From the NCBI RefSeq assembly GCF_036365525.1, contig NC_090375.1, positions 136,250,982-136,314,981 of the forward strand: a DNA stretch of 64,000 nucleotides. Reading direction: 5' to 3'. The translations under genes were made by a program, and so were the position numbers. The DNA is from Heterodontus francisci. Lineage: Eukaryota. How positions within the stretch are numbered: the first letter of the stretch is position 1; each line of letters starts with the position of its first letter. This document shows, piece after piece, positions 1 to 64,000 of the stretch. Below the pieces are notes generated by a model that saw nothing but the letters and a program-made list of their open reading frames with translations, ran no database searches and had not been told where the DNA came from.

Positions 1-134
1 CCTTCTCTTCTTCCCAGCAGGTTTAAAATCAATGTTCATCTGACAAAATAAATATGCCTCATTCTTGGCAGGTGGGGGCCTGCATGACATAGTTTACAGC
101 AACTAGACAGTCCTTCAAGGCACAAAAACTCCAA

Positions 135-2142
135 AAGTTAAGGCAGTCAACCGTGGATACCAAAGGAAGTTAAGAATTGTATAATATTAAAAGAAAGGCT
201 TATTAAGTTGCCAGAAATAGTAGTAAACCTGAAGATTGGGAGGATTTTAGAATACAGCAAAGGATGTGAATAAACTGATAAAGAAAGGGAGAGTAGAATA
301 TGAATGTAAGCTAGCAAAAAATATAAAAACGAACTCTAAAAGCTTCTACAGGTACGTGAAAAGGAAATGTTTGGCTAAGACAAATGCGTGTCCATTACAG
401 AGAGTCAGGAGAATTTATAATGGGGAATAGAGAAATGGCAGAGAAGCTAAATGATTACTTTGTGTCTGTCTTCACTGAGGAAGGTACAACAAATCTCCCA
501 GAGAATCCAAGGGATTAGGGGAGAATGAGGAATTGAAGGAAATTAGTATTAGTAAGGAGTTGTATTGGAGTTATTAATGGGGCTGAAGGTTCATAAGTCC
601 CCAGGACCTGATATTCTACATCCCAGAGAGTTGAAAGAAGTAGCTATGGAGATAGTGGATGCATTGGTGATCATCTTTCAAAATTCTATAGATTCTGGAG
701 CGGTTCTTGCAGATTGTAAGGTCACAAATATCACCCCACTATTTAAGAAAGGAGGGAGAGAGAAAACAGGGAATTACAGATCTGTTAGCCTTACATCAGT
801 CATTGGGAAAATGCTAGAATCTATTTTAAAGGATGTGATAAATGGATACTTGGAGAATAATGATCTGATTGGGCATAGCCAACATGGATTTATGAATGGG
901 AAATCATGTTTGATGAACCTGTTGGAATTTTTTGAGGATGTTGCTAACAGAATTGATAAAGGGGAGTCAGTGGACATGGTAAACTTGGATTTTCAGAAGG
1001 CTTTTGATAAAGTCCCCCACAGGAGGTTGGTTAGTGAAATTAAAGCACATGGGATAGGAGGTGCTATACTGGCATGGATTAAGGATTGGTTAACAGGCAG
1101 AAAGCAGAAAGTAGGAATAAACGGGTCATTCTCGTGTTGGCAGGCTGTGTTTAGTGGGGTACCACAGGGATCGGTGCTTGGACCCCTTCTGTTTACAATA
1201 TATATTAATGATTTGGATGTGGGGACCAAATGTAGTATTTCTAAGTTTGCGGATGAGACAAAACTAGGTTGGAATGTGTGTTGTGAGGAAAATGCAAAGC
1301 GGCTTCAAGGGGTTTTGGATAGACTTAGCGAATATAATGTGGAAAAATGTAAAGTTATCCACTTTGGTAGGAGGAATAGATGTGCAGAGTATTTCTTAAA
1401 TGGTAAGAGATTAGAAAGTGCAGATGTTAAAGGGGACCTGAGTGTCCTTGGCTGTAAGTCACTGAAAGCTAACATGCAGATGCAGCAAACAATTCAGAAG
1501 GCTAATGGTATGTGAGCCTTTATCGCAAGAGGAATTGAGTACAAGAGTAGTGAAGTCTTGCTTCAATTGTATAGAACCTTGGTTAGACTGCACCTGGAGT
1601 ACTGTGTGCAGTTTTGGTCCCCTTACCTTAGGGAGGATATTATTGCCATAGAGGCAGTGCAACAAAGGTTCACCAGACTTGTTCCCGGAATGGCGGGACT
1701 GTCCTATGAAGAGAGATTGGGGAAACTGGGCCTGTATTCCCTAGAGTTTTGAAGAATGAGAGGTGATCTCATTGAAACCTACAAAATGCTTAAAGGGATA
1801 GAGAGGGTAGATGCGGGTAAGATGTTTCCCTAGTTGGGGAGTCTAGAACCAGGGGACACAATTTCAAAATAAAGGGGAAGCCACTTAGGATAGAGATGAG
1901 GAGATATTTCTTTACTCAGAGGGTTGGGAATCTATAGAATTCTCTACCCCAGAGGGCTGTGGAAGTTCAGTCACTGAGTATGTTTAAATCAGAGATTGAC
2001 AGAATTCTAAATACAAATGACATAAGGGGATATGAGGATAGTGTGGGAAAAAGCCATTGAAGTGGAAGATCAGCCCTGATTGTATTGAGTGGCGGGGCAG
2101 GTTCAATGGGCTGAATGGCCTACTCCTGCTCCTATGTTCCTA
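135..2142 (+). mobile_element. CR1-clade LINE (HER1-like), 5'-truncated, decayed ORF2 plus 3' UTR
   Basis: ORF 565..1515 has the CR1 RT motifs KSPGPD, NYRSVSLTS, QHGF, DFQKAFDKVPH, GVPQGSVLGPLLF and FADE (degenerate FADD). The C-terminus LYRTLVRLHLEYCVQFWSP follows at 1558..1752, and the element ends GGCCTACTCCTGCTCCTATGTTCCTA. Confidence 0.95.
565..1515 (+). pseudogene. CR1 ORF2 reverse transcriptase fragment (catalytic FADD changed to FADE)
   Basis: Translated ORF track; flanking parts of ORF2 are broken by stops and frameshifts. Confidence 0.9.
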
Positions 2143-2925
2143 AAAGGCTGTAAGGATAAACACAGCAGCCACAGGCCAGTCAGTTTAACCTCAGTGGGGG
2201 GAAAGCTTTTAGATATGATAACCCAAGACAAAATTAACAGTGGACAAGTGTGGATTAATTAGGGAAAGCCAGCATAGATTTCTTCAAGGCAAATCCTGTT
2301 TAACTAATTTGATTGAGTTTTTTGATGTGTTAACAGAGATGTTTGATGAAGGTAATGTGGTTGATGTGATGTGTATGGACTTCCAAAAGACGTTTGATTA
2401 GGTGCTACATAACAGACTTGCTCGAAAATTTGAATCCATGGAATGAAAGGGTAAATGGCTGCATGGGTACAAAGTAGGCTGAGCAACAGGAAATTGAGAG
2501 TAGCGTTAAACAGTTGTTTTTCAGACTGGAGGAAGGTACAGGAGATTTCTCAGAGGTCGGTACTGGAACCACTGCTTTTCTTGATCTATATTAATGAACT
2601 AAAATTGGGTGTACAGGACACAATTTCAAAACTTGCCGATGACACAAAACTAGAAAGTATAGTGAACTGTGAGGAGGATAATGATAGACTTCAAGAGGGC
2701 ATAAACAGGCTGGTGGAATGGGCAGACACTTGGCAGATGAAATTTAATGCAAAGGAATGTGAAGTGATACATTTTGGTAGTAATAAACAAAGAGAGGCAA
2801 TATAAAATAAAGGGCACATTTCTAAAGAGGGTACAGGAACAGGGAGACCTAGGGTACATGTGCACAAATTGTTGAAGGTGGTTATAAAGGCATACAGGAT
2901 CCTGGGTTTTATAAACAGAGACATA

Positions 2926-3738
2926 GGGCTGCATTTTAAGAGTCTGCCGCCGAAGTAGGTCGCAGGCGTAAAAACATGTGGCCCGCCCACATGGGCACCA
3001 GGTCATGGAGCCGCCACAATTTCAAACACGGCGGCTCATTTGCATAGCCTTGGTGCCCACCCCCTGAAATGATGTGGAGGGGACAGGCGAGCCATCACTG
3101 GCAATGTCATCTGGCGCCAATGCGCATGCACCAGCTCCATTTTTAAAAGGCTGACGGCCCTCAATAGACATTTAAAATTTAAAGGGCCTGGTAAGTGAAT
3201 GTTTTGAAAAAATAATTATATTACCTTTCCAAGCATTTTCCCACCCCTCCCGATGGCATTTCAAAACATTCCTGCCCTTTTCCCCACCTGGATTTCATAT
3301 ATTGAGAATGTGACCTGTCTGCCCCCACGCCAAACCTTTGCTCTTTACCCCTTCCCATCACTTCTCCCCATCGACCAATCCATAGCATTGTCACCCTGCT
3401 CCCTCCTCCCACACAGAGAAAATATCCTCCTCCCCCCTCCCCACAGGTGTCGTGCCACATTTCCCCAGACAGGGATTCGAAGGTGTGGCATTGTTGGCCA
3501 CCCAAATGAAGATCGGTGCGATGATTAAGGAGGCAACGGGACCCTCATTAAATCAGGTATTTAAATTCATTTACATATTGAAATGTGGGTCCCATCGCCA
3601 AGCGGCGAGGTGGCCGCCATGAGGCCTTGCTGCCGCCGCCAAGATCGTCATGGGGTTTTCCACTGTCGGGGTCGGTGGCGGGCCTCTGCCGTACCAATCT
3701 TCATTGCCCCCTCGCGAAGGGGTTTTAAAATGCAGCCC
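2926..3738. mobile_element. Non-autonomous DNA transposon (MITE), PIF/Harbinger-like
   Basis: Perfect 14-bp TIR GGGCTGCATTTTAA (2926-2939) / TTAAAATGCAGCCC (3725-3738), with 3-bp TSD ATA. Removing it restores the host CR1 sequence (AGAGACATAGAGTACAAA). Confidence 0.9.
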
Positions 3739-4146
3739 ATAGAGTACAAATGCAAGAGAGTTATGATGAACCCTGATAAAACACTGGTTTGGCCTCAACT
3801 GGAGTATTGTGTCCAATTCTGGGCACCATGCTTTCGAAAGGGTGCAGAAAAGATTTACAAGGATGGTTCCAGTTATGAAGGACTTCAGTTACGCAGATAG
3901 ATTAGAGAAGCTGGAGCTGATCTCCTTGGAGAAGAAAAGATTGAGAGAAGATTTGATCGAGATGTTCAAAATCATGAAGGGTCTAGACAGAGTAGATGGA
4001 GAGAAATTGTTCTCATTGGCGGAAGGGTCGAGAACCAGAGGATACCAATTTAAGGTGATTGGCAAAAGCACCAAAGGCAACCTGAGGAAAATCTTTTTTG
4101 TGCAGTGAGTGGTTAGGATCTGGAATGTACTGCCTGCGAGCATGGT

Positions 4147-4550
4147 ACGAACATACGTACATACGAACATATGAATTAGGAGCAGGAGTAGGCCACTTGG
4201 CCCATCGAGCCGGCTCCACCATTCAATAAGTTCATGGCTGAACTGATTACTCCACATTCCCACCCCCTTGCTTATCAAGAATCTATCTACCTCTGCCTTA
4301 AACATATTCAAAGACTCTGCTTCCACTGCCTTTTGAGGAAGAGAATTCCAAAGACTCACGCCCCTCTGAGAGAAAAAAATTCTCCTCATCTCTGTCTTAA
4401 ATGGATGACTCCTTATTTTTAAACAGTGACCTCCTCGTTCTAGATTCTCCCTCAAGGGGAAACATCCACCCTGTCAAGACCCCATTTATGCCTACTCTCT
4501 GTTTCCTGTTAGCTAACGAATCTTCTATCCATGCCAATATGTTACCCCCT
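4147..4550 (-). mobile_element. CR1 LINE 3' fragment with (TTCGTATG)n-type tail
   Basis: Minus-strand HPFKTEMRRIFFSQRGVSLWNSLP; tail ACGAACATACGTACATACGAACAT on the plus strand. Confidence 0.85.
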
Positions 4551-5132
4551 AGTTCAGATTCAATCAGGGGAAGCAACTGCAGGGCTACAGGGAAGGGGCA
4601 GGGGAGTGGGACTAGCTGAGTTGCACTTGTAGAGAGCCAGCATAGACACAATGGGCTGAATGGCCTCCTTCTGTGCTGTCACCATTTATAACCAAGCAAA
4701 CCAGGAGGAAATTTGAACAAAATCTATTGATGGCAATTGACGAACAAAGCTTTTAAAGAATATAGGCTTTACTATAAAAAAAAATCAATTGCAGCAGGTG
4801 CTCTGCCCATGAAAGTAGGGTTAAAGGTCAAAGTTGGTGATGGATGTGGCAATTTTCTCAATATTCTTGAGAAATGAAGTTAAAGGTTTACAATGAGGTT
4901 TCAGGTTCTGTCATTCACTCAGAGTCAGTGAATTATTGAAGTGTTGATATATTCTTCATCAAAGTAATACGGTTTCATCAGTTTTCTTATTGTAAGTGAT
5001 CCTTCTAGACAGCCAAATAATTGCAGTTGTAAAGGGCATTTTTACTAGCTGATTAAAAAAGCTTATGTCAGTTCTTCCGTAGTGTTCTCATGTAAATGCC
5101 CAACTTAAATAAATCAATTGCAAAATGCTCTT

Positions 5133-6640
5133 CTAGATGCTGGAAATCTGAAATAAGAACAGTAAAGTTTTGAAATGCTCTTTGGTCAAGCAGCACGGGT
5201 GGAGAAAGTAACGAAGTTAACATTTCAGGTTGAAATGGATAAGTTAGAGATGTAACAGTTTTTAAATAAGTACACGGGCAGGGAAAAGTGTTGAGGGGAG
5301 GAAAGGACAAAATGAAAGTTCTGTGATCAGGTGGATGGCAGGAGTGATTAAATGACAAAGTGATGATATTGCATGCAACTCCTGCTCCTTTACCATGCAA
5401 GTCCAGAGATGCAACACCTACCCTCTCATTTTAATTCTCCCTTCCCACTATCTAATACCCCAAACACCCCTTTCAGGTGAAACAGTTATTTACTTGTACT
5501 TCTTTCACTTTAGTATATTGCATTTGCTACCCATGATGTGGTCTCCTCTACATTGGGACAATCAAATGCAGAGTGGGTGATCGCTTTGCTGAACACTTCC
5601 ATTCAGTCCACAAGTGTGACCCTGAGCTTTTGTTCACTTGCCATTTTAATTTTCCATCCCACTCCCACTCTGACCTCTCTATCCTCAGCCTCTGGTACTG
5701 ATCTAATGAGCTGAATGGAAGCCTGAGAAACAGCAACTCACCTTTGGAGCAGGCAATTTATAGCCACCCAGAGTCAATATCGAGTTCAACAATTTCATAT
5801 TATAACAACTGCTCCCAATTTTTTTCGGGCAGCAAATACTGGTCATACTTCTGCTGTTGCCATTTATACCACCTGTAGGCCCATTGTTGGAGAATTTTCT
5901 GAACTTTGCTAATTATTACTTAACTTTGTAGAAATAGGAAAACAGGACGCAGCTTGTAGCTAACCTAACCAATGGTCAGGAAATGTAGACAGAGCAACTG
6001 ACCACAATCATCTGGCTTAGGAAGGGACAGAGCTCATGATGGATTTTGGGGAAGTGGACGCAGACTGTTCGTTACTGACTCTTCCGCTTTTATCATGTTT
6101 GTGCAACCTAGCCAGAAGTAACGGCCAGGTATAGTCTGGAGTGGGCATTGAATTAAGGAACTAGCGTGTTATGCTCGAACTAACGCTCTACTGACCTCGG
6201 ACTTTGCAAAGGGCACAGAGCTGCAGGTGGTCTTGTGGTTGTCCTGTGGTTTATGCTTAATTGTGAAACTGCTAGCTCTGCTTCTTTTATACTATATAAG
6301 TCCACGGCGATTTGTAGCTCGGGGGAGTAGCACTGGACCGCCTTTAGGTAAGGTGTGCAGTCCCATGATATCATGCAATAAAGTGTTTGTTCTCAACGTC
6401 TGAGTCCGGAGAATTTGTTCAGCAATTGGGCACAATCTGGATTTTCTCCAACACCCATCTTTTTTTCTTTACTTGTCCCATTACCACATCCTTTTATCTT
6501 GCACGATCATTCCTTTTGTCCTTTTAAATTACTCCCACTTTCCATCCTATCACAGAACTTCCCTTTTCTTCTTTCCCACTGCCCACCACCTTTCCTGCCT
6601 CTGTAATTACTTCAAAACTCTAACTACTTTCAGTTCTTCC
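5133..6640 (+). mobile_element. Penelope-like element remnant: inverted terminal-repeat piece, GIY-YIG endonuclease region and 3' region, split by a solo LTR
   Basis: About 5513-5610 translates VYCICYP*CGLLYIGTIKCRVGDRFAEHFHSV (GIY-YIG of PLEs). 5133-5240 matches, in inverted orientation, the repeat AGATGCTGGAAATCTGAAATAA seen at 14.7, 18.4, 28.7 and 42.0 kb. Confidence 0.8.
5885..6453 (+). mobile_element. Solo LTR (569 bp)
   Basis: Begins TGTTGGAGAA and ends TTCTCCAACA (10-bp inverted termini). 5-bp TSD CCCAT (5880-5884, 6454-6458). TATATAA near 6293 and AATAAA near 6377. Confidence 0.92.
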
Positions 6641-7045
6641 TAAATCCCTCTGCCCTGTCCCCTTCACCCTCGCCTCCAACAATAAGTGCGAGGAGCTTAT
6701 GGACTTCTTTACCACTAAGATTGAGACCATTTGAACAGCTGCCTCTGTCGCTCCCTTCCACTAGCCTACTGGGCTAAACTAACTCTAAAGTACACCCTGC
6801 CCTATCCCCGAACTCACATCTTTCTCTAGTTTTTTCCTGTCTCCCCTCATGCTCTCTCCAAGCTCATCTTGTTCATGAAACCCACCTCCTGCTCCCTTGA
6901 CCCTATTCTCATTAAACTGCTGACCAAACTTTTGGCCAGCTTCCCTAATATTGCCTTATGCAGCTCAGTTTCATATTTTGCTTTATAGTGCTCCTGTGAA
7001 GGACCTTGCAATGTTTTATTATCTTAAAGGCACTATGTACATCCA
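6640..7045 (+). mobile_element. L2-clade LINE fragment
   Basis: Translates KCEELMDFFTTKIETI and MKPTSCSLDPILIKLL, typical of L2 ORF2 just upstream of RT. Confidence 0.7.
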
Positions 7046-7049
7046 ACTA

Positions 7050-8000
7050 CAGCTAAGTAAACTGCATATAATGGATTGGTGATTCATTGCATTGATACAA
7101 TAACACTGAAGTGCAGCTACAATAAATCAGCATGGTCGTCACAGGTCTTTTATACACAAGATCCAGCTGTAGCAAAATTACCAGCATGCAGAGACCTTAA
7201 GCTGGTTACTATTCATAGGATCAACAATGTACCAGTGGGGATAGCAGATATCAAGGACAGCCCCATTGAGTTAGTCCTCAAACTGAAATCTCAAAACCCA
7301 GACTGGTTCAATACAATCAGCAGTTTTAAAGGGAGTGCAGTCTTACATATACAAGAGGATGCAATTCTCTCAATAGACCCTCTGAGAAAATGTAGCATTC
7401 ATATCCAAGGCAAATTAAAAGTCAAACGGCACAAAATAGTGCAAGATGGTATTATTTGTAAAGTACTACAGCACATGGACTGGTGCAGTTCTATTACGTG
7501 CGTGATCAAGAAGGACTGAACGATTAGGGTATGTCTACACCTGAGATGTCTTAACCGAGCATAGAAAAGATACCCACACAAGATTCTAATGTTGGAGGAG
7601 TTGAATCCAAAGTTTGTTGGTGCAAAAATCTTCTCCAAGTTTGATGCTATAAACAGTTACTGGTCTGTTCATCTGGCGAAAGGCTCACAAGAGTTGACAA
7701 CATTTTGAACAACATTTGGAAGGGAAGGTTTCCAAAGATTGTTTTTTGGATTATCAATCAACCAGGAATTGTTCCAAGAGCACATAGACCGAATAACTGA
7801 AGGGATACCAGGATGTAATCGCATCATTGATGATATTGCCATAGTTGGCATAATGAAGGAAGAACACAATTTCAATTTACACCTTTTAACAGAGGCAGTG
7901 CATCATGCAGGCCTTGTCTTCAATAGTCAAAAATGCGAGGTGAATGTGCATCACATTAACTTTTTCGGTTCTTGGTATTCGAGTGACAGTATTTGGCCGG
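7050..8000 (+). mobile_element. Outer Gypsy LTR retrotransposon, RT region (5' part); gag and 5' LTR not visible
   Basis: DWCSSITCVIKKD, IRVCL, AKIFSKFDA, YWSVHL, LTTF, FGLS..QELFQ and IIDDIAIVG RT motifs, with stops. Confidence 0.9.
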
Positions 8001-8788
8001 TGTCATGAAAATGTGCGAGGTCCAAGAATGATTATTTGAATCCACCAGCTGGAAACCTGAATATTAAACTGTGTAGTTGAAGGAGGTTTCTATTTGTTTT
8101 TTCCAGACAATTCCCTTCCCACAATAGCTCCCCTGTCAGGCTTAAGTAAGTAATCACGATGAACCACTCAAACCTTGCAAGCTTCGAACTCCTGTCTGCT
8201 GGATGTGATTACTTACTTAAGCCTGACAGGGGAGCTATTGTGGGAAGGGAATTGTCTGGAAAGAACAGATAGAAACCTCCTTCAACTACACAGTTTAGAG
8301 AGTACTTTCTGGACAGAACAGATCGCGAACTCCCTCGAAGGAATTCAGTCACATTGCTGTCTCCCGGAGAACCACTGAATCAGCGTCCACCTCTTCAAAC
8401 CAGAAGATTCTGGACAACTGAGTTCAATCTGGTCCCAGCTGAGTCACCAACCTCCATAGACTGTATTTCCCTGGACTCTAATTCAACCAATCTATCCTTC
8501 CCCCCCCCCCCCCCCCCACCTCCGTAACCTATTTCTGTGTGTGTGTGTGTGTTTCACAATTAGAGCATATTTTTATTGCTTTTAGTCAGTTTAAGTGCTA
8601 TAAAGTTAACCTCTTTAAACTTGAGAAAACCTGTCCGATTGGTTCTTTTAATAATCACGGCACATAAACAAGTTAAACACTCAATGAATTGGCAAGTATA
8701 GCGACTAGAAAAAAATAAATCTGCCGTGGTCAAACAAGGAGAGGGAAAAGAGGGAAGCCCTTCAACCCTTCCTCACCTGATCGTAACA
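8001..8788 (+). repeat. 5' LTR of the Gmr1-type element
   Basis: TGTCATGA...TCGTAACA termini. Shares GCTGGAAAC(C/T)TGAATATTAAACTG, GCCTGACAGGGGAGCTATTGTGG and GTGGTCAAACAAGGAGAGGGAAAAGAGGG with 18397-19429. Confidence 0.85.
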
Positions 8789-8794
8789 CAAATT

Positions 8795-8815
8795 TGGGGG
8801 CTGTGCATCTGAGAT
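8795..8815 (+). promoter_or_regulatory. Degenerate primer-binding site, tRNA-Pro-like
   Basis: TGGGGGCT a few bases after the LTR end; the canonical tRNA-Pro PBS begins TGGGGGCTCG. Confidence 0.55.
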
Positions 8816-8919
8816 CAAACTCAAAGACAAACGAGAAATTGGGAATGGGAAACCAAACTGATCACTAGCTATAATTTTAAAAAGTACTTTAATACAGGTT
8901 TTCTTGTGGTTCAGTGCTA

Positions 8920-9850
8920 GAATGTTTACATTCAAGGCCAGTATCTTCCTAGAACAAAGTGAAGTAACTTGGGATAGTTTAAAAGCTCTATCTGTTGAAG
9001 AGTTAAGGAGTATAGCTAGGCACTTAGAGATAAATATCCAGCCATAAGCTAGGAAACCCGAAATCCTAAAACTTGTGGCCAACCATTTTGAAATTGAAAC
9101 TGAAGAACCGGAAACAGGCATAGAATTTGAAACAGACAGAATAGCATTAGCCAAAATACAGCTGGAACAGCAGAGACTAGAGCTAGATTTCAAAGAAAAA
9201 AAAAAGAAATGGAAAGGCAGGAACGGAAGAGGAGAGAGAATTCCAGGAAAGGGACAGACAGGAATGGAAGAGGAGAGAGAATCCCATAAAAGGGAGCAAG
9301 AAAGAGCTTTCCAGAAGGAAAAGCAGGAAAGAGAGTAAAGGCAACTCGAATTAACTAGGGGAAGACCCAATATACCCAGTGGAGGCACTGCTAGTGAGGG
9401 AATTACCCCTAGCTTAGGACGGAGTGCTGAGCTCTTAAAGTTCTCGCAATTGATGCCAAATTTCAATGAGGGAGATACGGAAGCATTTTCATCTCATTTG
9501 AAAAGTTTGCAAAAAAGTTGAAGTGGCTGGCAGAGGGATGGACTCTGCTACTGCAACTTAACAGGAAAAGCCCATAAGGTTTATTCCCTATTATCCAACG
9601 AGAGTTCATCAAAATATGAGATGACCAAAAATGCTATCCTGAGTGCATACGAGCTGAAACCGGAGGTGTACCACCAAAATTTCTGAACTCTCCGAAAACT
9701 GCCTGAACAAACTTACATTGAATTTGAAAGGATTAAACAACTCACTTTTGACCGATGGATATGATGCTTAAGATAGACCCCACCTGTGAAAATCTCAGAG
9801 GGGTGATCCTCCTCGCGGAGTTCAAAAATTTGCTTCCAAAGTATCCCAAA
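8920..9850 (+). pseudogene. gag of the Gmr1-type element (coiled-coil plus capsid/SCAN-like region), frameshifted
   Basis: Glu/Arg/Lys-rich coiled coil (9075..9338), then LMPNFNEGDTEAF, LTGKAHKVYSLL, KNAILSAYELKPEVYHQNF and TYIEFERIKQLTFDRW. Confidence 0.75.
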
Positions 9851-10294
9851 GTATTAGTGAATGGTGTTGTGGCAAAGTATATGTCTATACCTTTTATACT
9901 GGGTGCATCTGGAGTGCGACCTTATTTCAGGACCAGTAACCATGGGGATTGTCCCTAGTTTACCTGTTGATGGGTCGACCTGCTCCTTGAAAATGACCTG
10001 GCGGGGGAGAAGGTGTAGCTTCCCCAGTGATTTTAGAGAGGCCAAAAGAGGTCAGGGAGACAGAGCAGTTATAAGAGAAGGTGCCTGGGGTTTTCCCTGA
10101 ATGTGTGGTGACCTGCTCCATGGCCAAACATACTGCATCAGAGTAGGTTGAATAGGCACTGCAGATGGATGACCTATTGTCTGATTATCCAAAACCTTCT
10201 TCGGGAATTTAGAGGCACCAAAGGAAGTGTTAAGCAGGTCTTCCTTGGTCGAGCCTTGGCAAGCCGACACAGTGTTAAAAGAAAGTTAGCATGG

Positions 10295-11230
10295 TGTCAT
10301 GCAGGCCCCCACCTGCCAAGAATGAGACACATTAGTTTTGCCACATGAACATTGATTTTTAAACTGTTATTGGAGTAAAAAAAAGAACTTGTTAAAAAAA
10401 AAACACCAGACCCTTGACTGCAAAGACAGTTAGTAACAGACAATACTTGGAAAGAACAAAGGGGTCACTCCCTGCTCCAATTTAATCCACAATGGACTTT
10501 TGATTACCAGACATTGAAGGTGGAGAGGCTAACATTCCAGCTTAACTGCTAAAATGGCTGAATACACAAACAGACATGGTCAGACCAGTTTAGTCACATG
10601 ACTAACTGGCTGTTGGAGTTTTTTGAATTTGAACTTGCCACAGAGTTTTAAAACTCAGAAAGCTTTTTGCTGCTGGACTGAGAACATCTCTCTCCTGTCT
10701 GCTCCCATCTCTTTTTCACAGAACTGAAGACTCATTGCAGACACATGAATTCCAAGAGAGAAAAGTCTCCTACAGTGATCAAGGTTTAAGAAGAATACTG
10801 GGCCTCAATGAAAAACAAGAATTACCTACAAGCAAGAACTACCTTCAAAAAGAGTACAGTGAACTCAAAGCACAGTAACAAGAAACTCTTCTGATATTGC
10901 CTCAAACCTCTCCACTTTATTTTTCTTCTGCTCTTTTCTGTCTCTATTTGCATGTGCGTATCGCGTGTGCATGCTAGCATGGTACGTAGCACGTACCCAT
11001 AGGAGTTAACCAAATTAGAGTTTAAGTTTTAATAAATTTCACTTTGCTTCTTTAAACCTAAGAAAGCCTGTTTGTGCTCATTTCTTTGCCTTATAATTGG
11101 AAAATGGTGAACAAGGATTCACCAAGGAGTATCTCAAAACACGGTGTATTTAAAAATTAAATCCTGTTACAATAAGACCTGGTGAAGGCTGAGAAAGACC
11201 CCGAGACACTTTTCTCACCTGGTGGTAACA
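10295..11230 (+). mobile_element. Solo LTR (936 bp) of a related Gypsy family nested in the Gmr1 pol region
   Basis: TGTCATG...GGTAACA termini with 4-bp TSD ATGG (10291-10294, 11231-11234). Its 3' end CTCACCTGGTGGTAACA resembles the host LTR end. Confidence 0.92.
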
Positions 11231-11289
11231 ATGGACTGCCCAAACTGAAGCTGAAGCAGAGGGAGTTCCAGAGTGCTACTATTTAAAGG

Positions 11290-12420
11290 ATGAGGCGCTG
11301 ATGAGGAAGTGGCGACCTCCTCACAGACCTGCAGATGAAGAGTGGACAATCGTTCACCAGGCAATGGTTCTGCATCAGTACTGTGAGGAAATATTGAAAA
11401 TAGCCCACGAAATTGCAATGGCTGTTCATGTCAGTATCCAAAAAACCCAAGCCTGTATAATACAGCATTTTGACTGGCCAATACTCCACAAGGATGTGGT
11501 GGAGTTCTATAAAACTTGCCACACATGCCAGGTTGTTAGGAAGCCACAACCTGCAAAAAAGCCTGTACCACTAATTCCCATACTGGCTTTTGGGGAACCA
11601 TTCAGCAGAGTGCTGGTGGATTGTTTGGGGCCACTGCCGAAAATAAAAGGGGGCTACCAGTATCTTCTCACCATTATGGATGTGGCTACTCGATTTTCAT
11701 AGGCCGTGCCCCTAAGAACTATCTCTGCTAAGATAGTGGTGGAGTGCCTAACACAATTCTTTACCCGATATGGGCTGCCTGCTGAGATCCAATCAGATCA
11801 GGGCACAAATCTTATGTCCAGTATGTTTTAAAAGGTCATGGGTAATCTAGGCATAACCCCGTTAAAGTCCTCAGCCTACCACCCACAGTCAGAAGGGGCT
11901 TTGGAGCGGTACCACCAAGACAATGATCAGGGCAGACTGCTATTAGTACCCCCATGACTGGGACAAAGGGCTGGGATTTCTTCTATTTGCTACCAGGGAC
12001 TCACCCAATCAGTCCACTGGCTTTAGTCCCTTTGAGTTAGTTTATGGACATGAGGTGAGAGGTCCTCCAAAACTAATCAAGGCGAGGTTTTTAGGACACG
12101 GGGATGAATCTTCCATGTTAGACTACATCTCCATGTTCCATTAGCAGCTCACGAGAGCCTGTGCAGTGGCTTAGGAACACTTAAAAACCTGCCAGACAAC
12201 TATGAAAGGGCAGGCAGATAAACATGCCAAGGCCAGAACATTACAGCTCAGAGACTATGCTACTCCCAATACAGGGTGAACCATTGAAAGCCCGGTTCAG
12301 TGGCCCATACAGAGTAATAAAGAGAATTAGCCAGGTGAATTATATAATTGACACCCCAGATCATAGGAAAAAGCAAAGGCTGTGCCACATCAATATGTTA
12401 AAGCAGTACCACATCCAGGA
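11290..12420 (+). pseudogene. Retroelement integrase (HHCC zinc finger, rve core, GPY/F motif), disrupted
   Basis: AHE...H...KTCHTCQ, PFSRVLVDCLGPLP, LLTIMDVATRF, EIQSDQGTN, SAYHPQSEGALER and ARFSGPYRV. Confidence 0.92.
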
Positions 12421-12699
12421 AGAGGACAAACAAGCACAGATCTGTCAGGCAGTCAGGAAAGAGGCGGGCAAAAGGGACAGTGAGGATGAGTTAGAGAGAG
12501 GCCTGGAGGATTCCAAAATCAAACCCCCTACTGTCTGGTTAGCCAACACTGAAATGTTAGGGAGGTTAGACACTGTACTATCCTATCTAAAAGCAGAACA
12601 GAGAAGAGACCTAACAAGGCTGCTCACAGCATTTAAAGCAATCTGCAGGGACAAACCAGAGTGCACAGCCCGAGCCCGACACGATGTGGATGTTGGAGA

Positions 12700-14075
12700 C
12701 ACTCCTCCCATAAAGCAAAATCCCAATCACCTAGGTCCCGGGAAACTGACCCAGGTTTGGGAGGAAATTCAGTACATGCTGGAGCACAAGCTGATATAGC
12801 CCAGCAGAGCAGCTGGAGTTCCCCAGCTGTGCTCTTGTCCAAGCCCGATGGCTCAACAAGGTTCTGCATTGACTACAGGAAGGTTAATGCCGTGACCAGA
12901 GCTGACTCCTACCCAATTCCCTGCCTAAAAGACTATATCAATAGAGTAGGAAATACAACCTATATAACCAAAATAGACTTGTTAAAAGGATACTGGCAGG
13001 TTCCCTTAACCACTCAAGCTAAAGAGATCTCAGCTTTTGTCACCCAAGATGGTATATTCCAGTGCCGTATGATGTCATTTGGATTAAGAAAAATGCCCCA
13101 GCTATCTTCCAAAGGCTGATGAACCAGGTAGTGATTGGCCTACCCAACTGTATAGTGTACCTGGATGATCTGTTAGTGTAAAGTGACACTCCCCCCAGGT
13201 GTCACTGTACACTAACAGATCATCCAGGTACACTATACAGCTGGGTAGACCAGTCACTACCTGGTTCATCAGCCTTTGGAAAATAGCTAGGGCATTTTTC
13301 TTAATCCAAATGACATGTTAGACACCCTCTTCCGACATGCTGGTAAATCTTGCAAAGAGCGAATTCGCTAAAGCCCAGGTAAGCTACCTAGGACGAGTTG
13401 TGGGTTAAGCTGTTGGTGGGGGCAGGGAGGTGGTGGGGGAGGTGCTGTCCAGGGCAGCAAAGGGACAGGTATTGATGGATTTTCCTGCTTCCCATGACCA
13501 AAGGGGAAATAATACAATTTTTGGGGATGTGTGGGTTTTACCACAAGTTTGTCCCAAACTTCACCATAGCCACCCCACTGACAGACTTGTTACAGAAAAG
13601 AGAGAAGGTAGTGTGGTCAGGGAGGTGCCAAACAGCTTTTAAGAGGCTAAAAGCTATCGTAACCAACGAACCGGTGCTGGCAGCTCCAAACTTTAACAAA
13701 CCATTGAAAATGGCAGTTGATGCTAGTGACGTAGGGGTAGGTGCTAGGCTGCTCCAAGATGATGAGTCGGGCATTGAGAGAATCGTTGGATGGTTCTCCA
13801 AAAAATTAAACAAACATCAAAAGAGATTCTGTACTGTGGAGAAAGAAACTTTGGGACTGTTACTGGCTCTCAAGCACTTTGAACTATATGTCTGAAATGG
13901 ATGTAGAGAGACTGTAGCTTATACTGACCACAATCCTTTGACATTTGTGCAGAAATTCCAAGACTAGAATGCAAGGCTATTTCGGTGGAGCTTGCTTTTG
14001 CAACCTTACCACCTAAAGATTGCTCACATTGCAAGGAAAAACAATGTGATAGCTGATGCTTTATTCAGAGTCTAA
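12700..14075 (+). pseudogene. Gypsy reverse transcriptase and RNase H, disrupted
   Basis: SSWSSPAVLLSKPDGSTRFCIDYRKVN, IDLLKGYWQVPL, VYLDDLLV, FLGMCGFY, AVDASDVGVGA, EKETLGLLLALKHF, YTDHNPL and NVIADAL. Confidence 0.92.
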
Positions 14076-14702
14076 CTCAGCACAGAATCATACGAACATT
14101 TGAACATACGAATTAGAACAAGAGCAGGCCACTCGGCCCTTCTAGCCTGTTCACCATTCAATAAGTTCATGGCTGAACTGATTACTCCACATTTCCACCT
14201 ACCCCTGATAACCTTCTGCCCCGTTGCTTATCAAGAATCTAACTACCTCGGCCTTAAACATATTCAAAGACTCTGCTTCCACCGCCTTTTGAGGAAGAGA
14301 ATTGCAAAGACTCACGACCCTCTGAGAGAAAAAAGTTCTCCTCATCTCTGTCTTAAATGGGTGACCCCTTATTTTTAAACAGTGACCCCTAGTTCTAGAT
14401 TCTCCCTCAAGAGGAAACATCCTTTTCACATCCACCCTGTCAACACCCTTCAGAATCTTATATGCTTCAATAAAATCGCCTCTTACTCTTCTAAATTCCA
14501 GTGGCTACAAGCCTAGCCTGTCCAATCTTTTCTCGTAAGACAGCCTGCCCATTCCAGGTATTAGTCTAGTAAACCTACTCTGTACTGTCTCCAACGCATT
14601 TACATCCTTCCTTAAACAAGGAGACCAGTCCTGTACGTAGTACTCCAGATGTGGTCTCACCAATGCCCTGTATAGCTGAAGCATAGCGTCCCTACGTTTG
14701 TA

Positions 14703-14928
14703 AAAGCAAAATACTGCGGATGCTGGAAATCTGAAACAAAAACAAGAAATGCTGGATTCACTCAGCAGGTCTGGCAGCATCTGTAGAAAGAGAAGCAGAG
14801 TTAACGTTTCGGGTCAGTGACCCTTCTTCGGAACCCGAAGAAGGGTCACTGACCCGAAACGTTAACTCTGCTTCTCTTTCTACAGATGCTGCCAGACCTG
14901 CTGAGTGAATCCAGCATTTCTTGTTTTT
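14703..14928. mobile_element. Palindromic non-coding Penelope-like terminal-repeat insertion
   Basis: 96-bp inverted arms 14736-14831 and 14835-14930 with loop AAC. TSD GTCCCTACGTTTGTA at 14688-14702 and 14929-14943. Confidence 0.9.
14800..14834 (-). ncRNA. Minimal hammerhead ribozyme motif (PLE-type)
   Basis: The minus strand reads GTT-CCGAAGA-AGGGTCACTGACCC-GAAAC-GTT-AAC: core C(C)GANGA, stem II GGGTC/GACCC, GAAA, loopless ACGT stem III. Confidence 0.7.
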
Positions 14929-17900
14929 GTCCCTACGTTTGTATTCAATTCCCCTCGCGATAAGCAAAAACATTCTATTAGCTTTCCTAATTACGTGCTG
15001 TACCTGCATACTAACCTTTAGTGATTCATGCACTAGGACACCCAGATCCCTCTGCATCTCAGAACTCTGCAATCTCTCACCATTTAGATAATATGCTTCT
15101 TTTTTATTCTTCTAGCCAAAGTGGATAATTTCCCACTTTCCCACATTATACTGCATTTGCTAGGTCTTTGCCCACTCACTTAACCTACCTATATACCTTT
15201 GTAGCCTCCTTATGTCCTCATCACAAGTTATTTTCCTATCTATCTTTGTGTCATCTGCAATTTTAGCAATCATACCTTCTGTCCCTTCATCTAAGTCATT
15301 TATATAAATTGTAAAAAGTTGAGGCCCCAGCACAGATCCCTGTGGCACACATTACAGCTTGCCAACCAGAAAATAATCCATTTATGCCTACTCTCTGTTT
15401 CTTGTTAGCTAGCCAATCTTCTATCCATGCCAATATGTTACCGCCTACATCATGAGCTTTTATTTTCTGCAATAACCTTTGATGTGGCACCTTATCAAAT
15501 GCCTTCTGGAAATCTAAGTTCAGTACTGGTTCCCCTTTATCCACAGCACATGTAACTCCCTCAAAGAACTCCAATAAATTGGTTAAACATGATTTCCCTT
15601 TCACAAAACCACGTTGACGCTGCCTGATTACCTTGAACTTTTCTAAATGCCCTGTTATAATGTCTTTCATAATAGCTTCTAACATCTTCCCTAAGACAGA
15701 TGTTAAGCTAACTGGCCTGTAGTTTCTTGCTTTCTGTCCCCCTCCCTTTTTGAATAAAGGAGTTACATTCGCTATTTTCCAATCTAACAGAACCTTCCCC
15801 AAATCTAGGGAATGTTGGAGAATTAAAGCTAACGCATCAACTATCTCACTAACCACTTCTTTTAAAACCCTAGGATGAAGTCCATCAGGACCTGGGGTCA
15901 GCCTGCAGCTCCCACAATTTGTTCAGTATCACTTCTCTGGTGATTATAATTTTCTTGAGTTCCTCCCTCCCTTCCATTTCCTGACTTACAGCTAATACTG
16001 GAATGCTACTTGTATCCTCAGTAGTGAAGACCGAAGCAAAATACCTGTTCAATTCATTTGCCAACTCCTTATTATCCATTATTAATTCCCCAGACTCACT
16101 TTCTATAGGACCAACGCTCATTTTGTGAACTTTTCTTTTTTAAATACCTATAGAATCTATATAGCTTTCTCTCGTATTCTAATTTTTACCTTCCTTATCA
16201 ATCTTTTAGTCATTTGTTGCTGTTTTTTTTATATTCTGTCCAATCTTCTGACCTGCCTCCCATCTTTGTGCAATTATAGGCTTTTTCTTTAAGTTTGATA
16301 TTATCTTTAACTGTTTTAGTTAACCACGGATATCGGGTCCCACCCTTGGCATTTTTCTTTCTCATTGAATAGTATCTATTCTGTGTATTCTGAAATATCC
16401 ACTTAAATGTCTGCACTGCATCTCTGTTGACCTATCCCTTAAGCTGATTTGCCAGTTCACTTTAGCCAGCTCTGCTTTCATGCCCTCATAATTGCTCTTA
16501 TTTAAGTTTAAAATACTTGTCTTGGAACAACTCTTCTCTCCCTCAAACTGAATGTAAAATTCAATCATACTATGATTTCTGGGGCACCTTAACTATGAGG
16601 TCATTAATTAATCCTTACTTTTTGCACAATACCAGGTCTAGTATAGCCTGCTCTCAGGTTGGCTCCATAATGTATTGTTCCAAGAAATTATCCCAAAAAC
16701 ATTCTATGTACTCCTCATCAAAGTCTCTCTGATTTTTCCAGTCTATATGTGGGTTAAAATCCCCTATAATTATTTCTGTATCTTTCTGACAAGCTGCTAT
16801 TATTTGTTCCTTTATACCCCATCCTACAGTGTGGTTAATGTAAGGTGGCCAGTACACCACTCCCACAAGTGCCTTTATGATTTCTCATCTCTACCCAAAC
16901 TGCTTCTACATCCTGGTCTTCTGAATTTAGGTCATCCCGATCTATGGCGCTAATACCATCATTAATTAACAGAGCTACCCCTCCACATTTTCCTAGCTTC
17001 CTGTCCTTCCTAAATGCCATGTACCCTTCAATATTCAGGTCCCAATCTATGTCATCCTGCAGCCATGTCTCTGTAATAGCTATCAGATTGTACTTATTTA
17101 TTTCTATTTGCGCACTCATTTCATCTGTTTTGTTTTGAATGCTACGTGCATTCAGATACAAAGCCTTTAGTTTTGTCCTTTTATTATTTTTGTAACCTCT
17201 AGCCTTATCTGTTGATTTACTCTTGGATTTGTACTCTCTGTCCCTTCCTGTCACAGTCTGTTTATCATTTCCCATATCAATACCTTTCTCTCTTGCCTTG
17301 TCTGTACTCCTTGATCTACCACATCTTCCCAAATTTGATCCCTTGCCCCCACTATTTAGTTTAAAACCCTCTCTACTTCCGTAGTTATGCGGCTTGCTAG
17401 AACAGCAGCCTCAACACGGTTCAGGTGTAGACCATCCCAATGGTACAGCTCCTACTTTGCCCAGTTCTGGTGCCAGTGCCCCACGAACCGGACCCCACTT
17501 CTACCACACCAGTCTTTGAGCCACGCATTAATTTCTCTAATCTTATTTGCCCTATGTCAATTTGCCTGTGGCTCAGGTAATACTCCAGAGATTATTACCT
17601 TTGAGGTTCTGCTTCTTCATTTGGCACCTAGTTCCTCATACTGACTATGCAGAGCCTCTTTCCTTGTCCTGCCTATGCCATTGGCACCTACATGGACCAC
17701 GACGACTGGCTCCTCCCCCTCCCACTGTAAGTTTCTCTCCAGCCCTGAGCAGATGTCCCGAACCCTGGCACCGGGCAGGCAACCCAGCTGTCTGGACTCT
17801 CGCTCTTTGCTGCAGAGAACAGTGTTAATCCCCCAACTATACTGTCCCCTACTACCACTACATTCCTTTTTTCTCCCTCCACTTGAATGGATTCCTGTAC

Positions 17901-18396
17901 CATGGTGCCATGGTCAAGTTGTTCATCCACCTGCAGCCCCAACTCTCATCCAAACAAGCTGAAAGAACCTCAAACCTGTTGGACAATGGCAAAGGCTGAG
18001 GCTCCTGCAGTCCTGCCCTCTGGATCCCCTTTCCTGCCTCAGCTGCAGCCATACTCTCTTTATCCCTGATCTCTGACCAAATCAAAAGACCCTATCCTAA
18101 GGTATGACTGCCTCCTGGTACAAAATGTCCAGGTAATTTTCCCCCTCCCTGATGTGTCGCAGTGTCTGCAGCTTGGACTCCAGTTCAAGGACTCTGAGCC
18201 GAAACTCTTCGAGCCGCAAACACTTACTGCAGACTTGTTCATCCTGTATGAAAACTAAACCAGAGCATGGCTATGGCAGCGTGAGATTGTTAAGTGAGTG
18301 TATGAGGATGAATGTCTGTGTACAGTTTTTTCTTATTTTTACAAATTTATAATGAAATGCTCCTGTCATCGCATTTTATTTCACGTGATGTGGAGG

Positions 18397-19429
18397 TGTC
18401 ACAAAAACGTGTTCAGTCCAGGGAAGGTTTTTTTAATCTAATATAAAAGCAAAATACTGCAGATGCTGGAAATCTGAAATAAAAACAAGAAATGCTGGAA
18501 ATACTCAGCAGGTCTGGCAGTGGAGACAGAAGCAGAGTTAATGTTTCAGGTCAGTGACCCTTCTTCAGAACTGACAAATATTAGAAATGTAAAAGATTTT
18601 AAGCAAGTAAAGTGGGGGGTGGGGCAAGAGATAACAAAAGAGAAGGTGTTGATAGGACAAGGTCACAGAGAATAACTGACCAGAAGATCATGGAACAAAA
18701 GCAAACAGTATGTTAATGGTGTGCTGAAAGACAAAGCGTTAGTACAGAGCGGTAAAGTGCAAAGCACCCCAAGTACAAACATTTAAAAAAATGTAAAAAA
18801 CAGAAACAGTGGGTAGGTACAGTAGAAACAAACCAAACACACTAAAAAAAACTAAAATAAAATAACCAAATAAAAAAGAAAAAAATAATTTCTTTAATCC
18901 TCTGGCTGGAAACTTGAATATTAAACTGGTGCAAGCTTTGACCTCTGTCTGCTGTTTGTGATTACTTAGTTCAGCCTGACAGGGGAGCTATTGTGGAAGG
19001 GAACTTTCCGGAAAGAACAGACAGAAAAACTCCATCAGCTGCACAGTTTAGAGAGAACTTTACAGAAAGAACACACACAAGTCTCAGGACCACTGAATTT
19101 AGCCTGAAGCCAATTGAATTACCAACTTCCACAGACTGTGTATCCCTTTTATTTCTCTGGACTCTAATTTGACCAATCTATCCTTCCCAAATCTGTAACG
19201 TGTGTGTGTGTGTAAGTTAGAGCGTATATTATTTTTCTTAGATACGTTTAAGTACCATAAAGTTAACCTCTTGTCTGATTGGCTCTTTTTATGATCACGC
19301 CACCTAACCAAGTTCAACACTCACTCAATTGGCAATTATATCCACTAAAAAATAAATAAATCTGTTGTGGTCAAACAAGGAGAGGGAAAAGAGGGGAGCC
19401 TTTTGATCCCTCCTCACCTGTTCATAATA
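18397..19429 (+). repeat. 3' LTR of the Gmr1-type element, interrupted by a Penelope piece
   Basis: Starts TGTCACAAAA after a purine-rich GGAGG and ends CTCACCTGTTCATAATA; homologous to 8001-8788. Confidence 0.8.
18443..18890 (-). mobile_element. Penelope-like terminal-repeat fragment with hammerhead motif
   Basis: Same repeat family as 14703 and 28740. At 18536-18572 the minus strand reads AGTT-CTGAAGA-AGGGTCACTGACCT-GAAAC-ATT-AACT. Confidence 0.85.
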
Positions 19430-21529
19430 TTGGATCCAAGTAAGCTGGAGGACATGCACTCCACATGAAAGGGAGGATCGATACTGTTGTCTGGGATTGT
19501 TTAACTTCCTTGCACCATACATTCCAAACTTTGCTCAGAAGGCATCGTGGCTCAGGGAGCTATTGAGGTAGGAAGTTCCATTCATATGGCATGTGGACCA
19601 TCAGCACATGGCTAAAAATTTTGCTGTCAGTGGATATGTCCTCACTCCAGTCCTCACCCAAGGAAAGAAACCACCTTGGAGATAAATGCATCACAGAAGG
19701 GGTTCAGAGCTTGCATTCTGCAGGATGGAAAACCCATTGTGTTTAGATTGAAGAGCTTATCTCCAGCGCAAAGAACTACTCAAATATAGAGTGGGAGATA
19801 CTAGCTCTAGTATTTGGCATAGCATGATTTCATACATATCTGTTTGGCATGAGATTCATTGTGGAAACAGACTACAAACCCCTTGAAATTATATGGCAAA
19901 AATCATTGGCAAGCGCACTGCCTTCTTTGGAATGATTGTTGATCATAATTAAAGGATGCAATTGCAATGTTCGTTACAATAACTTGATGGTTATTTCAGA
20001 CACCTTGAACAAGTTGCCGAATCCAATGAAGAATGCAAATGTTTCATTAGATCTGCAAGTTGATTCACTAGATAAAGAAGTTGAAAATGAGTTACAAGTT
20101 GATTTGATGAAGTTTGGGCCACACAAATATCAACAATTGCAAGAAGAGACATCAAACGACCCAATATTCCAGGCACTATGGAAAACCTGATGCACTACAG
20201 GAAGTCCAGGAAACCTTAAGACCATTTTGGATCTACCAAGATGAATTAGGAATATCCAGAGGCATAATATTCAAGGATAGACAGGTTCTAATATCTGAGT
20301 CACTCTGACCAGACATTCTAATGCAATTGCACCAGGCTCAGATGGGCATTGAAACCATATACTGGCCAGGGATCCGCAGTGATATAGAGAAGACCGTGAG
20401 AATTTGTGAGGCATGTCAGGTACACCAGTCAAGCCAGCAGCAAGAGCAATGACATGTCATGAGATTCCATCACACCCATGGACCAGAACTGCTACAGACC
20501 TATTTAGTGTTTGTGTGATGCTTTTCTACCAGTGTCAGACTATTTTTCCAAGTTTTCGATAATTCGATAACAACGTGATATGTCGAGTGCAGTCATTGCC
20601 AATACACTGAGTTCCATATTTAGTTTGTTTCGGACACCACAAGAAATTGTCTCAGACAATGATCCTCAGTACAAGGGCAAGCCTTTTCAAGTCATGTGCG
20701 AAGTGGGGCACTGTTCACATTACGTCGTCACCACATTATCCTCAATTAAACGGCCTAGTGGAGCGAATAGGTCATACTGCTAAGTCTTTGATTATTAAAT
20801 TCCAGAAAACGAAGCAGCATTTCCAGGTCGCAATGCTACATTTAAGGGCAACACCATTGAGCGCAACTTTATCCTCACCTGCTGAGCTCATGTTTGGGAG
20901 TCAAGTTCGAATAACTATTCCAAGCCACCACCAATCCAAGTTTACAGTTGTATGAGATGAGTTACTGGAAAAACAGGGGAGGATGAAAGATATGCATGAC
21001 CGGCATACGAGTAAAGAATTGCCAAGTTTGAACATAGGACAGAAAGTTCAGGTTATACATCCAACAGAGAGAACCTGGTTTCCAGTTAAAATGGCTCATA
21101 TTTGTTGAGAGCTGCAATCGTATGGAATGGTAATACCAAGTGGAGTGACGTTATGCAGAAATCGATGTCAATTCAGGAAGATGTCCAATTATGCAACACC
21201 CTGCAATCCTATCACAAATAGAACATGCTCAAAGATGAGTCATGAACATGGCTCTGTGCAAGATTATGGTGAAGGCAACAAATGCGATGTCGTTGTACAA
21301 GAAAGCAACACACCTACGAATCAAGACCACTGTGACAACAGTCAGTGATCTCAAAGTTTCACTGTGACCAGATCAGGTCATATTCGTAAACCACCTTTAC
21401 TCTTCAGAGACTCATAAACTCATAAAGTTGTGAACCCACAAGGCATGTAAGTTTTACTGTAATGTAAATAGTGTTATGACATCCTTGTTATTATCTGTTT
21501 ATTTATTTAAAGTATGTAATCTCAACTTT

Positions 21530-21543
21530 AGAAAAAAGGGAGA
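21530..21543 (+). promoter_or_regulatory. Polypurine tract
   Basis: AGAAAAAAGGGAGA immediately upstream of the TGTTG LTR start. Confidence 0.85.
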
Positions 21544-21785
21544 TGTTGCGGTATGTCTTCAAGTGGGTATGTCCATAATCTGTATACATCATCAACAGGA
21601 TATGATGCCATCTGTCACATCACACAGTAGTTGGAATGTGTTAGTTGACCAAGCAAGACATACTAGTAAGAGCTCGCCAGCAACATGTAATCTTTAATCT
21701 TCAAATAAAGAACTCACAGTCTAGTTTACCTGCCTAATTGAGTGATTGGCGAGTCAGTGTTTGAAGGATAGAAGAAAACACAACA
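21544..21785 (+). repeat. 3' LTR of the outer Gypsy element (242 bp)
   Basis: TGTTG...CAACA inverted termini, AATAAA at about 21704, directly after the PPT. Confidence 0.8.
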
Positions 21786-21936
21786 TTTCTGTGGTCAGTA
21801 GAAACCTACAAATATCTCGAGCAACTTACCACAGTGTTTCCACTAACTTTGCCTGAGCACGAGTAAATGAAAAACACCTCAGCTGCAACTTGTTGAGTAG
21901 CCCTTGAACTTGCTTGTTAACGCTTGTGGTTTCAGG

Positions 21937-22274
21937 AGTGGCGCAGTGGTTAGCACCGCAGCCTCACAGCTCCAGCGACCAGGGTTCAATTCTGGGTACT
22001 GCCTGTGTGGAGTTTGCAAGTTCTCCCTGTGTCTGCGTGGGTTTCCTCTGGGTGCTCCGGTTACCTCCCACATGCCAAAGACTTGCAGGTTGATAGGTAA
22101 ATTGGCCATTAGCAATTGCCCTAGTATAGGTAGGTGGGAGGGAAATATAGGGACAGGTGGGGATGTGGTAGGAATATGGAATTAGTGTAGGATTAGTATA
22201 AATGGGTGGTTGATGGTCGGCACAGACTCGGTGGGCCGAAGGGCCTGTTTCAGTGCTGTATAACTAAACTAAAC
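21937..22274 (+). mobile_element. tRNA-derived V-SINE (HE1-like)
   Basis: A box TGGCGCAGTGG, B box GGTTCAATTC, V domain GTGTGGAGTTTGCAAGTTCTCCCTGTGTCTGCGTGGGTTTCC, CR1-like 3' end GGGCCGAAGGGCCTGTTTCAGTGCTGTA and a (CTAAA)n tail. Confidence 0.92.
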
Positions 22275-22829
22275 ATGTTGCCTGCACATTTGTTGGCCAA
22301 TTTTAGTATTTATGCATTGAATCAACCCATCATGATCTCAGGCCTTCAACCTCTTTGGGTGTATGCAGGGGACATACCTATGTACACCACTCTCGTTGCC
22401 TGATGTCACGTTTTCCACGTGGGAAGCGGCCAGCGATCCTGCTGCACTACTAAGATGGAGGTATATCTGCGCTATGTAATTGAATTTCATGCCCATAGGC
22501 TTGATAGATTGAATAGGTTTTTTTTTCAATCTTCATTATATGCTTTTGTATTTAATATTGTTTTCACCCTCACTGACTGGCAGATTTTTATTTTGTACAT
22601 TAGGCTTGGCAGAGCCCTTTTTAATGTGTATTCACTTCAAGCCTTTGTCCCTTTGATATCCTTTTCCAGCCTCCAAAAAGAAGAATATGAAATGCTTTAT
22701 CTAACATTACAATCTAAATACTTGAAGAGAAGCACTTAACAGTTGCTGTTATGTCCTTCATGATCTGGTAGCTTCCACTTGTATTCTTTATTTATAAATA
22801 TGCAACAATTCTCCCAATGGCTATTTAGG

Positions 22830-23050
22830 TGGATGCAAAAGATGCCATGGTTCTATTCAAAGAAGATTAAGAGAGTTCTCTTGGTCTTGTGACCAACATA
22901 TATTCTTCACATCACTAAAGCAGATTATCTGGTCATTTATATGATATCTGTTTGTGTAGCCTTGCTATGCACAAATTGTCTGCTGCATTTTCATTAGCTG
23001 TGGAATGCTTTGAAATGCCATAATAAGGTATTTTATTGCTTCCAAGAGGG
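22830..23050 (+). mobile_element. Degraded Deu-domain SINE fragment
   Basis: AAAGATGCCATGG...AGAAGA...CAGATTATCTGGTCATT...TTGCTATGCACAAATTG, similar to the split SINE at 57878 and 63765. Confidence 0.65.
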
Positions 23051-23969
23051 TCCTCTTGTATTTCAATATCTCATTTACCAGCCTTACAGTTCCTGCTTGA
23101 GAATATGTGTTCACTATTAGGTTCTCATTTCTACCATCGTTCACACATATATTGCCTTCCCAACTTCTACGTTGACAATTCAATACATCATCATCAAGTT
23201 CTTAAAATGATCAAACTGATTAATTTCAGATTGCTTCTTACTAAATTACAGAAACTTCTACTACCAATTTTGCCATAAAACCAGAAATGTTGATTGGATC
23301 TTAGTGCAAAGGTGACAACTCACTGCATTTATCAAGTTGACAAAAGCTGAAAATCTAATACTACCCCTATTACCTTTGGAGGTAAATACCAATATATTGC
23401 ATTTAAATACCAGTTGGTGCCACTATTGCTCTATGTATGTATCAGCAGAAATGTCAGAATAAAGAGAACAGACATTAAAGCTGTTATATAAAACTAGTTA
23501 ACACATAAATGAGATAACATAACTCATTGTTTTCCTTCCAGTACCTACAAGGAGCAATAAAGTGGGGAGATATGACATGTCTGTATTTAAGTGGGCAGGG
23601 ATGTGCATGTATGAGAGAGAGGCAATAGGATTAGATATACCCTTATTATGAACATGCATTTTCAGGCACAGAGGAATGCTGGTTTGCTTGTTTTGAACCT
23701 TCATTAGTTTTAGCATTATTAGAGTAGTTTTTTTCAGTTAATTTTGGAGTCAGCTTTGGTTTTAAATATCATTTTTCTTTCTTCGATCCCAACAGTTAAG
23801 AAGAATAATACAGCAAATAAAACAGAAGAACAGTGATATTGACAATTTATTTAAAGGAATATTTCCATTATGATTTTAATAGTTAACTGTTTAGAATACC
23901 AAACTATAGGGTAACTCTACCCATTGTATGTGTTCTTTGATTACATGGCATTGTATTATTACTTTGCTA

Positions 23970-25980
23970 CTTGGATAACGCGGGATATTGTGAGCCTCGT
24001 CAAAATGAAAAAGGAAGCATTCGTAAGGGCTGGAAGGCTAGGAACAGACGAATCCCTTGAGGAATATAAAGACAGTAGGAAGGAACTTAAGCAAGGGGTC
24101 AGGAGGGCTAAAAGGGGTTATGAGAAGTCATTGGAAAACAGGATTAAGGGTAATCCCAAGGCTTTTTATACGTATTTAAAGAGCAAGAGAGTAACCAGGG
24201 AAAGGGTTGGCCCACTCAAGGACAGAGAAGGGAATCTATGCGTGGAGCCAGAGGAAATGGGCGAGGTACTAAATGAGTACTTTACATCAGTATTCACCAA
24301 GGAGAAGGACTTGGTGGATGATGAGCCTAGGGAAGGGAGTGTAGATAGTCTCAGTTATCTCATTATCAAAAAGGAGGAGGTGTTGGGTGTCTTGCAAAGC
24401 ATTAGGGTAGATAAGTCCCCAGGGCCTGATGGGATCTACCCCAGAATACTGAGGGAGGCAAGGGAAGAAATTGTTGGGGCCTTGACAGAAATCTTTGCAT
24501 TCTCATTGGCTACAGGTGAGGTCCCAGAGGACTGGAGAATAGCCAATGTTGTGCCTTTGTTTAAGAAGGGTAGCAAGGATAATCCAGGAAATTATAGGCC
24601 GGTGAGCCTTACGTCAGTGGCAGGGAAATTATTAGAGAGGATTCTTCGGGACAGGATTTACTCCCATTTGGAAACAAATGGACTTATTAGCGAGAGGCAG
24701 CATGGTTTTGTGAAGGGGAGGTCGTGTCTCACTAATTTGATTGAGTTTTTTGAGGAAGTGCCAAGATGATTGATGAAGGAAGGGCAGTGGATGTTATCTA
24801 TATGGACTTCAGTAAAGCCTTTGACAAGGTCCCTCATGGCAGACTGATACAAAAGGTGAAGTCACATGGGATCAGAGGGGAGCTGGCAAGATGGATACAG
24901 AACTGGCTCGGTCATAGAAGACAGAGGGTAGCAGTGGAAGGGTGCTTTTCTGAATGGAGGGATGTGACTAGTGGTGTTCCGCAGGGATCAGTGCTGGGAC
25001 CTTTGCTGTTTGTAGTATATATAAATGATTTGGAGGAAAATGTATCTGGTCTGATTAGTAAGTTTGCGGATGACACAAAGGTTGGTGGAGTTGCGGACAG
25101 TGATGAGGATTGTCAGAGAATACAGCAGGATATAGATCGGTTGGAGACTTGGGCGGAGAAATGGCAGATGGAGTTTAATCCGGACAAATGTGAGGTAATG
25201 CATTTTGGAAGATTGAATACAGGTGGGAAATATACAGTAAATGGCAGAACCCTTAGGAGTATTGACAGGCAGAGAGATCTGGGCGTACAGGTCCACAGGT
25301 CACTGAAAGTGGCAACACAGGTGGATAAGGTAGTCAAGAAGGCATACGGCATGCTTGCCTTCATCGGTCGGGGCATAGAGTATAAAAATAGGCAAGTCAT
25401 GCTGCAGCTGTACAGAACTTTAGTTAGACCACACTTAGAATATTGTGTGCAATTCTGGTTGCCACACTACCAGAAGGAAGTGGAGGCTTTGGAGAGAGTA
25501 CAGAAGAGGTTTAGCAGGATGTTGCCTGGTCTGGAGGGCATTAGCTATGAGGAGAGGTTGGATAAACTCGGATTGTTTTCACTGGAACGACGGAGGTGGA
25601 GGGGTGACATGATAGAGGTTTACAAAGTTATGAGCGGCATGGACAGAGTGGATAGTCAGAAGCTTTTTCCCAGGGTGGAAGAGTCAGTTACTAGGGGACA
25701 TAGGTTTAAGGTGAGAGGGGCAAAGTTTAGAGGGGATGTGCGAGGCAAGTTCTTTACACAGAGGGTGGTGAGTGCCTGGAACTTGTTGCTGGGGGAGGTG
25801 GTGGTAGCAGGTACCATAGAGACGTTTAAGAGGCATCTTGACAAATAGATGAATAGGATGGGAATAGAGGGATATGGACCCCGGAAGTGCAGAAGGTTTT
25901 AGTTTAGGCAGGCATCAAGATCGGCGCAGGCTTGGAGGGCCGAATGGCCTGTTCCTGTGCTGTACTGTTCTTTGTTCTTT
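23970..25980 (+). mobile_element. Young 5'-truncated CR1 LINE with almost intact ORF2 RT
   Basis: ORFs 23924..24769 and 24766..25848 join through one frameshift; FADDTK is intact; (TGTTCTT)n tail at about 25965-25980. Confidence 0.95.
24766..25848 (+). pseudogene. CR1 ORF2 RT and C-terminal domain (360 aa open)
   Basis: YMDFSKAFDKVPH, GVPQGSVLGPLLF, KFADDTK, LVRPHLEYCVQFW and FFTQRVVSAWN. Confidence 0.92.
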
Positions 25981-26094
25981 GTACTCTACAACACACAAGG
26001 TGCAGTGTACATCGTACAGTGTAACAGTGAAATACTCTTATGGTAGGGCTTGGGGGTGAGCCCAAGGGCTACCTCGGAGAACATTGTAAGTGTT

Positions 26095-26520
26095 AAAATG
26101 TCAGCTTGGTTTAATTGATAGCACTCTCACTTACGTCAGAAAATTGTGGATTCAAGTCCAGTTCCAGGACTTGAGTAAATGAAACTAGACTAACAAGTCC
26201 ACTGCATTACAGAGATGTTAAATGGTCAACGTTGCATTCATTGAAATGAAATGTTAAACCAAGGCTTCAAGAAACTGTTCCTGTAATTTGGTGTATGTTA
26301 AAATTCCCATGGCATTATTTGAGGAGGAACAGGGAGTTCATCTGATTTCTTCGCCAACCTTGTTTCTTGAAGTAAGCACAATGTAAAATAGGTTCACTGA
26401 CCGTTCACTTTATTCCTGCTCATGGGACATTGTTCAGTGTAAAATAGCTGCCATGTTTACTTACATAACAGCAGGATAAGGCACTTAAGTATAATCACAG
26501 ATATGTGATATTGTTGCAGA
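26095..26520 (+). mobile_element. Old tRNA-derived Deu-domain SINE (SacSINE-like)
   Basis: tRNA-like head with B box GGATTCAAGTCC, then CCCATGGCATTATTTGAGGAGGAACAGGGAGTT as at 57985-58020. Confidence 0.65.
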
Positions 26521-26899
26521 CGTGAAAGGTTTTTTTCCCCCCACAGGTTTATTGCCTGGTGGGCTTAGCATTATGCATTTGATAGGAATGAGGAGTTTAC
26601 ATTATGATTGGGGCTTTGCTAATTTTTCAGTCAGTTATGGCAGAAAATCAGCAATGCAGAGTGGTTTCTAGAAAAATAAAATCTCCTGATTCAGCCTCAA
26701 TGAGTACGTGATTTTCTTAGTCTGGACTACTTTCAGACCTGCCTCGAGGAAGGTTCTGTAAATAGTTAGCTCTGTACTGTATTTAATATTTAGCTGTAAT
26801 AAATCTGTTTGAAATCTTCAACCACTTTACTCCACACATCTCATTTATGTTGCATCAGGCATAAAGAACTCATTATATGTACTACTTTCAGACCTGCCT

Positions 26900-27620
26900 C
26901 AACCTACCTTTCCCCATCCTACCCATTTAAATTTAATAGTGTTTTATGGTAAAGTACAGAGCACAAACCAGCCACAGAGACCTGCAGACCCTCTCTGGAT
27001 GGTATCTCCTTCTGCATCGGACAGTTCCCTTTCTCTCCTCTGTGGCCTTCTCCAGCATCTGGAGGCTGCTGCTGACCTTCCTGTTGGCTCACTGAGCATT
27101 ATGGTGCTAGTGCAGGTGTCTGGCCCTCTGTTCCGCTCTACTGCACTTCGTCTTCAATGGGGTCCCCAAAGCCTGGATGAATGAGGCCCATAAAAGGTGG
27201 CCTCTCCCTGAATTCTAGTCCTTCCCTGAGAGCGGCCCCCATTGTTGCCCCCACTTGTAATCTTTGTCCAGGTGTTACTTGCTTGTTGCCCCCCTTGGTC
27301 CCCTTCTCCCCCGCATCTCAAACAACCTTCCCCTCACTCTTCACGCAATGCGGGATGCCCTCCATTCGTAACCATGCCAAGTCCACGATGGTTGCCCTCC
27401 CGATTGCCTCCCCGAGCAAGCAGCCATGATCTCCCACCTTCATGTCGCCTCCTTGAAGGGAGCAAGCCTCTGAAGCCCTGTGAAGCCCGTGCACCATTTG
27501 AAACATTTAATCGGACCATAAAATCGTTTTCAGTTGGCCCCTAAAGTATCTCAGTTACCTGCCCACAACATTGCTGTCAGAACTCCACCCTCCACATGTG
27601 CCGCATGGATAAAATCGGGA
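26900..27620. repeat. Partial GC-rich MITE-like repeat
   Basis: GC-rich block with composition like the TIR-bounded MITEs; no clean TIR pair seen. Confidence 0.4.
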
Positions 27621-27649
27621 TGGGATGTCACACTTCCTGTCTCTCACGG

Positions 27650-27825
27650 GCATTTATGAACCAGTTTTGTTTTTTATGACAGCTTCATTTATTTAGATAC
27701 CTTATTATTATTTCAACTGAATTCAAATTCTCAATTTGCCATGGTGGGTTTGAATTCAGGATTTGCTGGTTTATCAGTCCAGTCCTTTGGATTGACTAAT
27801 CCAGTAACATAACCACTGCACTATG
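27650..27825 (-). mobile_element. Degraded tRNA-like head, same family as 51090-51400
   Basis: The reverse complement has a B-box-like TTCAAACCCACCATGGCAAATTGAGAATTTGAATTCAGTTGAAA, matching 51164-51215. Confidence 0.6.
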
Positions 27826-28739
27826 ACCCATTATGTAGCTGATAGAACACTGTCATGGACTATTTTATTAAAAACATCAGCAATTATAAACTGGATTGAA
27901 AAAATTAGGTTGCTAATGCAGAAAAGGAAAGAAAAACAGATTTGTTTATGCTTTAAAAAGTCTAGCTTTATCTCAAGTTAAAGCATAGTTGCTTTTAAAT
28001 ATCCATTCCAATTATAATTATAATGCATTATTATTGTTGTTTGAGTCAAAACAATCACAAATTATAAAGAAAGCCTTCTGGGAATATTGGATTTAACTGT
28101 AATGGACAAAACAGATGCAGATTCATTAGGACAGCAGGAGTCAGCTAAAGAATAATCCATTCAGGAAGAACAATAAATGATGCATTTTTAACTCTTCTGA
28201 TTACTTGCATGAATATGAATTTCCTGCCCACTGAGATAAATGAAAGTGAATTGACTGACTTAGTTTTGCAGGGCTTTATGGGAAGATGTTCTGTGTCTGT
28301 CCTGCTGTCAAGCTAACTTTCCTTTCACCAGAATGTATTCCTTTCATCAGAATGTATCAGAAACTCCTGATATACTATCAGTGATTTTCCATTACATGCT
28401 GATGGTGGCTTAAGTCCCTTACTGCTCCTGTAAATTCAAAACATTTAAGTTTATATACAGTTTAAATTAGGTGAGCAAGTTAATTTGTTTGTTGAACATG
28501 TTATCATAATAGTAGCCATGTTATTTTCCAGTGATGATCGATGACTATCAATCGCTAATTCTTCAGTGCAGATGGCATCATGTACCAACTATAATTGCCT
28601 AGTTGTTGACAGCCATCATGGCGCTTATCACCATTGAAAGAAACAAATTGACTAAAAATGGTATAAAGCTGTCCAAGGAGCTCCATAACATATAAGGGAT
28701 GATTCTCCAACTTACATCAACCAGCAAGGAATGTTGCCT

Positions 28740-29430
28740 CAAACAAAAACAAGAAATGCTGGAATCACTCAGCAGGTCTGGCAGCATCTGTGGAAAGAGA
28801 AGCAGAGTTAACGTTTCGGGTCAGTGACCCTTCTTCGGAACTGACAAATATTAGAAAAGTCACAGATTATAAGCAAGTGAGGTGGGGGTGGGGAAAGAGA
28901 TAACAAAGGAGAAGGTGCAGATTGGACCAGGCCACATAGCTGACCAAAAGGTCACTGAGCAAAGGCAAACAATATGTTAATGGTGTGTTGAAAGACAAAG
29001 CATTAGTACAGATTAGGTGTAAATACACTGAATATTGAACAGCAGCAAGTGCAAACCAGGTTTTTTTTCAGGTTTGCACTTGCTGCTCTTCAATATTCAG
29101 TGTATTCACACCTAATCTGTACTAATGCTTTGTCTTTCAACACACCATTAACATATTGTTTGCCTTTGCTCCGTGACCTTTTGGTCAGCTATGTGGCCTG
29201 GTCCAATCTGCACCTTCTCCTTTGTTATCTCTTGCCCCACCCCCACCCCCACCTCACTTGCTTATAATCTGTGACTTTTCTAATATTTGTCAGTTCCGAA
29301 GAAGGGTCACTGACCCGAAACGTTAACTCTGCTTCTCTTTCCACAGATGCTGCCAGACCTGTTGAGTGATTCCAGCATTTCGTGTTTTTGTTTCAGATTT
29401 CCAGCATCCACAGTATTTTGCTTTTATTTT
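28740..29430. mobile_element. Large palindromic non-coding Penelope-like insertion
   Basis: Arms of about 317 bp (28741-29057 and 29071-29393) with a 13-nt spacer. 14-bp TSD AAGGAATGTTGCCT at 28726-28739 and 29431-29444. Confidence 0.92.
29292..29328 (+). ncRNA. Minimal hammerhead ribozyme motif (PLE-type); mirror copy on the minus strand at about 28807-28843
   Basis: AGTT-CCGAAGA-AGGGTCACTGACCC-GAAA-CGT-T-AACT; stem I AGTT/AACT, stem II GGGTC/GACCC, predicted cleavage after 29324. Confidence 0.72.
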
Positions 29431-29620
29431 AAGGAATGTTGCCTGTCAGCTGCAGATACCAGGACATCAGGGGCACATCACCCTCAATTTTCCAATATTA
29501 ATGGTTGATGGTGAAGCTCCAAACTAGCAGCAATTATTTATTTCATAGGCCCTTTATTCTTAATCAGCCCTACAATCTTAAAAAAAAATACATATATATT
29601 CAAATCATTCCAAAGCTATA

Positions 29621-30915
29621 GGGCTAGATTTTACATCCCCCAAAAGAGCGGTATGGTGGCGGGGAGTGGTGTAAAATGGAGCGGAAGGCTCAGGGGGGCC
29701 CTTCCCAACCTGCTCCTGCCTCCGCCGCCATATTACGCAGGGCGGCGTCAGCCTAAAACGGCCCTCCCGTCCCAGGCCAAGCAAGGCCCTTAAGTGGCCA
29801 TGGGGATTTTACCCAGGCCCGAGAAAAGCCACCTGACAAAAGCAGGCAGCTCTCTAATGGTCTGGAGGGGCCCCCTCGTGATCGGGCACCCTGTGCCAGA
29901 TGGAGAGCTGCCCCTGCTGCCCCCACCACCCCCAACACCCAACACGCCCCTCCCCCATCCCCCCAATCGACCACCCTTGGCTCATTGGGGCTGACCGATC
30001 ACCCCTGGCGATGCAACAAAACTTATCTTGATTCTGGGGCTCCCTGACGTCGTCTTCTGTAGGCTGGGCTGCAGTCCCAGCCATAGCCACTGCTCCCAGT
30101 GGCGCTGTTGGGACTAAGAGCCACCAGCCCACTGATTGGCTGGCAGCTCTATTAGGCGGGACTCCCTGCCTCAAGCAGGTGGAAGTCCCGCCTCAGAACA
30201 ATTAAAGGCCAGGGACACGCAAAATACGAGTTGGATCCCCAGGCCAGGCGGAAGTGGTTCGCCACCTACTTTTCAGTCAGTGGAAGGCTCTCGCCCTAGC
30301 GGGTCGGATGGTGGCATGAGGGCGGCGTAAAATTGAGCGGCAGGTTCCGGGAGGCCTACCCATCTCGATTCCGCCTCCGGGCAAGTTTATGGAGGTCATG
30401 TGGGAGGACGTGGGGTGGGAAACGGCCCGCCTGCCCGAGGCCAATCAAGCCCCTTAAGTGGCCACTTAATGGCCATTTAAGGGCCCTCGCCCACCTCCAC
30501 GGATATTTTACCGGTGGCAAGCGGGTGTGCTGGGGATGTGAAAGGCCGCCCAGCGATGTCTGCCGGCCTTTCCGCGTCCCGGGGGTGGGGTGGGGGCATG
30601 GCATGCGGGCACAGGGTGCCCGATTGAGGGCCGCCCCTGCCTCCCAACCCACCCCCGGGATCCAAGATGCCCCCTCCCCCTAAATGACCACCCTAGCCTC
30701 ACCAGGGCATGACCGATCCCCCTGGTGAGGCAACCCAAACTTACCCACTCTCTCGGGTCCATGGCGTCGGCTGAGCTGCAGTCCCAGCAGTGGCCACCGC
30801 ACCCAGTGGCGCTGTTGAGACGAAGAGCTGCCGGTCCACTGATTGGCCAGCAGTTCACTGAGGCGGGACCTCCTCCCTCAAGTGAGTGGAGGTCCCACCT
30901 CGGGCCAATTAAATC
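29621..30915. mobile_element. Two tandem partial Harbinger-like MITEs
   Basis: Left TIR GGGCTAGATTTTAC at 29621. A second related unit starts near 30300, repeating GGCCCTTAAGTGGCCA, GCTGCAGTCCCAGC and CTGATTGGC blocks. No right TIR found. Confidence 0.75.
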
Positions 30916-30961
30916 CATGCAAACTAACCCATCCCCATCCTCCCTTTTGTCTCCAAAGAAT

Positions 30962-31960
30962 GGGCTGGATTTTATGGGTCCCCCTGAGCCGGGTTGGAGT
31001 TTGGGTGGACAGAAAGGATCACGACAGGTGGCAGGTGAGTGGAGGGCCTGTCACTGCCCCATTGCCAAATGATTTTTCCTGGGGCGGGATTGGCTGCCGA
31101 TGGCCTTCCTGCCCAGAGGCCAAATGGGGCCCTTAAATGGCCTATTAATGGACACTGAAGGGCCTCTTCCCCCCACTGCTGGGATTGCTCTAGCCCATTA
31201 TGTGGGATTCTGAAAGTCTTTCATTAACCCCAGATCAAAAAGTCCATCTGTGTTGTTCCTTTACATCCACAGAAAGTTAACTACCAGAATGTATCTTCTT
31301 CGTTCTGTAAAATATACCTTCTATTCTTCCAAATCTTGTTCAATCTTTCAGCTTCCTCACACACAATGCCTAGTCCAGTTCTTAACTCCACTGAACATTT
31401 GTTCTAGTCTGTTATTTGAGATTCCAAAAAGCAAAATCTATTGACTTGTTCAATTTACTCTCTATTTATTTGTATGTTCATTCCTATAGATCTCTTGCAA
31501 AACACCATTGTTTTGTCCAGCGGTGGGGGGAGGGGCCTTCGCCATGCAGGGAGGGTGCTTTGTAAGACAAGGTGCCCTCCCTGCAGACTTGGGGAGGGGG
31601 AGGGGGAGGGGGGTAATGTTCCCTTGTCCGTGGGCAATCTGTGGCCCAAGGATGGCCCCAGCCTGGAAACAATGCACCTCTCAGGACCCCCCTCCCTCTG
31701 GACTTTATGATGACCGCCTGACCTCACCTCGCTTACCTGAAGTCCGGGGTTCCAGCACAGGGCCAGGTTCCGAGACCTCTGCAGTACCAGCAGTGGCCAT
31801 CACTCCTGGCCTTTAAGGGAATGGAGATCCCGGCGCCGGAAACTTTGCCTCTGGAACAACAGAGGGTCGCGCCGAGGGGGCGCGAAAAGGTCAAGGTGGG
31901 GCTCCCTGTGCCTTTTTGGCCTGGCAGCAGGAGCCCCGCCTCCTCCACAAAATCCATCCC
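30962..31960. mobile_element. Harbinger-like MITE with an internal RTE fragment
   Basis: TIRs GGGCTGGATTTTATGG / CCACAAAATCCATCCC with 3-bp TSD AAT (30959-30961, 31961-31963). Confidence 0.8.
31190..31505 (-). mobile_element. Degraded RTE-clade LINE ORF2 fragment
   Basis: Minus strand translates NIQINRE*IEQVNRFCFLESQITD*NKCSVELRTGLGI...RLNKIWKNR, resembling the RTE region after the RT core (IEQV..F.YLGS.I). Confidence 0.65.
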
Positions 31961-32521
31961 AATAAATGAATGCTTGAAAGGTTAAAAAATTGCTGCCAAG
32001 ATAAAGTAAAGGATACTCAAAATCTTTAAAACACAGTGGATGAAGTTGGGGTAGGGTGGTGGGGTTTTGCCTGGGCAAAATGATCATATTGGGAGAAATG
32101 AAAGGCCAAAAACTGAATGAAAGACTAAGGAAATTATTATTATTTAATAGAAAGAAACGAATACCAGATAGATTGATAGCAGCAACAGCACATGATAGAC
32201 AATATTCGACTTCGATTGTGCATGTGGTCACAGAATGGTAAACATGAAGATAACAAATAAAACTGACCCACGTTAGATTTATTTCATGAGAGAATATACC
32301 CCACTGAATTTTAATAGTGAATCATGTACATTGTGGTAACCTATTAACAAAATAATCTACTTGCTTCTAGCAGTATAGTTATATTTTTTGAGCCTAGAAA
32401 TAATTATTGGTGACCTTAGCAACTGAATATTTAATGCACTTACATGATCTCACGTATTTAATTAGTTCAATTAATTTAATTGGTAAAGAATTTGATTATA
32501 GTATTGGACAGAGAAACATCA

Positions 32522-32820
32522 GGCGGCACAGTGGCGCAATGGTTAGCACCACAGCCTCACAGCTCCAGCGACCCGGGTTCAATTCTGGGTGGAATTTGCA
32601 AGTTCTCCCTGTGTCTGCGTGGGTTTCCTCCGGGTGCTCTGGTTTCCTCCCACAGCCAAAAGACTTGCAGGTTAATTGGCCATTATAAAATTGCCCCTAG
32701 TGGTGGTAGGGGAATATAGGGACAGGTGAGGATGTGGTAGGAATGTGGGATTAGTATAATTGGGTGGTTAATGGTCGGCACAGACTTGGTGGGCTGAAGG
32801 GCCTGTATCTCTAAATCTAA
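32522..32820 (+). mobile_element. tRNA-derived V-SINE (HE1-like)
   Basis: GGCGGCACAGTGGCGCAATGGTTAGCAC head, V domain and CR1-like tail. Confidence 0.9.
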
Positions 32821-33247
32821 AAAAAACACAATAAGCACTCATCTGTTAATACTACCTGCAGTATTTTCTAGGCTTTCAAATAATTTATGGTGCTTTATTA
32901 TAATATTACTACATGGATACCTTCATAAAGAATATGGCTGCCCGTATTGCCTTTACCTTGTCCAATTTGCCATTTTGTCCCATGGAGGCAACACTTTAGC
33001 GCTCTACCACTGACTTTGGCAGAACCCCCTGAGAAATGGCATAAATGGGCTAAAATCAATGGGAGATCAGGAGAATTCCATGGATGTTCTACCTCAGGAT
33101 TTCTGAAGGTCTGAATAGGTTACTTGTTTTAAGGCCATAGTGGCATTTTTAGTGACTCCAACACCTAACAGACAGAGATCAGATTAAAACATAGCTGAGT
33201 CTTTTAATCACATTGAATACCATTATTCTAAAGTGAAGACTGTTCAG

Positions 33248-33658
33248 ATTGAGGAGATTGGGCCTATATTCACCAGAATTTAGAAGAATGAGAGGTGATC
33301 TTATTGAAGCATACTTAATTCTTACAGGGCTCGACAGGGTTGATGCAGGATGGATGTTTCCCCTGGCTGCGGGTGGGTGCGGGGGGTCTAGAACCAGAGA
33401 ACACAGTCTCAGAATAAGAGGAGGAATTTCTTCACTCAGAGACTGATGAATCTTTCACATTCTCTACTCCAGAAAGCTGTAGAGGCTGAGTCATTGAGTA
33501 TGTTCAAGACAGAAATCAATAGATTTCTAGTTATCAAGGGATATGGGGATAATGCGGGAAAATGACGTTGAGGTAGAAGATCAGACATGATCTAGTTGAA
33601 TGGTGGAGCAGGTTCGAGGGGCCGAATGGCCTGCTCCTCCTCCTATTTCTTATGTTCC
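33248..33658 (+). mobile_element. CR1 LINE 3' fragment
   Basis: RRLGLYSPEFRRMRGDLIEAY; ends GGCCTGCTCCTCCTCCTATTTCTTATGTTC. Confidence 0.85.
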
Positions 33659-33912
33659 AATCAAATATTGCAATCTTTAGTAAATAGTTTAGGTAAAGTA
33701 CTTTTATAGCAACTCTGGGTAAATGTTATTGTCCTCTTTTTATTCTTCTGTTGACAATTATCACAGCTTAATATAACCTTAAATTGTTATTTTAGCCTAT
33801 TTTCCTTTTGTTTACTTTGAAAGAATTCAAATTTGCTGTTCAAATATGTTGGCTCCATAGCTATTGAGGGCTGGTGACCAAGGTCCCTATTCAATTTACG
33901 GTAGAAGCCTAA

Positions 33913-35374
33913 GGGCTGGATTTTATTTGTGTGCCGCACTCCGTGGCGGTGCACTTTGAACTCGGTAGCCTTCCGACATGGAAGGGCCGCTGCACATCCC
34001 CCACGATATTATGCGCTGGGACTGATTTAAATAGAGGGAGCGGAGTAGCCGCCCCCGATGACATAGAGAGGATGGCCGCCATGTCCCTGGCAATGGCGTC
34101 CAGCGCCACCGCATAGGTGCTGGCACCATTTTTAAAGGGCTTTAAGCCCTTAGATGAAATTTTAATTTTTAAAGGTAAAGTGTTCAGACTTTTTAATTAA
34201 CAGATAATAAAGATATGAAGGCCCTATCCCAACCCCCACAATGATCATTTCAATGCCCGATATAACCAACACTTGCCTTTTTCCAAACCCGAACTTCCCC
34301 CCAACCTTCTAACTTTTGCCCTTCAACCCCTTCCCACCATCCCCATATCCAATAAAAGGTGATTTCCCCACTCTCCCACTCCTCCTGCTCTGAAAATTCT
34401 ATTCCTCCACCCTCCCCACCAGGTTCTTGCTTCGGAACTCCATGAATGACTAACAATGGCCGTAAAATCGGCGTGGAACGGCCGCCACCTGCAGCTAACT
34501 TAATTTACAAGGCCGGAATTTTATGCCCCCTCAAAGAGTGGGAAGGTGGCATAAAAGGGATCGGGAGGCTCGGGGAGACCCTTCCGAACCAGCTCCTAAC
34601 TCCATCGCCACTTTATGCAGCGCAGCAGCAAAAGGGCCTGCCTGCCCCAGGCCAATCAAGGCCCTTGAGTGGCCACTTTAACAGCCACTTAAGGGCCTCC
34701 GCCCATCACCACGGGGATTTTACCCTTAGCTAGTCGGGTGACCCAGGCTCGAGAAAAGCCACCTGACAAAAACAGGAGGTTCACTGACGGCCTGTGGGGA
34801 GCCCTTATGATCAGCCACCCTGTGCCCGATGGAGGGCCGCCCCTGCTGCCGCAACCACCCCCAGCACACAACACGCCCCCCCACCATCCCCCCAATCGAC
34901 CATCCTTGCCTCGCCGGGGCCCGACCGATCACCCCCGGCGAGGCAACAAATACTTACATTGGTTCCGGGGCCCCCGACATCTTCTTCTTGAAGCTGGGCT
35001 GCAGTCCCAGCAGTGGCCACCACTGATTGGCCGGCAGCTCCATTAGGTGGAAGTCCCACCTCAGAACAATTAAAGGCCGGGGAACCGCAAAATGCGGGTC
35101 GGATTCCCAGGCCAGGGGGAAGCGGGCTCGCCACCGACTTTTTAGTCAGTGGACGGCTCCCATCTGCTGAGGGAAAAATACCGGCCCATGTTTTTATTGT
35201 TAATTTGAATTTTCAGATACAGGGCCTGCTGCCAGGCGGCGGGGGGGGACTGCACCGAGGTAATATGCGGCGGGCCCTTCCTGACGTCGGGGGTCGAGGC
35301 GGACCTCTCCCCGCAGAATTTTACCAGCCTCCTGCTGCGACCAACAATGTCAAGGGGCGGGTAAGATTCAGCCC
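33913..35374. mobile_element. Harbinger-like MITE with a second MITE nested inside
   Basis: TIRs GGGCTGGATTTTA / TAAGATTCAGCCC with TSD TAA (33910-33912, 35375-35377). Confidence 0.85.
34510..35187. mobile_element. Nested Harbinger-like MITE (same family as 29621)
   Basis: TIRs AGGCCGGAATTTT / AAAATACCGGCCC; internal sequence homologous to 29621-30300. Confidence 0.8.
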
Positions 35375-35666
35375 TAAGAGTTCAAGGATAAGTGTAAACT
35401 ATTATCCTTTATGCAGTTTACAGACATGGATTTTTTTTTACCTGTGCAAATTAATAATGAATCAACACTAATCTCTAATTTTCCCAATGAAGTACATATC
35501 ATAATTCTGACGTTGCACTTGTTACATTGCTCAGAGTTGTGATGCATATACATATTGACATTTACCTTGCTGAGATAAATAACCAATGGCAACAGTTATT
35601 TCTTCTCTCCATCCACACCATACCTCTCCTTTTTTATAACTTAAATCTTCCCTCATATCAGTAGGC

Positions 35667-35884
35667 ATTAACCGAATTAGAGCTTAAGTTTACCTTTCTT
35701 CTTTAAACCTAAGAAAGCCTGTTTGGTGCTTGTTTCTTTACCTTATAACTGGAAAGTGGTGAACAAGGATTCACCAAGGGGGAGCGAAAAACACAGTGTG
35801 TTTTAAAAATAAAACCCTGTTACAGTAAGAGCAGGTGAAGACTGAAAGGGAACCCTAGACCTCTTTCCTCACCTGGTCATAACA
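35667..35884 (+). repeat. 3' fragment of the LTR family seen at 10295-11230
   Basis: CTTTAAACCTAAGAAAGCCTGTTTG...GGTGAACAAGGATTCACCAAGG...CTCACCTGGTCATAACA matches 11050-11230. Confidence 0.85.
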
Positions 35885-35889
35885 ATAAT

Positions 35890-36400
35890 AACACCTCTCT
35901 CCTCATGGATAAAGCCTTAAACCACACTTTTATCACCTCATGGCAGGACTTTCCAAACCCCCTCTTTGTCATCCTCCCCATTGCTTCCATTTATAAACTA
36001 CAAACCATCCACAATGCCACAGTCTGTGCCCTTAGCTGCATTAAAGCCCACATCCCCACTATTCCTGTCGTCACCAAATTCCACTGATTTCCTCCCCCCA
36101 CCTCATTGAAATTCCTCCAGCCATATGTCCCTCCATGCAATTTATCAACCTCCAACAGAGTTACTTCCCATTTCCCACTTGTTCCATCCCAGCATGCGTG
36201 AATGCTCTTTAGCTACTTTGCCCCTGTTCTCTGACACTCCTCCCTGCAGCATCTCTGCATTGCCATCTACGCTCTTGCTTTCAAAAACCTCATTACCTCT
36301 ACCTTCCTTTCCCATTACCTCGGTGCCCATTTATTATTTAACCAGCACTTAAGCTGCTTTGAAATCTTTGTTTGCATGGAATGAATAATAAGCAAATGTA
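35890..36400 (+). mobile_element. Highly degraded L2-like LINE 3' region
   Basis: KLQTIHNATVCALS...HIPTIPVVTKFH resembles the L2 motif LQxxQNAAAR...HITPxLxxLHW. Confidence 0.5.
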
Positions 36401-37867
36401 AATTGTTGAAAAATATATTTTAATGAACTAAAATCAGAAATAAAAAAACTGACTGAATAGCTCCGGGTAGAGCTGGCATAGACTTGATGGGCTGAATGGC
36501 CTCCTTCTGTGTCATAAATGACTCTATAACTCTATGTCATATAAATTTATCACTTGTGGTTTTCTTTTTATGAGTCAGAGGAGGAAGATTTGCTCTCATC
36601 CTCTAGAATCTCATTCTTCATTTTATTTTATTGCTCAGCAAGAAAAATGGGAAATATTCAAGCCATAAATGAATGTGTACAATACATTGTAGGATCAGTG
36701 TGAGATCAGCCTGTTCTGTAGCTCCCTTCGAATAAGCATGTAGCAGCACCACAGTGTACTGCCATCAACATCAACTATTTTTCATGTAACTACAGAAGAT
36801 GCATTTTGAAGTGCAATAAGAGCCGAATTGCTCACAGCAGAGTTAAGCAGCACTTTTTTTTTTAATGTTGTATACATATTTAAGGAGCACTGGATCTCGT
36901 GCCCGTTCAGTCAAATAGCTTGGATCTGAATCTTCTAATTATTAATTATTTATGGATTAAACTTTCTGAGATCAAAAAAAATGAATGTACTCATGACCAT
37001 TTAAAAGAGAATTGAAAACTGTTAATCTCATACTTAATTCCCTGATATTTAGTCCTCTCACAATGCTGCCATTTTTTCCCACAAGGTTCCTTTCCTGATC
37101 TGACTGCCATATTTTTCCATTATTCCACCACTGTCATTTGTAAACCAACCATTAGTATTGTGAAAAATCAATACAAAAGATGTCAGACATCCGACATCTC
37201 TGAACACATCAACGTTTATATAGAGATCATTGTTTTTTTACAGATATATGCACATCTTGCAAAAAGTATCCTATAAAATGTTTGTGTTTATGGGTAAATA
37301 ATTTTAGTTTGAAATTCAATAGAACATGGGAATCAATGGAAATCACTGCACTAAAAAAAAATCTAGCCTAACTTCGAATCAAACCAGCATCAAAACATAC
37401 AAAGATATAAAATGAGAAAAAAAGTCATCTCAGCAACATTGCCCCAACATTTGGACTCATGGTCAGGGCTTATAACCAATTATTTTCCTCTCCCTCCTGC
37501 TCTAATGTCAGATAAATGTACAAGTACTCACACTAAATTTCCTTTGAAATGTTTCAGCTGTGTCTGGATTTAGTGCACCGACTGTAAATCTGTCCTACAT
37601 TCACAGATAAAGGATCCTATCTAAAATGTTAATTTCCCTTTCCCTTTCAGGTGCTGACTGATCTGCTGTATATTTTCAGCACTTTCTGCTTTTAATCTTG
37701 TACTGCAAGCATCCATAGACTACAGGAGTGAAGTTACTCTCAGCACTATTTGCAAGAATCATACTATTGAATATGTATGAAATGCCTTTTGCTTTAAATG
37801 CATCAACAAATAGGCTAAATTGGAGCATATGTTGGGGATGGGGTTGAGGGGGGGACAAAGAGGAATG

Positions 37868-40594
37868 GATGATCCAGCTCGGCCTCCTCCTGGAGTCCCC
37901 AGTATCACAGATGCCAGTCTTCAGCCAATTCAATTCACTCTGCGTGATATCAAGAAACAACTGAAGGCACTGGATACTGCAAAGGCTATGGGCCCTGACA
38001 ACATTCCAGCAATCGTACTGAAGACCTGTGCTCCAGAGCTTGTGGCGCGCCTAGCCAAGTTGTTCCAGTACAGCTACAACACTGGCATCTACCCTGCAAT
38101 GTGAAAAATTGCCCAGGTATGTCTTGTACACAAAAAGCAGGACAAATCCAACCCGGCCAATTAGTGCCCTATCAGTCTTCTCTCAATCATCAGGAAAGTG
38201 ATGTAAGGTGTCATTGATAGTGCTATCAAGCGGCACCTGCTATGCAATAACCTGCTCAGTGATGTTCAGTTTGGGTTCCGCCAGGGCCACTCAGCTGCTG
38301 ACCTCATTACAGCTTTGGTTCAAACATGGACAAAAGAGCTGAACTCCAGAGGTGAGGTGAGGTGAGAGTCAATGTCCTTGACATCAAAGCAGTATTTGAC
38401 CGAGTATGGCATCAAGGAGCCCTAGCAAAACTGGAGTGAATGGGAATCAGGGGGAAAACTCTTTGCTGGTTGGAGTCATACCTAGCTCAAAGAAAGATGG
38501 TTGTGGCTGTTCGAGGTCAATCATCTCAGCTCCAGGACATCATTGCAGCAGTTCCTCAGGGTAGTGTCCTAGGCTCAACCATCTTCAGCTGCTTCATCAA
38601 TGACCTTCCTTCAATCATAAGGTCAGAAGTGGGGATGTTCGCTGATGATTGCACAATGTTCAGTACCATTCGTAACTCCTCAGATAATGAAGCAGTCTGT
38701 GTAGAAATGCAGCAAGACCAGGACAGTATCCAGGCTTGGGCTGATAAGTGGCAAGTAACAAGCAACATTCACACCACACAAGCGCTAGGCAATGACTACC
38801 TTAAACAAGAGAGATTCCAAACATCCCTCCTTGGCATTCAATGGCATTATGATTGCTGAATCCCCCACTAACAACATCCTAGGGGTTACCATTGACCAGG
38901 AACTGAACAGGAGTAGCCAGAAATACCATGGCTACAAGAGCAGGTCAGAGACTAGGAATCCTGCAGCGAATAACTCACTCCTGACTCCCCAAAGCCTGTC
39001 CACCATCTACAAGGCACAAGTTAGGAGTGTGATGGAATTTGCCCGAATGGATGCAGCTCCAACAACACTCAAGAAGCTCGACACCATCCAGTACAAAGCA
39101 GCCCGCTTGATTGACACCCCATCCACAAACATTGACTCCCCCCATCACCGACGCACAAGATGCACTGTAGCAATGCACCAAGGCCTCCTTAGACAGCACC
39201 TTCCAAACTGGCATGGATTAAAGATTGGTTAACAGGCAGAAAACAGAGAGTAGGAAAAAACTGATTATTCTTGCGTTGGCAGGCTGTGATTAATGGGGTA
39301 CCGCAGGGATCAGTGCTTGGGCTCCAGCTGTTCAATATATATCAATGATTTGGATGTGGGGACCAAATGTAATATTTCCAAGTTCGCAGATAACACAAAA
39401 CTAGGTGGAGGAAGATGCAAAGTGGCTTCAAGGGGATTTGGACAAACTTAGTGAGTGGGCAGGAACATGGAAGATGGAATATAATGTGGAAAAATGTGAG
39501 GTTATCCACTTTGGTAGGAGGAATAGATGTGCAGAGTATTTCTTAAATGGTAAGAGATTAGAGAGTGTAGATGTACAAAGGGACCTAGGTGTCCTTGTCA
39601 ATAGGTCACTGAAAGCTAACATGCAGATGCAGTAAACAATTAAGAAGGGTAATGTTATGTTAGCCTTTATCGCAAGAGGATTTGAGTACAAGAGTAGTGA
39701 AGTCTTGCTTCAATTGTATAGAACCTTGGTTACCACACCTGAGTACTGTATGCAGTTTTGGTCCCCTTACCTTAGGAAGGATATTATTGCCATAGAGGGA
39801 GCGCAACCAAGGTTCACCAGACTTGTTCCCGGAATGGCGGGACTGTCCTATGAAGAGAGATTGGGGAAACTGGGCCTGTATTCCCTAGAGTTTTGAAGAA
39901 TGAGAGGTGATCTCATTGAAACCTACAAAATGCTTAAAGGGATAGACAGGGTAGCTGCAGGTAAGATGTTTCCCTAGTTGGGGAGTCTAGAACCAGGGGA
40001 CACAATTTCAAAATAAAGGGGAAGCCACTTAGGACAGAGATGAGGAGAAATTTCTTTACTCAGAAGGTTGTGAATCTTTGGAATTCTCTACCCCAGAGGG
40101 CTGTGGAAGCTCAGTCACTGAGTATGTTTAAATCAGAGATTGACAGAATTCTAAATACAAATGACATAAGGGGATATGAGGATAGTGTGGGAAAAAGCTT
40201 TTGGAGTGGATGATCAGCCCTAATCGTATTGAATGGCGGATCAGGCTCGATGGGCTGAATGGCCTACTCCTGCTCCTACGTTCCTATGTTCCTAAACCGG
40301 CAACCTCTACCACCTGGAATGGCAAGGGCAGCTGATACATGGGAACACCACCACCTGCAAGTTCCTCTCCAAGTCACACACCATCCTGACTTGGAACTAT
40401 ATCGCCATTCCTTCACTGTCGCTGGGTCAAAATCCTGAAACTCCCTTCCTAATGGCACTGTGGGTGTATCTACCTCACATGGACTGCAGCGGTTCAAGAA
40501 GGCTGCTCAACATCACCTTCTCAAGGGCAAGTAGGAATGGAGAATAAATGCTGTCCTAGCCAATGACGCCCTCATCCCATGAAGGATAAAAAAA
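37868..40594 (+). mobile_element. CR1-group (Zenon-like) LINE, RT and 3' end, interrupted by a CR1 at 39209-40294
   Basis: KAMGPDNIPAIVLKTCAPEL, VPQGSVLGSTIFSCFINDL, MFADDCTMF and IYKAQVRSVME; ends CATCCCATGAAGGATAAAAAAA. Confidence 0.85.
39209..40294 (+). mobile_element. 5'-truncated CR1 LINE, same subfamily as 135-2142
   Basis: Closely similar to 1070-2142 by eye; (TATGTTCC)n tail; short AAAC duplication at the junctions. Confidence 0.92.
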
Positions 40595-41639
40595 AGAGTT
40601 TGGCTGTAGCTCATGGGACTGTCTTCCCTCAGATCAGAGGATTTGCAAGTGGAAGGCAGCAAAGCCAAGGAGGCTTCAAAAGATAAGTAAAACCTTTCTT
40701 CACAGTTCCCCAAGGATCCTTAGTGTTGGATGTCATCTGACTGCTGTTTTTGGATAGTAGCCAGAAGGCCCCATAACCAGTGGCTATTACCACGGCGGGA
40801 CTCCTCGCAGGTCTGCAGCAATTGCTCAATTTCGATTGATTTAAAAAGCAAATTGCACTGTGCCACCCTAAATTGATGCATAAGGCTGTGAAGTTTCTGG
40901 CAGTGAAATTGGCCTTTACCAAACATGCTCATGGCGCATGGTTTCTTTTTCCATTTGCTAAAGTCGAATGTGGTGAAAAATGGGCTGCTGATTCAATATC
41001 AGCTTGCTGAAGGCCAATTTTATGCCTCTCATTATTCTTTGCAAGGGAGACTAAAGCAGATTTCGACTATGTACAAACTTTGTGACTGGTTCAGTTATGG
41101 ATACGGCAGACAGTTTTAAATGTAGCTGGAAAATATAAAAGTCTAACAAGTTTGCCAACTGCTCAAGTGGTATAAAGAAAGTGGAGAGGAATTGAGAAGC
41201 TCTCAGTTGAGCAGAAATCTTTTCAGGAAGACAAAGTTGATGATCTAACTTTTGCAGTTCGGAAAGAATACCTTACTAAGTGGCAGTACTACTTGCCTCA
41301 AACCACCATTGGAAAATGTGAACCAATTTCAGGTTTGGGCCCCATCTGAAGGTAGCTAGCGAATTGCAGGGACCAAATGCGTGTTCTGCAGCAGCTCATC
41401 CATTGTGAGAGGGCAGGAATCGATTAGCTCCTACACTGAACCAGCTGACAGGTTCGGGTAGGGGTGGGATGGGGGCAGTGGAGGTCAACCTGGAAGGGAT
41501 CATGCATGGGTTAGTAGTGGCCTGCAGTATTTTGTGGAACCCAGGAAGAACACTCCAACTTTGCCTATTCCCACAAAAAGGAAAAAAAAAGCTTGGGGAT
41601 GCAACCAGTGTTCCTTTTAAAATAGTGCTGGTTAGGTTA

Positions 41640-42033
41640 CTTACTGCCTGCTCCCTCAACCTTATTCCCACCAAATTATTGAGCAACCAAATCCCCTTCC
41701 TGCCATCAATGTTAGCCTAAGTGTTAATGGTTCCTTCTGCTCAGGCACTATGCCTCTTTTATTCAAATATGTTGTCTTTATACCCATCCTTAAAAAATTC
41801 ACACTTTGTCTCTCCATCCTTGAATACTATCACCCGATCTCCAATCTCTTTTTCCTCTCCAATGGTCTTGAACCTGATGTTGCCTCCCAAATGCGTGCCC
41901 ACCTTTCCCACAACTAAATGTTTGAACCTGTACAATCAGGTTTCCGCCCCACCACAGTACTGAAAAGGTACTTATCAAAGTGATAAATGAAGTGCTATTT
42001 GACTGTGACCATGGTAAACTCTCCCTCCTCATT
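41640..42033 (+). mobile_element. L2-clade LINE RT fragment
   Basis: CSLNLIPTKLL, QSGFRP, HHSTEKVLIKVINEVL. Confidence 0.75.
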
Positions 42034-42034
42034 A

Positions 42035-42856
42035 AAGTAAAAGCAAAATACTGCAGATGCTGCAAATCTGAAATCAAAAACAGAAAGTACTGGAAATACT
42101 CAGCAGGACTGGCAGCATCTGTGAAGAAAGAAACAGAGTTAACGTTTCAGGTCGATGACCTTACATCAGAACTGGCAAGGGTTAGAAATGTAATAATTGG
42201 AGTCATAGTCTGAAATTGTTGAATTCAATGTTGAGTCCAAAGGGCTGTAGAGTGCATAATTGGAAAATTAGGTGCTGTTCCTTGAGCTTGCATTGAGCAT
42301 CACTGGAACATTGCAACAGGCCGAGGACAGAATGCAAGCATGGGAGCAGGGTGGTGAATTAAAATGGCAAGCAATCGGAAGCTCGGGGTGATTCTTGCAG
42401 ACTGAGCAGAGATGTTCTGCAAAGCAGTCACCTAACCTACGTTTGGTCAACCCAGTGTGGAGGAGACCGCATTGTGAGCAGTGAATACAGTATACTAAAT
42501 TGACAGAAGTACAAGTAACTTGCTGCTTCACCTGGAAGGAGTGTTTGGGGCCTTGGATGGTGAGGAGAGAGGAGGCAAAAGGGCAGGTGTTACACCCACT
42601 GTGATTGCATGGGAAGGTGCCATATGAAGGGGACGAGATGTCAGGGTGATGGAGGAGTGGACCAGGGTGTTGTGGAGGGAACAATCCCTTTGGAATGCTG
42701 ACAGGGAAGGGAGGGGAAGAAGTGTTTGGCAGTGGCTGGATGATCCTTTGGATGTGGAGGCTGGTGGGGTTGAAAGTGAGGACAAGGAGAACCCTGTCGC
42801 AGTTCTGGGAGGAAGGGGAAGGGGTGAGGGTAGAGGTGTGGGAAATGGGCCAGATA
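42035..42856 (-). mobile_element. Penelope-like element: GIY-YIG endonuclease region and terminal repeat with hammerhead motif
   Basis: ORF 42268..42684 contains CNTCPF...TCTSVNLVYCIHCSQCGLLHTGLTKRRLGDCFAEHL. At 42137-42173 the minus strand reads AGTT-CTGATGT-AAGGTCATCGACCT-GAAAC-GTT-AACT. Confidence 0.88.
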
Positions 42857-43019
42857 CCTTGCTTTCACGCCCACATTTCTGTCCGCGGTTTGCTACCACT
42901 CCTGAACCAGCTACTTACTGGGTGGTCACCTCCCAATCTCTTGCTCACTGTGGGACAGTGGCAGGCCTCTACCTGAGGGCTTAATGTTCCATGTAGGTGT
43001 GACTTGTACACAGGAGTAA

Positions 43020-43747
43020 AGCCTGGATTTTCCTGGGTCAGGCGGCATGGGCAGGCAGTATGTCCCTGATGGCAATCTTTCCAGCCGCAGCCAAGTAAGA
43101 AGCCATCACCAGGCCCATCGTCCAATCAAGGAGGGTGATCTGCCTCTCTGAGCTGCTGGCCCAATCAGAGGGGACAGCTCTGCAGCCTTGGCAGCACCGC
43201 TGATAGAGGTGGCTGCTGCTGAGGCTACAAGGGAAAGAGAGGGTGCCTTCATATTGAGGCACCCTCGCAGGGAAGCTGAAAAATGTATTTCTGTGATGGG
43301 GGGTGGGGCAGGCAGACAGGCAGGTCCCGACGATCGGAGTGGTAGCCCCTCCAGCGGTGGCACTGGAGCTGCAGGAGCAGACTTTGCTGCCCGGGGCCCC
43401 CTCTTTGGGGCATGGAGCCTCCAAAAATAAAGGTGGCCCCCCTCTCCCGCTCCAGGAAGCCACTGGGAGGCCACTTCTGTGCAGCTGACAGCATTCCCTG
43501 TATGGCAGGGGTCCGCTCCACCACTGTCAAAATGCCATCGGCCCTGGAAAATGTCCATCAATTGACCTTTTAATTATTTAAATTGGCCAGTCTCCTCTGG
43601 TCAGCGGGCAGACAAACCCTTGCCATTCCCACTGCTCGGAAATTGGCCCAGCAGCGGGACTGCGTCAGGGAACCCTCGTGATCCCATTCCATGCCATCTT
43701 CCCGCTCCTCCCTCCTCGTAGCCCATCTCCAGACAAAATCCCAGCCT
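43020..43747. mobile_element. Harbinger-like MITE with degenerate TIRs
   Basis: GCCTGGATTTT ... AAAATCCCAGCC termini and a GC-rich interior sharing CCAATCAG and CCCTCCAGCGG motifs with the other MITEs. Confidence 0.65.
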
Positions 43748-44799
43748 ACATGTGGGACTGGAAAGCAAATTCACTATGACATATTTTCAAATTACCAGAA
43801 AAGAAAACATAGTTTGTGCATTGATAGGTTCACCAACTACAGTGTTGTGCAGAAGATTAAATGTGAGCCACAACCAAGGAAGGTTGATTACCTCTCCTGT
43901 GCCAAGTAACAAGGCAGACTCACAGGTTCTGTTTACTTTGACATTTGAGAGGGGGTTGTTTCTACAATCACTGGAACAGTTGGCTCAGGCAAATAAAACT
44001 AAAGCTGCAGCTTCAAACCATATTATTTTGGATTGTTTGAAATATAATGAAAATGGTGGTTTTTGAAACACTGGAGATTGTAGTCTGTCAGAAAGATGGA
44101 TGCAGGCAGGAAGTTCCACAGCTTTGTTATTTGTATGTGAATGGATTATGAATGTGCCTTATGACAGGAAACCCTGACAGTGAAAGAGTGTTGTGCTGCA
44201 TCCTCAGACAGCTACATATTAATGTGAGGATGGCAGGCATGGGAGGTAGTGTCTTGTTCTGGGAAACATTTGCATCAGGAAAATGTAAAAGAAACAACAT
44301 CTAATGAATAGAGAGTGATATAGCAATGATGTTTACCACATTTGATGTTTCTGAAAAGAGTTTGCTGCATGCATCCAGCATAACAATGTTGCAGGAAGAT
44401 GTCTCATTCCAGATAGTGACTGAAAATATTCCATATCAGGATGGATGCAAGTTTTGATAAAGGGCTCCTGGAAAAATAATGATGAATTCATGATGCATGC
44501 TGTTATTAATGCACAAATCGACCAGCAAATTCAGGGGATGAAGTGATACACCATAATTTGCAAACCTGTAGAGCCTGCTGGTCAATTACCGTTACTCTGC
44601 CATTTGCCTCACACAAAGAGCATCTTGTCCTCAGCCGCCCTGTTACTTTTAAGAACTTGCTGAATTTGCACATTCATTACCCATTAAGTTTGCAGAAGAA
44701 AGTTAGAGCTCATAATTAACAACATAAATACCCTGTTAAGGATGTGATCCTTTTTACTGCAATGCCAATCAATCTCTCCAGCTCAGTAAAGGAAAAATT

Positions 44800-47497
44800 T
44801 ATAGAGGCATAGAGTCACACAGCACAGAAACAGGCCCTTTGGTCCATTGTGTCTGTGCCGGCCATCAAGCACCTACTTATTCTAATCCCATTTTCCAACA
44901 CTTGGCCCGTAGCCTTGTATGCTATGGCGTTTCATGTGCTCATCTAAATACTTCTTAAATGTTGTGATGGTTCCTGCCTCTACCACCTCTTCAGACAGTG
45001 CGTTCCAGATTCCAACCACTCTCTGGGTGAAAATTGTTTTCCTCAAAATCCCCTCTAAACCTCCTACCCCTTACCTTACATTTATGTACCCTGGTTATTG
45101 ACCCCTCCGCTAAGGGACAAAGTTTCTTCCTATCCAATCTATCAATGCCCCTCATAATTTTGTATACCTCAATCATGTCCCCCCTCAGCCTTCTCTGCTC
45201 TAAAAAAAACAACCCTAGCCTTTTCAGTCTCTCTTCATAGCTTAAATGCTCCAGCCCAGGCAGCATCCTGGTGAATCTCCTCTGCACCCTCTCCAGTGCA
45301 ATCACTACCTTCCTATAGTGTGGTGCCCAGAACTGTACACAGTACTCCAGCTGTGGCCTAACTAGCCTTTTAGAACGCTCTGTCATAACCTCCCGGCTCT
45401 TATATTCTATTGCTTAGCTAATAAAGGCAAGTATCCCATATGCCTTCCTAACCACCTGATCTACCTGTGCTGCTGTCTTCAGTGATCTATGATCAAGTAT
45501 ACTAAGGTTCCTCTGACCTTCTGCACTTCCTAGCGTCCGACCATCCATTGTATATTCCCTTGCCTTGTTAGTCCTCCCAAAATGCATCACCTCACACTTC
45601 TCAGGATTAAATTCCATTTGCACTGCTCCGCCCATCTTACCAGCCCATCTATATTGTTCTGTAATCTTAGGGTTTCCTCCTCACTATTTACGACACCACC
45701 AATTTTCGTGTCATCTGCGAACTATATTCACGCCTAAATCATTAATGTACACTACAAACAGCAAGGGTCGCAGCACTGATCCCTGTAGTACACCACTGGT
45801 CACAGGCTTCCACTCGCAGAAACAACCCTCGACCATTACCCTCTGCCTCCTGCCACTAAGCCAATTTTGGATCCAATTTGCCAAATTGCCCTGGGTCCCA
45901 TGGGTTCTTACCTTCTTAACCAATCTCCCATGCGGGACCTTATCAAAAGCCTTACTAAAGTCCATGTAGACTACATCAACTGCTTTACCCTCATCTACAC
46001 GTCAAGTCACCTCCTCAAAAAATTCAATCAAGTTTGTTAGACACGATCCCCCCTGACAAAGCCATGCTGACTATCCCTGATTAATCTCTGCCTCTCCAAG
46101 TGGAGATTAATCTTGTCCCTCAGAATTTTTTCCAGTCGTTTCCCAACCACTGATGTTAGACTCACTGGCCTGTAATTACTTGGCTTATCCTTGCTACTTT
46201 TCTTGAATAATGGTACCACATTCGCTGTCCTCCAGTCCTCTAGTACTTCTCCTGTGGCCAGAGAGGATTTGAAAATTTGTGTCAGAGCCCCTGCTGTCTC
46301 CTCCCTTGCCTCACATAACAGCCTGGGATGCATCTCATCTGGGCCTGGGGATTTATCCACTTTTAAGACCTCTAAAACAGCTAATACTTCCTCCCTTTCA
46401 ATACTAATATATTCAAGTATATCACAATCCCCCTCCCTGATCTCTACACCTACTTCGAGCTTCTCCATGGTGAACACAGATGAAAAGTAATCAATTAAAA
46501 CCTCACCTATATCCTCCGGCTCCGCACACAGATTGCCACTTTGTTCCCTGATAGGCCCCACTCTTTCCCTGCTTATCCTCTTGCCCTTAATATACTTATA
46601 AAAAGCCTTAGGACTTTTCTTTATCTTGCCCGCCAGTGTTTTTTCATGTCCCCTCTTTGCTCTCCTAATTACTTTTTAAGTACCCCACTCCCACCACACA
46701 CCTTCCATATTCCTCTAGTGCCTCCGCTGTTTCCAGCGCTCTGAATCTGCCATAAGCCTCCTTTTTTTTTCTGATCCTATCCTCTATATCCCTTGACATC
46801 CAGGGTTCCCTGGACTTGTTGGTCCTACCCTTCACCTTAACGGGTACATGTTGGCTCTGAACTCTCACTGTTTCCTCTTTGAATGACTCCCACTGGTCTG
46901 ATGTAGACTTTCCTACAAGTAACTGCTCCTAGTCCACTTTGGCCAGATCCTGTTTTATCATACTGAAATCGGCCTTCCTCCAATTCAGTACCTTTATTTC
47001 CGCCCCGAATTTTCCTTTTCCATAACTACCTTAAATCTTACAGAGTTATGTTCACTATCCCCAAAATACTCCCTCACTGACACTTCTACCATTTGTCCAG
47101 CTTCATTCTCTAGGATTAGGTCCAGGACTGTCCCTTCTCTTTTAAGACTTTCTACGTACTGGTTCAAAACGCTCTCCTGTATGCTTTTTAAGAATTCTGC
47201 CCCCTTTAAGCCTTTTGCACTAAGACTATCCCAGTTGATATTAGGGAAGTTGAAACCCCCTACTATTATTACGCTATTATTTTTACACCTCTCTGAGATT
47301 TGCCTACATATCTGCTTCTCTATCTCTCCCTAACTGTTTGAAGACCTGTAGTACACTCGCAGCCAAGTGATTGCCCCCTTTTTGCTTTTAAGTTCTACCC
47401 ATATGGCCTCATTTGAGGAACCTTCTAAGATATCATCCCTCCTTACTGGAGTAATTCACTTCTTGATCAACAGTGCAATACCACCTCCTCTTTTATT
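44800..47497 (-). mobile_element. CR1 LINE (partial EN, RT, 3' UTR), decayed
   Basis: Minus-strand KSPGPDEMHPRLL, NYRPVSLTS, MDFSKAFDKVPH and LVRPQLEYCVQFWAP; 3' end near 44800. Confidence 0.93.
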
Positions 47498-48387
47498 GCG
47501 GAGTCTCATTCCGACATGTGGTAAATTCTTTCCCGAGATTTTAAAGTTGTCAAACTTTACATTTTTACATTTTTTCTGACTTTTCCTTTCTGTCTCCCTT
47601 TTCTCCCTCTCTCTTTATCCAATCTTTCTTTTCTTTTCTGAATTTATCTTTCTGTAGCTGATTGACTCGAATTCACCAACTCTAATTCACCCTCATTCTT
47701 TATTGTTTCTCTATTTTTTTTCTCAGTTCTTAAATCTCATTATTTAAGGAGCTAGACTGTTGGTTTCAATGTTCAGCAAGGTCCCAGTTGCCCTGTTGCC
47801 CTCGTTGCATTGTTATCAGCTCACACATCCAGCAAGTTACGCTGCAAATTATATTCAAGCTGTCGGTTATGGGACAAAGTCTAATGGCGCACACTGAGAG
47901 ATATCCTGCTCAAACTAACTTTGGCCCAATATGTTCATAATTTATCAGAGTTTGAGAAAGCATTCTGTAATACCATGACTTTCAAAATCTCCCCTTGCTT
48001 TGATAGTGGTAGTACAGACTGCCTAAAAGCTCATACTTCATTTACATCATAGACTTGTGCTTCAATGTACATTTTGCATGAGTATCTCTGTAATGTATCC
48101 TGGGTAAATTACAGATTCACTATAGCAGATGATCCAAAATTTGAGGGGAGCTTTATCCATGTTGGTAATGAAGGAGAAATGAATGCTCATTTAGATGATT
48201 GCCTCATGCTGCTGAGTGGCTACATGCCTGCACAGGGGATGCAAGATTGTGAGAGGCCAGTACCACTTAAAGTTAGCCTGCATTACTTAAAGCCAACTTG
48301 CCCTTCTTAAAGAGGAGGCAAATTCTAGCTGCAGCATGTGCTGGAAGTGGCTGGGGAAGAGGGTCCAAGCAGGAGGGGCGCTGAAAA

Positions 48388-48468
48388 ATGGTGCAACAGG
48401 GGAGAGAGCTTGCTCGAAGTTTCTCTGATACAGCACTGAAGGCCTTGGTGTAGGAGATGGACAGGAGG
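48388..48468 (+). pseudogene. Decayed Myb/SANT-like DNA-binding domain fragment (Harbinger ORF1 type)
   Basis: MVQQGRELARSFSDTALKALV*EMDRR resembles the R-A-P-x-F-S-x-x-x-L-x-x-L-V start of Harbinger/NAIF1-type Myb/SANT domains. Confidence 0.6.
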
Positions 48469-48506
48469 TTGACACGCTGACTGACATCACAAACTGCCTA
48501 CTCTGT

Positions 48507-49293
48507 GGGCTGGATTTTACCGAGCCCTTGATGTCAGGTTCCATGGGGGAGGTGGTGTGGGTAGGCTCGGTAGATGGTTCCAGCAGAGGTCCATCATGGA
48601 GGCTGATGCTGGGAGGGCCCGGCCTGATCCTCCCAGCCGTGACAAGGCTCCATGGCGGCACCCCGGCGCTGGACGACGGGAGCTGAATCTAAATATCTAA
48701 ATCAAGGAGATGAATGCATTTAAATTGACTTACCAGCAAACTTCCAGGCCCGCCGCGATCTTTGGAGCAGCAGCCAGCACTCCTGTGCCTTCAATTCCCT
48801 GTATGGGAAAAGGAGGCATGACACTGGTGGGGAGGGGGGAGGTGATAAGATTTTTACTGTGGGAGGGCGAGATGGGATCAAATAAGCATCATCAGTGTAG
48901 GGAATGGTGGGAAGGGGTGAACTTTCAACTTGATACAGTCTGTGGGGGAGGAGGTCAGAATTCAAAGGTAAGTGTTTTTGTGGGGGTGCGAAAGGGCTAA
49001 TACTGTACTTTTTATTGAGGGTGGGAAACGGGCATTACAGTTTTATTCGTTAACTTTTCGGGGGGATACCTCTTCAAAAATGTAAGTATGCCGGCAGGAC
49101 TGACTGCCTTTAAAAATAGCGCCAGCGCCTGCGCACTTGCAGCCGATGCCATTGCTGGCGTCGGAGAGCCCACCCCAAGTGATTGGGGATGTGGCCTGAC
49201 CGAGTGATTAGCCTGGGCCGCTGCAAGGAAGATTGCAGCGTCATGGTGGTGCATGGCCCGCACGTGCGGACCGCCATTTTTAAAATCCAGCCC
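48507..49293. mobile_element. Harbinger-like MITE
   Basis: Perfect 13-bp TIR GGGCTGGATTTTA / TAAAATCCAGCCC with TSD TGT (48504-48506, 49294-49296). Confidence 0.9.
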
Positions 49294-49751
49294 TGTATAT
49301 TTCTGGTGCATGCTCCCAGCGCCCCCTAGGTTGACAACCTACCAAATGTCATCTGGTGCAGCCAGCACCAGAAATGTGTACATGTGGAGTGGTTGCCATT
49401 TTAGATGCAAAGGGGCACTTATAGTGCCGAATATATGGGTGTTACGCAACTGAATTTTTTGGCCTCCAAGTATGATGTGACTAAGGGTGTATATAAATCC
49501 ATCATTACCTTGCTGCTTTTGTCTTCTAGTCCTCTAGAAATGAATCCATAACTTTATTTGCACTCTTTATGATCTTATTAACTGGTGTTGCTACTTTTAG
49601 TGATTTATGTATCTAAGATCTCTTTGCTCCTCTACCCGATTTAATTTGTTTACCTTCCGAAGAATAAGTGGCTTCTTGTTCCTCTCACCAAAATGAATGA
49701 CCTCACGCTTTGTTATCTTTAATTCATTTGCCATTTATCTGCCCACTCTAT

Positions 49752-50590
49752 GAGCTGGATTTTAACAGCCCGCCACCGATCTCGGTGGCGAGCTCAAAAA
49801 ATGGCGGCCTGTCCGTGCGGGCCGTACGCTAAAGAGCCACCGTGATCTCAAGTACGATGGCTCATTTAAATAGCCGGGGCGGCCAACAACCCCTGCCCCT
49901 CTGTCTCATGGAGGGGGTGGGCAGTCCGTCCCCCGCATTGGCAATAGCTGCCTGCACACAGACGCTGGCTCCATTTTTAAAGAACAGCCAGCCCTGCTGG
50001 CATATTTAAATTTTTAAAGAAATATTACCCCAAAATTAAATGAATAAATTTCTTATGCCCCTTTCCCACCCCCCAATAGCAATTACAATAACTAATTGCC
50101 TTTCCCCACAAAAGCACGCCTTTTAAATAGATCTTCTCCCCACTGACGGCACAAACTTTGAACTTCTACCCTTCCCAACATCCCCTACACCCATTATTTG
50201 ACCCTGCTCCCCCCCGCCCCCACTGAAAATCTTATCTCCTCCCCCCTCCCCACCAGTGTCATGCCGCTTTTCCTCAGACAGTGAATGGAAGGCGCAAGAG
50301 TGCTGGTCGCTGCCCAAAGATTGCAGCGGGCTCTCAAGATTGCAGATGAGTGTATTATAACTTATTCATTCATTTGATTAACATATGTTCAGTAGTTTCC
50401 CGTCACCCAGCGGCGGGGGTGGGGGGCGGTGGGAGCTGCCACAGAGCCTCGCAGCCACCAGGTGGATCGGACCAGGCCCTGCCAGCATCGAGATCCGTAG
50501 TAGGCATCATCCAGAGCCGTTTTCAGCCGCCACCCCCCCACCTCCCCGCGCCATGGATCATGATGTCGAGGGCTTGTTAAAATCCAGCCC
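49752..50590. mobile_element. Harbinger-like MITE (similar to 2926-3738)
   Basis: TIRs GAGCTGGATTTTAACA / TGTTAAAATCCAGCCC; flanks TAT and TAC. Confidence 0.88.
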
Positions 50591-50749
50591 TACCAGTCTA
50601 AGCCTTATTTTAGTTTGCATAGGCAGTTGTCTTTATAATGTAGATGTAAGAATTGATGATGGAAATGTTGACAAGAAATACATGCAGATGTATTTCTAAA
50701 ATATATTACAGATTGCTGCTTAATATTAGACCAAAACATATAACTGGTA

Positions 50750-50910
50750 TTATCAATTCATGGGGATCTGAATTGAAAAAGCACCTGAAGAGTAAAGGTT
50801 TGCAGGACTATGGGAAATGGGAGGGGAGTGGGACCAGCTGAGTTGCTCTTGAAGACAGCCGGCATGGACATGACGGATTGAATGGCCTCCTTCTGTGCTT
50901 GTAACCATTG
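50750..50910 (+). mobile_element. CR1 3' end fragment
   Basis: GGGGAGTGGGACCAGCTGAGTTGCTC...GAATGGCCTCCTTCTGTGCTTGTAACCATT, as at 4600-4685. Confidence 0.7.
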
Positions 50911-51089
50911 TGTGATAGGAGCTATTTCTGGCTGGAATGGCGATCACCTCGTACAAAAGGTAGGTACAGTATAACATTAATCAGGGTCAGATAGGTTCCT
51001 GGACATATTTCGATTGCCTAAGGTGCCAGAGAAGAAAGATTTTGTCCCCCCTAATTAGCTTGGATTTTTATCTGCTTTGTTTCATCTCT

Positions 51090-53580
51090 GGGAGGTGGTG
51101 ACGTAATGGTAATGTCCATCAGCTCATAATCTAGATGCCTAGACTCATGTTCTGGGGATTATAGGTTCAAATCCCACTATGGCAGATGGTGAAAGTTGAA
51201 TTCAATTAATAAATCTGGAATTAAAAGCTAGTCTAATGGTGACCATGAAAGCATTGTTGATTGTTGTTAAAACCCATCTGGTTCACTAATGTCCTTTAGG
51301 GAAGGAAATCTGTTGTCCTTACCTGGTCTGGCCTACATGTGACTCCAGACCCACAGCAATGTGGTTGACTCTTAAATGGCCTATCAAGCCACTCAGTTGT
51401 ATTAACCTACTACAAAATAGAAGAAAAGGAATGAAACTGGATGGACCACCTGGCATTGACCTTGGCACTGGAAATGACGATGGCAAAGCCAGCCCTGTTG
51501 ATCCTGCAAAGTCCTCCTTACTAACATCTGGGAGCTTGTGCCAAAATTGGGACAGCTGTCCCACAGACTAGTGAAATAACAGCCTGACGTAGTCATACTC
51601 ATGGAATCATAACTTACAGACAGTGTCCCAGACACCACCATCACCATCCCTGGGTATGTCCTGTCCCACTGGCAGGACAGACCCACAAGAGGTGGTGGCA
51701 CAGTGGTAATCAGTTGGGAAGGAGTTGCCCTGGGAGTCCTCAACATTAACTCCAAACCTCTTGAAGTCTCATGGCATCAGGCCAAACATGGGCAAGGAAA
51801 CACAGCAGATGGAATACAATGTAGTTAATTGTGAAGTTATCCAGTTTAGTAGGAAAAATAAAAAAGCAGAATATTTTTTAAAGATGACCAATGGTGAGAA
51901 ATGTTTGTATTCATAGGGTCCTGGGTTTCCTTGCACATGAATCATAGAAAGTCAACATACAGGTACAGCGGGCAATTAGGAAGGCAAATGATATGCTAGC
52001 TTTTGTTACAAAGGAATTGCAATATAAGAGTAAAGAAGTCTTCCTACAATTTGCCGGGCACTGCTGAGGCCACACCTGGAGTACTGTGTGCAAGTTTTGG
52101 TGTCCTTACCTAAGGAAGGACATACTTGCCCAGACGAAGTGGAATGAAGGTTCACTAGACTGATCCTTGGGATGAGGGAATCGTCCTATGAAGAGAGATT
52201 GTGTAAACTAGGCCAATATTCCCTGGAGTTTAGAAGAATGAGAGGTGATTTAATTGAAACATATAAAATTCTTTAGGGGCTTGACAGGGTAGATGCTGAG
52301 ATGATGTTTCCCCTGGCTGGGGAATCAAGTTCATAAGGTCACAGTCTCAGAATAAGGGACTGGCCTTAGGACTGTGATGGATGTGGAGAAATTTCTTTGC
52401 TCAAAGGATTGTGAATCTTTGGAATGTGTTACCCCAGAGAGCTGTGGATACTCAAGCATTGAGTATATTCAAGTCAGTGGTTGATAGATTCTTGGGTATT
52501 AAGGGAATGAAGAGATATGGGGAAAGTGCAGGAATGTGGAGTTGAGGTAGAAGATCAGCCATGATCTAGTTGAATGGCGGAGCAGGCTCAAAGGGCAAAA
52601 TGGTCTACTCACCTCCTATTTCTTATGTTTTTATGTTCTTACGGCTGTGTCTGATGTCTAACCATCTTCAGCTGCTTCATCAATGACCTTCCCTCCATTC
52701 TAAGGTCAGAAGTGGGGAGGTTTGCTGATGATTGTATAATATTCAGCCCATTCAGAATGCCACAGATAATGAAGCAATCTGTATCCGCATGCGGCAAGAC
52801 CTGGACAACATTCAGGTTTGGGCTGATAAGTAGTAATTAACATTCATGCTGCATAATTGCCAAACAATGATCATCTCCATCAAGAGAGAGTGTAACCACA
52901 TTCAATGTCCCGGGGGTCAGCATTGATGAGAAACTTAATTGGATGAGCCACATAAATATTGTGGCTACAAGAGCATGTCAGAGGCTGGGAATTCTACAGT
53001 GAGGAACTCATCTCCTGACTCCCCAAAACTTTTCCACCATCTACAAGGCACAAGTTCGGGGTGTGATGGAATACTCGCCACTTGCCTGGATGAATGTGCC
53101 TCCAACAACTCTAAAAAAGCTCAACACCATCCAGGACAAAGCAGCTCACTTGATTGGCACCCCATCCTCCACCTTCAACATTCACTTTCTCCATCATAGG
53201 GACACCATGGCTTCAGTTTGTACCATATACAAGATGCAGTGCCAGAAACTTGCCAAGCCTGCTTCGATAGCACCTTCTAAACCCGTGACCTCTACCACCT
53301 AGAAGTATGATGGCTGCAGGCGCATAGGAACACCACCACCTCCTAGTTTCCTCCTAGTCATGCAGCATCCTGACTTGGAAATTGGGATGTTCCTTCCTTG
53401 TTGCAAGGTCAAAATCCTGGAACTCACTCCCTAACAGCACTGTGGGAATACATACAACACAGTGACTACAGTGATTCAAGAAGGTGACTCATCACCACCT
53501 TCTCAAGGGTAATTAGGAATGAGTAATAAATACTGGACTTGACAGCGACACCCAAATCCCATGAATGACTAAAATAAAAG
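51090..53580 (+). mobile_element. CR1-group (Zenon-like) LINE with a tRNA-like 5' head, internally deleted and interrupted by a CR1
   Basis: A and B boxes at 51096-51174. EN N-terminus LLTNIWELVPKL...QPDVVILMES...IPGYVLSHWQDRPTRGGG at about 51515-51710. RT end FINDLPSILRSEVGRFADDC from 52660; 3' end ATCCCATGAATGACTAAAATAAAA. Confidence 0.8.
51803..52641 (+). mobile_element. CR1 LINE 3' fragment
   Basis: QMEYNVVNCEVIQF, RPHLEYCVQ, EFRRMRGDLIETYK; tail CCTATTTCTTATGTTTTTATGTTCTTA. Confidence 0.88.
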
Positions 53581-53673
53581 AGAAAAGGAGATGATTATTG
53601 TAGTGAAGGCTGGGCAGAGACTTTTCGTACAACAGTTTGACACATCAGATTATTAGAGAGGCAAAAATAAAAA

Positions 53674-53989
53674 GGGCGGCACAGTGGCGCAGTGGTTAGC
53701 ACCGCAGCCTCACAGCTCCAGCGACCCGGGTTCAATTCTGTGTGGAGTTTCCTCCGTGTGCTCCGGTTTCCTCCCACACGCCAAAGACTTGCAGGTTGAT
53801 AGGTAAATTGGCCATTATAAATTGCCCCTAGTAGAGGTAGGTGGTAGAGAAATATAGGGACAGGTGGGGATATGGTAGGAATATGGAATTAGTGTAGGAT
53901 TAGTATAAATGGGTGGTTGATGGTCGGCACAGACTCGGTGGGCTGAAGGGCCTGTTTCAGTGCTGTATCTCTAAACTAAACTAAACTAA
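53674..53989 (+). mobile_element. tRNA-derived V-SINE (HE1-like), V domain partly deleted
   Basis: GGGCGGCACAGTGGCGCAGTGGTTAGCACC head and (CTAAA)n tail. Confidence 0.92.
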
Positions 53990-54105
53990 AAATCAAGAAT
54001 GGACAATTGTATTGAATGGCTCATGCTTGGTACACTCTGAAGGAAGGTACATTTGTAGGTAGTGGGTGACAGATGGCAGGAGAAGGGATTAGATGTTCAG
54101 ATTAT

Positions 54106-54409
54106 GGGCGGCACAGTGGTGCAGTGGTTAGCACCGCAGCCTCACAGCTCCAGGGACCCGGGTTCAATTCTGGGTACTGCCTGTGTGGAGTTTGCAAGTT
54201 CTCCCTGTGTCTGCGTGGGTTTTCGCCGGGTGCTCCGGTTTCCTCCCACATCCAAAAAACTTGCAGGTGATAGGTAAATTGGCTGTTGTAAATTGCCCCT
54301 AGTGTAGGGAGGTGATATGGGATTACTGTAGGGTTAGTATAAATGGGTGGTTGTTGGTCGGCACAGACTCGGTGGGCTGAAGGGCCTGTTTCAGTGCTGT
54401 ATCTCTAAA
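54106..54409 (+). mobile_element. tRNA-derived V-SINE (HE1-like)
   Basis: Complete head, V domain and CR1-like 3' end. Confidence 0.92.
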
Positions 54410-54499
54410 TTAGTGTGCTACAGCACAGTGAGGGGAATGAATGATGGGGTGTGTCACATATGAAAAGACTAAGGACAGGATAGGGGAGCAGGGGCTTAC

Positions 54500-54722
54500 C
54501 TTGGCTTCTCTGGTTAGGTAATTGAGCTTCTTTTGACACTATAGAGGAGTCCTGGGGATCGAGGAGTTGGAACTCATGCCACAGCTGCCTTCCTTCACAA
54601 AGTGCATGCTTCATTTTAAGTGGATTTTCTTTCTCCAACTCCAAACGGCTCATCACTCCTGCTTAATATTTCCATAACAAGAATATCCAGGTCAGACTCC
54701 CTGAAATTTTCTGCTCTTTGAT
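54500..54722 (-). pseudogene. Decayed Myb/SANT-like domain exon (Harbinger ORF1 type) ending at a splice donor
   Basis: Minus strand reads QRAENFRESDLDILVMEILSRSDEPFG, then after a frameshift SSNSSIPRTPL*CQKKLNYLTREAK followed by GTAAG. Confidence 0.7.
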
Positions 54723-55904
54723 ATGATTGACATCATTCTTTGCCAGGTTGTCTGCTTCCTCCATCTCCCCTTTAAGTCACAGGTTGTATACCATGCTGTT
54801 GTTCAGGTCGCTGCCTCTCTCATCTCTGTTTTCTGCTTTGCCATGCCCATCCCCACCCAAATGCACCCATTCTAGCATAGCTGATGTGTTGTGGGCTACA
54901 TTTAGACAGTCTGCATGTCTTTCCATATTGTAATTATCTGATCCTGTTATTTAAGATGGGTTCAAGATCAGGGTGTCATGGTGGGCAAAGGTCCAGTCCC
55001 ATCTCACCTCCAACATCGTAATGCCTCTGTCACAATTCTGGGGCCACGATCTATAAAAATAATCGTCATCAGAAAATTTTATAGGGTATCTACAGCAGGT
55101 GACTGACAAACCACCTTCCACACCTATGTCAAGAAATTGTGTAAAAAGCTAAAACCAGCAGTTTGCAATGTTTCCTTGGAATTTCTGCTGATCTTCTGCT
55201 GAAGTTATGACAGGTAATGGGACAACTGCATGGAATTTCAGGGTCCAAATTTTGAAAATTAGATCCACATTGCTTGTCCTGAATCACAGACAACTGATGA
55301 GGCAGGAACAGTGACCATGTATGTATTATGACACTAGGTCTGATTGGACGTAGAAAATTGAAAAAGTACTTCACCGATTTGGAAGACTTTATCACCATAA
55401 AAAAGCTATTACAGAAAAAGTAGCTGGAAGATTTATATTCAGGGTAGCTTTTTGCTTAAAAATGAATTGTTTCTGACTATGGACTTGTTCTTCCAAAAAT
55501 ACTTAACCTGGAGGTGACAGAAAACTAATATTTATCATTTCCTTTACTCTGTAGATTGGTTCAAAGCTAGCTTATCTTGAGGTTATACCAAATTAATATT
55601 TGTTATAACCCTCGAGTCTGGACTTTTTCTTTAAAGACTGTGGCTCTGAAATACAATGGGACTATTTATGCCCCCATTACACCCTTGAGCCAGACTTGCT
55701 GCTTATCTGTACTGTTCAGCACTGACTCTGCCACAAATTTTGGAGTCAGCTCACTTAAGTTTAGTTCAGCACAACACCTGTGTAACAGGGAGGTCGTGCG
55801 CTGACGAGGCTTGGAAATTAGGAGTGCAGCCTTTAATAAGCTTAGAATGGCTGAAGATGGCAGTAACAGTAAGAATGTGTCTGACAGAGCTAGTTGAGCC
55901 ATTT

Positions 55905-57845
55905 TGTTATTCATTAATGGGATGTGGACATCATTGGCTAGGCCAGCATTTATTGCCCATCCCTAAATGCCCTTGAGAAGGTGGTGGTGTTCTGCTTTCT
56001 TGAACCGCTGCAGTCCATGTGGGGTAGGTACACCCACGGCAGCATGACTCTATGACTCCATGACACAGTGCTGTTAGGAAGGGAGTTCCAGTATTTTGAC
56101 CCAGCGACAACGAAGGAACGATAATATAGGTCCAAGTCAGGATGGTGTGAGGCTTGGAGGGGAACTTGCAGGTGGTGATGTTCCCATGCATCAGCTGCCC
56201 TTCTCTTTCTAGGTGGTAGAGGTCACGGGTTTGGAAGGTGCTGTCCAAGGAGCCTTGGTGCATTGCTGCAGTGCATCTTGTAGATAGTACATACTGCTGC
56301 CACTGTGCGTCAGTGGTCTAAGAAGTGAAGGTTTGTGGATGGGGTGCCAATCATGTCCTGCTTTGTCCTGGATGGTGTCGAGTTTCTTGATTGTTGTTGG
56401 AGCTGCACCCATCCAGGCAAGTGGAGACTATTCCATCACACTCCTGACCTGTGCCTTGTAGATGGTGGACAGGCTTTGGGGAACCAGGAGGTGAGTTACT
56501 CGCCTCAGGATTCCTAGCCTCTGACCTGCTGTTGCAGCATAGTATTTATATGGCTACCCCTGTTCAGTTTCTGGTCAATGTTAAGCACCAGCATGTTGAT
56601 AGTGGGGGATTCAGCAATCGTAATGCCATTGAATGTCAAGGGGAAATGGTTAGATTCTCTTGTTTGAGATAATCATTGCCTGGCACTTGTGTGGCATGAA
56701 TGTTACTTGGCACTTATCAGTCCAAGCCTGGATATTGTCCAGGTCTTGCTGCATTTCTACACAGACAGTTACAGTGTCTGAGGAGTTGCGAATGGTGCTG
56801 AACATTGTGCAATCATCAGCAAACATCCCCACTTCTGACCTTATGATTGAAGGAAGGTCATTGATGAAGCAGCTGAAGGTGTTTGGGCCCAGGACACTAC
56901 CCAGAGGAACTCCTGCATTGATGTCCTGGGACTGAGGTGATTGACCTCCAACAACCACAACCATCTTCCTTTGAGCTATGTATGACTCGAAACAGCGGAG
57001 AGTTTTCCCCCTGATTCCCATTCACTCCAGTTTTGATAGGGCTCCTTGATGCCATACTCAGTCAAATGCTGCCTTGATGTCAAGGGCAGTCATTCTCACC
57101 TCACCTGTTTTGTCCATGTTTGAACCAAGGCTGTAATGAGGTCGGGGGCTGAGTGGCCCTGGCGGAACACAATCTGAGCATCACTGAGCAGATTATTTCT
57201 AAGCAAATGCCGCTTGATAGCACTGTGGACCACACCTTCCATCATTTTACTGATGATCGAGAGTAGACTGATGGGGTGGCTGGGTTGGATTTGTCCTGCT
57301 TTCTGTGTACAGGACATACCTGGACAATTTCCCACATTGCCAGTTAGATGCCAGTGTTGTAGCTGTACTGGAACAGCTTGGCTAGGGTGCAGCAAGTTCT
57401 GGAGCACAGGTCTTCAGTACTATTGCTGGAATATTGTCAGGGCCCATAGCCTTTGCAGTATCCAGTACCTTCAGTCCTTTCTTGATATCACGTGGAGTGA
57501 ATCGAATTGGCTGAAGACTGGCATCTGTGATGCTGGAGACTTCAGGAGGAGGCTGAGATGGATCATTCACACGGCACTTCTGGCTGAAGATTGTTGCTAA
57601 TGCGTCAGCCTTGTCATTGTGCACTGATATGCTGGGCTCCCCCGTCGTTAAGGATGGGGATATTTGTGGAGCCACCTCCTCCAGTTAGTTGTTTAACTGT
57701 CCACCACCATTCACAACTGGATGTGGCAGGAATGCAGAGCTTAGATCTGATCCATTGGTTGTGGGATCGCTTAGCTCTGTCTATTGCACGATGCTTACGC
57801 TGTTTGGCATGCAAGTAGTCCTGGGTTGTAGCTTCACCTGGTTGA
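55905..57845 (-). mobile_element. CR1-group (Zenon-like) LINE, RT and 3' end
   Basis: EWWWTVKQLTG, KAMGPDNIPAIVLKTCAPELAAP, GVPLGSVLGPNTFSCFINDL and MFADDCTMF. Confidence 0.9.
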
Positions 57846-57877
57846 CATGTTTAACCGTGATGGCAAGTTATGTGCCA

Positions 57878-58079
57878 GCTGTGATTCAGTAAGTAGTACT
57901 CTTACCTTTTGAGATAGAAGGTTCTGGGTTCAAGTCCCCCTCCAGGGCTTAAGCACAAAATCAAAGCTGACATGCCAATGCAGATCCCATGGCACTATTT
58001 CGAAGAAGAGCAAGGGAGTTATCCCCGATGTCCTGGCCAATATTCATCCCTCAATCAACATCACAAAAACAGATTATCT
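57878..58079 (+). mobile_element. Deu-domain tRNA-SINE, 5' half (3' half at 63765-63917)
   Basis: B box GGGTTCAAGTCC, then GATCCCATGGCACTATTTCGAAGAAGAGCAAGGGAGTT...AAAACAGATTATCT. Confidence 0.8.
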
Positions 58080-59560
58080 ATGTGGATAGCACGTTTATAG
58101 ATGTGGTCACCCCATGGCTTAAGATTATGCAGGGAGAGAGGGAATGGGTGACAGCCCGGCAGTCAAAAAGAATCAGGTAGGTAGTGCAGGAGACCTTGAT
58201 TGCATCTCACTTTCCAACAGGTATACAGTTCTGAATATTGATGAGAGTGATGGTTCAATTGGGAAATGCAGCCAGAGCCAAGTCCAGGGCACCAAGGGTG
58301 GCTCAGCTTCAAGGAAGACTGGAAGAGCCGTAGTGATAGGTGATTCAATAGTCAGGGGAACAGGCAGGTGTTTGTGTGGCCACAGACGTGAATCCAGGAT
58401 GGTGTGTTGCCTCACTGGTGCCAGGGTCAAGGATGTCACTGAACAGCTGCAGAGCATCTTGAAGGGGGAGGGTGAACAGCCAGCAGTTGTGGTCCACCTC
58501 GGAACCAACGACATAGGTAGAAAGAGGGATATGGTCCTGCAGTCAGAATTTAGCGAGCTAGATAATAAACTAGCAAGCAGGAACTCAAAAGTAGTAATCT
58601 CTGGATTACTCCCAGTGCCACGTACAAGTGAGTCAGGTATAAAAGGATAAGACAGATGAATGCGTGGCTGGAAAGATGGTGCAGGAAGGAGGGCTTTAGA
58701 TTCTTGGGATATTTGGACTAACTTTAGGGGAGATGGGACCTGTACAGGCTGGACGGGTTGCACCTGAACAAAGCCGGGACTGTGTTCCTTGTGGGATGTT
58801 TTGTTAGTGCCTTTGGGGAGGGTTTAAATTAGTTTGGCAGGGGGATGGGGACCTGAAGGTAGACTGAGTTGGGACAAAATCAGAAATGAAAATGGAAGGC
58901 AGAAAATTAATAGATGAGTCTGGAAGACAGAGGAAACAAAGGTTAGAACATTTTATAAAAGAGTTTGGCAGTGCTCAAGAGTATCTATTTCAATGTAAGG
59001 AGTATGGCAAATGAAGCAAATGAGCTGAGGGCACAGATAGACACGTAGCAGTATGATATCATAGCTATTACAGAAACATGGCTTAAGAAGGGACAACATT
59101 TCTGCTTACAGGGTTTTCAGACACGACAGGAAGGGGGAGTGGCAATTTTGGTCAAGGAAACTATTACAGCTGTGAGAAGGGATGATCTGTTGGAAGGTTC
59201 ATCAAATGAGGTCATGTGGATTGAGCTATGGAACAAAAAAGGGGCAATCATACTGCTGGGAGTGTACTGTAGACCCCCAAACAGTAAGAGAGAGATAGAA
59301 GAGCAGATATGAAGGCAAATCTCTGAGAAGTGCACGAACAATAGGGCAGTAATCGGGGATTTTAACTACCCCAATATTAACTGGACAGTTTTAGTGTGAA
59401 AGGAATTGAGGGAGCAGAATTCTTGAGGTGCATTCAGCAGAACTTTTCTGGCCAGTATGTAGCAAGTCCAACAAGAGAGAGTGCAGTTTTAGACTTAGTT
59501 TTAGGAAATGAAGATGGGCAGGTGGAAAGAGTGGCAGTGGGAGAGCATTTTGGTGGTAAT

Positions 59561-61024
59561 GATCTCCCTGCTCAGCATAGTGGGGAAACCCTTCGCTCGA
59601 GTCATTTTAAACAGACTCCAGAAGCTGGCTGAGCATGTCTACCCTGAGGCACAGTGCGGCTTTCGAGCAGAGAGATCCGCCATTGATATGCTCCCTTTGC
59701 CAGCTACAGGAGAAATGCCGCGAACAATGGATGCCCCTCTACCTTGCCTTCATAGATCTCACCAAAGCCTTTGATCTCGTCAGCAGACGTGGTCTCTTCA
59801 GACTATTAGCAAAGATCGGATGTCCAGCAAAGCTACGAAGTATCATTACCTCATTCCATGACTATATCAAAGGCACAATTCAGCATAGCGGTGCCTCAAC
59901 AGACCCCTTTCCTATCCTGAGTGGCGTGAAACAGGGCTGTGTTCTCGCACCTACACTGTTTGGGATCTTCTTCTCACTGCTGCTCTCACATGCGTTCAAG
60001 TCCTCTGAAGAAGGAATTTTCCTCCACACAAGATCAGGGGGCAGGTTGTTCAACCTTGCCTGTCTAAGAGCGAAGACCAAAGTACGGAAAGTCCTCATCA
60101 GGGAACTCCTCTTTGCTGACGATGCTGCATTAACATCCCACACTGAAGAGTGTCTGCAGAGACTCATCGACAGGATTGTGGCTGCCTGCAACAAATTTGG
60201 CCTAACCATCTGCCTCAAGAAAATGAACATCATGGGACAGGACGTCAGAAATGCTCCATCCATCAATATCGGCGATCACGCTCTGGAAGTGGTTCAAGAG
60301 TTCACCTACCTAGGCTCAACTAACACCAGTAACCTGCCTCTCGATGCACAAATCAACAAGCGCATGGGAAAGACGTCCGCTGCTATGTCCAGACTGGTCA
60401 AGAGGTTGTGGGAAAATGGCGCACTGACACGGAACACAAATGTTGAGTGTTTCAAGCCTGTGTCCTCAGTACCTTGTTCTATGGCAGCAAGGCCTGGACA
60501 ACGTATGTCAGCCAAGAGCGACGTCTCAACTCATTCCATCATCGCTGCCTCCGGAGAATTTTTGGCATCAGGTGGCAGGACCATATATCCAACGCAGACG
60601 TCCTCGAGCCGGCCAACATCCCCAGCATATACACCCTACTGAGCCAGTGGTGCTTGAGATGGCTTGGTCATGTGAGCCGCATGGAAGATGGCAGGATCCC
60701 CAAGGACGCATTGTACAGCGAGCTTGTCACTGGTAACAGACCCACTGGCCGTCCATGTCTCCGCTTTAAAGACTTCTGCAAACGCAACATGAAGTCCTGT
60801 GACATTGATCACAAGTCGTGGGAGTCAGTTGCCAGTGATCGCCAGAGCTGGCGGACAGCCATAAAGGCGGGGCGAAAGAGTGGCAAGTCGAAGAGACTTA
60901 GCAGCTGACAGGAAAAAAGACAGAAGCGCAAGGGGAGAGCCAACTATGTAACAGCTGCTCCACACACCACTGACCACCTCCAGGCGCTTACCCATTGTCT
61001 CTCGAGACAAGGAGGCCAAAGAAG
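59561..61024 (+). mobile_element. RTE-clade (BovB-like) LINE, 5'-truncated
   Basis: ISLLSIVGK, PEAQCGFR, LQEKCREQ, FIDLTKAFDLV, GVKQGCVLAPTLF, LLFADDAAL, LRWLGHVSRMEDGRIPK and GRPCLRFKD. Confidence 0.93.
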
Positions 61025-61248
61025 GATTTCAATCGTGGCTGATTGGTTAGACTGTGTGGAGAACTTTCCTGTCTCCATCTCTGAAGTAGTAGGAAGGATA
61101 GATGGATATTGTTTGGTATGGTTCTGCTACAATTGAGGCACTGTCATTTATGTCTGCAGTAGCTACTGCAGAAGCTTGAAATCTGGAATCTGCTGGTGAA
61201 GAGTTACTGAAGTACAACAGGAAAGAAATCAGGAGTTTCTAAGATGCA

Positions 61249-61491
61249 GGGTTGGATTTTCTTCTCCCGCTTCCAGGAGTGGCGGCAGGCGAAAAAATTG
61301 TGGCCTGCATGTGCAGGCCGCACGCCACCATGCCACCATGATCTTCCTCGCGGCGGCTGAGGATAATGAGCCGGTCGGTCCACCCCCCACCAATTATGTG
61401 GCGGGGGCGAGCTCTCCGACAATGACAATGGCGTCAGCTGCCTGTGCAGTTGTTAAAGGGCAGCTAGCCCTGCCGGGTCATTTAAATTTTT
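61249..61491. mobile_element. Truncated Harbinger-like MITE (left end only)
   Basis: Starts GGGTTGGATTTT; interior resembles the reverse complement of 49080-49290. Confidence 0.7.
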
Positions 61492-63764
61492 TCGAGACAA
61501 GTAGGCCAAAGAAGAAGAAAGATCATAATTCAGTCAGTTTTAACATAATTATGGAAAAGGACAAGGATAGAACAGGAGTTAGAGTTCTCAATTGGGGCAA
61601 GGCCAATTTTAATAAGGTGAGGAGTGATTTAGTGAAAGTGGACTGGAAACAGCTACTTGAAGGCAAATCAGTATCAGAGCAGTGGGAAGCATTCAAAGGA
61701 GAGATTCAAGAGGTTCAGAGTAAACATGTTCCCACAAAGAAGAAGGGTGGGAACAGCCAAATCTGGAACCCTATGAATGTCAAGGAGCTTGCAGGGTAAG
61801 AAAAGGCAGAAAAGGAAAGCTTATGCCCGACACCAAGAACTTAACACTACAGAAAGCCAAGAGGAGTATAGAAAGTGGAGGGGTGAAATCAAAAGGAAAT
61901 TAGGAAAGCCAGGAGAGGGCATGAAAGAATATTGGCAAGCAAAATCAAAATGAACCTAAAGATGTTTTATCAATACATTAGGAGTAAGAGGATATGTAAG
62001 GAAAGGGTAGGGCACATAAAAGACCAAAGGGGTAACCTATGTGTAGGGGGTGGAAGATGTTGGTATTGTTCTTAATGAATATTTGCATCTGTCTTCACAA
62101 AAGAGGGGGAATGATGCAGATATTGTAGTTAAGGAAGAGGGGTGTGAAGTATTGGATGTGATAAACATAGGGAAGTATTAATGGGATTAGCATCCTTGAA
62201 AGTTGATAAATAACCAGAACAGGGTGAAATATATCCCAGGCTGTTAAAAGAAACAAGACAGGAAATAGCGGAAGGTCTGACCATCATTTTGCAGTCCTCA
62301 CTGGATACAGGTGTGGTGCTGGAGGATTGGAGGACTGCTAAAATTGTACCTCTGTTTAAAAAGGGAGAAAGGGATTGACCGAATAATTACAGGCTAGTCA
62401 GTCTAACATCAGTAGTGGGCAAATTATTGGAATATGTTCTGAGAGACAGGATAAACTGTCACTTAGAAAGGCATAAACTAATCAAGGATAGTCAGCATGG
62501 ATTTGTTAAGAGAAGATCTTGCCTGACCAAATTGATCAAATATTTTGAAGAAGTAACAAGGAAGATTGATGAGGGTCGTGCAGTTGATGTGGTCTACATG
62601 GATTTTAGCAAGACTTTTGACAAGATCCCACATGGCAGACTGGTTAAAAAAATAAAATGCTATGAAATCCAGGGAAATGCAGCAAGGTGGATACAAAATT
62701 GGTTCAGTGGCAGGAAACAAAGGCAAATTAGTGACGGGTGTTTTTGCGACTGGAGGGTTGTTTCCAGTGTTGTTCCACAGGGCTCAGTACTGGGTCCCCT
62801 GCTTTTTCTGGCATATATTAATGATTTGGATGTAAATGTGGGAGGCATGATCAAGAAGTTTGCATACGACACCAAGTTTAGCCATGTGGTAGATAGCGAG
62901 GAGGATAGATGTAGGCTGCAGGAAGATATTGATGGTCTGGTCAGATGAGTAGAAAAGTGGCAAATGAAATTCAACCCGGAGAAGTGTGAGGTGATGCATT
63001 TGAGAGGTCAAACAAGGCAAAGGAATACGCGATTAATGGGAAAATACTGAGAGGTGTAGAGTAAGTGAGGGATCCTGGAGTAAATGCCCACAGATCCCTG
63101 AAGGTAGCAGGACAGGTCGATAAGGTGGTTAAGAAGGCATATGAATCCTTTCCTTTATTAGCCAAGGTATGGAATATAAGAGCAGGGAGATTATGCTGGA
63201 ACTGTATAAATCATTGGTTAGGCCACAACTTGAGTACTATGTGCAGTTCTGGTCACCTCATTAAATAAAGGATGTGATTGCATTGGAGAGGGTACAGGGG
63301 AGATTTATGAGGATGTTGCCTGAACTGGAAAAATGCAGCTATGAGGAAAAATTGGATAAGCTGGGGTTGTTCTCCTTGGAACAGAGAAGGCTGAGGGGAG
63401 ATTTGATTGAGATGTACAAAATTTTGAGGGGCCTGGATAGAGTGGATGTGAAGGCCTTATTTACCTTTGCAGAGAGGTCAGTGACTAGGGGACATAGATT
63501 TAAAGTGATTGGTAAAAGGATTAGAGGGGAGATGAGGAAAGGTTTTTCACCCAGAGGGTGGTGGGGGGGCTGAAAGGATAGTTGAGGCAGAAACCCTCAA
63601 CTCATTCAAAAAGATTCTAGATATGCACCTCAAGTGCTGTAATCTGCAGGGCTATGGACCAACTGCTGGAAGATGGAATTGAAATGGGTGGCATGTTTTT
63701 CGGCTGGCACAGACACGATGGGCCAAGTGGCCTCCTTCTGTGCCATAAACTTTCTGTGATTCCA

Positions 63765-63917
63765 TGGTTGTTACCACATTGCAGTTTGTGGGAGTTTGCT
63801 ATGCGAAAATTGGCTCCTGTGTTTCCTACATTAAAACAGTGACTACACTTCATTGGCTGTAAAGCACCCTGCGATGTCTGTGTCATGAAAAGCGCTATAT
63901 AAATGCAAGCTTTTTTA
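63765..63917 (+). mobile_element. Deu-domain tRNA-SINE, 3' half
   Basis: GGTTGTTACCACATTGCAGTTTGTGGGAGTTTGCTATGCGAAAATTGGCT...GCGCTATATAAATGCAAG continues the SINE broken at 58079. Confidence 0.8.
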
Positions 63918-64000
63918 TGAGTCCACGTGTCAGTATATTAGCACACATATCAGAATTTTTTTTATTCATTCACGGGAGGTGAGTGTCACTTGCAAGGTCA

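Follow-up and report, generated by a model that had tools for sequence, protein, structure and literature searches.

The locus analysed here, denoted A, is a young insertion of a Penelope-like element (PLE) terminal repeat with a minimal hammerhead ribozyme, located in a 64,000-nt stretch of the Heterodontus francisci genome (the window, to which all coordinates refer). A is a 226-bp insert between 15-bp target-site duplications (TSDs) and consists of two head-to-head copies of the terminal repeat. The features of A and of the related sequences in the window are as follows.

14500..15922, minus strand: host sequence broken by A, the decayed RT region of a non-LTR retrotransposon (Pfam RVT_1) that, from its motifs, we take to be CR1-like
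14688..14702: left TSD, 15 bp; the last 2 nt match the family sequence just past the tail
14703..14834, minus strand: left copy, 132 nt (GTT, the 94-nt shared part and the tail); begins 1 nt past the predicted start site
14703..14737, minus strand: PLE tail, 35 nt, absent from the right copy; terminates at the position equivalent to the family 3' hot spot 29425
14703..14780, minus strand: ATG and 26 open codons that run into the tail, preceded by an acceptor-like pyrimidine tract; putative PLE ORF start
14798..14836, minus strand: left-copy hammerhead, minimal type I; the core begins at 14831 and carries U4C, stem II has 5 bp and stem III is a loopless ACGT
between 14803 and 14802, minus strand: predicted GUU cut of the left-copy hammerhead; 5-bp stem I, with 2 bp borrowed from the other arm
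14832..14834: centre of the inversion, a 3-nt spacer that in the left copy makes up the 5' strand of stem I
14835..14928, plus strand: right copy, 94 nt from hammerhead position C3, lacking both stem I and the tail; its end is equivalent to 29389, the tail-less 3' hot spot of the family
14929..14943: right TSD, 15 bp; the first 2 nt are microhomology with the element
28726..29444: sister palindrome B, with a 14-bp TSD (28726-28739 / 29431-29444), a tail at the right only and the centre at 29057/29071
29263..29296, plus strand: predicted core promoter; TATAAT at 29263-29268 and an initiator-like TCAGTTC whose A at 29292 is the read-defined 5' hot spot
42034..42864, minus strand: older related copy D; decayed PLE linker and GIY-YIG endonuclease fragment, followed by a terminal repeat with a CUGA core and a tail

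Architecture of the insertion and its relatives

The two 15-bp repeats flanking A are 100% identical, and the 15-mer target is present just once in the paralogous LINE copies of the same window (1540-1554 and 39687-39701), so the repeat is a true TSD, as the initial annotation of this DNA had proposed. The insert was also described there as a perfect 226-bp palindrome. The arms (14736-14831 and 14835-14930, 96 nt each, of which 2 nt per arm are microhomology with the TSD) are indeed 100% complementary, but the palindromic portion amounts to only 191 of the 226 bp, the remaining 35 nt being the one-sided tail, and the insert is therefore lopsided, with a minus-strand copy of 132 nt (3 nt, 94 nt and the 35-nt tail) against a plus-strand copy of 94 nt. 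Likewise, 3 nt do separate the arms, but instead of being a plain loop this AAC, read on the other strand as GTT, forms the 5' strand of stem I in the left copy and is missing from the right copy. The reported lack of coding sequence requires qualification too, as the ATG and 26 open codons at 14780-14703 are possibly the start of the PLE ORF. The age estimate, 'very recent', holds only in relative terms: A is young, but the absence of differences among the 109 paired sites compared allows a divergence of up to 2.7% at 95%.

The assignment to a PLE terminal repeat with a minimal hammerhead, in contrast, stands as made: the ribozyme motif is present together with an inverted copy, a one-sided tail and a TSD, and published PLE insertions combine a TSD with a 5'-truncated copy in inverted orientation and, at one end, a tail of 30-40 bp (PMC8557442, PMC3846280). 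We rejected classification of A as a MITE or another DNA transposon given that its ends are asymmetric, the TSDs measure 15 and 14 bp in A and B, respectively, and most copies of the family are not inverted pairs.

The arms of the sister palindrome B are about 320 nt long (309 identities, 6 mismatches and 6 gaps), and its inversion centre, different from that of A, lies about 225 nt upstream of the ribozyme. Copy D is 83% identical to the terminal repeat of A over 136 nt. Its ORF fragment yielded 1941 phmmer matches, and all seven long homologues tested had matches to RVT_1 and, at the C terminus, to GIY-YIG, the latter above the curated cut-off in one of the seven. The C-x4-C-xx-C motif of the D linker is invariant in the alignment with full RT+GIY-YIG proteins, and the aligned fragment also has a cysteine/histidine motif around the GIY-YIG domain. 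A Pfam search of the D fragment gave no direct match, and a word-index search for it among longer proteins was equally negative. Neither the ORF of the A/B subfamily nor its RT domain was found in the window, and a limited search detected no TSDs for copies C, D and E; the family DNA pattern had no matches in viral and metagenome contigs. The window contains two further fold-backs (8065-8297 and 13072-13316) that consist of LTR-element sequence and are unrelated to this PLE family.

The hammerhead core and promoter-like motifs at its edge

A descriptor of the minimal type-I hammerhead produced four matches in the window (14835+, 14831-, 29296+ and 28838-) and none in 30 shuffles, so that both cores reported for A are present. 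Their sequence, however, is CCGAAGA in both copies, that is, U4C relative to the canonical CUGANGA, and because of this change neither copy has the intact core CUGANGA...GAAA...UH. The search with hammerhead models that had been suggested as a check was negative: Rfam gave no match at the gathering threshold in the whole window, and hammerhead models were absent from the window matches even at E<=10. The matches to SNORA69, mir-350, mir-3127 and P35 seen at E<=10 were discarded because they are below threshold and reflect the hairpin.

The U4C change is found in all four descriptor matches of the window and in about 70-80% of the mapped reads or contig depth, and in none of the 29 sense-strand hammerhead matches in other PLE loci. 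In vitro, U4C is reported to reduce activity considerably, yet it was tolerated in a viroid (PMC3088659). Because of U4C, the ribozyme of A is likely to be weak or inactive, a passenger of the insertion. The two cores were described as sitting back to back, which is correct insofar as they lie on opposite strands; for that reason, and because the right core lacks stem I, they are not expected to form a cis dimer, and each transcript carries one sense core. Stem I has 5 bp in the left copy and 0 bp in the right one, and both are masked in the full transcript of A by a predicted 94-bp hairpin (about -191 kcal/mol) that buries the single sense core. Folds of the single copy are no better than those of shuffled sequences (z of -0.67 and -0.08).

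In arm B, the distance from the start of TATAAT to A29292, with which stem I begins, is 29 nt. Such a pair of TATA and initiator motifs occurs at 15 of the 127,900 window positions, a frequency to be read with the fact that the motifs were picked after the site was known. Of the 31 hammerhead rows in other PLEs, 24 were retained after removal of one near a contig end and six duplicates; the descriptor missed at least one hammerhead, that of locus L019. A TATA motif starting at -44 to -33 of C3 is present in 9 of these 24 hammerheads, compared to 0-2 in each of nine other bins and a mean of 0.96 in shuffles, none of 5000 reaching 9. An initiator A at -15 to -4 of C3 was detected in 13 of the 24 (shuffle mean 3.4; 0 of 5000 reach 13). 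The motifs are not universal: TATA is absent from 15 and the initiator from 11 of the 24, counted per cluster they occur in 5 and 8 of 16, respectively, and the TATAA match is absent from copies C and D. On the supporting side, -9 of C3 is where the upstream repeat of L022 begins, and the fold-back of L019 lies at -4/+9. From these sequence motifs, transcription is predicted to begin with the first base of stem I, just before the ribozyme core.

Copy ends and the origin of the palindrome

Reads of the same species were mapped on arm B, the numbering of which is used for all end coordinates; the evidence comprises the best 15 of 151 joints and the best 24 of 1254 loose-end rows, and the strand-switch category of joints covers any orientation, not head-to-head specifically. 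Runs with small word shares were left out, X5 excepted, and the one RNA-like run consisted of contigs, a type of data in which transcription starts are not visible. At the 5' hot spot, 994 and 1100 reads end at 29292 and 29293, respectively, approximately 20% of the reads at that point, and the flanks of these ends are mixed and AT-rich (agreement of 0.33-0.34). The 3' ends of the family in X21 reads fall at two sites bracketing the tail, namely 29389 (2177 reads) and 29425/29428/29431 (1679/2670/2294 reads). In an Anolis PLE, both target strands are nicked and extended, and RT starts internally at two sites that bracket the tail (PMC11167929); the element, for which dimerisation is predicted, does not need ribozyme cleavage for insertion, and 5' truncation shortens the product (PMC11167929).

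Our favoured explanation, to which we assign an even chance, is that A consists of two hammerhead-bearing PLE ends joined head to head, after both target strands were primed near the 5' end of the RNA and the cDNAs ran off at the predicted start. Under this scenario, a PLE RT-endonuclease acting in trans would cut the target with a 15-nt stagger; the two 3'-OH ends would prime at different sites, one where the tail ends and one 35 nt further in, at the tail-less site, with a microhomology of 2 nt in each case. Reverse transcription of PLEs starts internally, here presumably about 100-135 nt into the transcript, near the RNA 5' end, so priming on the 5'-proximal copy of the sites would yield run-off cDNAs of only 97-135 nt. 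Joining of the cDNA 3' ends with a 3-nt trim and subsequent fill-in would produce identical arms, only one of which carries a tail. Such a product, which has no TATA-like box upstream, would likely be a dead end, made afresh each time.

The initial annotation placed the inversion at the ribozyme boundary and attributed it to RNA structure. Copy ends do concentrate at the 5' edge of the ribozyme, but inversion is not confined to it, considering that B is centred about 225 nt upstream and that the best-supported strand-switch joint among the best 15 of 151 is 29126/29153. The proposed mechanism, in which the hammerhead fold would stop RT and set the point of folding back, appears improbable. It could account for the position of six of the seven listed strand-switch joints, which touch or enter the hammerhead on one side (29289 to 29324), and for the inversion of L019 at its own hammerhead; joint counts there are, however, raised by the 2-3 times higher read depth over the hammerhead part, and L007 inverts inside its ORF. 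RT travels along the RNA from 3' to 5' and would be stalled at the 3' strand of stem I or II, whereas the hot spot corresponds to the last letters of the 5' strand, reached once the whole motif has been unwound and copied; moreover, stem II is predicted to be stable but the stem-I bases are weakly paired. The centre of A likely sits at the ribozyme edge owing to run-off at the 5' end of the element RNA, which is predicted to begin there. A more serious competitor of double priming, albeit a less probable one, invokes the same run-off cDNA, which would snap back over a 3-nt loop, possibly with the help of an untemplated C placed opposite the cap, copy itself and be resolved at the tail-less site. 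This fits the identity of the A arms, which share two letters found in neither B arm, and it fits the small arm offsets (0-32 nt in five of the seven listed strand-switch joints; 3 in A and 13 in B) and joint 29289/29315, with a 6-nt overlap at a natural inverted repeat, at least as well as double priming does. Joint 29322/29322 at a local palindrome is consistent with it too, but fold-back reads at local palindromes can also arise in library preparation. The letter before 29292 is G by plurality in both X21 and X22, weakly hinting at copying of the cap. Self-priming has been proposed for PLEs, on an antisense template (PMC3846280). Folding back alone, however, does not account for the end of the short arm at 29389, a family 3' hot spot and a type of site that serves as an RT start in vitro for another PLE (PMC11167929).

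The remaining possibilities are more remote. Propagation of A itself, or of the solo 132-nt unit, as a SINE- or retrozyme-like non-autonomous element with an internal promoter, in line with the minimal mobile unit of the initial annotation, is highly unlikely. Short copies with a defined 5' end are abundant, X1 contigs contain head-to-tail joints of a 130-132-nt unit (three rows, two contigs each), and non-LTR retrozymes have been reported to derive from PLEs, including in one cartilaginous fish (bioRxiv 10.64898/2026.07.22.740005). Nevertheless, the junction of A is absent from the best 15 of 151 joints, strand switches at 29292/29293 account for 14 reads vs 2094 loose ends (0.7%), the centres of A and B differ, the unit has no TATA-like box, and the A transcript would collapse into its hairpin. 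We consider it just as doubtful that splicing sets the boundary, with a 3' splice site formed by the AG at 29292-29293 and short copies that derive from spliced RNAs with varied (host) first exons. The site does resemble a splice acceptor, with a pyrimidine tract, a possible branch site and CAG just before stem I, and Penelope of D. virilis has a TATA-less promoter with the start 46 nt before a 75-nt intron (PMC2377424), the end of which maps to the 5' end of helix I (PMC4209133); but no skip joint to 29294 is among the joints listed, the mixed, AT-rich flanks do not represent a single exon, and promoter-spaced TATA and initiator motifs recur in other PLEs. Least credible of all is a later inverted DNA-level duplication of a single insertion, or an assembly artefact. 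The two unrelated fold-backs in the same window could be taken in its favour, as could the origin of the read evidence from arm B rather than locus A; however, both outer ends of A adjoin one perfect TSD, single in the paralogs, and lie on family 3' hot spots, and B has the same design with diverged arms.

Implications and comparison with known systems

A itself is an ordinary PLE by-product, and it is the family pattern that could matter. The origin of the inverted ends of PLEs and the role of their hammerheads have been stated to be open (PMC8557442). We tentatively propose, as a conjecture that we hold to be somewhat less likely than its converse, that in many PLE families the core promoter is placed such that transcription begins with the first bases of the hammerhead, and that 100-135-nt ribozyme-only copies and palindromes are constantly spun off because reverse transcription starts internally just downstream. 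If so, the masses of solo minimal hammerheads in animal genomes would be run-off products, and cleavage would occur about 30 nt behind the cap, so that it could decap the transcript and thereby shut down translation or retrotransposition. Having spread with a U4C core, the young shark-like subfamily would in that case have evaded its own ribozyme. A start at the first base of the ribozyme would give the latter a concrete, assayable role, cap removal, for which the U4C subfamily provides a natural loss-of-function comparison. In addition, the family is present in many copies, has sharp ends (two 3' and one 5') and includes many short palindromes, so that double priming and fold-back can be compared directly in genomic data.

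The architecture of A is known for PLE insertions; the proposed link between promoter and ribozyme is testable. With EN+ PLE insertions (PMC3846280, PMC8557442, PMC2377424), A shares the inverted 5'-truncated copy, the one-sided tail, the variable TSD, the terminal-repeat hammerhead and the possible ORF start inside the terminal repeat. Unlike them, it is only 226 bp long, has nothing upstream of the ribozyme, and both of its arms stop within 3 nt of one 5' hot spot. The Zn-finger-like linker between RT and endonuclease of Neptune-type PLEs (PMC8557442) is matched by D, not directly by A; D represents an older subfamily about 83% identical to A. The minimal hammerheads of metazoan PLEs resemble those of A in the loopless palindromic stem III, the extra nucleotide after A9, G10.1-C11.1, the short stem I and the opposite-strand pairs, described at distances of 100-700 bp (PMC4209133), but differ from them in that A has the U4C core and U at position 17. 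The Anolis Poseidon element PAc shares with this family the two 3' end sites bracketing the tail and the dispensability of cleavage for insertion (PMC11167929); the PAc text, in the parts covered here, contains no discussion of inverted copies or of a 5' hot spot. Finally, non-LTR retrozymes (bioRxiv 10.64898/2026.07.22.740005) are, like A, short non-coding PLE-derived units with a type-I hammerhead. We rejected A as a member of this group because retrozymes are head-to-tail tandems with the cores on one strand, whereas A is head-to-head with its cores on opposite strands.

Anatomy and family of the palindromic insertion

The palindromic insertion A (14688-14943) lies in the RT region of a decayed non-LTR retrotransposon and carries, between its direct repeats, 226 bp made up of two copies of one repeat family:

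14688-14702 and 14929-14943, perfect direct repeat of 15 bp (repeat finder)
14736-14831 and 14835-14930, perfect inverted arms of 96 nt (repeat finder)
14703-14834, minus strand, left copy of the repeat, 132 nt
14835-14928, plus strand, right copy of the repeat, 94 nt

The initial annotation described a perfect palindrome of 226 bp; the 96-nt arms are indeed perfect, but the left copy is extended by three letters (the 'loop') at its 5' end and by a one-sided 35-nt tail at its 3' end, so that only 191 bp are palindromic. The 15-bp target-site duplication (TSD) was confirmed: when each flank of A is aligned alone to two paralogous copies found in the window, the left and right alignments share exactly 15 nt, and the direct repeat is therefore a true target duplication. 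The arms show no differences at 109 paired sites (divergence bound 2.7%), compared with 2 differences in 94 sites of the same stretch in the sister palindrome B. By this sequence comparison A is younger than B, although not necessarily very recent, as had been proposed, because divergence of up to 2.7% is allowed.

Besides A, the window contains four insertions of the same repeat:

28726-29444, insertion B
about 18440-18900, insertion C
42034-42864, insertion D
5135-5806, insertion E

Insertion D is preceded by a decayed ORF fragment for which phmmer found 1941 relatives; among the named close ones, the three looked up belong to a skate, a shark and a ray. No Pfam family recognized the fragment. 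In the old insertion E, a minus-strand terminal repeat faces a plus-strand endonuclease fragment of a Penelope-like element (PLE), 71% similar to D over 419 nt, and E is apparently a third, decayed inverted insertion centred near 5390. The annotated skate and shark gene models P0002 and P0003 (a DUF4518 protein and a 'receptor-transporting protein 3-like') carry such an endonuclease fragment at the C-terminus, representing either annotation artefacts or exonised PLE pieces.

The hammerhead motif

A minimal type-I hammerhead descriptor matched the window at 4 places, whereas 30 shuffles of it gave no match. In all 4, stem II has 5 bp, one additional base follows A9, stem III is loopless (ACGT) and the site is GUU, as in the metazoan PLE hammerheads described in PMC4209133; the core of all 4 is CCGAAGA (U4C) in place of CUGANGA. 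This substitution entails considerable loss of activity in vitro, yet was tolerated by a viroid (PMC3088659), and was present in none of the 29 sense-strand hammerheads from other PLE loci. Among reads at least 88% similar to B, T occupies the U4 position in 26% (run X21), 21% (X22), 31% (X1) and 26% (X5), figures biased by the C-bearing reference.

A hammerhead core at the palindrome centre is borne out by the descriptor, albeit in the U4C form and with a right copy that lacks stem I. A cis dimer of the back-to-back cores is not supported: the two are encoded on different strands, and RNA copied from either one is predicted to fold into a 94-bp hairpin that masks both cores, which, with the missing stem I, would make a cis dimer unavailable. 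Opposite-strand hammerhead pairs and mostly solo motifs have been described already (PMC4209133).

Copy ends, inversion centres and a predicted promoter

B shares the design of A, with a 14-bp TSD, a tail on one side only and longer arms, and has its inversion centre at 29057/29071, which places it about 225 nt 5' of the hammerhead. We compared four sequencing runs with its right arm (50,541 of 11,989,820 X21 reads placed). Among the best 15 of 151 X21 joints, seven switch strand:

Strand-switch joints in X21 (B coordinates)
29126/29153, 56 reads
29324/29394, 54 reads
29322/29322, 46 reads
29289/29315, 19 reads
29292/29293, 14 reads
29293/29377, 14 reads
29301/29333, 3 reads

Six have one side at or within the hammerhead and one lies far upstream. 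Given the 2-3 times higher read depth over the hammerhead, uneven capture and possible library artefacts, this excess is an enrichment at most; the equivalent of the A junction (29293/29296) is absent from those best 15. The suggested clustering of inversion centres at the core describes most listed joints but not B or 29126/29153. The latter switch (29137-29192 equivalent) reaches a depth of 86 in X1 contigs, where the other joints listed have 10-19, and may represent a single palindrome junction that recurs in several copies. Several joints have one side (29322, 29323, 29324, 29325, 29327) in the palindromic stem III or at the cut site predicted for the hammerhead; cleaved RNA may give rise to a minor hot spot here, or the cDNA may fold back on the local palindrome. 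X1 contigs also contain head-to-tail joints of the 130-132-nt unit (29425->29294, 29425->29296, 29428->29298) resembling retrozyme dimers. Two fold-backs in the window have no hammerhead: 13072-13316 (118-nt arms, 9-nt spacer) in a decayed LTR-retroelement RT region (Pfam RVT_1), and 8065-8297 (98-nt arms, 37-nt spacer) in an LTR-like repeat that visual inspection suggests is present again near 18920-19400.

Of the six best-supported positions of loose read ends in X21 (among the best 24 of 1254), two mark 5' ends, with 994 reads ending before 29292 and 1100 before 29293; the other four lie behind the tail-less 3' site 29389 (2177) and the tail-end sites 29425 (1679), 29428 (2670) and 29431 (2294). 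The bases preceding 29292/29293 vary from read to read (agreement 0.33-0.34), which is what unrelated target sites would give. Roughly 20% of reads there end at this point, against only 14 that switch strand exactly there, so short solo copies that start with the first base of stem I must be common, and A-like palindromes make up a small minority. The outer ends of A coincide with the two family 3' hot spots and share 2 nt of microhomology each with the target, and its arms start 1 and 4 nt inside the 5' hot spot.

Reverse transcriptase moves 3' to 5' on RNA, so a stall at the hammerhead, as originally suggested, would truncate copies at the 3' side of the fold, and copies from cleaved RNA would begin at 29325; the main peak at 29292/29293 matches neither. 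We instead interpret this hot spot as a predicted transcription start. A29292 is the A of an initiator-like TCAGTT, 29 nt after the start of TATAAT, in line with the consensus TATA and initiator motifs and their spacing; such a pairing is present at 15 of the 127,900 positions in the window, a figure picked after the site was known. As an independent test we took 80 PLE loci from metagenomes, the top-ranking ones among 540 confirmed. In 26 of these loci the descriptor matched 29 hammerheads on the sense strand; 2 matches lay on the opposite strand, and shuffles gave none; leaving out one near a contig end and 6 duplicates gave a set of 24. TATA starts at -44..-33 from C3 in 9 of 24 (0-2 in nine other bins; shuffle mean 0.96, with 0 of 5000 shuffles reaching 9), an initiator A falls at -15..-4 in 13 (shuffle mean 3.4, 0 of 5000), and strict TCAKT is present in 8 (shuffle mean 1.1). 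Grouped into 16 clusters, 5 have the TATA and 8 the initiator, so that the former is missing in over half and the latter in half. As for individual metagenome loci, an upstream (5') repeat starts 9 nt before C3 in L022 (21-150), L019 (47-210) folds back at -4/+9 of C3, i.e., at the hammerhead edge, and L007 (about 10-270) folds back inside its ORF.

Several points count against the start-site reading: C and D have no TATAA match, the 29292 site looks like a splice acceptor too, and in D. virilis the promoter has no TATA box (PMC2377424) and an intron ends at helix I (PMC4209133). Acceptor-like pyrimidine tracts ending in CAG lie at 29330-29349, immediately 5' of the ATG of a 26-codon frame, and at 29380-29396; no donor site was identified for either. 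Introns at the 5' end of PLEs are known.

Formation of A and relation to known elements

Purified Anolis PLE protein, a predicted dimer, nicks and extends both target strands, begins reverse transcription internally at two sites bracketing the tail and does not need ribozyme cleavage (PMC11167929). By extrapolation, the two start sites would lie ~100 and 135 nt into the family transcript; priming there would yield short run-off cDNAs, and priming from both target strands would yield two, joined head to head. We give even odds to such an origin of A. Run-off followed by fold-back of the cDNA, which would make the second arm, is a weaker candidate. Neither the identity of the arms nor the small offsets between them discriminate between it and two-strand priming. 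What is left is shared by a ribozyme stall, a unit that propagates itself, an end set by splicing and an origin at the DNA level or in the assembly.

Our search of the open-access literature yielded no description of the promoter-at-hammerhead pattern or the 5' hot spot; for a rotifer pLTR, TATA and initiator are noted, with no reference to the ribozyme (PMC3846280). The significance of A lies mainly in this family-level pattern. The insertion architecture itself is already known: A combines an inverted 5'-truncated copy, a one-sided tail and a TSD, as do the PLE insertions described in PMC8557442, PMC3846280 and PMC2377424, in which the tail, also confined to one end, measures 30-40 bp.

Follow-up and report, generated by a model that had tools for sequence, protein, structure and literature searches.

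Insert A, a 691 bp palindrome at 28740-29430 of the window, appears to be two 5'-truncated copies of the end of a Penelope-like element (PLE) that lie head to head within one TSD. The window is the whole stretch of DNA that was analysed, 64,000 nucleotides from Heterodontus francisci. We give this reading, in which both copies were likely made once, from one RNA template and by an enzyme acting in trans, a probability of about 0.85. The two hammerheads of A are passengers of the two pLTR ends, and A is a new instance of a published pattern of PLE insertion with passenger ribozymes.

The insert is flanked by an exact 14 bp TSD, AAGGAATGTTGCCT, with copies at 28726-28739 and 29431-29444; over the right copy, a DNA contig covering 29412-29640 shows no other letters. 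Nine exact 14-mer pairs lie 600-800 bp apart in the window. Only this pair sits on both boundaries of the insert, and the other eight fall in two repeat clusters (1.9/2.6 kb and 29.8-30.8 kb). The arms (28741-29057 against 29071-29393) align over 317 nt with six substitutions and one 6 bp indel. By read majority three of the differences arose in the right arm and three in the left, which fits the expectation of drift after insertion. The left arm (28740-29057, minus strand) is a tail-less, outward-pointing 5'-truncated pLTR copy, with 28740 as a single unmatched base. The right arm (29060-29430, plus strand) is a 5'-truncated pLTR copy that has homologues at 14.7, 18.4 and 42.1 kb, and it alone carries a tail, 36 nt long, at 29395-29430 (plus strand). 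The longest stop-free stretch of A is 86 codons and its longest ATG-started frame is 28 amino acids. A tblastn search with relatives that contain reverse transcriptase (RT) and GIY-YIG domains gave no match inside the 691 bp, and the RT and GIY-YIG coding of an autonomous PLE is absent from A, which has no ORF.

An earlier reading of the sequence alone (the sequence-only reading) had described an ORF-less palindrome with arms of about 317 bp, a 14 bp TSD and one arm that is longer by about 35 bp. All of this is confirmed, with the extension now placed at 36 nt. It had also described a 13-nt spacer. There are indeed 13 nt between the arms (29058-29070), but 11 of these (a G, a T-run and CA) are native right-arm sequence and the joint itself accounts for only about 2 nt (29058-29059), as seen from reads of the family that continue past 29060. 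A 5 bp mini inverted repeat straddles the joint. To the right of A, a GC-rich repeat at 29660-30920 starts about 200 bp away; it contains an internal direct duplication (29883-30206 and 30606-30913, 73%) and has a relative at 34.5-35.2 kb.

A BLAST search of A against the window found three clear relatives, referred to here as B, C and D, and one faint one. B (14701-14930) is also a palindrome: its 96-nt arms are identical, its centre consists of 3 nt of native sequence and its left arm has a tail of about 36-39 nt. It therefore has the same one-sided asymmetry as A, as had been said of the 14.7-kb copy before. A 15 bp duplication (14688-14702 and 14929-14943) overlaps each end of B by 2 nt, and the repeat that hosts B has two paralogous copies without the insert. 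C (18440-18892, minus strand) is a single tailed arm, about 84% identical, that reaches further upstream than A's centre and has a candidate 7 bp duplication. The length of the duplication thus varies, from this candidate 7 bp to 14 bp in A and 15 bp in B. D (42034-42924, minus strand) is an older relative, a tailed pLTR about 80% identical to A's arm over 158 nt, and lies directly downstream of a fragment of a linker and GIY-YIG domain whose reading frame is broken. Elsewhere in the window, 5133-5806 holds an old PLE remnant with the arrangement known from textbook examples, in which a decayed minus-strand pLTR (5135-5233) faces away from a plus-strand GIY-YIG fragment (about 5360-5800).

The fragment next to D was used to identify the parent element. 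A HMMER search with 124 of its residues matched 1,959 proteins at E values up to 0.001. We scanned nine of the 150 listed proteins for domains, namely the seven longest (772-924 amino acids) and the two top-scoring ones. All seven long relatives have a match to RVT_1 followed by a C-terminal match to GIY-YIG, several of these below the Pfam curated cut-offs, and they align back to 42230-42924 through their residues at about 570-870 with E values of 1e-19 to 1e-23. Pfam returned 0 families for the 42-kb fragment itself, and a word-based search with it for longer proteins returned none from 305 candidates. GIY-YIG on 11% and 33% of the members of Atlas clusters serves as a lead only. Because the homologous pLTR of D adjoins a fragment related to proteins with RT plus a GIY-YIG domain at the C terminus, A's arms are identified, by way of this approximately 80% identical relative, as the hammerhead-bearing pLTR end of an endonuclease-bearing PLE. 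In the 42-kb fragment a C-x4-C-x2-C motif, so called from a reading of the motif only, precedes the GIY-YIG core. The Neptune/Nematis type is defined by a CX2-5CxxC linker motif together with CCHH in the endonuclease in the portion of Craig et al. (2021, PMC8557442) that we draw on. These motifs can be read in the 42-kb fragment. The linker motif points to a parent element of the Neptune/Nematis type, for which RT phylogeny is a further criterion and the RT of which is absent from the window. Typical features of insertions by endonuclease-bearing PLEs are all found in A: pLTR homology (via D), a minimal hammerhead, a one-sided tail, and an inverted truncated copy with a TSD. When collections of viral, metagenome and prokaryote sequences were scanned for patterns of the family, they gave 0, 0 and 0 matches, and second scans gave 0, 1 and 0; the sole match is only 23 nt long and was taken as chance.

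Reads and contigs from four runs were aligned to 29040-29640 at 90% likeness. These runs were X1 (DNA contigs), X19 (raw capture reads, under the same species label), X5 (contigs guessed to be RNA and given no weight for or against expression) and X9 (another organism). The summed contig depth of X1 was not taken as copy number. The arm of A was matched at a likeness of at least 90% by 42,345 of the 11,989,820 X19 reads, or 0.35% of this capture library, and the unique flank at 29460-29640 was matched by none. As many as 1,520 capture reads run upstream of 29060 into the family's own sequence, which shows that a longer element is cut off at A's centre. One capture read and two X1 contigs, one of which is the right flank, run over the ends of the 29040-29640 stretch; with ends assigned from flank depth, one capture read and one X1 contig cross A's centre. 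The native position 29066, which adjoins this centre, is covered by approximately 2,770 capture reads.

The ends of the family copies fall into recurrent positions. Among the best 24 of 1,169 loose-end rows there are two classes of 3' ends, one at 29389 (1,738 capture reads) and one at 29425, 29428 and 29431 (5,540 together), so that the classes are 36-42 nt apart. The tail-less end at 29389, given in right-arm coordinates, is where the left arm of A ends. There is also a hotspot of 5' loose ends at 29293 (955 capture reads), and the centre of B is at this position. The centres of the two palindromes differ (29060/29071 in A, 29293/29296 in B). These varied centres, the identity of the arms as a PLE pLTR and the existence of a second palindrome support the claim of the sequence-only reading that A is a recurrent product of Penelope-type retrotransposition.

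Joints between opposite strands were also observed, and library chimeras can yield such joints. Six are among the 15 listed of 116, with head-to-head and tail-to-tail forms not distinguished. Two of these, 29289/29315 (18 capture reads) and 29322/29322 (37 reads), are at native short inverted repeats, and two others, 29292/29293 (14 reads) and 29293/29294 (11 reads), are at the 29293 truncation hotspot. The most frequent is 29126/29153, with 56 capture reads from 46 starts. This joint has no obvious microhomology and an X1 contig depth of 86, about 6.6 times the 13 of the flank, and this inversion junction is probably present at several loci. It would be explained by an inverted source copy, a duplicated region, a nearby capture target or a re-mobilised palindrome. 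The sixth joint, 29324/29394 (41 capture reads from 37 starts, and one X5 contig), links the predicted cleavage base of the hammerhead to the boundary of the tail. Cleaved templates may have left this joint, or it may stem from the amplification of a single copy. A's centre is involved in neither this joint nor 29126/29153. In the X1 contigs we also observed head-to-tail joints, 130-132 nt back within 29294-29428 and at about single-locus depth, that form retrozyme-like units of hammerhead and tail.

We compared the alleles carried by the two arms at sites that vary in the family. For this we used 30 of 40 listed variant rows (180 exist), after dropping eight outside the shared part and two at 6% frequency. 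At the 24 positions where the commonest letter is below 90%, the arms of A agree at 23, with 14.7 expected for independent draws. At two sites the arms of B carry the same letter as each other, and neither arm of A has it. From the agreement at 23 of 24 sites, both arms of A likely derive from one template, in a test that ignores linkage within subfamilies; matching arms would also be expected from one dominant young subfamily or from gene conversion between the arms. The 6 bp indel was weighed as a sign of two templates. The shorter form is present in 3,330 of 6,842 reads and the indel is ambiguous because it sits in a slippage-prone repeat.

A route to such an insert can be proposed. An endonuclease would nick both target strands 14 nt apart. 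One nick would prime reverse transcription at an outer start site to give the tailed arm, and the other would prime at an inner start site 36-40 nt upstream to give the tail-less arm. Both cDNAs would stop early, near 29060-29071, and join via a short inverted match, after which each would template the second strand of the other. The Penelope reverse transcriptase and endonuclease would be supplied in trans. Within the share given to the preferred reading, we put this two-primer route at slightly less than even odds and a snap-back of one cDNA, which would give the same product, at odds nearer one in three. Several published observations bear on these steps. In vitro, a PLE protein, predicted to be a dimer, cuts and extends both target strands; its reverse transcription begins at two internal sites, and these delimit the tail (Frangieh et al., 2024, PMC11167929, in the part available to us). 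The two classes of 3' ends in the shark family, 36-42 nt apart, match these two start sites. Arkhipova et al. (2013, PMC3846280, in part) explain junction palindromes by self-priming, with antisense RNA or DNA of the element as the template, and the tail has been ascribed to resolution by the endonuclease (PMC8557442, in part). The schemes of these two papers, like the two-primer route, make the palindrome anew at each insertion, and our data do not separate them.

A different idea is that the palindrome itself is a non-autonomous mobile unit, transcribed whole and re-inserted by Penelope enzymes, which predicts identical centres at many loci. Such a unit would have a cis-acting pLTR end on both sides, and in the available part of PMC3846280 pLTRs by themselves were enough to mobilise unrelated DNA in a rotifer. 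The 29126/29153 inversion joint, one of the 15 joints listed from 116, also looks multi-copy. The centre of A, by contrast, is seen in one of 42,345 capture reads and one X1 contig, against the approximately 2,770 reads at 29066, and the centre of B is another one. In addition, the RT start region is predicted to be paired, with the exception of the tail, in whole-length RNA. We consider this explanation unlikely for A. The suggestion that A is a retrozyme-like element that transposes itself is not supported for this copy: A's centre appears to be single-locus, B's centre differs, and retrozymes are head-to-tail tandems.

A more speculative combination concerns other copies of the family, namely that some fold-back Penelope ends are now mobile units, with 29126/29153 at several to many loci, and that the hammerhead with C at core position 4 (U4C) cuts template RNA in vivo. 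The second part is suggested by the recurrent 29324/29394 joint, which falls on the predicted cleavage base. We regard this combination as doubtful. If it is true, the genome would provide a read-out of in-vivo cleavage by PLE ribozymes and of how the inverted arm forms.

It is very unlikely, in our view, that an ordinary single-arm insertion became palindromic later, either by fold-back break repair or by trimming and homogenisation of longer, unequal arms. Later trimming and gene conversion fit the small centres and matching arms, and the window also holds two fold-back inversions that are not Penelope, in sequence of a Gypsy-type element, which means that repair of this kind does take place in the genome. 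One, at 13072-13316 in the RT region of this element, has 118-nt arms that are 95% complementary, a 9-nt centre and no hammerhead. The other, at 8065-8297, is an inverted repeat with 93-nt arms that are 98% complementary and a 47-nt centre; it lies in LTR-like sequence that by eye resembles 18.9-19.1 kb, and is possibly part of the Gypsy-type element that holds the inversion at 13 kb. However, in A as in B both arms lie within a single intact TSD, and the second arm of each ends at the recurrent tail-less end, where repair has no reason to land.

The remaining functional possibility is that A is a working RNA device, either a cleaver of transcripts in both directions or a selected source of small-RNA hairpins. 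A motif scan placed a minimal type-I hammerhead at 29292-29328 on the plus strand of the right arm, with the cut predicted after U 29324, and sequence comparison showed an identical copy at 28806-28842 on the minus strand of the left arm. The sequence-only reading had the plus-strand coordinates right, but its minus-strand copy (28807-28843) was one base off. It had also called the hammerhead in each arm complete. The motif is present in both arms but is not canonical, being minimal, with C at core position 4 and no real helix III, and no Rfam hammerhead family reached its gathering score anywhere in the 64-kb window. It consists of a 4 bp helix I, the core C3-C4-G5-A6-A7-G8-A9 plus one extra A, a 5 bp helix II and GAAA; helix III is reduced to a self-complementary ACGU, and position 17 is U. 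Core position 4 (29297) is C in 83% of the X19 reads and also in the X9 contigs from another organism, and U4C is a trait of the family, not decay of A. The 37-nt motif alone folds no better than shuffled sequences (z -0.79), so stability is no evidence for a hammerhead and the case rests on motif and context. A branch-point-like and splice-acceptor-like motif, with a putative splicing role, lies at 29279-29293 (plus strand), and its final AG is at the 5' start of helix I. It is kept in A, C and D, which represent three subfamilies, and an intron end at helix I is described for D. virilis Penelope in the available text of Cervera and De la Pena (2014, PMC4209133).

None of the 6 differences in the 317 aligned sites of the arms falls in the hammerheads, which might be taken as a sign of use. 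At 1.9% arm divergence, though, fewer than one difference is expected per 37 nt, and the identity shows no selection. Folding was predicted at equilibrium and without proteins. RNA of the full palindrome is predicted to form a long hairpin (-597 kcal/mol, 636 of 691 nt paired) in which the unpaired probability of the hammerhead core is 0.001 or less. As a consequence of the head-to-head arrangement, read-through RNA of either strand carries the antisense copy (positions 67 and 103) ahead of the sense copy (557 and 593). In nascent prefixes that stop directly behind the sense motif, helix II is predicted with a probability of 0.0 on both strands; for a single arm the value is 0.17, and for the short unit 29292-29430 it is 0.92. 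In the parts of the literature available to us, the minimal PLE hammerhead was inactive as a monomer and weakly active as a dimer (PMC4209133), and U4C considerably lowers activity in vitro, yet permits viroid infectivity (PMC3088659). A limit on the protein-free folding models is that the anole hammerhead cleaved only with protein (PMC11167929).

The earlier proposal of an orientation-independent cleaver is thus not supported, given the antisense copy that comes first both ways, the helix II probability of 0.0, the need for a second sense copy and U4C. Most likely A is inert as a ribozyme, with its hammerheads predicted to be buried in a 317 bp duplex in read-through RNA. Should the locus be transcribed, its sole plausible activity, on these models, would be that of double-stranded RNA. 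A hairpin siRNA source, also proposed earlier, is structurally possible according to the predicted fold, and siRNAs matching Penelope inverted repeats were found in transgenic Drosophila (PMC3681739, in part). No host gene was identified around A. We consider a working RNA device highly improbable.

An assembly or sequencing artefact has a negligible chance: fold-back artefacts do arise in sequencing libraries, but the arms of A differ at six sites and by one indel, the TSD frames the insert, an X1 contig agrees with the sequence across the right junction, and paralogous sites that lack the insert exist for B.

A is a clear example of a published pattern, and its value is as material for further comparison. 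The making of the inverted arm is a step left unresolved in the cited papers; this family is very abundant, and the positions of centres and ends across its copies could separate the two-primer and snap-back models. The same copies could reveal whether PLE hammerheads cut in vivo. There is also a warning for annotation in that inserts like A resemble MITEs or hairpin RNA genes.

A literature search found no description of A's family in sharks, and the supplements of PMC4209133 and of a bioRxiv preprint (10.64898/2026.07.22.740005), which deal with vertebrate motifs and families, may cover it; PMC6765202 and PMC6155905 are related reviews, in the parts available. The comparisons that follow hold for the portions of each source at hand. 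The preprint describes pLTR-derived non-LTR retrozymes that are head-to-tail tandems, and these were found in the sole chondrichthyan sampled. Like these animal retrozymes, A is ORF-less, derived from a pLTR, equipped with a type-I hammerhead and dependent on PLE enzymes. Unlike them, A is head to head with one sense motif per strand, and so lies outside the definition of a retrozyme as a tandem with at least two hammerheads on the same strand.

The two hammerheads of A are on opposite strands with about 450 bp between them, and for Schistosoma mansoni PMC4209133 describes pairs of minimal hammerheads on opposite strands, separated by 100-700 bp. A shares with the minimal motifs the short helix I, an extra base between 9 and 10.1, the G10.1-C11.1 pair, a palindromic 15.2-16.2 and the lack of a real helix III. 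It differs from the description given there in the C at core position 4 (83% of reads in A's family), in its helix II of 5 bp with a 3-nt loop and in coming from a different animal. Poseidon of Anolis carolinensis (PMC11167929) resembles the shark family in that two classes of 3' ends bound the tail and the hammerhead is upstream of the tail. By contrast, the C-x4-C-x2-C linker of D's fragment, from the motif only, points to Neptune/Nematis, and A's subfamily has no start codon in helix II.

The closest likeness is to the units of endonuclease-bearing PLEs. A typical PLE insertion has an inverted truncated copy, a one-sided tail of 30-40 bp and a TSD (PMC3846280; PMC8557442). A has the same head-to-head, 5'-truncated inverted copy with a palindrome at the junction, a tail on one side only and a TSD of variable length, which is 14 bp in A compared to 8-10 bp in the rotifer examples of PMC3846280. 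What sets A apart from these units is that both of its copies are truncated in the non-coding end, which leaves no ORF and makes the insert a near-perfect palindrome throughout.
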